The notes beneath the pieces were generated by a model, which saw nothing but the letters and a program-made list of their open reading frames with translations, did not search any database and was not told the DNA's origin. A program made the translations under genes and the position numbers. A DNA stretch of 64,000 nucleotides, taken from NCBI GenBank assembly GCA_964016885.1, contig OZ024751.1:41416001-41480000 (forward strand), given 5' to 3'. The stretch's first letter is position 1, and each line of letters opens with the position of its first letter. This document shows, piece after piece, positions 1 through 64,000 of this stretch. This stretch comes from Eledone cirrhosa. Its lineage: Eukaryota.

Positions 1-691
1 ATTATGCCAAGAAAAATACAACACGAGATAGAATGTAAACGGGTATAGCTATGAGGTCGACGATCTGGTAAAGTTAATAGAATATAGGTTTCGGGCCTGG
101 TCTCTTCTTCGGAAAGATAGACCGAGAGAAAAGACAAGAAGAAAAATATGCAAACAAGATATTTGGCTCATTGATGTTATCCAACCATCTTGCTCTGTGT
201 CTATCTATGGGTCTCCTAATGATTTGTTTTGCTCGTAAGGGCGTGGTTGATGTCACTTGGAGATCCAGTCGGATCAACTGGAGACGGTTGCGTCTGACAG
301 ATTCCACTGGAAGGAGTGTTTGAGGGCTCAGCCCCTCACCCACATCCTCGACAACTCTCTCAGAAATAAGTGGGCAAAGAAGAAGATATTTTAGGAGAGT
401 CCTTAGAGTATTGGACATTTGATGTAGGTCTCTCTGTATTCTGATTTCAAATCTCTTCCTTGCTCACTTTGCCTTTCCTTCTTTCGGAGTCGATAAAGAA
501 AGTATCTGTCCAGTGTTGGTGCAACCTTCTCTCCTGTCAGCTGTGACATCATGGATGTTTCAGTGAATGGAAAGAGGGAGAGTCGAGTGGGTATCTGCGT
601 CTACTTGTGGCTGCATTAGTACAACAAATCTTTAACGAAAAAAGCATGTTAGATACTACCAAGTCGTACTCGATTGCCAGTATTCTTTCTA

Positions 692-722
<31 letters not shown>

Positions 723-786
723 TGTATGTATGTATGTATGTATGTATGTATGTATGTATGTATGTATGTATGTATGTATGTGTGTA

Positions 787-1220
787 TGTTATATCAGAGT
801 TTTCCTTCTCCTAGAATTCTGCCTTGACAAAGGCTAAGGGATCATCTCTCCCGGTGATTTTGGATGGCCATTGACTCTTGATGGTATCCAATGATGTTGA
901 CTTGTTCTTCATTTTGTAAATATCATCTTGGGTTAAGAGAGTGGGACTGGCTTTGTGCAGTGCCTTTGCTCATATAAAAGCTTCACGACACAGGCATTGC
1001 TTTATATCTGGAGATCTATCTGCACTTGTCGTCACATGGAACCATGGGCCCAGCACTATGTGTCAGTAATTGTCACAAGTGTAGTGTTTGTACCAGAGTT
1101 TTCAAGTCGCTAGCTGGACTAAAAAGTCACACTCGTTCAGCGCATCGGTAGGGGTTCTCCTACATGGATATAAAGTAGTGGCTGTACTCGAAAACGAGTT
1201 GGCAGCCACCATGTATGTAT
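787..1220 (+). mobile_element. Non-autonomous RTE-type retroelement with 5' inversion
   Basis: 879-1215 is near-identical to 7573-7910. 787-840 is the reverse complement of 7509-7562. Ends in gcagccacc-(ATGT)n. Confidence 0.7.
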
Positions 1221-1244
1221 GTATATAGTATATATATATATATG

Positions 1245-1427
1245 CAGGGTCGGCTGACCTCGATACTCTCATGGAATGACCAAATGAGGTTTATTTTTCA
1301 ACATAGTCACCGGAAAGAAAGAATGCAGTTACTATTTAGAAGGATTAAAATTAATGCATGTAAGATTTCACAGCTCTAGTATCACGCCTTCATAATCAGC
1401 CTATGAATTTTCCAGCCAACCCGCGAG

Positions 1428-1428
<1 letters not shown>
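1245..1428 (+). mobile_element. Mariner-like MITE, decayed
   Basis: Homologous to 1987-3250 and 60536-60738, with TA flanks. Confidence 0.6.
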
Positions 1429-1458
<30 letters not shown>

Positions 1459-1986
1459 GTGTGTGTGTAACTAAAGTTATCACACACATATATAGATACG
1501 TACAGACACACACACACACATATATATAAATATATATATAGAGAGAGAGGTGGGGGAATGTTGGTGTATTCTAGTATCCAAGTGCGCTCGACTGGAAGTG
1601 GCTGATATTTTTTAGCGTTAATTCAAGCAATATTACATTCACACCTAATACAATATACACAACACTGACAAAATTGAAATTCTTTTGGCGCTAATGCACC
1701 AAACTATTTTGTTACATTGGAATAACCACGTTCTATAAACAATACAATAATTTTTCAAAGAATTCTGTGCGTCTAAAATTTCTTCAAGGAAGAATCTTCT
1801 ATTCCTTTAATTAGGTTTAAATCACGTTCGATACTTCGTCAGTAAAATCGCCATTATTTTTGTTCGTGAAGTAGAGCGGTATGGTGGAATTATGGTTTGT
1901 GAGAGAAAATAATTTGGTGTATTTTCTTCTGAAATATTTTATATTCTGAACTCAAAATTGTCGAGGTACGTTTTGTGTTTCCAGAC

Positions 1987-3250
1987 TACGAGGGTCGTCT
2001 GAAAAGCTCATAGGATGGAACGTTCGTATGCTGACCAAGATATTCTCATGGAATAACCAAATGAGGTTTATTTTTCAACATAGTCCCTGGAAAGAAACAA
2101 TGCAGTTATTGATAGTCCCTGGAAAGAAACAATGCAGTTATTACAGTTATTGATATTCCCTGGAAAGAAACAATGCAGTTATTACAGTTATTGATATTCC
2201 CTGGAAAGAAACAATGCAGTTATTACAGTTATTGATATTCCCTGGAAAGAAACAATGCAGTTATTACAGTTATTGATAGTCCCTGGAAAAAAACAATGCA
2301 GTTATTACAGTTATTGATAGTCCCTGGAAAGAAACAATGCAGTTATTACAGTTATTGATAGTCCCTGGAAAGAAACAATGCAGTTATTACAGTTATTGAT
2401 ATTCCCTGGAAAGAAACAATGCAGTTATTACAGTTATTGATAGTCCCTGGAAAGAAACAATGCAGTTATTACAGTTATTGATATTCCCTGGAAAGAAACA
2501 ATGCAGTTATTACAGTTATTGATAGTCCCTGGAAAGAAACAATGCAGTTATTACAGTTATTGATAGTCCCTGGAAAGAAACAATGCAGTTATTACAGTTA
2601 TTGATATTCCCTGGAAAGAAACAATGCAGTTATTACAGTTATTGATAGTCCCTGGAAAGAAACAATGCAGTTATTACAGTTATTGATAGTCCCTGGAAAG
2701 AAACAATGCAGTTATTACAGTTATTGATAGTCCCTGGAAAGAAACAATGCAGTTATTACAGTTATTGATATTCCCTGGAAAGAAACAATGCAGTTATTAC
2801 AGTTATTGATAGTCCCTGGAAAGAAACAATGCAGTTATTACAGTTATTGATAGTCCCTGGAAAGAAACAATGCAGTTATTACAGTTATTGATATTCCCTG
2901 GAAAGAAACAATGCAGTTATTACAGTTATTGATAGTCCCTGGAAAGAAACAATGCAGTTATTACAGTTATTGATAGTCCCTGGAAAGAAACAATGCAGTT
3001 ATTACAGTTATTGATAGTCCCTGGAAAGAAACAATGCAGTTATTACAGTTATTGATAGTCCCTGGAAAGAAACAATGCAGTTATTACAGTTATTGATAGT
3101 CCCTGGAAAGAAACAATGCAGTTATTACAGTTATTGATAGTCCCTGGAAAGAAACAATGCAGTTATTACAGTTATTGATAAGAAGACTTAAAATTAATGA
3201 ACGGAAGATTTCACAGCACTAGCGTCACTCCTTCATAGTCAAACTTCGTA
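1987..3250 (+). mobile_element. Mariner-like MITE hosting a minisatellite
   Basis: Starts TA-CGAGGGTCGTCTGAAAAG and ends ...cttcg-TA. Interior matches the other two copies on both sides of the array. Confidence 0.7.
2111..3180. repeat. 41-bp minisatellite, 26 copies
   Basis: Unit gata(g/t)tccctggaaagaaacaatgcagttattacagttatt. 2111 + 26 x 41 = 3177. Confidence 0.97.
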
Positions 3251-3869
3251 TTTTATATTCTAGTCTTAGGATAATTATTTCCAACATATGAACTCTTAAC
3301 AAGCTGTACTGTATGAAACTGTATTAGCAAGACATTCTTGTAAAATACAAAACAGCATTATAACTGCATTATATTAACCATTTGAGTCTTTAGTTTAATA
3401 CAGCAAATATCCACAGCAATCTATCTACTAAAACACCCGTACCAGTCAAGTACTGGGGTCGATTCTTCTTCTATATCTCTTTCTCTCTCACTTTCTAATC
3501 TTCTCTGGAAGAAATCTACTATATTCAGATCTGGAGAAAGGGAGATGGGTTCCGTCAGGTTTAAAATGCGTTAGAAACATCAATACATCTCCCCTACAAC
3601 TCCCCCAGGGGTTACGGTAGCATATTATACTATACCATACCATACATGTAAAATAGCGTGTAAGAAAAATAAGTATCGTCTTTGTAGGTTCGGGTTAGAG
3701 TTAGGCTTACACGCCTCTCTATATATGCATATATAGTTTCATCCATTAGACAAATAATACTGTTATTGAAATCTCAATAAATAATCAGTAACCACAACAA
3801 TCGGTTGAATATTTGTTTTAGAAGATGGTATGTTTGGTTTATGTGTGAGAAAGAATGAGAAGGGCGCAC

Positions 3870-3912
<43 letters not shown>

Positions 3913-3913
3913 C

Positions 3914-3944
<31 letters not shown>

Positions 3945-4125
3945 CACATATATATGCGCAAATGCACACGCAAACACACACATACCAACATATATACATA
4001 CACACATAAACACACATATATATATTCACAAACCTACACAAACACTCACAATCACACACACAAAATCACATGCACAAACACACACAAACACTTAAATACA
4101 CACACACACACACAAACACTTAAAT

Positions 4126-4156
<31 letters not shown>

Positions 4157-5833
4157 CAGAGAAACACAAAAGCCGTGTCCCTGCTTGTGTGAAATATCGC
4201 GGCCATATTGTAATAATCATTATATATTGTGATTAAAGTCTCCTTTAGGGCAATTTATATTTCTAACAGATGAGTGTCTTTAATGATTGGTTCATATAAT
4301 TACAGTAAATAACAAAATACTTAAGAGATGCAACTGCCATATCAGCCTCCGTCTAAACTAATGATAATTGATGTTTAATTCCACTCAGTCGACTTGAAGC
4401 CAATTTTCGTTTAACGTATGAATGTCAGGTGAACAACTGATACGAGAAAATCAAAGTGATAGCAATAGTTAATATTAGAGCAGGCCTTTGGAGTGGGAGA
4501 TATAGTGGAGTTAGTATCGAAATATTTATATATTGAATTTCGTTCTCAGCTCAAATCCCATCCAGGGCCACACATACGAGATCAGTCGTTTATAGTTTAC
4601 TTCAATGATAGCAATATTTAATATTAGAGCAGGCCTGTAGAGTGGGAGATATAGTCGTGTTAGTGTCGGAATATTTATATATTTATATATTTAATTTCGT
4701 TCTCAGTTCAAATCCCACCCAGGGCCAAACACTTCCCCTCTCTTTCACCTCCTCTTGAAGAAATAGGCTGTATCCAGATCTGGAAAGGGATTGGCTTCGT
4801 CAGGTTTAAAATGCCCAAGACACGTCGTCTGTAACTATGGTAGCCCTAAGATTCAATCAATAGTTAAGGGCCTGTATATTCATATATATTAATTAAGATA
4901 AATTGTGATCTACTGTCTGTCCTACTTTTTTCTCTTAATTATTGCAAATAGCATTTGATAGACTAATTCCTAATTTCTAGAATTTGTGTTTTCATTGAAA
5001 ATCGCTAACATTAGCGAACACATTTGTATTTTCCTTCTTTGGTTAAGAGGAAAATTCCAGTTAACTGGAAATACTTTGTATACGGTATTCAAAACTTGAT
5101 AATTTAACTTAATTACTTAAATTTATATCATTGTCTCATTTGTGGTATATTCGTAAGCATAGTAAAAACTATCTTTCATATAATGAGTTCCAGATCTTCT
5201 TTGATAAAGTGGGTAACTAACAATTCCCTAAGTAGCTAATTCCTTGGTCAGTCTTTTCAACACGCTTCTCAGCATTATCTTCTTTGAGACAAATGTTGTT
5301 TCAAAGACTCTTTAAATCATACAACTAAATAGCTTTCAATGGTTCTGGATCCTTCCATGGAATCTCCACAAAACAAACATATTTCTGTGTAAATTTTAAT
5401 CTTGTTACTTGATGTTTAGCGTCGTATCAGCATACGGAAGGCTTCTCATCTAGAATTCCATTTACTAAACTAAGACTTTGAATTGTTAAGTACATTCCTC
5501 TTTATATACTGTCTTTTAAAAGCTCCATTAATTTCAAATTGAATGTAATAAAAAGGAAGCCTTTTCAATACAGTGGGTTTTAAGGAATCTCAAACTCTGG
5601 AACACATCCAGATTAGTTTGGACTACATGTGAATGTCAGAAACATATAGTTTCCTATAACGGTGAACAACGCTCATAGAGTTTAAAATTGTTTGTTGTAG
5701 AAGCTAAGCTCTCCATTTAAAGGAATATGGACGTACTGTAAATCTACCAATATGACTATTTGTTTTATCATATTGAATTTGGTTCGTAATATTCTGCTCT
5801 TAATTTTAGCTGATTCTTTCGAATCCATTAAAG

Positions 5834-5870
5834 CAGTGGTTCCCAACCTTTTGTGCCTCATGCCCCACCT
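5834..5870 (+). mobile_element. hAT (Charlie-like) terminus fragment
   Basis: CAGTGGTTCCCAACCTTTT is a typical hAT TIR start. The partner end was not found. Confidence 0.4.
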
Positions 5871-6275
5871 CGACATCTCAAAAATGTTCATTAGCCTTTC
5901 GATATGAAAACAGAGATGATCAACTGCAAAGTGTAAATAAATTAGCGTTCTGCCTAGGGGAGGTGGGGGGGGGGTCTTGTACTATCAGTCGCTTGATGCC
6001 ACAGAAACTGGGATACACGCCGGCCTGATGAACCTTCGAGATCGAGACAGACTTTAGATTTTTTCTTTTTTTTTTATAATACCAATATTAACTTTTGTTT
6101 GTTAGTTTTCTCAGGCTGTAAACAAGCCAGAAATACAGACAAGGTCTTGCAGTTTATGTGAATCAGCCGATAAATTAAAAGTGACAGTCTTTTTTTACTC
6201 ACTATCACGATATGAAAGTCTACGTTTGAAATAAGATTGTCAATGTTTTACCTACACAATTGTAATTATCAAAAT

Positions 6276-6330
<55 letters not shown>

Positions 6331-6570
6331 GTAGGAGGTGAGTTTTATTGTAGTACAATAAAGCAATGCAGATAAAAGCTATCTCTCTCTCTCTATCATC
6401 CTTCCTCATTATACTCCTCCCTCTCCACTTTTTACTCTCATCTCCTCCTCTTTTTCATCCTTTCCACCCCCCACAAAATTTTTTTCCCAATATCACACAT
6501 CAATCTAAAACTACTTTTCATATGTTGATTTAAAACTGCACTATTCACAAGTGTGTTTTAACCTTCATAT

Positions 6571-6655
6571 CATGTCTCCCTATTTTATCTGACGAAAACG
6601 CAAATGTTATTGCATGATGATATTTGTTTTTGAAATGCGCATAATAAAATACATG
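6571..6655 (+). ncRNA. Minimal type I hammerhead ribozyme (Penelope-like pLTR type)
   Basis: TATTTTAT-CTGACGA(6589-6595)-long stem II-GAAA(6632-6635)-T GCGC A-TA then ATAAAATA. 8-bp stem I, palindromic GCGC loop III, predicted cleavage after 6643. Confidence 0.8.
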
Positions 6656-6688
6656 GAACTCTTTTAACCATCTTTTGATCTTATATAT

Positions 6689-6755
<67 letters not shown>

Positions 6756-6757
<2 letters not shown>

Positions 6758-7080
6758 CAGTAGACCTCATGTAGATTATGATCTGAAAAGATGTAAGGAA
6801 TGTGACAAAGACTGTGTTAGCATGGGAGGTCTCAAAAGACACATGAGAACACACAGCCAGAACAAAGCAATGGAAAGTCACGGAGGAGACCACAGTTGCC
6901 ATATATATACCAGAGGGTGCAAGTCTTTGGCTGGTTTAAAGAGCCACATTCGTCCCTCACATTTTTGAGCATTTTATCAGGGGATGGCAATGTTCGAACA
7001 CGAGTTTGCAGCCATCATGTATGTATGCCTGTATGTATTTATGTGTGTGTATGTATGTATGTATGTATGTATGTATGTAT
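6756..7080 (+). mobile_element. 3' end of an RTE-clade-like LINE (C-terminal C2H2 fingers, short 3' UTR, (ATGT)n tail)
   Basis: CKECDKDCVSMGGLKRHMRTH and decayed CHIYTRGCKSLAGLKSHIR, then tcgaacacgagtttgcagccatc-(ATGT)n. Confidence 0.65.
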
Positions 7081-7199
7081 ATACACATGCACATGTGTGT
7101 ATATGTATATGTGTATATGCATGGGTGGATGTGTATCTATATGCGCGGGGACATAGAAATAGTCGCGCTGGACACCCGATCGCGCGGTTAAACCACTAG

Positions 7200-7500
7200 G
7201 AGTGAAGGACCCCTAGCGTTTGTCAGGGCATTCTTCTAGGAGAAGGTAACTCAGGAAACTGGGATAACTCCGATATAAAACCTGCGGCTCAGTAGTTACC
7301 GATGATATTGATCTTTTCTTCTTTTCGGGTTATAGCTACAGTCGCTCAGAGTGTGGGATTGGCTCAGTGCACAGTCTTTCTTCACTTTAAAAATATCTTC
7401 ACGCACAGGCATTGCATGATGGAATTAATTAATAATTATTAATAATGGTATATCATGCAATGGCCATACTCGATAACGAGGGGGCAACCATCAACATGTA
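7200..7500 (+). mobile_element. Older diverged relative of the non-autonomous RTE-type element
   Basis: Colinear similarity to 7505-7910 (ctaggagaagg, gtgggattggct, cacaggcattgc, tactcgataacgag). Confidence 0.6.
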
Positions 7501-7504
7501 GGTA

Positions 7505-7915
7505 TGACCCCTTAGCCTTTGTCAAGGCAGAATTCTAGGAGAAGAAAAACTCTGATATAACACCTGCAACCCTGATGGTATCCAATGATGTTGACTTGTT
7601 CTTCTTTTTGGTAAATATCATCTTGGTTAAGAGAGTGGGACTGGCTTTGTGCAGTGCCTTTGCTCACTATAAAAGCTTCACGGCACAGGCATTGCTTTAT
7701 ATCTGGAGATCTCTCTGCACTTGTCGTCACATGGTACCATGGGCCCAGCACTATGTGTCAATAATTGTCACAAGTGTAGTGTTTGTACCAGAGTTTTCAA
7801 GTCGCTGGCTGGACTAAAAAGTCACACTCGTTCAGCGCATCGGTAGGGGTTCTCCTACATGGATATAAAGTAGTGGCCGTACTCGAAAACGAGTTGGCAG
7901 CCACCATGTATTTAT
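7505..7915 (+). mobile_element. Non-autonomous RTE-type retroelement, colinear copy
   Basis: 5' ctaggagaagaaaaactctgat motif. 3' end matches the LINE tail at 6993-7025. Confidence 0.7.
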
Positions 7916-8432
7916 GTGTATAAGTATATATGTATTTGTGTGTGTGAATGTGTGTGTATTTTCAGCGTTTTCAATTCCAGTACAAATTATATTCATTTTA
8001 CTTTCTTTCTTTGTATTTTGTCTGCTTTGTTTTTCACTTCAACACCCTTCTGTCTGTTATTGATAATTTCTGTTGGTACATTGTTTCTCCTGATATCCTA
8101 TTATCCCAGTTTGACGTAAGACATTTGATGTGTGTATATTCGTTTCGTGTGATCTTTATTCCCTAGTAGCTACAGCTTTGTAAGCTATTGATACAACAGT
8201 AGATCCTTCACCACCCTAGCATCGAAACCGCATAACGTAATCTATAGTATGTAGGTGAAGAAGCGAGCATTGTTTCGTCTGTTGTCTCCACGTGTCTATG
8301 TTTCATGTATGTTTGTAATTGTGTCCTCTTTGTGTTGTTTTTACTGATAGTCGAACCATCATTGAGCTTGAAATATTGTTGGCATGACTTTATTCATTCG
8401 AAATTATATCCTTTATATATGTATATGTATAC

Positions 8433-8538
<106 letters not shown>

Positions 8539-8696
8539 GTACATATATATACAAATATGTATGTAGAGTAATTTCTTAAGTATTTATGTCTACACGCACA
8601 CACACACATGTATATATATATAAATATGTACGTACATATATATACAAATATGTATGTAGGTATATACACACATACACACATATACGTATATGTATG

Positions 8697-8754
<58 letters not shown>

Positions 8755-9424
8755 ATATTATATATATATATACACACACATATATATGTATGTATGTGTG
8801 TATGTGTGTCTGTGTTTGTGTGTAAACATTAACTTCTACCTCTAATATTATTAACGCTACTCCAAACTTTTCAATACCATTTAGCAGCGCTACTGTTTAC
8901 TTTGTAAGTCAACAATTCAGTGAAGTGTTTAGATACAACAGAATAGACTTCATAGTTTGAAAGACATATTTCAGTCTGCATTATAAATACCTCCTCCTTA
9001 AGACATATTTTACTAAAATACCTCTCTGTTTGTATGCATACAGATACGTGTGTAGGCTGCTCTTGTGAACGTATGTGTATATATATATATGAGGTATATA
9101 AATACGAACACATTCTATAGAAACAAGTGGCAAATAAATACAAACACCCCAGACTTATTAACGCCTTTGAGGCCAACCCGTTCAAAACCGTCCCTGGTTC
9201 TTCGATACAGAACTGTTTATTTTAAAGTGTTTATATTTACCTGAAATCTAAAAGTCTACCACCATAATTTCATATTAGAGCATTTGTTATGTTAACGCCA
9301 GCTTAATAAGGAGAAATTTTGCCATCTTACTAAAATCTTCCAAATTATTAGATATTTTCAATCTTTTTAAATTTTTTTTTACAAACCATAGGCAGTGTTT
9401 TTATTAGATCTCTGGTCACGAAAG

Positions 9425-9750
9425 TGAAGGCGCCAGGTTTAATGGTTAGAGCGTTGAGTTCACATTCCTATGGTTGTGGGTTCGAATCCCTGAATGGGTG
9501 ATGCGTGGTGTTCTTGAGCAAAACATTTTATTTAACATTGATCCAGTTTACTCAGTTGTAGGAATGAGTTGCACCGTCATTGGTGGCAAGCTGTATCGGT
9601 CATTGCCTTCCACTCGGACAATATTGGTGGCGAGGAGAGGGGAAACTGGTGGTCTTCCACAAACATACCTTGCCCAGGCTTGTACCTCGGGGGAGAACTT
9701 TCTAGGTGCAAAACCATGGTCATTCGTGACCGAATGGGTGGGGGTGGGGC
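9425..9750 (+). mobile_element. tRNA-derived SINE family B (CORE-like central domain)
   Basis: A/B-box-like head (aatggttagagc...ggttcgaatcc) then gttcttgagcaaaacattttattt. Confidence 0.75.
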
Positions 9751-9837
9751 TCTACGGTGATAAAAAGTTGAATAATGGTCTTAACTAGTAATGTCTTCAT
9801 TTCTCTTTCCCTCTCTTTCTCTTCCCCACTCTATCTG

Positions 9838-9881
<44 letters not shown>

Positions 9882-9885
<4 letters not shown>

Positions 9886-10084
9886 CGAAGGAAATGTGGT
9901 AAGGAACCAGGTGGACCATAACGCACCAAAGTACTCAATACTTAGGGTAGTAGAGTGGGTAATAGGAACGAGTAGGACCCCGACGGCTGAGCTCAAGCCG
10001 TTTCGACGGCTAATTCTGGACTAAATTTAGTCCAGAATTAGCCGTCGAAACGGCTTGAGCTCAGCCGTCGGGGTCCTACTCGTT

Positions 10085-10089
<5 letters not shown>
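9882..10089. mobile_element. Fold-back (TA)n-embedded cassette carrying the 3' half of a hammerhead (putative Penelope-like pLTR end)
   Basis: About 140-bp unit plus a perfect palindrome at 9962-10089. GAAA-CGGCT tgagctc AGCCG-TC at 10047-10069. Near-identical copies at 20613-21023, 26963-27066 and 62367-62507. Confidence 0.75.
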
Positions 10090-10141
<52 letters not shown>

Positions 10142-11124
10142 TTTTTTGAAATCCTCTGTTATGTCTTGATGATATTCCTGGTGATTTCATACGAATGAAA
10201 CAGTTCTAGTCCTGTAGAAGTCCTTTCTATATACTAGAGATATTTATTCTCTATCTACATATTTTGTACCTTATTTAACTGACTTTTTTTTCCCGTTTTC
10301 CTTCGAGATATCACCCATGATTATGTATGTATATATGTCTCCCTGTCTGTCTGTATGTATGTGTGTGTGTGTATCTCTGTATGTCTGTATGTATATGTGT
10401 GTATAAAACTTCAGAAGCCATGATACGGTTAAACATTCAAATTAAGGCTTATCTGTTGGTGTTTTTTTTTTTTTTTACAATTTTTAAGTTAAATTCTTTT
10501 TTTCTGTCGTTATAACAAAGAAAGAAAGAAACAAAAAAAAACTTAAAAAAAAAAAAAAAAAAACCCACAAAAGCTGAAATGACAAAAGAATTTCTTTAAC
10601 AATAATATTTCAAAAATACAATTTTCTTCAAGTCTTCAAGACTGAAATGTATAATGACATATTAATAGCAATTCTTCATTTGTAAGTGTTCTTTATCTGA
10701 CCAGCTCCAGGCCATCGGCGTAACAGGTAACTTAGAATATGATATAATAGAAGAAATATACTTATATAGTAATAATAAACCAGCTAGTTCAATTTCAGGA
10801 GAATATGATTTTTGATGAAGTTAAAAATGATTTAAAGGAAATATTTTAAACTTTTTAGTCAAGATGATGTTTTTTTTAGTTTTAGTTTTATTTTATTTCT
10901 TCAAATATTTCTTTGTTATTTTAACACCAACCAAGATAGTTTAGTCTATAAATACACAAGGGACAACTGAATCGATTATATATAATAGAGAAAACATTAA
11001 ATTCGTTTGTATGATATGAACAAAACCTATTTTTAGTTTGTCGAATAACTACGAGAGGCGGTTGAAAAGTTCTTAGTCTGCTACACTATGAAGGAGTTAT
11101 GCTAGAGCTGTGGAATCTTGCGTA

Positions 11125-11432
11125 AAGAGCAACTTGAAATGAAATGTCTTGGTCAAGAACATAACGCACATAACGCATCGCCCGCTCCGGGATTCGAACT
11201 AACAACCTCACGATTAGGAATCCAACTCCTTGCATAGACAGCAACGTGAAATAAAGTGTCTTGGTGAAGAACATAACGCATCGCTCGCTCCGGGAATCGA
11301 ACTCACAACCTCACGATTAGGAATCCAACTCCTTGCATAGACAGCAACGTGAAATAAAGTGTCTTGGTGAAGAACATAACGCATCGCTCGCTCCGGGAAT
11401 CGAACTCACAACCTCACGATTAGGAATCCAAC
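11125..11432 (-). mobile_element. Three tandem 104-bp pieces of SINE family B
   Basis: gcaacgtgaaataaagtgtcttggtgaagaac repeats at 11241 and 11345, with a variant at about 11149. Confidence 0.8.
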
Positions 11433-11675
11433 TAAATAATATTAAAATTAATAACATTAAAATCTGTGAAAGTTTTACTAATATAGAAATACTGAATGAA
11501 AGTGCTCACCAAATAACTTATTGATATTTGTTTCCTCGTTAACCGTATACATTTTGTTCTTGCGTTTTATTCAAAACACCTTAAAAACGTTAAAATCATA
11601 GTTCATTACTTTGTCCAAATACGCGAAATGATTGTAAAATGTTCTCCTTTTTCGTCAATTTTCGTTATATATATA

Positions 11676-11733
<58 letters not shown>

Positions 11734-12245
11734 TTGGTTTGCTCAATTGTATAGAATCTCGAGATCAACAAAGGATTTAAAATTTTATATAATATTTCGT
11801 AGTTTAGTTAATTTACAAACTCACCATGATTTATGATGTTTACTAGAATTATGAAAGGTTGTTTGCTAGTTGGATTCTTTTCATTTTCATAAATTAATAT
11901 TAATAACAAGCTTACATATTTGATCAGCTTGTAATAGAAATTCATAGGGGTATATATTTTTCTTAATAGATTTTTCTTATTTGAGAATACCTTCTGAACA
12001 AATCTACAAAATATATATTTTTCATTAGTGCATCTTTAATTGTTATACAGATTTCTGCATAACACGAGAGTGTTATTGAATTTTGAAACTGGTAAATTAT
12101 TATCATAATGATTATCACTATGATGTTCATCTATTTTAGACTCTTTAGAAGAAGTCGTACTAGCGCCATTAAAGAAGTCTTTGTGAAGAATAACATGACC
12201 AATAAATGATGATACATTACATTTTCTACATGAAAATGTATAGGG

Positions 12246-13250
12246 ATGAAAATATATATAGATTAAAATATATATAGATTAATATATATATAGATTAAAA
12301 TATATATAGATTAAAATATATATAGATTAATATATATATAGATTAAAATATATATAGATTAAAATATATATAGATTAATATATATATAGATTAAAATATA
12401 TATAGATTAAAATATATATAGATTAAAATATATATAGATTAATATATATATAGATTAAAATATATATAGATTAAAATATATATAGATTAATATATATATA
12501 GATTAAAATATATATAGATTAAAATATATATAGATTAATATATATATAGATTAAAATATATATAGATTAAAATATATATAGATTAAAATATATATAGATT
12601 AATATATATATAGATTAAAATATATATAGATTAAAATATATATAGATTAATATATATATAGATTAAAATATATATAGATTAAAATATATATAGATTAATA
12701 TATATATAGATTAAAATATATATAGATTAAAATATATATAGATTAAAATATATATAGATTAAAATATATATAGATTAAAATATATATAGATTAATATATA
12801 TATAGATTAAAATATATATAGATTAAAATATATATAGATTAATATATATATAGATTAAAATATATATAGATTAAAATATATATAGATTAATATATATATA
12901 GATTAAAATATATATAGATTAAAATATATATAGATTAAAATATATATAGATTAATATATATATAGATTAAAATATATATAGATTAAAATATATATAGATT
13001 AAAATATACTATATATAGAGTTATAAACTCAAACAGTCTTTTACAATTAAATAGCTCAAAGAAAGAGATATTTCTGAGCCGTGAAATACAAATGAGTATA
13101 TGATAAACACTAATACAATAGATTAAAATATATATAGATTAAAATATATATATAGATTAATATATATATATAGATGAAAATATATATAGATTAATATATA
13201 TATAGATTAAAATATATATAGGTGAAAATATATAAAGATTAATATATATC
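12246..13250. repeat. 16/18-bp AT-rich minisatellite gatta(a/ta)atatatata
   Basis: Tandem array at 12246-13010 resumes at 13120-13250 after a unique insert of about 110 bp. Confidence 0.95.
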
Positions 13251-13259
13251 GATAGTCTA

Positions 13260-13465
13260 TCGACTTTCGTCAAATCGGACCGAGGAAACAATGCTTCCAT
13301 TGGTCTTTCCAATTGCTAATACTATCTATAGGTCGCAGCTCCAGCTAGAAGGAGCAACGTGAAATAAAGTGACTGAAGGACATAGCCCATCGCCTGGTCC
13401 AGGAAACGAACCCAAAACCTAATGATTGTGTATCCAATTCTCTAACAACTCAGCCAAGCAGCCAA
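13260..13465 (-). mobile_element. SINE family B
   Basis: Reverse complement of the 16702-16900 type. Confidence 0.7.
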
Positions 13466-13733
13466 GTTCCTTCACTAAAATATATATAGATTAACATATA
13501 TATAGATGAACATATATATTCTGAACATAAATTATTCGACGGATTTCTTTCGGTTTCGATTAGTAGAAGATATTGCTCATGAAGCCAACGTGTAAGTGGC
13601 AGAGCATTCCAGGGAGATTCAGCGTGACACGATGTGTGACAAAGCTGGTATTACAGATACAACTCATTTTTGCCAGCTAAGTGGACTGGAGCAACGTGAA
13701 ATAAAGTGCGTTGCTCGTGGAAACATCTCGCCA

Positions 13734-13783
<50 letters not shown>

Positions 13784-13817
13784 TACTGTACGTCTGTATA
13801 CATATATGTATGTGTGC

Positions 13818-13853
<36 letters not shown>

Positions 13854-14075
13854 TACTGTACGTCTGTATACATATATGTATGTACGTGTACATACTTATA
13901 TTTAAGTAACAGCCGTACTAAGAGTGGGAAATGAAATTTCGTTTCATTTTTTCCGTTTATCGTTTTCGGTGCACCCGGCCGATTAACCCACTCGATATGC
14001 AAATTGGACTACTCAGCCGTTAATATGCATAAGGTAAGGTAAGTATATACGTTCAACAATCTGGCAGGAAGGTAT

Positions 14076-14118
14076 ACGTTGCTGACGATAGCTAATAAGC
14101 TTGAAACTAGTACAGCGT
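14076..14118 (+). ncRNA. Minimal type I hammerhead ribozyme
   Basis: ACGTTG-CTGACGA(14082-14088)-tAGCT aata AGCTt-GAAA(14103-14106)-CTAG-TA then CAGCGT. 6-bp stem I including one G.U pair, palindromic CTAG. Confidence 0.75.
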
Positions 14119-14374
14119 TCCTTTGTCAGTGTTGAACAAACGAGCAACGATGGTTGCTGGACACTACGGCTTAATACGGGATGTTTGTTTACAAACACAC
14201 CGAGCATTATAATAAATGTTCGGTGAATCCATACGTACACATATATATGTGTGCATGTATGTATATATATATACATACTACTGTACGTCTGTATACATAT
14301 ATGTATGTACGTGTACATACTTATATTTAAGTAACAGCCGTACTAAGAGTGGGAAATGAAATTTCGTTTCATCC

Positions 14375-14439
<65 letters not shown>

Positions 14440-14776
14440 GATGAATATAAAATGAAAGTGCTTTTTCTAAAAAAGGAATTAAAAAAAGCACTTTCATTTT
14501 ATATTCATCTTTTTCTACATTTTCTCCGGAATATAATTTATACTCGTTGAGCAAACCTACACATACGCTGTTCATCTCTAACGTGACGATATATTATCAC
14601 TACATTATTGATAACCTGAAATTTTATATATATATATATATATATGCAAAAGTTTTATTTAAGATTGTTGGGTTACAACGAGTAAATATTTTATAACTGA
14701 TATAAAAGCACTCAACAGTTTCTGGAGTAGGTTTACGATATTAAACAAATGGAAACTATATTTATAAAACCATATT

Positions 14777-14842
14777 TATTTCGTTATATATATTTCTGGG
14801 ATATCATATTAAAAATATGGTATGCCTTCCTCAGACAAAATA
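14777..14842 (-). ncRNA. Mirror copy of the 14983-15048 hammerhead, left arm of palindrome
   Basis: Reverse complement of 14983-15048 (tcctcag at 14828-14834). Confidence 0.7.
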
Positions 14843-14982
14843 CAATACATAAGCTGTTTTATAAATAATTAGTGACATACCTTGTAATAATGCAACTTCC
14901 ATTTAAAAAATCAACTTTTTAAATGGAAGTTGCATTATTACAAGGTATGTCACTAATTATTTATAAAACAGCTTATGTATTG

Positions 14983-15048
14983 TATTTTGTCTGAGGAAGG
15001 CATACCATATTTTTAATATGATATCCCAGAAATATATATAACGAAATA
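14983..15048 (+). ncRNA. Minimal hammerhead ribozyme, right arm of palindrome
   Basis: TATTTTGT-CTGAGGA(14991-14997)-stem II-GAAA(15029-15032)-T ATAT A-TA then ACGAAATA. The closing pair of stem II is mismatched. Confidence 0.7.
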
Positions 15049-15089
15049 AATATGGTTTTATAAATATAGTTTCCATTTGTTTAATATCG

Positions 15090-15128
<39 letters not shown>

Positions 15129-15499
15129 CTGTGTGTATATATATAGATTTTAAACCTACATATGTTCATCTTTATAGAATACTCAGAAATATTGGTAATT
15201 ACTGAAGCAAAAATACAAGAAACAGTTTTATAGTCATCCATAAATCGAGGAGCTCTCCAACCACACATATTCTAGTTTCACTATCACTTTTAAGACGTTG
15301 TAACTGAATTGACATTCCGATTCGATATACTCATCAAACTTTTATGCCAAAAGAAGCCATCATAAAATTCATCTTTACAATCCATTTCTTTTAACGTTTT
15401 CCCATTCGCTTATTCCTCTTCTGTTGTTGTTATTATTATTATTATTGTTATTATTATTATTTTTATTATTATTATTGTTATTATTATTATTTCTATTAT

Positions 15500-15765
15500 T
15501 ATCCTTACTGCTTTACCGAGCACAATTATGTGTGCCTTGGGTGTATGCAGTGTTGTTTTTACTGGTGTTGTTTCTATTGTATTGATAGTACTCTTCTTAA
15601 TGTGTGCAGTGTCTTTTGTAAGTCCTGGGGTTTTGGTTATGTATTTGTCTGTGTGTGTGTTTTTTTTTTATCATTCCTAGAGCATTTATTATTAAAGGTA
15701 TTGCTTCAGTTTTCATTTTCCACATTCGAGTTGTTTCTACCTCTAGATCTTTATATTTGGAGACA

Positions 15766-15766
<1 letters not shown>
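15500..15766 (-). mobile_element. 3' fragment of an R4/Dong-type (RLE) non-LTR retrotransposon within (TAA)n
   Basis: SKYKDLEVETTRMWKMKTEAIPLIINALGMIKK. (ATT)n tracts on both sides. Confidence 0.7.
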
Positions 15767-15817
<51 letters not shown>

Positions 15818-15819
15818 GA

Positions 15820-15985
15820 GAGTCGGACACCATGCTTTGAAGCATAGTTTTACGGCTCTTTATGATCTGAGTTCAAATTCCGCCGAGGTTAACTTTGCCT
15901 TTCATCCTTACGGGGTCGATAAAATAAAGTACCAGTAATGTACTGGGTAATTGCTGGCCTTGTGCCAAAAGTAGAAACAATTATT
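15820..15985 (+). mobile_element. tRNA-derived SINE family A (other + copies at 32118-32298, 33757-33941, 47865-48048)
   Basis: gttcaaat(t/c)ccgccgaggttaactttgcctttcatccttacggggtcgataaaataaagtaccag...gctggccttgtgccaaaagtagaaac-(att)n. Confidence 0.85.
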
Positions 15986-16605
15986 ATTATTATTTTAGCT
16001 TTCTATCCAAGGGGAAAGTTGGCAGATCGTTAGAATGTTGGATAGAATTGCTTTACGTTATTCATTCCGGCTATTTGTACGTTGAGATCAATACCCGCTG
16101 AATCGATCCCTACCCCAACTCCCCTTCAAATTGCTGGCCTTGTGCCAAATATAGAAACAACTATTATTCGATTTTTATTTCTCGTTCTTCAATTTTCTTT
16201 TAAACATCCTTCCTTTATGCGTTGAACATTTAACCCGAAACTCGGTTTGCGATATTTGCTACACAAATGTCAGACTTAGTTTCTTGTGTAGCCTACAGGC
16301 GACATGATGCTGGGTTCTAGTTCTTCCTACTTGTTAACCTTTTGTTTGAAATATTAAGAGAGCAGAATCTGCTGAAATAAGACGACGAAAAGTCAGAAAC
16401 TAAAAAGAAGATACGTTTAACAATACAACATCTGACTGAATGATATTCCTGAAAACTGATGTGTAGGCGTAGATATTACGTAGAGTGGGTAAAGTGTTAG
16501 CTTCGCAACCAGTTCGTTTGGGTTTGGGGTTCAATCTTACTGCGTGGCAGATTGTGACAAGTGTATTCACACATACACACATACACACATACACACATAC
16601 ACACA

Positions 16606-16645
<40 letters not shown>

Positions 16646-16701
16646 AATAGATAAATATATATATATATATTTATACATATACATAATATATGTGTGTTAT
16701 G

Positions 16702-16900
16702 TGAAGGCGCGTGGCTGAGTGGTTAGAGAATTGGATTCACAATCGTGAGGTTGTGAGTTCGTTTCCTGGACCGGGCGATGCGTTATGTCCTTGAGCAGGA
16801 CACTTTATTTCATGTGCTCCTTCTACCTGGAGTTGCGACCGATAGATAGTATTAGCAATTGGAAAGACCAACGGTAACATTGTTTCCTCGGTCATTCGAC
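16702..16900 (+). mobile_element. SINE family B (close copies at 50600-50793 and 61488-61690, both +)
   Basis: gaaggcgcgtggctgagtggttagag...gagttcg...ccttgagcaggacactttatt. Confidence 0.8.
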
Positions 16901-17151
16901 TGTGTGTGTGTGTGTGTGTGTGCGTGTGTGTGTGTGTGTGTGTGCGTGTGTGTGTGCGTGTGTGTGTGTGTGCGTGTGTGTGAATGCGTATGTGAGCGTG
17001 TATGTGTGAGGAAGTGAGACAGATATAAAATAAAGTACCAGTAATACACTGGAATCGATTTAAATAAACTTTCCCCTTCCCGAATATTGTTGGCCTTGTG
17101 TCTAAATCAGAAACCTTTATTATATTTTGCTTATATAATTACAGTATTGAG

Positions 17152-17197
<46 letters not shown>

Positions 17198-17699
17198 AAT
17201 ATCATGAAACTATAAATTAAAGCTTGATATAGATATACTGTAGGCTATTGAATGTAATTACTACATCACTTAAGCGGCAACAGTAGAACAATATTAACCC
17301 TTTACAGGAAATTATAAAGATGAAAATTTATATTTTTAATTATCTACAACGGTATTGCCTTTCTGAAGAATAAGGGCGCCAACATATTTTAATAAATCTT
17401 GATAGCATTCTCCCATTGCTTAAGAACTGTTATCACGCCTTCTTTATCAATACGGTTGTTTTAACCATTGCTTAATCAGATAGTGGAATCTTCGGTCTCC
17501 ATAAAGGCAGCGCAGTTTATTCTTAACTTTTCGCGTTTTTTTTTTGTTTAATTTTGTTTTCGTATTTTATGCATTTTTGTTTATCTGATGCTTGAAATAT
17601 TTCTTCTAAGTCCTTCGTCTTAAAATTATTACCTCTATTCATATTTATAATAAGTTTTTCAAAAGATATTTGCTCATTTATTTAGGTACCTCACTTCTC

Positions 17700-18292
17700 T
17701 AAAATGTTTGGCCTTGTGGCTTAATCAGAAACCATTATTTGTGGTAGGAGTTCAAATCCCACTAAAGTCAACAGTTAACTTTGCCTTTTATTTTTCCAAG
17801 GTCGATAAATAAAGTACCAGTCACGTGCTGGTGTCGATGTAATCAATTTTCACTCTTTCCAAATTATTCACTTGCGCCAAAATCAGAAAGTATTTTTTGC
17901 CTTTCATCCTTACGGGGTCGATAAAATAAAGTACCAATAATACACTGGGTAATTGCTGGCCTTGTGCCAAAAGTAGAAACAATTATTATTTTACATCATA
18001 GAATTATGGCCCTTTACGTTCTGAGCTCAAATCCCGCCGAGGTTAACTTTGCCTTTCATCCTTACGGAGTCGATACAATAAAGTACCAGTCACGCACTGG
18101 GGTCGATTTAATCGACTTTCCCCTCCCCCAAATTGCTGGCCTTGTGCCTATATAAGAAACCATTATTATTTTACAGTTCAACTCCGGCCGAGGTTAACTT
18201 TGCCTTTCATCCTTACGAGGTCAATAAAACAAAGTACCAGTAATGCACTGGGATAATTGCTGGCCTTGTGCCAAAAGTAGAAACAATTACTA
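17700..18292 (+). mobile_element. Head-to-tail cluster of about four SINE family A pieces
   Basis: Repeated tttgcctttcatccttacg...aaagtacc cores at about 17780, 17897, 18048 and 18199. Confidence 0.85.
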
Positions 18293-18297
18293 TTTGT

Positions 18298-18299
18298 GA

Positions 18300-18343
<44 letters not shown>

Positions 18344-18366
18344 TCAGTAGTAGTAGTAGTAGTATC

Positions 18367-18400
<34 letters not shown>

Positions 18401-18432
18401 TCAGCAGCAGCAGCAGCAGCAGTAGCAGCAGC
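18298..18432. repeat. (AGT)n grading into (AGC)n
   Basis: Direct reading. Confidence 0.95.
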
Positions 18433-18724
18433 GTTGTATCATAGCCGTGCTGGTTTAGACATAAACTTCACCGTTCTGTAAATGGGGTTTTATGGCTATA
18501 ATTGTGATTAAAGACGTTTTCAGGTGAAAAAGGTGTTAAACATCTTAGTAACTTCTCTTATATATACAGACACATTGTCGCTTGTAGTCAGTAGACAAAC
18601 GTGTTCATTAAAAGTGCCAATAAATTTGATGTTTGAAGAAGGAAGAGGATGGGTGTGAGACGACAAACGTGATTGTGGTAATGATAAATATAAATATATC
18701 GCCTGCTACAAATATCTCGCTTGT

Positions 18725-19240
18725 CAGAATAAATAATTGTTTCTTACATAGGCACAAGGCCAGCAATTATCTCAGTTCATTACTGGTACTTTATTTTATC
18801 GACCCCGTAAGGATGAAAGGCAAAGTTAACCTCGGCGGGATTTGAACTCAGAATGGCAAGGGCCGTAACTCTATGCGTCAAAGCATGGCGTCCGACCCTC
18901 TACCGATACTGCCAACCCACCGTCAGAATAAATAATTGTTTCTACTTTAGGCACAAGGCCAGCAATTATCCCAGTGTATTACTGGTACTTTATTTTATCG
19001 ACCTCGTAAGGATGAAAGGCAAAGTTAACCTCGGCGGGATTTGAACTCAGAATGGCAAGGGCCGTAACTCTATGCGTCAAAGCATGGCATCCGACCCTCT
19101 ACCGATACTGCCAGAATAAATAATGATTTCTAGTATAGGCACAAGGCCAGCAATTTGGGGGGAGGGTAAAGTCGATTAAATCGATCCCAGTACGTTACAA
19201 GTACTTTATTTTATCGACCCTGTAAGGATGAAAAGCAAGG
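18725..19240 (-). mobile_element. Cluster of three SINE family A copies (two form a 199-bp tandem duplication); other minus copies at 31394-31490, 36000-36155, 41335-41530
   Basis: cagaataaataat units start at 18725, 18924 and about 19112. Confidence 0.85.
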
Positions 19241-20202
19241 TGTGACCTGTGTGGGTGTCTTATGAAAGCTTCCATTTTACTGACTTAGCACATTGTGTGT
19301 CAATGTCATAAGCGGCAATATGTCATATAAGAAAATATCTCACAGCTGGCAACTATTGTAGAGAATCAATGTTTAGTCTCATACACACATACACATACAC
19401 TTATATAGACACATATGCATACACATACACATAAACACACATACACATACTCTTACAGAGACACACATCAACTCAAACTCTCATAAGCATAAACAAGCAC
19501 ACACGCCACACAACACACAGACATATATACACCAGAATACACACACACACACACACACACATACACACCCACAAACCCTCACACACACATACACACATAC
19601 ACACAGACATATAACACCAGAATACACCCCTCACACACACATACACACACACACCACTATACACAAATACACACACACATTGATTCTTTGATGTTCGTAT
19701 TCTGTTACTCTTTGTCCATTGTTGATGATTGAGGTTGAATATGTGTGTGTGTGTATGTGTGTGTATGTGTATGTGTGTGTGTGTGTGTATGTGTGTGTGT
19801 GTATGTGTGTGTCTATGTGTCTATGTCTGTATGTGTGTGTGAGTATGTTGTTGTATATGTGTGTGTGTGTCTGTGTGTCTGTGTGTGTATCTGTTTTACA
19901 GGAATACGCATCACAACACACACACGCACACACACACACACAGTCATACACCCACATACATGTGCACACACAACACCGGGAGCAGCACCACCACAACTAC
20001 ACACAAGCTCCAGTACCACACACACCACTACCACTACAACACACACACCATTATCAACACCACCATCACAACCACCACTACGGTATATCACCATCATACA
20101 CACCCCCACCACCACCAACAACATTACAAACACCATCACCAACAGGTGACATTGTGGTTATATTATTTTAGTTATATAATATAGATACATGTCTAAACGT
20201 GT

Positions 20203-20264
<62 letters not shown>

Positions 20265-20374
20265 TAAAATAACAGATTAAAGTCTAAGCAAAGAATCGCT
20301 GCTTTCACCCTTAACGGGATCTTCTGAAACTTATCGAGCCCTCTTTGGATTTTAGTCTTCAAATTTATTATTAT

Positions 20375-20412
<38 letters not shown>

Positions 20413-20442
20413 AAATAAAAATCTGAAGACAAGGTAAAATTT

Positions 20443-20540
20443 CCAATCATTTTAATCACGACACATGTTTCAATAAGAGATAGATCGATCGTGAAACCAT
20501 GATCGATTATCACTGATCTCGTCAGGTGAAAATGAATTGT
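20443..20540 (-). ncRNA. Minimal type I hammerhead ribozyme
   Basis: Minus strand: cattttcac-CTGACGA-long stem II (ATCGATC/GATCGAT core)-GAAA-C ATGT G-TC then gtgattaaaatg. GUC triplet and bulged stem I. Confidence 0.75.
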
Positions 20541-20573
20541 CTTCAAATTCTTGATATGAGGGAAAAAATTTCG

Positions 20574-20612
<39 letters not shown>

Positions 20613-20616
<4 letters not shown>

Positions 20617-20813
20617 AACCAGTAAGACCCCGACAGCTGAGCTCAAGCCGTTTCGACGGCTAATTCTGGACTCCACAGTCCAGAATTAGCCGTCGAAACG
20701 GCTTGAGCTCAGCTGTCGGGGTCTTACTGGTTCCTATTACCCACTCTACTACCTCAAGTATTGAGTACTTTGGTGCGTTATGGTCCACTTGGTTCCTTAC
20801 CACATTTCCTTCG

Positions 20814-20865
<52 letters not shown>

Positions 20866-21020
20866 CGAAGGAAATGTGGTAAGGAACCAGGTGGACCATA
20901 ACGCACCAAATTACTCAATACTTAGGGTAGTAGAGTGGGTAATAGGAACGAGTAGGACCCCGACGGCTGAGCTCAAGCCGTTTCGACGGCTAATTCTGGA
21001 GTCCAGAAATCCTACTCGTT

Positions 21021-21023
<3 letters not shown>
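20613..21023. mobile_element. Two tail-to-tail copies of the same cassette around a (TA)n tract, each with a fold-back end
   Basis: 20613-20736 is palindromic. 20678-20815 is the inverse of 20862-21000. Short deleted fold-back at 21001-21023. Confidence 0.8.
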
Positions 21024-21074
<51 letters not shown>

Positions 21075-21132
21075 ATATATATATATAATTTTATAACTCC
21101 CTATATATATAGTTGAGCTCTATATATCTATA

Positions 21133-21219
<87 letters not shown>

Positions 21220-21506
21220 CTACAATACTTACTTGAATAGTGTATACTTATGTCAATACATATGGCTTTGCCTTTGAAATCTGCCTTTCTCTCAGAAGAT
21301 TTACCGCTTTTTCTTAGAGTAAGATAAGTATTGATTGACAGACAGATGCATGTATGCTCCCGCCCACCACATATATATGTAGAACACCTGCTTCTGTCTG
21401 TATGAGAGGGAGAGTGAGAGGTGGGATAGAAGAGGGATAGGAAGAGGGGAGAGAAAAGGAGAAGGAGAAGAAAAATTGAATAAGAACAGAAAGAAAAGGG
21501 TGTGAG

Positions 21507-21628
<122 letters not shown>

Positions 21629-21799
21629 CTTTTTATGAAGGTATTTGTACAGCTTTCATTGATCGTTGGAATGTCAAAAAGTCTATTAACTATTGCCTTG
21701 ACTACAAATCTCAATCTTTCCACAAGAGAAAATTGACCAGGCATACTGTATAACATAGGAATACATATATACATACACACATACGAATACATATAGATA

Positions 21800-21850
<51 letters not shown>

Positions 21851-21852
<2 letters not shown>

Positions 21853-22207
21853 TTATTAAATAAATGGAAACTATATTTATAAAACCATATTTATTCACTT
21901 ATATATATTTCAAAGGTACCAAAACTTTGGTACGCTCTCATCAGATAAATTATAAAGTTTGTTTTATAAATATTGACATAACCAAGAAAAAATACCTTAA
22001 CGGTTCAAGTTTTTCCTGGATAGTCAGGAAAAACTATCCAGGAAAAAACTTGAACCGTTAAGGTATTTTTTCTTGGTTATGTCAATATTTATAAAACAAA
22101 CTTTGTATTTTATCTGATGAGAGCGTACCAAAGTTTTGGTACCCTTGAAATATATATAAGTGAATAAATATGGTTTTATAAATATAGTTTCCATTTATTT
22201 AATAACA
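21851..22207. repeat. Long palindrome, arms about 174 bp, same family as 14734
   Basis: Reverse-complement arms about 22025-22033. Shares aaatggaaactatatttataaaaccatatttatt with the 14734 element. Confidence 0.9.
22106..22168 (+). ncRNA. Minimal hammerhead ribozyme, right arm of palindrome (mirror copy on minus strand at about 21890-21952)
   Basis: CTGATGA(22114-22120)-GAGCGTACCAAA gt TTTGGTACCCTT-GAAA(22147-22150)-T ATAT A-TA. Stem I is weak or bulged. Confidence 0.65.
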
Positions 22208-22345
22208 CTGAATATTATACTCGAGAAAATCTGTCGAGTGCTCTGAATCAGTTATAAACATTTATATTTGTTGAATTACCAACTAACTCAAGTATATATG
22301 TGGATATATTCATGTATATGTATGTGTCCGCATGTATCTGTGTGT

Positions 22346-22501
<156 letters not shown>

Positions 22502-22673
22502 ATAATACTATTTATAGTTATGTATATACTATAAACAACTATAAACAGGAAAGGTCAGTAATTTCTACTACTTTATTACCAGTAAGAGAAATACCTCAAT
22601 GTAATGACATCAGTTGTTTTACAGAGCAGGAAAATAAAATTAGACAATTATCAAAGTTGTGTTCAAATCATTT

Positions 22674-22726
22674 AATAGTTGACAATCGTTTCTTCCAAAT
22701 TTTCGTTTGGAGTCATCGGAGCATTA
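22674..22726 (-). ncRNA. Hammerhead-like fold with variant core CCGATGA
   Basis: Minus strand: aatgct-CCGATGA-cTCCAAA cgaaaa TTTGGAa-GAAA-C GATT G-TC-aactatt. Same family as 43661 and 63000. Confidence 0.55.
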
Positions 22727-23898
22727 TCAATGTTTGCACATATAATTAACCTCCTATTCAACTGAACAATCATATAGATACATATATATGGATGTTGTGA
22801 GCAACAGTTTCGTATTTATAGGGTGTACTGGATGCGACAATATATCAAACGAGAATTATACAATAATTCAAATTAAAAGCACAGAGTGGAATACATGCAA
22901 CAGATAATACAAGAGAATAGTCTAATAATTAAAGAGTCATTGAGAAAGAAGCATAGAGAGAGGAATAGTACATTAGCAGTACATATACAAGCGTGTAGAA
23001 AGTTCACATGCGTTAGTCATATATATGAGAAGGAAATAAGCAAAGGTATTATGCATATATAGATAAGTAAATACTGTATGGTAAACAAATATGTTAATGT
23101 ATTAAAATCTATGGCGGATGTAATATGTAGATAGTGTTCGAATTTGTGTGTTGAGAAAAACAAAGTTACTGCAGTCTTTTCCATTACATATGTTGAATTA
23201 TATTTAAGTTAATGTTTATATTGAATGTTTTAAGTTAGTTAAAGCAATGGATTGTAAATTAATCTTATTGTATTCTTATTCCTGGATTAATGTTGTTCAA
23301 CAGGTAGTTTTTCCAACGGTTTAATTTCCGGAAGTGAGTATGTGATCCAAGATTAAGGGGAGCTAATGCGTAAGGGGAGGTAACTAGCTAATAAATTCAA
23401 TTATTTAAATTCTTTGCTCTAATACACATTATATTGTGATACAAGTGAATCTCTATTCCATAATGCTATATGTTTATACCTAATTTTAAATACAGAGTAT
23501 TTTCCTATAATACATTAAAGGTCTCATTAGATTGTTATCTATTCATTAATGGACAAGATATATGTATAGCAGTTTACATGACCAAGTAGTTATATCATTT
23601 TTGTAATATATACATTTTTGTGTTAAAAGTTAATCTCTTATATACAATGCTATTACTTTATATATTTAATTATGAATGTATATATAATTCTAACAGCATA
23701 AAGTTACCACTTTTTCGATAGCAAATGAGAAAATATATCTGAATTTATTTTCTCATTTACTTTCAAAACGTTAAAAGCTTAGTAAGTATAGCGTAATATG
23801 TTGAATACTGGTCTTCTCTTAAACAGTAACATATATATATATATATATATATACAAAATTACAAAAAACGTAGCGGACTGTGTGCTTACTGTAAACAA

Positions 23899-24055
23899 AG
23901 TGTAAGATAGTAATATGGACGGAAACAAAATAAGAAACCATTCATCAGCTCTTAACTGCGATCATAGATGTCTCGGCGCCGAAACATCTATGATCGCAGT
24001 TAACAGCTGATGAAGGGTTTCTTCTCTTGTTTACGTCCATATTACTATCTTGCAC

Positions 24056-24056
<1 letters not shown>
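23899..24056. repeat. Diverged spacer-less palindrome, arms about 79 bp
   Basis: Centred on tcggc|gccga (23977/23978), abutting (TA)n. Confidence 0.85.
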
Positions 24057-24088
<32 letters not shown>

Positions 24089-24105
24089 GTGTGTGTGTGT
24101 AGATA

Positions 24106-24144
<39 letters not shown>

Positions 24145-24160
24145 ATTATTATTATTATAT

Positions 24161-24640
24161 CAGATAGTATGGTGGACACGTTTGAAAGGGCTGAAGACGA
24201 GCACTTACCTCTTCGGTGATGCTCTGATTGACTTTTTCAAATTTCATTTGAAAAGGAAAATCAGAGTAGAGAGGGAAGTGCTCTCTTCCCAGCATTTTGT
24301 TGAAAGATGGGTGAGAGAAGCAAGAATGGCCCGAGTGAATGGGCCTACTCTGAGTATATATCTGTAAATTAAAGGTGGAAAACTGGGAGAGGGCACTTGC
24401 CTTGGTGGTCAGGGTCATTGTGGCTTTTTACTGGGCTTTCTCCACAAATGTCCCTCCGAAGTCTCCCCCCCTATTGGGGAATTTTTCATTGTTATTTTTT
24501 GTTACATCCTCTGTTTTTGTTTTTTACACGCAGAAATGCCCATTTGTACCGTCCTGCATTGTCCTGCACTGTCCTTAATGTCTACTTTATGTAAACCCTT
24601 GTAGTTAATAAAGAAATCCTTATTATTATTATTATTATTA
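24161..24640 (+). mobile_element. 5'-truncated Tx1/L1-type LINE 3' end in (ATT)n
   Basis: Open C-terminus IVWWTRLKG...FVERW...stop at 24367, 3' UTR, AATAAA at about 24607, (ATT)n on both sides. Confidence 0.6.
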
Positions 24641-24778
24641 TATCATATAAGACGTTGTACTTAGTGCAAAACTAAAGGGTTGAATGCACTACGAAATACC
24701 AATGTCGTCAACTTCTCAGACCAGATTTATGATCAGTCTCTTTCTTTTTCTCTAATAGATATAACTGTGGATGACACT

Positions 24779-25388
<610 letters not shown>

Positions 25389-25845
25389 ACAGTAGGACAA
25401 GTATAATACAATATCAAATTGACTGTTTGACTGATCTCTTCTTTCTCAGTCAATCTTATGAAGCAACGGTCAGTGTTCACTTGATATAAGTATCTGACCT
25501 TTAGTTGTTGAAATACTTAGGTGAAACTTGTTGGTGACACTCCATCTGGAAATTTCAGCGTTGACATTCGAGTTGAAATGCTAATGTACATTTAATATGA
25601 CATTAGTGATCTCTACTACTCCAACAACCAGTATGATTACTAGCAGTATACTACTACTACTCTTACTACCAATACTTTCGTATTATAGCTACTGATACTG
25701 TTTATAAAGACAATGATATTAATGGTGGATTTTGATTTAGGCACAAGGCCAGAAATGTTTGTGGAAGCAGGAAACGAAATGAACATTGAAAATAAATGAT
25801 TGTAGAAATACCAACACCCACGCACGCACACACACACACACACAC

Positions 25846-25949
<104 letters not shown>

Positions 25950-25968
25950 ACACACACACACACACGCA

Positions 25969-26000
<32 letters not shown>

Positions 26001-26258
26001 CACACGCGCGCGCGCACGCACGCACACACACAATCACTCACTCACTCACTCGCACGCACACACACTCACTCACTCACTCACATACAGACACACACAAAGA
26101 GAGAGAGAGAGACAGACACACTCTCACAAACACACTCACACATATATATCTTCTTTTACCGTCCATATATCTTGCTAGCAAGAATAAGACTATGTATATA
26201 TATGTGTGTGTGTGTGTGTGTATAGATATACACACACACACATATATATATGTATATA

Positions 26259-26346
<88 letters not shown>

Positions 26347-26355
26347 AATATATAT

Positions 26356-26386
<31 letters not shown>

Positions 26387-26387
26387 T

Positions 26388-26530
26388 GTGAGAAAAACCA
26401 CAAACCCTCCATCTCAATTCTACTTTTGAAAAGCAGAAGAACTGCGAAATCGCGGTAAGGAACCAAATAAATATATATTCTTATAAAAAAAGACTCCAGT
26501 TGCATTTTCGATTTCATCTTTTTTCCTTAT
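26388..26530 (+). mobile_element. (TA)n-embedded cassette with decayed hammerhead; second copy at about 40062-40192
   Basis: ttgaaaa-GCAG aagaa CTGC-GAAA-T CGCG G-TA-aggaa. The homologous copy has cctt...GAAA-CCGG-TA-aagg. CUGANGA is decayed in both. Confidence 0.5.
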
Positions 26531-26926
26531 ATATATATATATATATATTAGAAAGATCGAGTATCGAAAAATCGGCGCACGAGTTCACGATAAACGAGAT
26601 TCGACATGAGCGGCAGAGGGCTCAATAATTCAGATGAATCAGAGCTATAACTATCGTTAAAATACCGTCACATATAGAACAAGTCTACAATCAACCATAC
26701 GATTTAAAATCGATAGAGGAAGATTCGGGACAAACAGATAAAAAATATCAATAAAACAATACGTCAATAATTTAAATGAATGTAAAATCATACCCGGACC
26801 CACTAGACAGGTGTTAAATCTAGCTTCATGGGTTTCTGTAAATCCTTAGACTGTACTCTATCAGCTCACATATAAATATAAAAGCCTACTAGAGTAAGCG
26901 GAACGGAGTTTTACTTTCTCAACGAG

Positions 26927-26962
<36 letters not shown>

Positions 26963-26967
<5 letters not shown>

Positions 26968-27063
26968 AAAAAGTATTGTTTTCCTATTACCCACTCTACT
27001 ACCCTAAGTATCGAGTACCCTGGTGTGTTATGGTCCATCTGGTTCCTTACCACAATTCCTTCG

Positions 27064-27066
<3 letters not shown>
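26963..27066 (+). mobile_element. Truncated copy of the 9882 cassette with a short terminal hairpin
   Basis: ttcctattacccactctactaccctaag...ccttcgttat, preceded by the ataggaaaa/ttttcctat hairpin and flanked by (TA)n. Confidence 0.7.
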
Positions 27067-27111
<45 letters not shown>

Positions 27112-28274
27112 TGATGACATGAAAACCTCAATCTTTCTATTTGTTCTCAAATTTCTTTAATTTAAATGAACGGTGGCGTATTCGTAGTTGTGAGTTAATG
27201 TAAACGTAGTTATGAAACGGTTGAAATAAAAAAGACTTTTGGTGAGTTTTGAACCACTTGGGTGTATAATGTGGAGTTGTTTATTAAGAGTAAAACAAAA
27301 GAAATGCAGCTGTTTGTATTAAAGCAATAGCCATATTAAATGGAATAAACAATACAAAGGAGACTAGAAGCACGTCTTTTTGACCTTTAACGTTAATGTC
27401 TGCCAGATTAAAATTTTACGATAGGATTAGACAAATATTGATCGACCACTTAAAAGATGGAATGAATTCTCTTAAAGTAATTTTCTAATTGATCAATAAT
27501 TAATAATAATAATTTTTTTTTAATATTTGGCATTTAAATCAATTAACAATTAATCAGAATTCGTTCTCATTATATTGCTTTGGTATGAAAGTATTTGTAA
27601 TGTATAAGTCCTTATTGTCTATTATTTCTCTTATGAGAAATGAAAACGAGGAGCTCATTAATTTCAAATATTTCTTGACTTCTATAGATTTAAATAACTC
27701 TTAATTAGGATATTGTCACATAAAAAAATTAAAATGTATGTAAAAAACGTAAACATATTTTGTAAATTGTTTCCAAAATTCCAGATTTCTCTGTTTCTAG
27801 TTTTTGTTTAATTAGCGATGGTACTGTTACAGCGTGATTTAAAAAGGCGTACATGAACCCATAAACATGCACGTAGTCTTCTTTGTTTGTACTGAGTTTA
27901 AAAAACCTCATTAATGTATAGTATTTAGCCAGGCTTATCATATCTACGTGTCTCCTCACGTAACATTTGAACCTTTTGAAATTAGATAGAATGCTAGTTA
28001 CCTGTCAATGGAAAGATAAAACAATCACACGTGTTTGTACTTGCTTACATTTCCCAACGTGTTTAAAATCTCGGTTAAATCTTACTGTAGAGTTTCAGAT
28101 TACCTTATGTAATACATAATAAATAATTAACCACTTATCTAATGTATTGCTATGCAAATTAAACTTGCTATTTTGGTTCTCTAAAAAGACCTCCTTCTGT
28201 TACGAAATACCATGGGATTTTGCACATAGAAAAAATTTCACTCTGAAACACAAACTCGCGTATAGTGTGGAAGG

Positions 28275-29627
28275 CCTGCTGTCACCCATACATACCAGTC
28301 TCCAGTGTCCACGTGACAAGACCTGCTGTCACCCATACATACCAGTCTCCACTGTCCACGTGACAAGACCTGCTGTCACCCATACATACCAGTCTCCACT
28401 GTCCACGTGACAAGACCTGCTGTCACCCATACATACCAGTGTTCAGTGTCCACGTGACAAAACCTGCTGTCACCCAGACATACCAGTGTCCAGTGTCCAC
28501 GTGACAAGACCTGCTGTCACCCAGACATACCAGTCTCTACTGTCCACGTGACAAGACCTGCTGTCACCCAGACATACCAGTCTCTACTGACCACACCACA
28601 AGACCTACTGTCACCCATACATACCAGTCTCCACTGTCCACGTGACAAGACCTGCTGTCACCCAGACATACCAGTCTCTACTGACCACACCACAAGACCT
28701 ACTGTCACCCAGACATACCAGTCTCTACTGACCACACCACAAGACCTGCTGTCACCCAGACATACCAGTCTCTACTGACCACACCACAAGACCTACTGTC
28801 ACCCATACATACCAGTCTCCACTGTCCACGTGACAAGACCTGCTGTCACCCAGACATACCAGTCTCTACTGACCACACCACAAGACCTACTGTCACCCAG
28901 ACATACCAGTCTCTACTGACCACACCACAAGACCTACTGTCACCCAGACATACCAGTCTCTACTGACCACACCACAAGACCTACTGTCACCCATACATAC
29001 CAGTCTCCACTGTCCACGTGACAAGACCTGCTGCCACCCAGACATACTAGTCTCTACTGACCACACCACAAGACCTGCTGTCACCCAGACATACCAGTCT
29101 CTACTGTCCACACCACAAGACCTGCTGTCACCCAGACACACCAGTCTCTACTGACCACACCACAAGACCTGCTGTCACCCAGACATACCAGTCTCCACTG
29201 TCCACACCACAAGACCTGCTGTCACCCAGACATACCAGTCTCTACTGACCACACCACAAGACCTACTGTCACCCAGACATACCAGTCTCTACTGACCACA
29301 CCACAAGACCTACTGTCACCCAGACATATCAGTCTCTACTGACCACCCCACAAGACCTGCTGTCACCCAGACCTACTGTCACCCAGACATACCAGTCTCT
29401 ACTGACTACACCACAAGACCTACTGTCACCCAGACATACCAGTCTCTACTGACCACACCACAAGACCTACTGTCACCCAGGCATACCAGTCTCTACTGAC
29501 CACACCACAAGACCTACTGTCACCCAGGCATACCAGTCTCTACTGACCACATCACAAGACCTACTGTCACCCAGACGTACCAGTCTCTACTGACCACACC
29601 ACAAGACCTACTGTCGCCCAGACATAC
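28275..29627. repeat. 47-bp minisatellite, about 28-29 copies
   Basis: Unit cct(g/a)ctgtcaccca(t/g)acataccagtctc(c/t)actg(tccacgtg/accacacc)acaaga. Confidence 0.95.
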
Positions 29628-29822
29628 CATACCACCCATACCACCGATGTTGTCCAAGGGAAAGACAAAGGCCGATACAGCCTTGCACCAGTGACGTCGT
29701 AACTCATTTCTCCAGCTGAGTGAACTGGAGCAACGTGAAATAAAGTATCTTGCTCAAGGATACAGCCCGGGCTGCTTATCGAATTCACAACCTCACGATT
29801 AAACCCCAACGTTCTAACCCCT
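29628..29822 (-). mobile_element. SINE family B abutting the 47-bp minisatellite
   Basis: Reverse complement similar to 9440-9640. Confidence 0.75.
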
Positions 29823-32800
29823 AACGTACTGTTATGCAAATTAGATATTCTATTATGGTTGAATTAGACAAATATATCTATAGGTATCACCGTCTCATGG
29901 GTGTTTGTTCTCCGATGAGTTTCGAACTGGAAATGACAGGAATCAGGACAACCGCAATGTTTCTGTTGACTTCAAGGTTAATAAAAATAATGGCTAAGAT
30001 TGTTGGTAAAACTTTCGTTAAATGTTTCAAATAGGAACTGCTTCCTATATGCCGTCCCACTATTGAAACAACCAGTTGTGATTTATACCCCTATGTTAAA
30101 AACATTTAATTTAATTTATTTTCTTGGATAGAAAAAAAAGGAGATACAAAAGCACACTTACCCATTATTTCATTGATTAGCATCTCGTACAAATAAAGCT
30201 AATCAAATCTTCTACACTCAGATGTTATTCACCAAGTAACGTTAATTAAGATAAAATATAATAAAATAAACGCTTGAAAAATATTTTCATATTATGTGAT
30301 TTACGCCAAAGATTGAGAGACATTTCTAAAACACTCGTAAGAAATATCATTAATAAGATAACGTGTTTTATGTAAAGTGTGAATTTATTTTGCAATTTCT
30401 GTTTAGATTAGAATGAACTGAATTAAGTTTTGAGGACAAATTTTACAAGTAAAGTAATGAAATCGTTGTTGATCCCAAGGTTTTTCTTTATCGAGTAAAA
30501 CATCATTGTGATAGAACCAGCTGTAATATAACAGCGATAACAGGCTTGATGTAAAGAATATTTATAGAATTCCTTGATCAATAAAATCTCAATGATCTGG
30601 GGTTTTTTATTTTAGTTATTAACGATACTGTGATGTATTATATGAAATTAACGGTTTTGAAACGAGGCCAGTATTTGAATTCTGTTCCGTTTTAATAAAA
30701 TAGAAATTTAATAAAACGAGTTATGAACTCTATCTAACGTGATTGAGAGAGAATATAAAGCAGGTTGACCTGCTAAAACTGATAAGGGAAAACGTAATTA
30801 ATTTAAGCATCGTTATTTAAGACGCTGTTTGTAAGGAAGTCCATAATTCATCCTTTTTTCATTGGGATATATCTTGGAAAGATGTTACATAACCTTTGCG
30901 AATTAATACCCGTAACATATATAGCTTTTTTATATTGAATCGATATTTTATATTGAAACTACTTAAAAACAACAACCAAAACAAAAGAAGCTAAACAAAA
31001 ATAGAGAAAAAGAAAAATGAAAACCAAAATTTAATTTGTCCTATGGCAAGAATTTTATGTTGGATTTTCTTCATAAATCCACCAAATACAGAGACAAAAT
31101 TAATGAAACAAATAGATGTTTTCATAACGGAAAAAAATTAAATATCATACATGAATGATCACACATTTATTTCAATTTCCGTTTAAACTGTTGAATTAAC
31201 TACGACGTATAAGTTTACTATCTAATACATAAAATATAAATTACCACATAAACCTCATAGCATGATATCCAACCCTCTTATCAAGTTGATCAGAAGAGCA
31301 TCGGACTCAATACAAAAAAAAAAAAATCAGGATCACATAAAACAACAATTTATGTTAGCGATCAGAACAAATATTACTTTTAACTATGTAGTAATAATTG
31401 TTTCTACTTTTAGCACAAGGCCAGCTATTACCCAGTGCATTACTGGTACTTTATTTTATCGACCCCGTAAGGATGAAAGGCAAAGTTAACTATGTAGTAA
31501 TAATAAATACTGGACCCAAACGAAAAGGCAAGTAAAAAGGTTGTTTGTGAGGTCATTCACAACGATAAAATATATTGAATATTCTTGCTTTTTCTGTATA
31601 AGTATCCTGCATGTATTTCAACTTGAGGGTATGTCTATGTTTCTCATACATGTCAGTATAAGAAAGATAGCATCTTAAAAGATATTATACATTTTATCTC
31701 AACTTACCTACAGGGTGAGCCAAGTTTTAAACAAAAATCTCTGAGATAAATTGGATAACTATTAATGAAATGTTAAATGTGGCGTCAAATGCTTCCAATA
31801 CTATCTAATTACTGAGATCACATTCAACGAGAAGAGAACACGTACTGCTATAAAATACTTAAAGAGAGTGAAACAGATAAGGTAATGTCCTTCCTGTATT
31901 TTACGACTCGGAGTTCAAACTTCTAAAACTCTACTTGGTTTGACTTACATTCGTGCGGAGTTATTTAGTGTCATTTACTAAAGTATGTGGTTACATCACG
32001 TTCACAATGCAGCCACGTAGACAGAGAATATGGTTAAAATTAATTAGTAATCTAATACAGAAGTCTTTTTAAATGGTGGTTTGCAATAATACTATTTAAT
32101 ATTACTTACGTGTGTAGAGCGGTGGATTGGCAGTATCGGCCCTTTATGATCTGGTGTTCAAATCCCGCCGAAGTTAACTTTGCCTTTCATCCTTTCAGGG
32201 TCGATAAAATAAAGTACCAGTCACGAACTGGGGTCGATTTTAATCGATCTTCCCTCCCCCAAAATTGCTGGCCTTGTGACTATAGTAGAAATCAATATTA
32301 CTTACGTGTGTGTGTTTGTGTCTGTGTATGTGTTTGTATTTATATTTATATCTGATACTATAAGAATAATTTGGTGTTTTGATGTCAGCCTTTTTCTTGA
32401 GTTGAACATTAGAATTTTGTTTATTCCAAAAGCTTTTGGAACTTGAGAATTTGTAACCTTTCTAAAGACCCCTATTGGGGCGGGAAAGTCGATTAAAATC
32501 GACCCCAGTTCGTGACTGGTACTTTATTTTATCGACCAAGCCTAGAAGCTCATCATCCCGGTGCTTATCCTAGTTTATTTGGTGATAGGTGACTGAGAGT
32601 ACAAGACTCCCCTATTGGACATGACACCAGGATATCACACAGTTAACACCCCAGATATTGCTGGTACTAATTTTCAGCTCAATATAGTGGAACATCTGGA
32701 AAATGATGTGTTTTACTCAAGAACACAAAACACATCTCAGTTTCAGGAATCGAACTCACGACATTATGATCGTAAGTCCAACAACCTTTCAACTAGGTGC

Positions 32801-32833
32801 CTCCATATATATATATATGTATATATATGTATA

Positions 32834-32893
<60 letters not shown>

Positions 32894-32922
32894 TCCATAT
32901 ATATATATATATGTATCTATAT

Positions 32923-33278
<356 letters not shown>

Positions 33279-33454
33279 AGGCACCTGACCTAGTTGAAAA
33301 GTTGTTGGATTTACGATCATAATGTCGTGAGTTCGATTCCTGAAACTGAGATGTGTTTTGTGTTCTTGAGTAAAACACATCATTTTCCACACATCATTGA
33401 GCTGAAAATTAGTACCAGCAATATCTGGGGTGTTAACTGTGTGATATCCTGGTG

Positions 33455-33627
<173 letters not shown>

Positions 33628-34432
33628 TATATATGCGTATATAATTTTAAAACATACACAGTCTAATCATTTTGTTTGGAAAAATAAGCGATTTTCCCGC
33701 CATCCATCCTCTTCATCTCTTCCTTCCCCTTCTTCTTACAATCACAGCCCTCATCAAGTGGATTGGCAGTATCGGTAGAGGGTCGGACGCCATGCTTTCC
33801 AGCATAGTTACGTCCCTTTACGATCTGAGTTCAAATCCCGCCGAGGTTGACTTTGCCTTTCATCCTTACGGGGTCGATAAAATAAAGTACCAGTAATGCA
33901 CTGGGTAATTGCTGGCCTTGTGCCTAAAGTAGAAACAATTACTGAGTATACTGGAGCAACCTGAAAATGGAGCGTATTTTATTTTCTCAAGAACACAACA
34001 CAGAACTCGAACCTATGACATTAACATCGTTAGTTCAACATCTCAACCATTAGGTCAGACAATTTCACTTTCAATAGTTTCATCCAAAACAAATCAAGAT
34101 AATATAGGAAGAATATAATTATAGCTTCTTATCAATTCTATACGAAGATAAATGCAAATTTTATGCACTAGAATTAAACTCATCTAATCTTCGTTGATAT
34201 AGCCATTGAATACCCCGGAGAAAAGAATAAATTAGAATCATAAACACATATTCTTAGTAATGTTATTAATAACATAGTTACATATCCAGTGAGACATATA
34301 TGGCTATATTTATGCATATATCACCATACAACGTATGTGAACTTTCGTGTGTCTATGTATGTATGGCTACGTATTTATATTATGTACATATATACATGTG
34401 TCGGTGTGTGTATGTATATATACAAATATATG

Positions 34433-34477
<45 letters not shown>

Positions 34478-34500
34478 GTATATGTATGTATGTATATGTA

Positions 34501-34532
<32 letters not shown>

Positions 34533-36554
34533 CTTATATGCATATATATATATATATGTACATATATATACATACATAAATACATACACATACACATACA
34601 CACACATATATATATATACAGAGTGTATATATCAACAATCTTGCTTTAAATCAATATAGATTTAGTTCCAAACATTTCTCACACAATATATAACACCAAA
34701 AGAAAACGATCTTATTGAACTTTATTCATTGAAGTGTTAACCTGTTGCATCTTTCCTCGTATTTGTACCTGGATCAGGTACAAATGTAAGACAGTATCTA
34801 TGCTCCATATTATGTTTCTTGGAGTAAACATCTCTATCAAATTTAATTAAGCGTAGCTAGATAATTCTTTGCAACGTATTTATTCCTTCTTTGAATCTCA
34901 TAAAATTCCAATCAAAATCTTTATTCTAAGATGTCTGATACAAAGCTGAATCCGAAATAGGCTAACAGAGATATATTTAGAGAGAACGGATGGTAGAGTT
35001 ATCTTGAAAGACTTCACTGCGAGACAGACGACGGAAAGAAAGAGAAAGAAGAGAAAATAAAAGACGAAGACCTTGTATTATACATTAGTGTCAGAATATT
35101 TCAGGCTGATTTAGATGACTGTTATTTCTTCTCGTGACTTGGAGATGGTTAAAGAAAGAACTAAAATAATAATATCAAAAAATAGATTTTAAAAAAATAC
35201 AGAATTCTTTTTTCTGGGTATCATTTTATTTCAAGAATGAAATATCACAAAAATAATTACAGACAATATTTAATAGAGAGAAAAATATGAAATTCTATAA
35301 AACGATAACACTGAAAAGAGTGATAATAATGGTAAGCATTGCATTACAATTTTTGCAATAAATGATCTCCTGCATCAAAGATCGGCAATTATGACATAAG
35401 ATATGGCACTGGAAAAAATAAACTCTGGAATGCAATTATTTTGTTTGTAAAACTTTTTTTAAATGTTCCCAATTCACAATATTCACATATTTTGTTAATA
35501 TAACCTCCCAGTAGAATATAAATGTTAGGGTTGGTGTGTAATAAATTGCTTCTGTAAGTATATAATGAAAGACCATCCTGTCAACTTCTCTTGGTGAAAG
35601 TAAAGATTTAATTCCAGTAAGACATGTTTCTTATACCAAACATTTAGATTCTAAATTTCTTCTAAATTTTAGGAGAAAATTGATCAATATATTTTCGTAA
35701 AGTTAAGATAAATTGCTGAGATTTTGCATAACATTAAATTATAAACTTAAATTATATGGTTTCATGTACGACATTGAACAGAAAAAAGTGAACAGAACCG
35801 CCTACGGGAATCGAACCATGTACAAACTAGAGGACCACATTAATGGTCACTCTGAAGCGTCCATGAAACACTTCTTCTTCTTCTTCTTTTTCTTCTTCTT
35901 CTTCTCACATTTCGCCCGCTGTGCCTCTGCCCTAGGACATAATGGTACTTTTGAGTTCTTGAGTTTGAGATCCCTGCATTAAATGTTATCCTGCATTAAT
36001 ATTATTTCTACTTTTGGCACAAAGCCAACAATTACCCCAGAGCATTTTATCAACTTTGTAAGTTAACCTCGGCAGGATTTGAACTCATAACGTAAAAGGC
36101 CGTAACCTCTATGCTACAAAGCATGCCGTCCAATCCTTTACCCATACTGCCAATCGACTGCTCTTTATTCTGTAATATTGCAACATTGTAATAACATACG
36201 TGTTCATAAATAAAGACAATTTTGTTTTTTTTTAATATATATATTTTTTTCATCTTTATTCTTAAACGCAAAAATATGCAAAACAACATACAAAACATTG
36301 AAATACATATAGTAGGCCTGTTAGGGTAAGAAAACACTAAACCAAGACACAAAGTATTTAACTTCACTCTACAAATATGCTAGCTGCTGTGGCAAGAATA
36401 TACAATGATGTACAGGTAAGTACACTATTCAATGTGTAGACAATATAGACTTTAAAGACCATTTTATACATACGTACATACATATAATATATATATATGT
36501 ATACATATGTATGTTATATATATACGTGTATGTATATATACAAACATAAACCTA

Positions 36555-36623
<69 letters not shown>

Positions 36624-37730
36624 TTTACTAATCATTGTTTGAATACCAAATGAGTTTCATATCATAATCAAATTTTGAGTTAAGAGAACATCGGAATTAA
36701 ATGATTCGGTGCAAATGTGACACTATATACAGACTTTATAGATATTTCCATCGTTTTTTGTTGGGGAATTTTCAGCTACCAAATGGCTGACACATTTTAT
36801 GTCCGACATCATTGCCCTGAAATATAGTCGTGTATTTAAAATAAATAAAATAAAAACAATTCATTCATCAACAGTGACACTTCACCAAAAGAGAAACTGT
36901 ATGCTTATTTACAAATAACAATATTTATTTATTATAATAATGATTCTTTTTAGAAATAAAAATGTAAACATAACGTAATTTCACACATAAACAGATGAAA
37001 ATGTCACATGATTCGCCTAATATATGAAGCATTTTCTGATGTTTTTCGGCAACCAGTGAAATTTTCGGCAACCAGTGAAATTCCGATGTACAGCTAGTTA
37101 ATCTGATAGTTAATGCGTTTGCGAATATTTTTTTTCTATGTACACCGCTTATTCACTTTAATCTCTTGGCCAACTGTTCTTCTTCGTTAACAATAACAAA
37201 GGAAAACGCTCACCAATAGTATTTTCTATTAATAATCACCATCAATGGTGATGATTAATAGAAAATGCTATTTTCATCATTTCTAAAAATAGCAAAACAA
37301 TTGATGCTTTGGATATGATTAATTATTGGTCGTTAGACATGCTCAACCAGCCGTGACGCTTAAACCAATCAGCTTTAGTAATTCAGTGAAACTACACACT
37401 GATTGGTCGAAATACAGTTTGCAGGGCTTAGCATTCTGGAGCCACTTTTCCCTGTATAAAATGTATAAAAGGTAGGAAATTTACCCATCTTATTACAGTT
37501 GAAAATTGCAAACTTGACTGTCACCACATATTATGAACCTGAAGATTGCGAAAGCATGAAAGTACTTGTTCAATTAACACTTAGAATTTAATATTCTATC
37601 ATACTATTTCATTATAATACCATTATAAATTTTAAAGGATTGTAAATAAAACGAGTAAATCAGACAAAGTTGGAATTCCTCTTATTAATATAATCTTCTA
37701 TACACAATCATACACACCCGTGTATATTTA

Positions 37731-37794
<64 letters not shown>

Positions 37795-38294
37795 ACGCAT
37801 ACATACACACATATCTATAAAGGGAGAGAAAGAGAGGGAGGGAGAGTGAAGGGAGAGAAAGAGATATTTGTACACTTGGCGTTTTGATGTAAAATTAATA
37901 ATGCTGATTTGTAGGTTTCATCTTGACAATATAATTGTAAGTTGTTTAGCTCATGTAACATTTTAAAACATATTATCTTAATCCCGCGAATTGTGACATT
38001 TTTCTATTGATTCAAGTAATTTATAACTTTGTCATGTAAATTAATTTATATTATGAAACACTATTGTATATGTTTGCGTTTGTATTTAAAAGGAGAGAAG
38101 TAGGTGAATATAAAACTAAGTATAAATAAAACAAAAGTAAAGTATGTCGGCCATCTAAGATTAATCCATAAATTTATTTTAAATGTCTAAATGTATTTAT
38201 CGTAAGTAAACTACAAATAGATTGTTTTAAAGTGAGTCGTGACAGTTGGGTGAAAAGGTTTCTTCTCTGAACGTTAAATATGACAACTGCATGA

Positions 38295-38580
38295 GTGAAG
38301 CCGCATGACCTAATGGATAAGAATCTTGATGTATGAACGTAATGCCATAGATTTGATTCGATTCCTGAACAGACTGCTGTGCTGTGTTCTTGAACAAAAC
38401 ACTTTATTTCATGTTGCTACAGTATAATAAGCTGTGAGTTAGTACCAGCAGTAGCTGGGGAGTTAATCTGGCGATAGTCTGGCGTCTTGTCCAGGGAGAG
38501 TCTTGTATCCACAGTCGCCTAACGCCAAGGAAACCAGGGATAATCACCGGCCTGAAGAACTTTCAGCTTCGAACAAACAT
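38295..38580 (+). mobile_element. SINE family B, diverged
   Basis: gtgttcttgaacaaaacactttatttcatgttgct and an agtcgcctaacgccaaggaaacc tail. Confidence 0.65.
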
Positions 38581-39508
38581 TAACTTTAACTAACTTAATC
38601 ACAATCACAAAGCCCGAGCGAAACACGAATAGCGCATGTGCAACAATTGACATGATATAAAAGAAAACCTGATATGAGATATTTTATGTTAAAACGAATA
38701 GATTTCTTTATATAATAGTATCTGATAGGTTTATGGTTGAGCTTGTGGCAGTAGAAACCTTTAGCCTTTTTGCCAACCCCTGGACCACATCCCTTCTCAT
38801 TGCTATCGGAGCGGAGTTGGTTACCCGCAAGTGCGAACCCAGCGAAGTGGAATGAATGTTCCAGTGCGTCTCCCTCAGCGTCATCCGAGGGCAATGTGCT
38901 TTTCATCCTGTCGGCAGGGACCACGAGGTGGATTGACCTTTAAGTTTCATTTATAGTATCGCCATGTGGATTAGATTTACTTCCCTAAGCATGGTATCAC
39001 CCTCGCTGCCCTCCGTGGCAATGTCTTCTTCTTGTTGTCACCCGGGACTACAAGGCGGACTGATCTTTACATTTCATATATAGTGGTGGCATGTGGATTA
39101 GATTTACTTCCATAAGTATGAGTAGGTTGAGAAACGAAAGTCGTATCAATTCATGTTTATATTTTACCAATTTTTTAAAATACAAGATTGTATCTACATT
39201 TATGTATTTACAGAACAACGTCGCTCTGTGTATGTATGTATGTATGTATGTATGTATGTATGTATGTATGTATGTATGTATGTATGTATGTATGTATGTA
39301 TGTATGTGTGTGTGTATGTATGTATGTATGTATGTATGTATGTATGTATGTATGTATGTATGTATGTATGTATTTACAGAACAGCATCGCTCTGTGTAAG
39401 TATGTATGCATCGCTCAGTGTTATCATAACATACAGTAAACCATTTAGAACGATATATATTATTCTACCTATATAGCTCATAAAATGCATGATGCTTGTA
39501 TGCATGAA

Positions 39509-39589
<81 letters not shown>

Positions 39590-39768
39590 CATTTCAGATA
39601 GACGCCTGCTATCATCCACTTTTCTAAAAAAACAAATCATACACAAAACGCCAGCACCAACAGTTTTGCAAGAGATGTCAACATGAATGGACCTGTTATT
39701 TTTATCTAAAGACATTTTTTCCAATTCCAGCCGGCCCATCCCCTCAATCTATCTTATTTCTCATTCTT

Positions 39769-39804
39769 TCTTCTGAAGAAGGAGTAGTGTCCGAAACGTT
39801 AAGA
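39769..39804 (+). ncRNA. Ultra-minimal hammerhead-like fold
   Basis: TCTT-CTGAAGA(39773-39779)-aGGA gtagtg TCC-GAAA-CG-TT-AAGA. Stem I TCTT/AAGA, stem III essentially absent. Confidence 0.5.
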
Positions 39805-39902
39805 CCCTCTTCCTGCTATATCAAGCGTTAACCTAATATATACCTTCCATATACTGTACCGATTGTGTTGTTATTTCTGTTTACCTTTTACTCACACACA
39901 CA

Positions 39903-40026
<124 letters not shown>

Positions 40027-40291
40027 ATATATAGTCGTACATACAAGCAACATGCATTTGCGAGAAAAACCACAGACTCTCCATCTCAACTCTACCTTTG
40101 GAAAGCATAAGAACTGTGAAACCGGTAAAGGAAACAAATAAATATAAAAAAAAGACTCCAGTTACATTTTTGATTTCATCTTTTTTCCTTATACTTTCTC
40201 ACGTGTAGGATATATCTCGATTCATTTCATTTTAAAAGAAACCTCCTTTTCTTATATATATATAAATATATATGTATATATACATATATGT

Positions 40292-40397
<106 letters not shown>

Positions 40398-40457
40398 CTA
40401 TCTATATATATGTATATGTATGTATATATATATATATATATGTATATATATCTATCT

Positions 40458-40533
<76 letters not shown>

Positions 40534-40562
40534 GTATATATATATGTATGTATATATATATG

Positions 40563-40613
<51 letters not shown>

Positions 40614-40620
40614 GTATATA

Positions 40621-40665
<45 letters not shown>

Positions 40666-40670
40666 GTATA

Positions 40671-40772
<102 letters not shown>

Positions 40773-42519
40773 TATGTATATAAATATATATGTATGTATA
40801 TGTATATAAATATATATGTATGTATATGTATATAAATATATATGTATGTATATGTATATAAATATATATGTATGTATATGTATATAAATATATATGTATA
40901 TACATATATATTTATATATATATATACATACATATATATGTATATATATATACGTTGGTGATATCACAAAGCTGTTAAGGATTCCTTAAGAATGTTTCAT
41001 TAAGAAAAATAACACAGTCCGTTAACTTGGAACAGTACGGCATGATAGCTAGAAATGTTATTATTTATAAACATACGAGTATATTATTAAATAGACATTT
41101 CCTCAGAAATGATATCGTTAGGCTTCTTTGTGCAATAAATTCCAGAGGTTTCTATAGAAATATCATTCTTACCCGAGATACCTTTCCTATGTATATATAC
41201 GTTATATAGTATTTGAAGAACATAAACACCATATTTGCAAACATATTATTTTCTGTTATTTCTACATGGGTGTATCGAATATTTGTACATGACATGTTTA
41301 TATAGCTATAGACATGCTTGTTCTCATAAATAAAATTGTTTCTACTTTTGGCACAAGGCCAGCAATTACCCAGTACATTACTGGTACTTTATTTTATCGA
41401 CCCCGTAAGGATGAAAGGCAAAATTAACCTCGTTGGGATTTGAATTCAGAATGGCAAGGGCTGCTGATTTAGGCACAAGGCCAACAATTGTGGGGGAGGG
41501 AAAAGTCGATTAAATCGACGCCAATGCGTTACTAGTATATATAATGGAATCCCCATGTTACATTGAACCACGTCGGTTAGTTTTCTTTAACCTTCCATTT
41601 CGTTAGAAATATCTCACTGTGGTTATCTCGTTTATCTGATAATGAACACATTTTAAAAGATAATTTTGTGTACTATACGAAAGAAGTTGCGGTCGGCAGA
41701 TAGTACCAGTAATTGAAATACCAGTAGAGACATGTTTTACTTCGTCATATCTGATGATTGACTCCTATCTTCTGCAAGCAGTTGCGACGGGCAGATAGTA
41801 TCAGTAATGGAAAGACCAACGAAAACACTGCTTTCTTTGGTCCGATCTGACGATCCATTTCTTATTCGGTAGGAGTGAAATCAGGGATAATGTGTATTAT
41901 ATTAATTTAATGCATAGAAGTAAGAAAACAAAGGCATAGGTGCGTTACTTGGTATAATACCCCATTTGATAAGGAATTAGAAACTGCCATAGCCCTAATC
42001 ATTTTTGCACAGATATCACGATATACTGTTAAAATGTTTCTTTTTTATTTGATTTATAAGAGTCCTGATAGGAAATTGGGTGTTTAAACAAGCATTGTTA
42101 TACTTTATTTTGGAGGTCGAGTCATGCTGTCAATAAAAACACAGGCACCAATTGAGTTTCACTTCGGTTTTTATTACTAGTCAGGTAACTAAGCTATTCA
42201 TCAGTTGATTTAGAAACCAAATGGTTATTTAATTGTCATCCGCCAGACATTCTGTGACCTTATCAATGTCTTCTTTATTCTGTCCTCTGTGTTGTTTCTT
42301 CGTTTTAACACAAAGGACAAAAAAGGTAATTGGCAAGGTGACAGAATGTGTGACGAAAGAACTTTGATAATTAATCAATCATTTGGTTGTCGAACCAACC
42401 GATTTATGGATTAGTTAGACTATCATATTCAATTCGATGGTGGGAGAAGGGTGTCTAGGACGAGAATCATTCGCGTCATTTCTCCTATGAAGGTTCTCCC
42501 CTATTGTTTATAGCTGTTC

Positions 42520-43130
42520 TCAATTTGTGTCAAAGACATACCGGATAATTCTCCTTGACCCAATTAAATTACATTTTTGTAGCAGATCCACTGCCAGATT
42601 TTGGTCTACTTTTCTTTTCAATATTTTTGTTACTGTTTTCAAGACCCCAATGACAAATAACAAGATTATATCCTTGTCAACTTCTTTTTTCCAGGACTTA
42701 AGGACTTCATATTTCAGGTCAGTGTAATGGTTTACTATTCCCTTTCTCTTCTTTTTAAAACTCTGATATCAAATGGACAAACTGCGTCATTTACCAGGAA
42801 TACTTTTCTCTTATCAGTTACCACAATATCCGATTTGTTATGACTTATATTCTTTTCGATTTGTATAGAAAACTCCCATAACAATCTTTTCCAAAACCTT
42901 ATTTTCCTTGTTTTCAAAACCTTAATTTCAGAGCTCACAAAAGGATCAAGGCTCTTTTCTGATCACGCAAACCTAAATTTCTTACAAAAATTCAGTGAAT
43001 TATTACCGCAATTTTATGGTGTCTGCAATTTTTGTAGCCATTTTGAGCTAACTTTAGACATTCTGAAACTTTGTCAGTTAAAATCTCGTCAGTGTCATTA
43101 CTCATTCTACATTTAGGTAAACAGTCCTGC
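42520..43130 (-). mobile_element. Decayed R4/Dong-type (RLE) LINE fragment
   Basis: LLWEFSIQIEKNISHNKSDIVVTDK...AVCPFDIRV resembles the WD-IQTD-RPDIV-ID-P-D restriction-like endonuclease region. Confidence 0.7.
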
Positions 43131-43503
43131 TTATTTTGCATTCTCTTGATTCAATTTAGTTGTTCCTGTCTCGCTGAGGTCTATCGCTATCGCGTGTTTC
43201 TATATGTGTATCTGTGTGTTGTATGCCTACAATGTGTGGAGGATTCTATATCAGTAGAAAAGATTTATATGCATAATAAAGATATTTCAAAATATTTTGG
43301 CTACCATCTGATTTTTTAACTGAACAGATCATTTTGTTGGAGATAATATCTCCCTCCACTGCTCGACATTTCTCAGACCTTAATGTCTGCAAATGAATCA
43401 CCGTTATATTACGTGGCAGATGTAAGGATCTATTATTTCCAATAAAAGGATCTGTGTATGTATGAAACCAGATGATAACCTACATATTGATGTGCCCTAT
43501 CGT

Positions 43504-43540
<37 letters not shown>

Positions 43541-43569
43541 TCTCTCTCTCTCTCACCCTCTCTCTCTCT

Positions 43570-43627
<58 letters not shown>

Positions 43628-43660
43628 TTAATTATACTATTTATGGTTATGCAAATAAAT

Positions 43661-43707
43661 TGCTCCGAAGAATCCAAACCTCGGTTTGGAGGAAACAGTT
43701 GTAAGCA
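43661..43707 (+). ncRNA. Hammerhead-like fold with variant core CCGAAGA
   Basis: TGCT-CCGAAGA-aTCCAAACC tc GGTTTGGAg-GAAA-C AGTT G-TA-AGCA, within a 120-bp cassette between two (TA)n tracts. Confidence 0.65.
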
Positions 43708-43762
43708 TAAAAATGTTTTGAACAGTTCTTTGATTATTATAATTCATATATATATATATATA

Positions 43763-43879
<117 letters not shown>

Positions 43880-44236
43880 CTGCCTGTATGTGTCTGTATA
43901 TGTGTGTGTGTGTGTATATATGTGTGTATGTATGCATGATTATATAAGATGAGTATACAAATGAAAGAGAAAAAAAGTACTCAATACGTCTCACAGAGTT
44001 TATATGTGTTTCTATACAGTGTATAACTGAGAATCGCAGTCAACACCCAATAAAAGTCTTCTTAAGTATCAGTAGTCAACAGCAGCAGTCAACTACAAAG
44101 TCTAAATCAGCCGACGGGGATGGGCTGTCATTAACATCCAATGGAAATCAGTCTCATTTGGTAGCTTTGAAAGACGTTGCACTCAGAACCACACATCTGA
44201 ATGACCAGGAATATATATACATACATATATATACAG

Positions 44237-44308
<72 letters not shown>

Positions 44309-44322
44309 TTATATATAAATAC

Positions 44323-44373
<51 letters not shown>

Positions 44374-44420
44374 TATACAGTTATATATATATATATATAT
44401 ATACATTTATATATAAATAC

Positions 44421-44492
<72 letters not shown>

Positions 44493-44529
44493 TTATATAT
44501 ATATATACATTTATATATAAATACATTTG

Positions 44530-44560
<31 letters not shown>

Positions 44561-44681
44561 TATATATATATATATATACAGTATATATATATATACAGTA
44601 TATATATACATATATATATATGTTAATATATATATGTATGCATGTAATTTTGTATGTATGTATTCATGTGTGCGTGTGTGA

Positions 44682-44750
<69 letters not shown>

Positions 44751-44757
<7 letters not shown>

Positions 44758-45151
44758 GTTTGTATCTGTATAATAAAGCCAAAACAATGCAGGTATGGAC
44801 ATAGAATAAAGAATGCAAATGCAAAAGATATTGTTGACAATTACTCTTTTACCTTAGATTTATTTAAATGTCCTTAATTTTCGAGATAATGTCATGCTGA
44901 CAGGAAACATGCTGACAGGAAATGGTACTCTATACCATTTCCTGTCAGCATGACTTGGCAAGCTATTTAGAACACTGGTTTAACCGCTTTACTTCCCTCC
45001 GAAGAAGAGATATTATCTCGAAAATTAAGGACATTTAAATAAATCTAAGGTAAAAGAGTAATTGTCAACAATATCTTTTGCATTTGCATTCTTTATTCTA
45101 TGTCCATACCTGCATTGTTTTGGCTTTATTATACAGATACAAACGTTTATA
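44751..45151. repeat. Inverted repeat with 140-bp arms enclosing a second hairpin
   Basis: 44751-44890 is the reverse complement of 45012-45151. Inner hairpin at 44908-44952. Confidence 0.9.
44996..45030 (+). ncRNA. Ultra-minimal hammerhead-like fold, core CCGAAGA
   Basis: CCT-CCGAAGA-aGAGAT att ATCTC-GAAA-AT-TA-AGG. Confidence 0.45.
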
Positions 45152-45191
45152 CCTCATTACACAATGCTTCAAGTGAACTATAACCTTCTCC

Positions 45192-45222
<31 letters not shown>

Positions 45223-45401
45223 ATACACACACAATCTGAGTATTATGCAAAGCGTTTTGGTTATTTACATCCGTGATATTGTCATCTACAGAAGTGTCAC
45301 ATTCGAATTGGTTGAACTGCAAAAATAGAAACGAAAATATCAGATATAAGTTGAAACAAAGAAACGTACAAATCTGCAATAATGTGTGTTTGACTGCATG
45401 T

Positions 45402-45505
<104 letters not shown>

Positions 45506-45679
45506 ACACACACACTCACACACACATAAATATATATATTAAATTGTTAAACAATATTCAATGATTATGTCAAAGAATGAGTTTTACAGTAGATTGGAAG
45601 CACTCAACTGAAAATAATTTTCTGGAGTTATTAATATTAAAATATAAGTATCAATAAAATAGATGTTCTTTTGATCAAT

Positions 45680-45738
45680 TACATTTGATTATACATATTT
45701 CGGATGTAAAACAGTACGTCCTCATCAGATAAAATATA
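45680..45738 (-). ncRNA. Minimal type I hammerhead ribozyme
   Basis: Minus strand: tatattttat-CTGATGA-GGACGTA ctgttt TACATCC-GAAA-T ATGT A-TA-atcaaatgta. Canonical G-C pair closes stem II. Confidence 0.75.
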
Positions 45739-45961
45739 ATGATACATGACATACCCTGAGATGTTAAATGGTTAAGATTTAATCAAGGTAATATGTATAT
45801 ATATATATATATATATAAGGTGTGTGTCTGTGTGTCAGTGTTTGTGTGTGTGTGTGTTTTAATACAAAGAAGAAATATCAACATTGATATAGAAATGAAA
45901 CAGAATATTTTCATGCATGTAATTAGTTCCCCTCCTCCCCATCCCCCTCCTCCTCCTCCTC

Positions 45962-46027
<66 letters not shown>

Positions 46028-46040
46028 TTACTACTACTAT

Positions 46041-46111
<71 letters not shown>

Positions 46112-46286
46112 TTACTACTACTATTACTACTACTACTACTATTACTACTACTATTACTACTACTACTACTATTACTACTACTACTACTACTACTACTATT
46201 ACTACTACTATTACTACTACTACTACTACTACTACTATTACTACTACTACTACTATTACTACTACTATTACTACTACTACTACTAT

Positions 46287-46318
<32 letters not shown>

Positions 46319-46361
46319 TTACTACTACTACTACTACTACTACTACTATTACTACTACTAT

Positions 46362-46400
<39 letters not shown>

Positions 46401-46408
46401 ACTACTAT

Positions 46409-46473
<65 letters not shown>
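45962..46473. repeat. (ACT)n trinucleotide array with ATT variants
   Basis: Direct reading. Source of the poly-T/poly-L pseudo-ORF. Confidence 0.97.
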
Positions 46474-46478
<5 letters not shown>

Positions 46479-46905
46479 TCTTCGTCATATTTTGTTCTGC
46501 CCCACCCCTCCCTCTCTCTCCGCCGATAATATCATTCTTCTCTTCATCCTCCACCCCCACCGAATAATACTTCCAGTTCACAAGCTCCATTTCCGCTTAA
46601 TTATCGACTGCCCTTATTTAAGGAGCACCAGTCTTCAGTATTTCTCTCCCCATTCTATTCTTATTGTCTTGTCGTAAACATCCGAAGTATTCTCTCTCTT
46701 TCAACATTTTCCCACCTGCACCAATATAACTTTTTCTTTAGTCCAGTTTGGTTTACCTGCCTGTAGTCTTTCGATTGTTGTAGATAATTTCGGTAGGTAT
46801 CGTGTTTTTCTGGGCACCGTATCATCACATTTCATCGAAAGACACTCGTATTTCGTGTATTAGTTTCTCGTGTTGTGTGTTCCTTAGTCGCCAGTATGTA
46901 TGTAT

Positions 46906-46994
<89 letters not shown>

Positions 46995-46997
<3 letters not shown>

Positions 46998-47557
46998 GGG
47001 TTGAACAAAATAATGGAAACACCTAGCATCATAACATCATAATTTTGAAATATCTATAAAACCGTCAAAAGCTTGTTTTTTGTTATTGTTCTCGAGGTGG
47101 TCATTAAGCTTTGCAGTAATTTTGGGAGCTGTACTTTTGTGATCCTTTCTAACAATTTGCGTAAGAGTCCGATGGTCCCTATTTGAAAAGTTTTGGTTTT
47201 CTTCCGGAGTTTTGTTTCAGCGAGGAAGTTTTTCCCTCTTTCTCAAAGGCTGTCATTACTTTCGAGACAGTACTTCTTGATACACCAAACATTTCGGCTG
47301 TTTTCGTTACGCTGGCGCCTGCCATACAATCACCAACAATTTGACCTCTTTGAAACTCCGATAGATCTGTCATTTTAATGAATTTTAATTACCTTTTTCT
47401 GATGATATCTGAAAAGAACCAGCAATTTTAACAAAATATATTAAGCAACACTAATAATAAATCAAAAAACATAAAAATAAACAAGCTTTTGACGGTTTTA
47501 TAGATATTTCAAAATTATGATGCTATGATGTGTTTCTATTATTTTATCCAACCCCTG
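46995..47557 (-). mobile_element. Internally deleted Tc1-family transposon
   Basis: TIRs of about 85 bp (CAGGGGTTG...CAACCCCTG) with TA flanks. Remnant transposase HTH MTDLSEFQRGQIVG...GRKPKL at 47373-47179. Confidence 0.88.
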
Positions 47558-50274
47558 TATATATATATATATATATATATATACATCCCAGATAGTTAAG
47601 CAGCTGAATGAGACACTTTCATTGGGAGATGAACATTTATTTTTGTACACTATATACCTTGAAGATTCTATTTGAAATGTAAATTGCTGTGAATTCCTTT
47701 AGTCCATTGTCAAATACATCTATATGAACTACGAAGTTTGTTTTTATCAGCCATCATCTAAACTGCGATAGTTCTTTAACTCTTAACGTCTTATATCACA
47801 TGGACTCGCCTTAGCAAGACATTCGTGGAAAGTAAGGTTTAAAACAGTGATAAGACTGCATTCTGGATTGGCAGTATCGGTAGAGGGTCGGACGCCATGC
47901 TTAGCAGCATAGAGTTACGGCCTTTATGATCTGAGTTCAAATCCCGCCGAGGTTAACTTTGCTGTTCATCTTTACGGGGTCGATAAAATAAAGTGCCAGT
48001 AATACACTGGGATAATTGCTGGCCTTGTGACAAAAGTAGAAACAATTATATTAGCAATGTAAGTCTTTACGCTAATATTTAACTTTTCGCAATCATCTGT
48101 TTAATAGTAAAGATAATACAGACATCGGAATTAAATTTAAAATATTCTTTGCTCAATCATTACAGAGTGTTATGAGTTAAGTCGCTATCACATTAGGGAC
48201 CTTGTTTACAAATAACTATTCTATTTATCCCTTGCATATAAACAACCTTCTTTAACACCATGTATATATATTATCAATATAAGTTTATCAGCCCTGTTTT
48301 TGATAACACTCCCAAACTATGCGTATGTATAGCTATTTCTTTTTCTAACACATTCAGCCCACACAAAGCAATAAGATCACTAAAATACAAGGGAAACATA
48401 ATTCAAGTAGAGAGAAGATGGCGATTGATGTTGCTTTAAAATATTTGAACATTGAAGCTATTAAGACAGCGAGAAGGCGAAAGAGTATTCCATAGAAAAG
48501 ATGTGCGAAGGAAGAAATTATCAGAATAAAATTTATAATAGTATTTAGAAACTTCTGCTGTAAAGGGGGTGAGATCTAGCTGCCGATCTGGTACAACTAC
48601 AGACGCCATATTGCTTTATTTTGAAGTTAGGGGTGGAAATACTATCGTGTTACTACAAGTAGGGCTTAACTTCTTTATTAGTAGGTTATCTAAACTAAGG
48701 GAGACTAGTCAAGGATTATCCCTTTTATAACTTTTACATCACGCTTCTACTTGGGGATCAGCAGTATCATTTCTATATAATCCACTCCATTAGACTTTCA
48801 CATAATAACAGTTTATAGAACCTGAGAATTTATTCTATTCAAAAGTGGTGTTATTGTCCTTAACATCATAAACATCTCCGCCCATTCTGTAGGAAAATCT
48901 AAGATTTCTATTTTTCAATATTAATGACTTCCGTGCCGATCATTTACCCAATTCTTGTCCAGAAGAACTGTCATCATATGGGAATCTACGTCAGTCCATA
49001 TTTGTTCTGTATACACGTACTTGAAGATAAACATTAATCGTGTCTATCCCATCAGTCGGAAAGAAGGTATAAGATCTATGGTTAATAATCCTCTTCCAGA
49101 CACTAAATAAAGTAAAGATCTTTAAGCACTAAAGCACATAATGAGATAAGTTTCGTATCAAGAAATGCACCTGATAAACCTACACAGTAGCTAGATTTGA
49201 AGAAACATAGGCAGTTATAGTTTGGACGAATATTATGCAAATTGATCCTAATTCTTGATGAGGTCGTGGAGGTCACACGACGTATCTTGGGAATTTTGAA
49301 ACTTAGCAGAGCCTATCCATATCCATATCCCCATCAAAGTCAGCTCATGAAAGTTTCAAGAATTCCACAGAATATTGATTTTCTACTTTGTCAAAATATT
49401 ACAATTTTATATGTCATGGATATGAAATTTGACCTGTAGCCTGAATACAAATACATGATTTTCTGGCTGCAGATAGTGAGGGTGCCATAAACACAACCTA
49501 ATTATACCTGACAAATACGAACTGGTAAGTGACAGAATATTATTAAGATTAAACTATCAAACACGAAACGAACGGAGTGGACGTATTATACGGATTTAAC
49601 AATATAATTAAAATCATATTGATATCTGAGAAACATGATCTTTTTTTCGAATTATAATCAAAACAATAATTGACACCTTTAAAAATACATTCACCAATTC
49701 CTAATAACAAGAGACATGTATGGGCTTTAGAGAAAAATCGATATTAGAGTCGAGAATGTTTTGTAGATTTCTATGACGTGGACGTTTGTGTTTGATCTTA
49801 GTCGCTTCCTATAAAGAATGTCCCAGTTGATTCGATCAATTGCTCGTGAAATTAAAATCCAGGTGGCTGAGTATTCCACAGACACGTGTACCCTTAACGT
49901 AGTTCTCAGAGAGATTCAACATAATATACTGTGTAACAATGCTCCTTTGAATTGCAGGTAAAACTCATTTGTTTGCCAGGTGAAAAAATACATTAGACAA
50001 TACAGTTAAATATATACAATGATTGAAAACAAATCGATATGTTCCCGATTGGAAATACTTATCTGTTCAATCAGGTAAACCTGGTGTTAAACAACAGCAA
50101 CAACTTAACACATATACAAATGCACACAAGTATGCGTATATATACACATGCATACACACACACATATGTATATATATATGTATATATACCACTTATATGT
50201 ATAGACAACAACTATAACTTAACTCATATACAAATATATATATATATACACACACTTGCACACATACAAACACA

Positions 50275-50340
<66 letters not shown>

Positions 50341-50559
50341 ATATACATGTATATACAGCAGCAACAATTTAATTCATATAAAAATACACACAGTCACAAA
50401 CTCACGTATATATACACATGCATGCACACATATAGACATATATGTGTGTACTACATATATGTACATACAACAGCAACAACTTAACTAATATGCAAATACA
50501 CACACAAACACTACCACACACATGCATACATACACATGCATACGCACCTACACACACGC

Positions 50560-50604
<45 letters not shown>

Positions 50605-50904
50605 GGTGCGTGGCTGAGTGGTAAGAGAATTGGATTCACAATTGTGAGGTTATAGGTTCGATTGCTGGACCAGATGATGCGTTATGTCCTTGGGCAAGAC
50701 ACTTTACTTCACGTTGCTCCTTCTATCTGGAGTTGCGACCGATAGATGGTACTAGCAATTGGAAAGAGCAACGGAAACAATGTTTCCGTTCGTCTATATA
50801 TATATATATATATATATACATTCATTGAAGCTTGGTTGGTTCACCACTGGATAGAACTTTAAGGGGATTTCACCAGTCCGACCTCCTTCTGTCATTTATT
50901 CAAA

Positions 50905-50951
<47 letters not shown>

Positions 50952-51142
50952 CACTTGGATATAAATAGTTCCGTATACAAAGAAATAAAAGAGAGTACTC
51001 AATGGGGCAAATGGTGTGTTAAAACTACTTTATTAAGTTGAAATATCAAATTTCAGGAGTTCCACGTCTCGGATTCTGAAATAAAATTTGAGGAATGCAA
51101 CTGAAAACCATTAGCAACGATAATGGAAACTAAAAGAAAAGC

Positions 51143-51235
<93 letters not shown>

Positions 51236-51967
51236 ATATGTATATATAAGGGCGATATAGATAGTGTGTGTGTCTATGTATGCGTGACATACACACATAT
51301 ATACATACATAAACACACACAATATTTATATATATACATATATACATATATGTATATATACACACATATATATATATATATATACATATATATATAACAC
51401 AAAAATAGCAAAGATGAAAATTAAATCATTTTATTCTCCTAACACATGATTGTACAAAGATTAATAATAAAAACAAGAAGCAAAAAAAACTTGCTCAAGC
51501 TCCATATTTATCATATGTATCATATAATAGATATATTTATATATATATATTACAATCTGAACGACGGGGTTCCACTCAGTTTTAGGTAGATTATACTTTG
51601 ATAACTTTGATAGGTTTTGGCCAGTATTAGCCCAGGCCATGTATAACTTAATAGCAAGATCACTTTCACTGACAATGCATTATTTAACCAAAGACTATTG
51701 TAGATGTCTCTCATCCAATGGGGCCCCGGTCTGGGATTGAACCCCTGAACGCCATCTTCATTCAGTTATGCGTTCTTTTGCTACGTATAGCATGTTTAGT
51801 AAGTAGCTTAGCTAGCATTTACAGAAAGGTGTTTTAGAATCCTGTGTGTTTCGTTAAAGCTATTAAAATAAATGGTATCATTTGCTTGAACCCTTCTAAA
51901 TAACTCTTCGTTCGAGCATCAGCTGCCAAACATACCTACACACACACAAAAATATATATATATCATA

Positions 51968-52083
<116 letters not shown>

Positions 52084-52177
52084 GTGTGTGTATATATAAT
52101 ATATAATGTATATATATAATATATAATGTATATATATATTAAAATAACAGATTTTAGTCTTCAAATTTATTATTAAT

Positions 52178-52236
<59 letters not shown>

Positions 52237-52338
52237 GTATAATATTATAATATGTATATATTTATTTCTTTATCCATCTGCATGTTATTTAATCACTGCA
52301 CAACAAACAAACATACAAAATTATATCTTTCCTCCAAC

Positions 52339-52444
<106 letters not shown>

Positions 52445-52737
52445 TGCACAAATCTTCTTTCTCTCGCAGATTGTTTGGTAAATCGTATTAACAGCTCAAC
52501 CAGCTGAGACAGTTTCAATGATATATATACAACATTCCTTCTCTTATCAGCTGTGCATTTCAAGCCATAGTTTATTTTGCTTCCCATATTATGATATGTT
52601 TGCATTCAACAGCTCTACGCAGTTTCAATACCTTATATCTATAAATCGCTCTTCACTGTTGTAGCAATATTTTTTTAAATCTTTGCTTTCAATTGATATT
52701 TAATTCATAAATATTTATTGCTTGATAAAATATTTAG

Positions 52738-54530
52738 AAATATATATATTTCTTAAATATATATTTCTTAAATATATATTTCTTAAATATATATTTCTTA
52801 AATATATATTTATTAAATATATATTTATTAAATATGTATTTCTTAAATATATATTTCTTAAATATATATTTCTTAAATATATATTTCTTAAATATATATT
52901 TCTTAAATATATATTTCTTAAATATATATTTCTTAAATATATATTTCTTAAATATGTATTTCTTAAATATATATTTATTAAATATATATTTATTAAATAT
53001 GTATTTCTTAAATATATATTTATTAAATATATATTTATTAAATATATATTTATTAAATATGTATTTCTTAAATATATATTTATTAAATATATATTTATTA
53101 AATATATATTTATTAAATATATATTTATTAAATATATATTTCTTAAATATATATTTCTTAAATATATATTTCTTAAATATATATTTCTTAAATATATATT
53201 TCTTAAATATGTATTTCTTAAATATGTATTTCTTAAATATATATTTCTTAAATATATATTTATTAAATATATATTTATTAAATATATATTTATTAAATAT
53301 ATATTTCTTAAATATATATTTCTTACATATGTATTTATTAAATATGTATTTCTTAAATATGTATTTCTTAAATATATATTTATTAAATATGTATTTCTTA
53401 AATATATATTTCTTAAATATATATTTCTTAAATATGTATTTCTTAAATATGTATTTCTTAAATATGTATTTATTAAATATGTATTTCTTAAATATATATA
53501 TATTAAATATGTATTTCTTAAATATGTATTTCTTAAATATATATTTATTAAATATATATTTATTAAATATGTATTTCTTAAATATATATTCCTAAAATAT
53601 ATATTTCTGCAATATATATTTCTTAAATATATATACAGTGTAAATCCGTTATAATGAAATTCATGAGGTCTAAAAAAAAGTTCGTTGTAATGAAAAATTC
53701 TTTTTAACGAGATCGACCTAACAAATCGAGCGTGTGGATTGAAAAGAATTTCATTATACTTAAAAATTCGTTATAATGGTATACGTTTTAACGGAATTTT
53801 ACCTGTATTTCTTAAATATGCATTTCTTAAATATTTATTTTTTAAATATATATTTATTAAATATGCATTTCTTAAATATATATTTATTAAATATATATTT
53901 CTTCAATATATATTTCTTAAATATATATTTCTTAAATATATATTTCTTAAATATATATTTCTTAAATATATATTTATTAAATACATATTTTGTAAATATA
54001 TATTTCTTAAATATATATTTCTTCAATATATATTTCTTAAATATATATTTCTTAAATATATATTTCTTAAATATATATTTCTTAAATATATATTTATTAA
54101 ATACATATTTTGTAAATATATATTTCTTAAATATATATTTCTTCAATATATATTTCTTAAATATATATTTCTTAAATATATATTTCTTAAATATATATTT
54201 CTTAAATATATATTTATTAAATATATATTTCTTAAATATATATTTATTAAATATATATTTCTTCAATATATATTTATTAAATATATATTTATTAAATATA
54301 TATTTCTTCAATATATATTTCTTAAATATATATTTATTGAATATATATTTCTTAATTATATATTTGTTAAATATATATTTATTAAATTTATATTTCTTAA
54401 ATATATATTTCTTAAATATGTATTTCTTAAATATATATTTCTTAAATATATATTTATTAAATATGTATTTCTTAAAAATGTATTTCTTAAATATATATTT
54501 CTTAAATATATATTTATTATATATATATCT
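52738..54530. repeat. 15-bp minisatellite t(c/a)ttaaatat(a/g)tatt, two blocks
   Basis: Tandem units give the KYIFL pseudo-ORFs. Split at 53636-53805. Confidence 0.97.
53636..53805. mobile_element. pogo/Tigger-like MITE, 170 bp
   Basis: TA-CAGTGTAAATCCGTTATAA ... TTTTAACGGAATTTTACCTG-TA, with internal cgttataa repeats. Confidence 0.7.
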
Positions 54531-55225
54531 TAATCTCTTCTCTTAATGATAGAAAATATATAAATTTAGATTTAAACATTTCATACAGTTTCTTTTCATT
54601 CTCCTGAGATAAGCCCCTTTAGATGACATCAAGCAAATAAAATGATACACTCCGACAATATCTCTATCTAATATATATCATTTCCTTACATGTTAATGAA
54701 TATATTTAGTACTATGTTTTCTAATTCCACTTTTATTAATATTTTTTCCACAGTCTCATACCAGATTCTCCTGCATCTCTAGATGAACCTCCATGTTTCT
54801 GAGATGTGTGCAACATTGTGTGTTCTTATATTTAAGTTGCGGGCAGTATAGACCCCTCTTGATAATGTACTATATCAGTTTTGTTTTCTTGTGGGATTCA
54901 GCTTGCTGTTTCTTGTGTTGCTTGAGTGTTTGTTCTGTGGTGTATGATATGTGTAATGTGTGAGTTGTGTTATTTCATTAGGTATTAATCTTGTAGTGAA
55001 TATATATTGTGTGAGTTATGTTATTTTATAAGGTATTAATCCTGTAGAGTATATATTGTAAAGTATAAATTGTGTTACTTTATTAGATGCCTTTTATATA
55101 CAGAGTATTCAACAAGTGTGGAGATTATTCTATTTGTTCTTATTGTATACGGAGTATCTTATGTGTGGAAATAAATCTATTTCAGTTGGGATATTCAATC
55201 GATAATATCTTACGTAGTTTAATGA

Positions 55226-55500
55226 GTGTTTTTACCAGAACTATTTTTGGACAATGTGCAGCGTTGCAAGGCATGCCACAGCTTCTATGTTCTTCACATG
55301 TTTCTTTTATTATTACACAGTGCTCTACTAATTATTGCCACAATTTTTACGTTGATGCCCCATATTTCGCATATTTCAATTCCAAGATCCTTGTATTTTG
55401 ACAATTTTTCTTCATCGTTTCGGGAAATATTTTGGTCAGAAGGAATTACTATGTTTATCAGTGTGAATGTGTTTATTTTTTTCCCATCCTTGATTAGGAT
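55226..55500 (-). mobile_element. Decayed R4/Dong-type (RLE) LINE fragment
   Basis: INIVIPSDQNISRNDEEKLSKYKDLGIEICEIW...IVAIISRAL. Confidence 0.7.
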
Positions 55501-55862
55501 TATCAATAATATGAATATATCAGAATCAAACGCGTATACACCCATAGACGGACGGACACATACGCACACACATACAAAAACATACACAATTACACCTATA
55601 TATATCTTTATATATATATATATACATATATGCACTCACATTTATATATAGATATACACACTCACAAAAGCATACATACATATATATGTATATATTAACA
55701 GTTTGACTTTATCTATGCATTAGAAAACGGTTTCTTAATCGTAAATACGACAGCGAATTATATACAGAACATCTCTCATGTAGTTTATTTTAATTCCATC
55801 GTTTTAAAACTCCTCTGATGTTGGACAACCTTGTTTATTATATTGGCAGCATTAACTCGTGC

Positions 55863-55927
<65 letters not shown>

Positions 55928-56244
55928 TATGAATGTATGTATAGTATATTTGGCAATATACCGTATGTTTAATTAAAAACATTTAGAAGACCATTCGCTA
56001 TCAGTTTTAAAGTAGTGACTATGTCACTTTCTTATTTACGACAAAGGTAGGGAGAGAGGCTGACAGTCTGTTTCTCGCTGTTTGGCGTTTATCAAAACCA
56101 CGCACTCCCATGCCTTTGCCGAACATTATAGAATCTGGATTCTTATAGAATTCCAGTAATAACCAGGAGCTATATGAATGTATGTATGAATATGTGTACG
56201 TAAATGTATTAATCTATATATTAGGGGTGTATATATTTATATAT

Positions 56245-56432
56245 AATTGTTTCTACTTTTGGCACAAGGCCAGCAATTACCCAGTACATTACTGGTACTT
56301 TATTTTATCGACTCCGTAAGGATGAAAGGCAAAGTTAACCTCGGCGGGATTTGAACTCAGAACACAAAGGGCCGTAACTCTTTGCTGCAAAGCATGGTGT
56401 CCGACCCTCTACCGATACTGCCAAACCACCGC
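56245..56432 (-). mobile_element. Full-length SINE family A
   Basis: Reverse complement of 56774-56965 with few differences. Confidence 0.85.
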
Positions 56433-56773
56433 CCCTTTATATATATTTATATATATATATTTATATATTATGAACGTGCATATATCTCGCTGTGGGTATA
56501 TATGTTCAATATTCTTTGATTGGTTTGTTGATATCCGTCATTGGCCACCAGCCATGTTGATGAACGGCCTTCGAGGAATTAGTTGAACATGTTACCTCAA
56601 TACATAGGAGATTAATTACCTGCTTTTTCTGATCACCGAGAGAGAGAGAAAGGGAGAGAGAATGTTTATAGCTACACCCTTTTATTGGCTGATAAGAAAT
56701 GTAATGAAGTTCTTCCTATTATTTTATACTAAGTGCATTTAATTTCAGATTAGAGAGCATTATTATTAACCAT

Positions 56774-56965
56774 GTGGCGGTGGATTGGCAGTATCAGTAG
56801 AGGGTCGGACGCCATGCTTTCTAGCATAGTTACGTCCCTTTACGATCTGAGTTCAAATCCCGCCGAGATTGACTTTGCCTTTCATCCTTACGGGGTCGAT
56901 AAAATAAAGTACCAGTAATGCACTGGTTAATTGCTGGCCTTGTGCCTAAAGTAGAAACAATTATT
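56774..56965 (+). mobile_element. Full-length SINE family A
   Basis: gtggcggtggattggcagtatc...gagttcaaatccc...gtagaaacaattattatt. Confidence 0.85.
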
Positions 56966-57066
56966 ATTAACCATGTTCCCAACAAATGCACTTTTTCTTT
57001 CGCTTGTACTAGTATATGTCCCAGTATAGCTACTACGCTCACACATGTTTACACACACACACACTC

Positions 57067-57098
<32 letters not shown>

Positions 57099-57200
57099 GT
57101 ATATATATATATATGTATATTATTGGCAACATGACCCTCCCAAAGTATAACAATATATATATATATGTATATATATATATATGTATATATATATGTATAT

Positions 57201-57263
<63 letters not shown>

Positions 57264-57288
57264 CATGTATATATATATGTATATATAT

Positions 57289-57353
<65 letters not shown>

Positions 57354-57382
57354 CATGTATATATTTATATATATATATATAC

Positions 57383-57413
<31 letters not shown>

Positions 57414-57522
57414 TGTATATATTTATATATATATATATATACATGTATATATTTATATATATATATACATGTATATATTTATATATATATATATACATGT
57501 ATATATTTATATATATATATAC

Positions 57523-57554
<32 letters not shown>

Positions 57555-57600
57555 CTTTATCGAGCCCTCTTTGGATTTTAGTCTTCACATTTATTATTAT

Positions 57601-57635
<35 letters not shown>

Positions 57636-58204
57636 CAAACATACACACACCTACATATATATGTATGTATATATGCCAGGCTTCTGAGCACCTTCCGTCC
57701 ACCAAATTTCACTAACGATTTTTTAGTCTATCTGAGACTATGGCAGAAGACATCTGTTCAATGTTCTACGTGATGGGCTCGAATCCAGACCCAAATACTT
57801 ACGAAGCGAGCAATTTAACCATACACCCTTACTTGCATATATAATGATATGCAAATTGCGGTTATCCTCGTCGCTAAACATCTTCGATGATCACTCACAA
57901 AGGTCTATTAATGCTCATCCTTCATAATTCTTGTAAACATCGCAATCATCGCCATCATAATCTCGAATAACAACAACACAAACAACAATTCAACTATTTC
58001 TATTATGTTTATCTTTACCTTTTCATCATCACCATCTTCTCATTTTCAACACATCCCTTACCATCCTCCCACCTTTATCGTAATTATTGCTTTCAACAGT
58101 GTCATAACCTTCATACTTAATATTATTCATAAACACCAATTCCTTATTAATTAATTAATAACGTAATTATTTATGTAATGTTTTAGACACAACAATAAAA
58201 ACAC

Positions 58205-59407
58205 TTACACAACAGTTTCGGTATGATCTGGCTTATTGTTAGTAGTGGTGGTCGTGGTTGTATTGTTGCAGTTAACTAACAATGAAGTATGACCGTTTAC
58301 ACTCTGCTTCGTGCCAACAGAATCCTTTTTATTATATCTAGAAACCCAAGTTGAATCCATGCTCGTGCTGAAATCCCTTTGTCTATAGGCATTCCATTTA
58401 GTGCAGATCGTACAGCCTGTTAACAGTTTCTCTAGTTCGTTGCGAAACTGTTGACCTGTGATCAAATATATGAAAAAGTTAAACACAAAATGTGTTAGTC
58501 CAATCTCGTTGATAATAGCTTTAATAAAGACATATGTAAAGAATCTTTGCCACTTTGGATCAAAGCGTTTCTCGTCTTCGGACAATCCTATATCACCTTC
58601 TTGAAATGTTAGGAAAAGAGAGGTTGTTACGGTAACTGGTAGAACCGTGAATATAAGATAGAATGATACAGTCAAAAGCATAATAGTAGTTGCAGAAGTT
58701 CGCTGCTCGTTGCCGTGTAATTGAGTCCTCTCTACCTTCGATAATCTTCTCACTTCCAAAATTACAAGGATATTGAAAATCAACACCAAACTTGGGACGA
58801 GCATAAATATCAAGAATTCAACTATCCAAGTCCATGTAGTCCAAAATTCTGTTTCAAGTGTCCATTTTCGAGGTGAGCAGGCTTGACATAAAGAGTCATA
58901 TTGCCAAAAGTATCCTTGAATAGCAGACAAACTGAAGGAGAGTATGACCAGGGCTAGGATTACAATTTTCGCTCGTTTAGTGGTGCAAAATCGTTCACGT
59001 TTGAACGGGTGGCAGACTGATATATATCTCTCAACAGTAAAACCTAACACAAACAGTGGTGGTAAATATTGGCAGGTCATAAATATTACAGGGTAGGCTT
59101 CACATATGACGGGATAGTTTAAGACGGGTAAAAACCAAGCATTTTGCGCTTCATGTACGATTTGTAAAGCTAAGAAAAACAGATCAGCGAGAGCAATAGC
59201 AGCTAAATAATATCCTGAGGAATGACGCATGCGCCGTTGTATCCAGACAATAAAGGACAAAATATTGCCCGGGAACCCAATAATGTACAGAAATGGTGTA
59301 GTATATCTGTCCACATAGAACTTTTCAGGAACATGTTTCATTACAATACCCCTAATAATATAGTCTTCTTGACAAGTAACTGAAACGTTATCGGTTGTCG
59401 CTTCCAT
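58205..59407 (-). CDS. Class A (rhodopsin-like) GPCR, FMRFamide/myosuppressin/sex-peptide-receptor-like group, about 400 aa, CDS in a single exon
   Basis: Seven hydrophobic segments with GFPGN (TM1), IALADL (TM2), FTVERYISVCHP (ERY motif), LVP (TM5), TVLP (TM6) and NFFIY in place of NPxxY (TM7). N-glycosylation sequon NVS. ATG at 59407 (MEATTDNVS). The first 18 residues of the 426-aa ORF are a translated intron end. Confidence 0.92.
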   Translation of the reverse strand: MEATTDNVSVTCQEDYIIRGIVMKHVPEKFYVDRYTTPFLYIIGFPGNILSFIVWIQRRMRHSSGYYLAAIALADLFFLALQIVHEAQNAWFLPVLNYPVICEAYPVIFMTCQYLPPLFVLGFTVERYISVCHPFKRERFCTTKRAKIVILALVILSFSLSAIQGYFWQYDSLCQACSPRKWTLETEFWTTWTWIVEFLIFMLVPSLVLIFNILVILEVRRLSKVERTQLHGNEQRTSATTIMLLTVSFYLIFTVLPVTVTTSLFLTFQEGDIGLSEDEKRFDPKWQRFFTYVFIKAIINEIGLTHFVFNFFIYLITGQQFRNELEKLLTGCTICTKWNAYRQRDFSTSMDSTWVSRYNKKDSVGTKQSVNGHTSLLVNCNNTTTTTTTNNKPDHTETVV

Positions 59408-59431
59408 CACACTTGCAACAGTTGTATTAAT

Positions 59432-59455
59432 CTGAAACAAAAAAAGAAAAAAAGG
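59432..59455 (-). promoter_or_regulatory. 3' splice acceptor of the GPCR coding exon
   Basis: Minus strand reads a T/C-rich tract then gtttcAG|ATTAATAC. AG is at 59433-59432 and the exon starts at 59431, 24 nt before the ATG. Confidence 0.8.
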
Positions 59456-60535
59456 TATAGAAGGTTTATATATTAACTGTAACAACAGTCGATTGTTATA
59501 AATAATAACTTTAAAATAACCCTAGAGACGGGAAAAGGCGTGTTGTACTTTGCTTGAAGCATTGTGTACGGTGTAGAACATAATGTTTTATGAGGAGGCT
59601 ACCACAATGCAAATGAAACATTAATTGTTAAAAATATAATGATAATAAAGATGTCGGGGGTACTGTTTTGGAGTTGTTTGTTGGTCCTTATATTTCGGGA
59701 TAAAATCCAGTCGTCAAAGGAATAAGTGAGGAAAATATTTAAAAGAAAATAGCAGCATAAGAGCAACACAAGATATCCTGATCCGAATTAGTGGCAGTGA
59801 CTTCTCACCATTTGGAATAGTTATTCGTAAGTCTCGTCTAGGAAACGATAGATAAACATCTTAAGTGTCGTCAGCTTGTTTTTAGATATTAAATGAGGTT
59901 GTTGTTGGTTTAATAGACGTGATTTTAAGGTTTGTAACTGTAGTTATACGACAAAAAAAAAAAAAGCTTTCGATTAATCGTCACACAGAAATTGAAGCAA
60001 TTTGATTTTCTATCATATATTCATATCATGTTTTGGAAATTTTCGCAAAGATTTGAGGTGTTATTAACATGAGAATATCCAATAGACTTGTCAGGCATTT
60101 CTCATGTGTGTGTGTGTTTGGGAGGGGGTGCGAATGTATACTACCTCGGCATGTTTTACTATTGTTAACAAAATCCATTGGATTAACCCTTTCGTGACCT
60201 CATTTAATGTAATTTATCTGTGATTTCAACATCGTTAGAGTGTAAGAAGTTGAAGGTGAAAAAACTTGCATGAGGGCGAGGGGCTTCTTCACTGAAAACC
60301 GACTGGTGTCCAGTTCTCCCGAGAGTTTCTTTACATGACAGTTACATTGCTCCATTTTCACATGTATTTCCAATACATGTCTCTTTTCTAGCCATCGATC
60401 CACATTCACTCAAATACATCACTACTCTCACTAGTCAGTTCGTTCAGATAGTACGTGGCGCTCTTTTCTAGCCGGTTAACTTACATTGGCACAAATACAT
60501 GATTTTTCCAACTAGTTAATCCACATTCACTCAAA

Positions 60536-60738
60536 TACGAGGGTTAGATCAAATGTTCATAGGCTGACCAAAATACTCTCATGGAATGACCAAATGAGGT
60601 TTATTTGTCAACATGCTCCCTAAAAAGAAACAATGCAGCTATTAATAAAAAGAGTTGAAAATTAATGCATGCAAGATTTCACAGCCCTAGCATCATTCCT
60701 TCATAGTAAGCCTATGAATGTTTCAGCTGACCCTTATA
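60536..60738 (+). mobile_element. Mariner-like MITE, about 200 bp
   Basis: TIR-like ends tacgagggttagatcaaatgttcataggct / agcctatgaatgtttcagctgacccttata. Confidence 0.7.
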
Positions 60739-61261
60739 TGTGGTTTTTCTAGCTTGTTAATCCACATTCACTCAAATATGTGTTGTTGTTGTTTTATTTT
60801 GCTAGTAAATAGATATCAATTTTTTATGTAATCCAGTAGCTAGAAAAATATTTTGTTACGACTTTCCATCGTTCTTCTTTAAACCTCTGCCATACTGTTT
60901 TATTTTTAAAGTTAACAGTACCTTTCCATTTACAACCACGTACACCTACAGCCATTTACAAGACTGTTTTTTAACATATCAGCAGATGTAATACAATTAG
61001 AGGTGTTATACTACTTTTACTCGGTATAACGTTTTACAGGTTACATAACCAACTATTTCTACATTATTTATATTCCTTCTAAACATATGTATGTCTACTA
61101 AAGTGGAGATCGGTTTCCATTTTGTTTTTGGCAACCGATCACAAACTGCAGACACCGAAATAGCTGTAAAATGTGTGTTGGGCGTTAGCTTTGAGCAATG
61201 TTGATGCCAATCCCAAGATGGATTGACAAGAAAAAATAATCCTTCGGCAATCAAAGAAAGC

Positions 61262-61292
<31 letters not shown>

Positions 61293-61332
61293 TATTAATT
61301 ATGCGTAGGAACGATATGTCAGAATATCATCA

Positions 61333-61389
<57 letters not shown>

Positions 61390-61686
61390 GCAAAAACGTT
61401 AACACCTACCCACACATCGAGTGCTCAGGTTGTTGGACCAACGGGAACATAAGAGGTTACTATATATAACGCTATATATATATATATGGCCGAGTGGTTA
61501 GATAATTGGATTCGCAATTATGAGGTTGTGAGTTCGATTCCTGGACCGGGCGATACATTATGTCCTTGAGCAAGACACTTTATTTCACCTTGCTCTTTCT
61601 GCCTAGAGTTGCGAGCGATAGATAGTACTAGCAAATAGAAAGACCGACGAAAACATTGTTTACTCGGCCCGATTTGACGAAAGTCG

Positions 61687-61738
<52 letters not shown>

Positions 61739-61827
61739 CTGGATCTACCAACTCATAATATTATAATATTATAATATTAAATCAATAAATTTTTTAACAC
61801 TACAAGTGAAGTTTTCTTTTTTTTCAA

Positions 61828-61883
<56 letters not shown>

Positions 61884-62298
61884 ATATATATATATATATG
61901 TGTGTGTGTATATGTATATATATATATATGATTTTATCATTTATTATGTTTGACCTGTTTAGCTTGACTTGTTTTTTGGCTTAGGTGGTTAATGCCTTCT
62001 TGACCACTTTTTCAGTTTGTATGGCGTTTTAACATATATGTTTAGCTCTGGTATTTTAACTATGGAGAGCTTGCCAGAATAACTCTGATTTTGCGTTTCG
62101 TTTCGCTTTTTCTACCCACCGAAATACGATTCTCGCTGAATTTATATTTATATATATATGGCGGGTTTATCGAGTGAGATCGAAAGAACAAGTCATGAAG
62201 ACAAAGTGACCCAAGTTTGATAAATATATCTTAAAAAATAAAACTACTGTGTTATTTTTTCCTTGACAGTAATCTTGCAAACAAATATCGTCCGCACC

Positions 62299-62366
<68 letters not shown>

Positions 62367-62369
<3 letters not shown>

Positions 62370-62504
62370 TCCAGAATTAGCCGTCGAAACGGCTTGAGCT
62401 CAGCCGTCGGGGTCCTACTCGTTCCTATTACCCACTCTACTACCCTAACTATTGAGTACGTTGGTGCGTTATGGTCCACCTGGTTCCTTACCACATTTCC
62501 TCCG

Positions 62505-62507
<3 letters not shown>
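62367..62507 (+). mobile_element. Single-arm copy of the 9882 cassette
   Basis: cagtccagaattagccgtcgaaacggc...ccgttat between two (TA)n tracts. Confidence 0.8.
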
Positions 62508-62548
<41 letters not shown>

Positions 62549-62958
62549 GTGACAGGAACTTAGTCATCGGCTTTTAATTATAAAGAAAATGGCTGCTTCC
62601 AGCTGCGAATAACAATCTTCAAAACTGTTGCTACATGTCCAAACTAGTTCAATATATTCACACACAATCAATCTATACGAAATATTACATAATATAAAAA
62701 AATGTATTGAATATTTTCTTGTTTATTATCAATTATATTTATAAACTTCTCTTACTTCCAATTTTTTCTGTGTGTTTTTTATGCTTATTTTGCTTCCAGT
62801 AAACCTTCGCTATTTACATTTTTGTATTTTATTTTATATAATTTTATTTAATCTTAATTTTATTTTATATTTACTCATCTCTGTATATATATATATATAT
62901 GGAATGGTGTTGGTATTTTAAATATATATGTATATATATATATGTATATATATATATG

Positions 62959-63036
62959 TATAGAAATCACATGAATCAAAGTTCTGTTCAAACCATTTAT
63001 GGTTTGAACAGAACTTTGATTCTTGTGAATTCTATA
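62959..63036. repeat. Short fold-back palindrome at the start of a cassette homologous to 22560-22670 and 43704-43740
   Basis: Centred on aaaccat tt atggttt, next to a (TA)-rich tract. Confidence 0.8.
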
Positions 63037-63264
63037 TAACTGCTCTGTAGAACAACTTATGTTATTACATTGAGCTATTTATCTTACTGGTAATAAGGGA
63101 GTAATAAATTACTGTCTTTCACTGTTTAGGGTTTAAAATATATATAACTATAAAAAGTTTTAGTATATACATAATCATAAATAGTATCCTTAATACTATG
63201 TATATATGTATATATATATATGTATATATGTATATATGTATATATATATGTATGTATATATATG

Positions 63265-63299
<35 letters not shown>

Positions 63300-63368
63300 G
63301 TGTATATATATGTATATATATGTATATATATGTATATATATATATATAAGTAGTAGTAGTAGTAGTAG

Positions 63369-63401
<33 letters not shown>

Positions 63402-63931
63402 ATTTATATATATATATATATATATACATATATCGTTTTTCAACTGTAAGAAATACTAGATACTTCCCCTAGTCTGAAATGGCTTACTAGCTCTATACTG
63501 ACGATTAAATAAATAAATAAATGCTATAACCCAGCTCTTCTCAAACACAGTTAACCATGAGCTGCAAATTATACATTATAAGGATGCAATCAATTTTCTC
63601 GCATCTTAATATGTTCTGAAAATGGTATTAAAATGAAGCAAACGACAGGATATAGCTGTGATTTGAACACATTAATCATGTTAGTTTCTATATGATCTGA
63701 ATTCAAACCCCTTTTGGCGTCATAAATGCCAGTAATATACTGACATTTATTCAAGATTATATCAAATATTCTTTCGGATTCTTCACTGCACGCAATTCAG
63801 AACGGAGAAAAAACTACTTATAATGAGCCATTGATTTACATTGACAGTTGTAACCAATTCAGATTCGTAGGACATTGGCAAACCGAAAATCTGTTAATAT
63901 ATAAGCCATAAAACGGAATCGATGTTAATAT

Positions 63932-64000
<69 letters not shown>

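Follow-up and report, generated by a model that had tools for sequence, protein, structure and literature searches.

Hydra clade C-terminal EN+ Penelope-like elements (PLEs), such as Hydra-1_Obim, are described as carrying RT, linker, and GIY-YIG regions in a single ORF, using a (TA)n target, and having, close to the 3' end, a type I hammerhead (Craig et al. 2021, PMC8557442). Insertions of EN+ PLEs are described with head-to-head arms, a tail on one arm, partial tandems, and pseudo-LTRs (pLTRs) (PMC8557442, PMC3846280), and the published reading of their junction palindromes is self-priming (PMC3846280). In the cited passages, the function of the hammerhead in EN+ PLEs (PMC8557442) and the regeneration of the pLTR (PMC2377424) are both stated as open. 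Work on Poseidon of Anolis (PAc; Frangieh et al. 2024, PMC11167929) found hammerhead cleavage to be dispensable in vitro. The element described here, its layout, and its U3-A8 hammerhead core are already known kinds; a literature search (open-licence full text and bioRxiv) found no 5' pile-up inside a PLE hammerhead, no strong-stop cDNA, and no twin priming for PLEs.

The window, that is, the whole 64-kb stretch of DNA that was analysed, contains several copies of a short cassette, which was numbered from q1, the G of GTCCAGAAT (window 10030 on the plus strand and 10021 on the minus strand), with q0 as the preceding A. The features were read from the sequence, and the plus-strand hammerhead half was delimited by folding the complete motif of an intact unit.

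9839..9884, no strand: (TA)n target, left side
9884..10025, minus strand: long arm q-3..q138, including the 80-nt tail; 97.8% identical to the copy at 62369 and matching the 3' end of the 3,531-bp unit
9977..10012, minus strand: the long arm's 3' hammerhead half, with the predicted cut after 9982
10023..10029, no strand: head-to-head junction, a loop-less palindrome centred on 10025/10026, inside the q-4..q7 hot spot
10026..10089, plus strand: tail-less short arm q-3..q60, ending at the recurrent 3' terminus q60
10039..10074, plus strand: 3' hammerhead half
10088..10137, no strand: (TA)n target, right side
20612..20815: second copy with two arms, q60..q1 on the minus strand (20612-20671) and q0..q138 on the plus strand, separated by a 5-nt spacer
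20864..21025: third copy with two arms, q138..q2 on the minus strand and, on the plus strand, q0..q8 joined to q45..q60
26981..27065, plus strand: fifth copy, from q54, with a 10-nt inverted stub before its start
62368..62506, plus strand: solo copy q0..q138, flanked by (TA)n tracts

On the plus strand, the 3' hammerhead half consists of the 3' strand of stem II (10039-10046), GAAA (10047-10050), and stem III, with predicted cleavage after C 10069 and the 3' strand of stem I at 10070-10074. The first-pass annotation had recognized this half, which indeed occupies 10047-10074 and has its mirror image on the minus strand, and it was also right that four copies in the window start or turn at one place without the 5' half, between q-3 and q2 (10025/10026, 20677, 21000/21001, and 62368). 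The youngest-subfamily variants were present on both arms of the 20612..20815 copy, and the plus arm of the 20864..21025 copy had an internal deletion (q8 joined to q45). Full-length copies were 93-98% identical to the 62369 copy.

Exact genome matches of the 18-mer q4-21 from the 3' hammerhead half numbered 52,528, compared with 0 for the reversed control, indicating that this half is non-random. The tail 20-mer had 26,858 exact matches in the 3.0-Gb animal genome, whose TA-rich repeats suggest a cephalopod host, that is, about 27,000 tail copies; the ribozyme 5' half matched at no fewer than 4,875 places and the tail joined to the ORF at 326, each with 0 matches for the reversed control. Its coding parent is a young, apparently active Hydra-clade PLE, of which the cassette forms the 3' end. 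Upstream continuation was seen in 4 of the first 30 genome matches sampled, and these 30 loci were left out of the rate estimates because their query began at q1 and was biased. Locus L031 comprised an inverted, truncated, tail-less copy, one pLTR, an RT-endonuclease ORF in a decayed state, and a tailed 3' pLTR, and six arrays gave a unit of about 3.53-3.55 kb. The parent unit is 3,531 bp long with an intact 717-aa RT-endonuclease ORF that starts at q231. In one array, four units were 99.97-100% identical and each carried an intact 717-aa ORF; such near-identical head-to-tail arrays suggest rolling-circle or multimeric templates and very recent activity. The (TA)n target adjoined nearly all of 100 sampled 3' ends, and partial tandems or pLTRs, an inverted 5'-truncated copy, and a one-sided tail were present in L031, the six arrays, and the long two-armed insertions, as in published EN+ PLE insertions.

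Head-to-tail arrays of the 3.53-kb unit were located at L161/L162 (G000:C1:437196000-437215800) and also at L163-L169. At L163/L164 (G000:C1, near 91489000-91492300), the array carried at its 5' end more than 55 tandem repeats of a 55-bp piece of the ORF, a pattern like that of repeated RT slippage. Readings of the cassette as a MITE, a SINE, or a retrozyme were dropped once the coding parent was found; with regard to a non-LTR retrozyme, the short copies lack the 5' half and the tandem unit is protein-coding rather than non-coding.

The Hydra-clade assignment was made from motifs read by eye, with the reference sequences compared as published text. YRDD and IY..YIG were read in the 717-aa ORF against the Hydra alignment, together with DKT rather than DKG (HSDKTG in P0001), RWR where the Hydra clade has RWK, a linker CNCPDRSICP that fits CxCX5C, and CNLC and CKH, which fit CxxC and CxH around E/N; CCHH was missing, and a single Cys lay between IY and YIG. 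The DKT, the linker, the CxxC and CxH, and the missing CCHH match the definition of the clade in the cited text (PMC8557442), and RWR is RWK-like. The motifs of this element also align by eye with the published text of Hydra-1_Obim, and the two are different families. Pfam and PDB sequence searches with the 717-aa ORF returned zero matches. The 3.53-kb unit is larger than published Hydra families, which are given as generally under 3 kb, and the 80-nt tail is longer than the 30-40 nt given as typical of the clade (PMC8557442).

Within the 1.15-kb 3' UTR/pLTR, a donor-like motif at q-1083 and a polypyrimidine-CAG acceptor-like motif at q-133 (L161 about 6674 and 7625) are kept in several subfamilies, and the interval between them may be a Penelope-type intron of about 950 nt. 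A genome search for spliced copies with one donor-acceptor pair gave 0 matches, a result that is uninformative since PLEs retain introns. In the window, a family of SINE-like repeats about 190 bp long, whose 5' part resembles a tRNA (15810-15989, 18732-19241, 33757-33941, 47864-48060, 56246-56433, and 56776-56969), has its 3' ~50 bp in common with a stretch in the PLE 3' UTR (about 81-87%).

The long copies carry a complete type I hammerhead motif with a U3-A8 core and a long stem II. It runs from ACCCC through UUGA-N-AA (N = G, U or C) into an 8-bp stem II with one bulge, and the stem II strand is followed by an insertion of about 37 nt, GAAA (q18-21), stem III with its palindromic loop, GUC ending at q40, and GGGGU (q41-45); the predicted ribozyme cut falls after q40. 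The earlier expectation that full copies would have a 5' half and a stem I partner upstream was correct, but the core reads UUGAGAA or UUGAUAA, or CUGAGAA in one subfamily, and not CUGANGA as had been supposed, with a U3-A8 pair in place of C3-G8. Searches for CUGANGA miss this ribozyme. The stem II that had been proposed, gacggctaattctggact and its mirror, turned out to be the inversion junction and not a native structure. U3-A8 hammerheads are known from Schistosoma PLEs (PMC4209133), and the U3-A8 core is reported as active in vitro (PMC3088659). As described, the Cercyon PLEs of Schistosoma (Cervera and de la Pena 2014, PMC4209133) share the U3-A8 covariation, the long helix II, and the palindromic stem III element, whereas stem III here is a full hairpin of 5-6 bp, so that folding as a monomer is possible. 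The U3-A8 core with the ~37-nt stem II insertion also differs from the Hydra hammerheads listed in the cited source, all of which begin with ctga and have a short loop 2 (PMC8557442).

The MFE fold of the youngest subfamily had the type I three-stem topology, with a stability no higher than that of shuffles (z = 0.50), and the folds of three other subfamilies differed, with a rival hairpin at q11-26. Rfam gave no hammerhead match for the full hammerhead region, and in the Rfam scan of the window, the best 150 of 278 matches were to microsatellite or palindrome, below the gathering score. The abundant CUGAGAA subfamily (L008, L154, L198, and others) has a C3-A8 mismatch and a predicted weaker ribozyme and was amplified nonetheless, providing a natural control for the role of cleavage.

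To score 5' ends, we used the first 100 listed matches of the tail 20-mer, all on contig 1 within its first 23.5 Mb; anchoring in the tail leaves the sample free of selection on the 5' end. The direct arms of 53 of the 100 copies started in q-4..q7, a 12-nt segment of loop II, whereas 10 ran through the whole ribozyme (start upstream of q-61) and 37 started downstream, and scoring against another reference gave 54, 10, and 36 of 100. The earlier statement that the family always breaks here was thus too strong, as the window copy at 26981, which begins at q54, also shows; its underlying claim of non-uniform breakpoints was upheld, with a stop rate of 0.070 per base in q-4..q7 versus 0.003-0.010 elsewhere. 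The upstream edge was sharp: 53 of the 63 copies reaching q7 had stopped by q-4, and none of the 10 survivors stopped in q-61..q-5. A small rise in stops occurred at q38-44 (6/82). Most of the 57 scored inverted arms also ended in the q-4..q7 window, and the hot spot recurred in every subfamily scored (18/21, 18/22, 6/7, 2/2, and 1/1, with 8/10 for unassigned copies), including the C3-A8 mismatch subfamily. This concentration of 5' ends within a 12-nt segment of the ribozyme sets the family apart from the EN+ PLE insertions described as typical.

Arms that passed the hot spot (n = 63) had 5' ends from -82 to -3201, three of them reaching the locus edge, and showed no second peak; a second hot spot suspected near q-700 was accordingly dropped. 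Hot-spot starts were found in 6 of 27 ORF-linked matches, a set in which 3 of 30 loci had been collapsed as identical array units. In three sequencing runs (kind unrecorded, from one sample, and maybe the assembly's own), read depth changed about tenfold in a step at the hot spot and the splice joint was absent; given their possible origin, these runs carry no weight as support here.

A second (TA)n-targeted family with head-to-head arms lies at 14676-15086, 21854-21895, and 22086-22273 of the window. It has a minimal hammerhead-like motif (CUGAUGA, stem, GAAA, palindromic UA loop) and 45,152 exact 24-mer matches in the genome, and in the manner of pLTRs some copies run on beyond the 3' end into unique sequence. 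In this family, 42 of 45 arms were copied through the motif (heterogeneous subfamilies, and arms not all independent), indicating that hammerhead stem II is not a general breakpoint here.

Long two-armed insertions in which both ends could be scored had two fixed 3' ends, one per arm, at q57-60 and q137-140 in either orientation. These ends fit the two internal RT start sites that bound the tail of PAc in vitro (PMC11167929). The AT-rich target of PAc, both strands of which are cleaved and extended in vitro, is a further likeness; however, PAc belongs to another clade, and the ORF here starts at q231, well past both sites. We infer that in the window the long arm (9884..10025) was primed at the downstream fixed site and the short arm (10026..10089) at the upstream one.

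In agreement with the published reading of PLE palindromes (PMC3846280), the first-pass annotation had proposed self-priming of the cDNA at the stem II hairpin, with copy-back along its own strand. Such folding back would account for arm sequences that are nearly always concordant and arm ends that often lie close together, and the predicted snap-back junction of the native distal hairpin was found at two loci genome-wide (one loop spelling tested), set against 52,528 arm matches. The q60 arm was sometimes much longer than, or non-overlapping with, the other arm (L173, L198, L202, L049, and L058); it carries sequence that its partner lacks and is therefore not a copy-back product, and the non-nested L173 and L202 contradict fold-back as a general mechanism. 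Direct arms of long arrays end at q60 as well, which marks it as a start site rather than a copy-back end. Junctions overlapped by 0-2 nt, contained inserts that were non-templated or had a local template, or formed palindromes without a loop, and the hot spot persisted (6/7) in the subfamily with a weakened distal hairpin. Self-priming is not supported and appears very improbable; the data fit a separate priming event for each arm better and argue against self-priming as the source of PLE palindromes.

Diagnostic variants were common to both arms in 69 of 75 strand readings, compared with a shuffled mean of 24; because most insertions were read twice, this corresponds to about 35 of 38 insertions concordant. 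Private variants were common to both arms at L174 and L198, and 62 distinct junctions were present among the 75 readings. The two target strands thus appear to share one RNA as template, or to use RNAs of a single locus, with the cDNA ends then joined.

The best reading of the hot spot is that it marks the main template RNA's 5' end and that the short copies are strong-stop cDNAs, to which we assign a probability of roughly 0.55 on the sequence evidence. The endonuclease would nick both strands of (TA)n, each 3' OH would prime internally on the same RNA, one per fixed site, and both cDNAs would run off the RNA 5' end near q-4..q1 and then be end-joined head to head. An RNA beginning inside loop II would lack the ribozyme 5' half and would not cut itself near its own start, and cutting at q40 by the complete hammerhead of the following pLTR would make the RNA 3' end. 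That cut would leave a 40-nt terminal repeat onto which the strong-stop cDNA could jump, giving pLTRs and tandems; long arms and arrays could come from these terminal-repeat jumps or from multimeric or circular RNA.

Junctions at which copying restarted had 35 genome matches, of which 30 were fetched and 19 parsed, the unparsed ones being inverted-arm variants, one duplicate, and mutated copies. At L248 and L268, which belong to two subfamilies, the cDNA reached A(q0), added G and 3 or 9 non-templated bases (including an A-tract at L268), and resumed exactly at q40, running through an intact hammerhead into the 3' UTR and extending upstream by at least 1.8 kb and 0.5 kb, respectively. L255 resumed at q52 via microhomology. 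The other restarts (16/19) re-copied a short piece with no second passing of q-4, in line with run-off. The donor position was q40 in 5 of 19 restarts (p about 0.001 if uniform over 22 positions; one with 3-nt microhomology). End-to-end template jumps by R2 RT are reportedly known, and the joints at these two loci suggest the expected footprint of a jump from the RNA 5' end to the ribozyme-cut 3' end, as well as cleavage in vivo. The cited text on PAc reports that RNA ends at the cleavage site were not found (PMC11167929), whereas two junctions here map to the predicted site.

Several observations bear on whether the RNA truly ends at q0. The edge A(q-4) lies in TCATTT and the modal A(q0) in TTAGTC or TCAGTC, hexamers that resemble the Drosophila initiator consensus, TCAKTY; this post hoc likeness is a weak argument for an RNA start here. 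Among the matches listed, 46 of 100 5' halves lay in head-to-head pairs, so that passing of q0 is common to both arms. Passing was also commoner on a second round, in ORF-linked copies (11/17 versus 10/63; Fisher p = 0.0002), and together these results are as expected if some templates end at q0 and others are continuous. The alternative is that the RNA continues through loop II and that RT stalls at q0, at the stem II extension or a bound protein, before the cDNAs are joined. The hot spot does lie on the 3' arm of the predicted distal hairpin, restarts pass q0 at the same rate as first passes (3/19, 16%), as a constant stall predicts, and the arms are often coupled far upstream too (-299/-304, -93/-82, and -134/-124), so coupling alone needs no RNA end. 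A stall is, however, at odds with the second-round excess of passing, with a hot spot that stays where the 5' arm of the hairpin is mutated, with the absence of a similar peak at the base of the stronger stems I-III, and with near-identical arrays that pass the site at least four times in succession. We consider it unlikely and rank it after run-off at an RNA start.

The run-off reading has its own difficulties. The peak is broad (12 nt), the jump footprint comes from two loci, and the C3-A8 mismatch subfamily has the same hot spot, all of which count against it. In four of the q40-donor or near-q40 restarts (L241, L263, L265, and L269), the short q0-q40 piece stood alone, which would need cleavage in trans or re-annealing. 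A cap-derived extra G was not above background: G:C was 22:10 after pure TA runs among the 100 matches listed, and the window background was 217:42 after ATATAT and 104:239 after TATATA. In D. virilis Penelope, the start is described as lying upstream of an intron whose end is at helix I (PMC2377424, PMC4209133); here, the intron-like interval between q-1083 and q-133 means that the actual RNA start could lie far upstream.

A further alternative accepts a real RNA 5' end at q0 and attributes it to processing rather than to transcription start, by a nuclease cut in loop II or by Dicer-type cutting of hairpin transcripts from non-autonomous palindromic masters. Run-off, arm coupling, and the unclear cap-G would be accounted for equally well, and short palindromes number tens of thousands. 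Copies of a few masters would not be expected to have mostly unique junctions (62 distinct in 75 strand readings), and the hot-spot starts in 6 of 27 ORF-linked matches and the G before A(q0) at both jump loci (L248 and L268) likewise speak against processing. It ranks below the stall and seems quite improbable.

In LTR retroelements, minus-strand strong-stop DNA arises by internal priming near the RNA 5' end, run-off, and transfer to the 3' terminal repeat. Run-off from an RNA start in loop II could be part of a cycle that works alike, although the element is not a member of that group: a promoter in loop II would disarm the 5' hammerhead, the intact 3' copy would cut to make the RNA end, and RT would jump from the capped 5' end to this ribozyme-made end, giving pLTRs. 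Unlike in LTR elements, synthesis would be target-primed at DNA nicks, with no tRNA primer, integrase, or true LTR, and the 3' end would be made by the ribozyme. This complete cycle is put forward tentatively and is probably not correct in full; if true, it would assign a definite function to the PLE hammerhead and account for how pLTRs are regenerated. An RNA start in loop II would in itself give the ribozyme a testable job, that of cutting the far end of the RNA. With its intact ORF and tens of thousands of insertion footprints, this young family yields nucleotide-level predictions for hammerhead function and pLTR regeneration, namely an RNA start at q-4..q1, an RNA end at q40, and two priming sites on one RNA.

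The window also contains other repeats. A second SINE-like family of about 190 bp occurs at 11117-11434, where it is triplicated in tandem, and at 13259-13460, 16704-16893, 50603-50787, and 61487-61688. Minisatellite arrays, whose repeat units measure 82 bp, 94 bp, and about 15 bp, occupy 2080-3180, 28271-29629, and 52825-54490.
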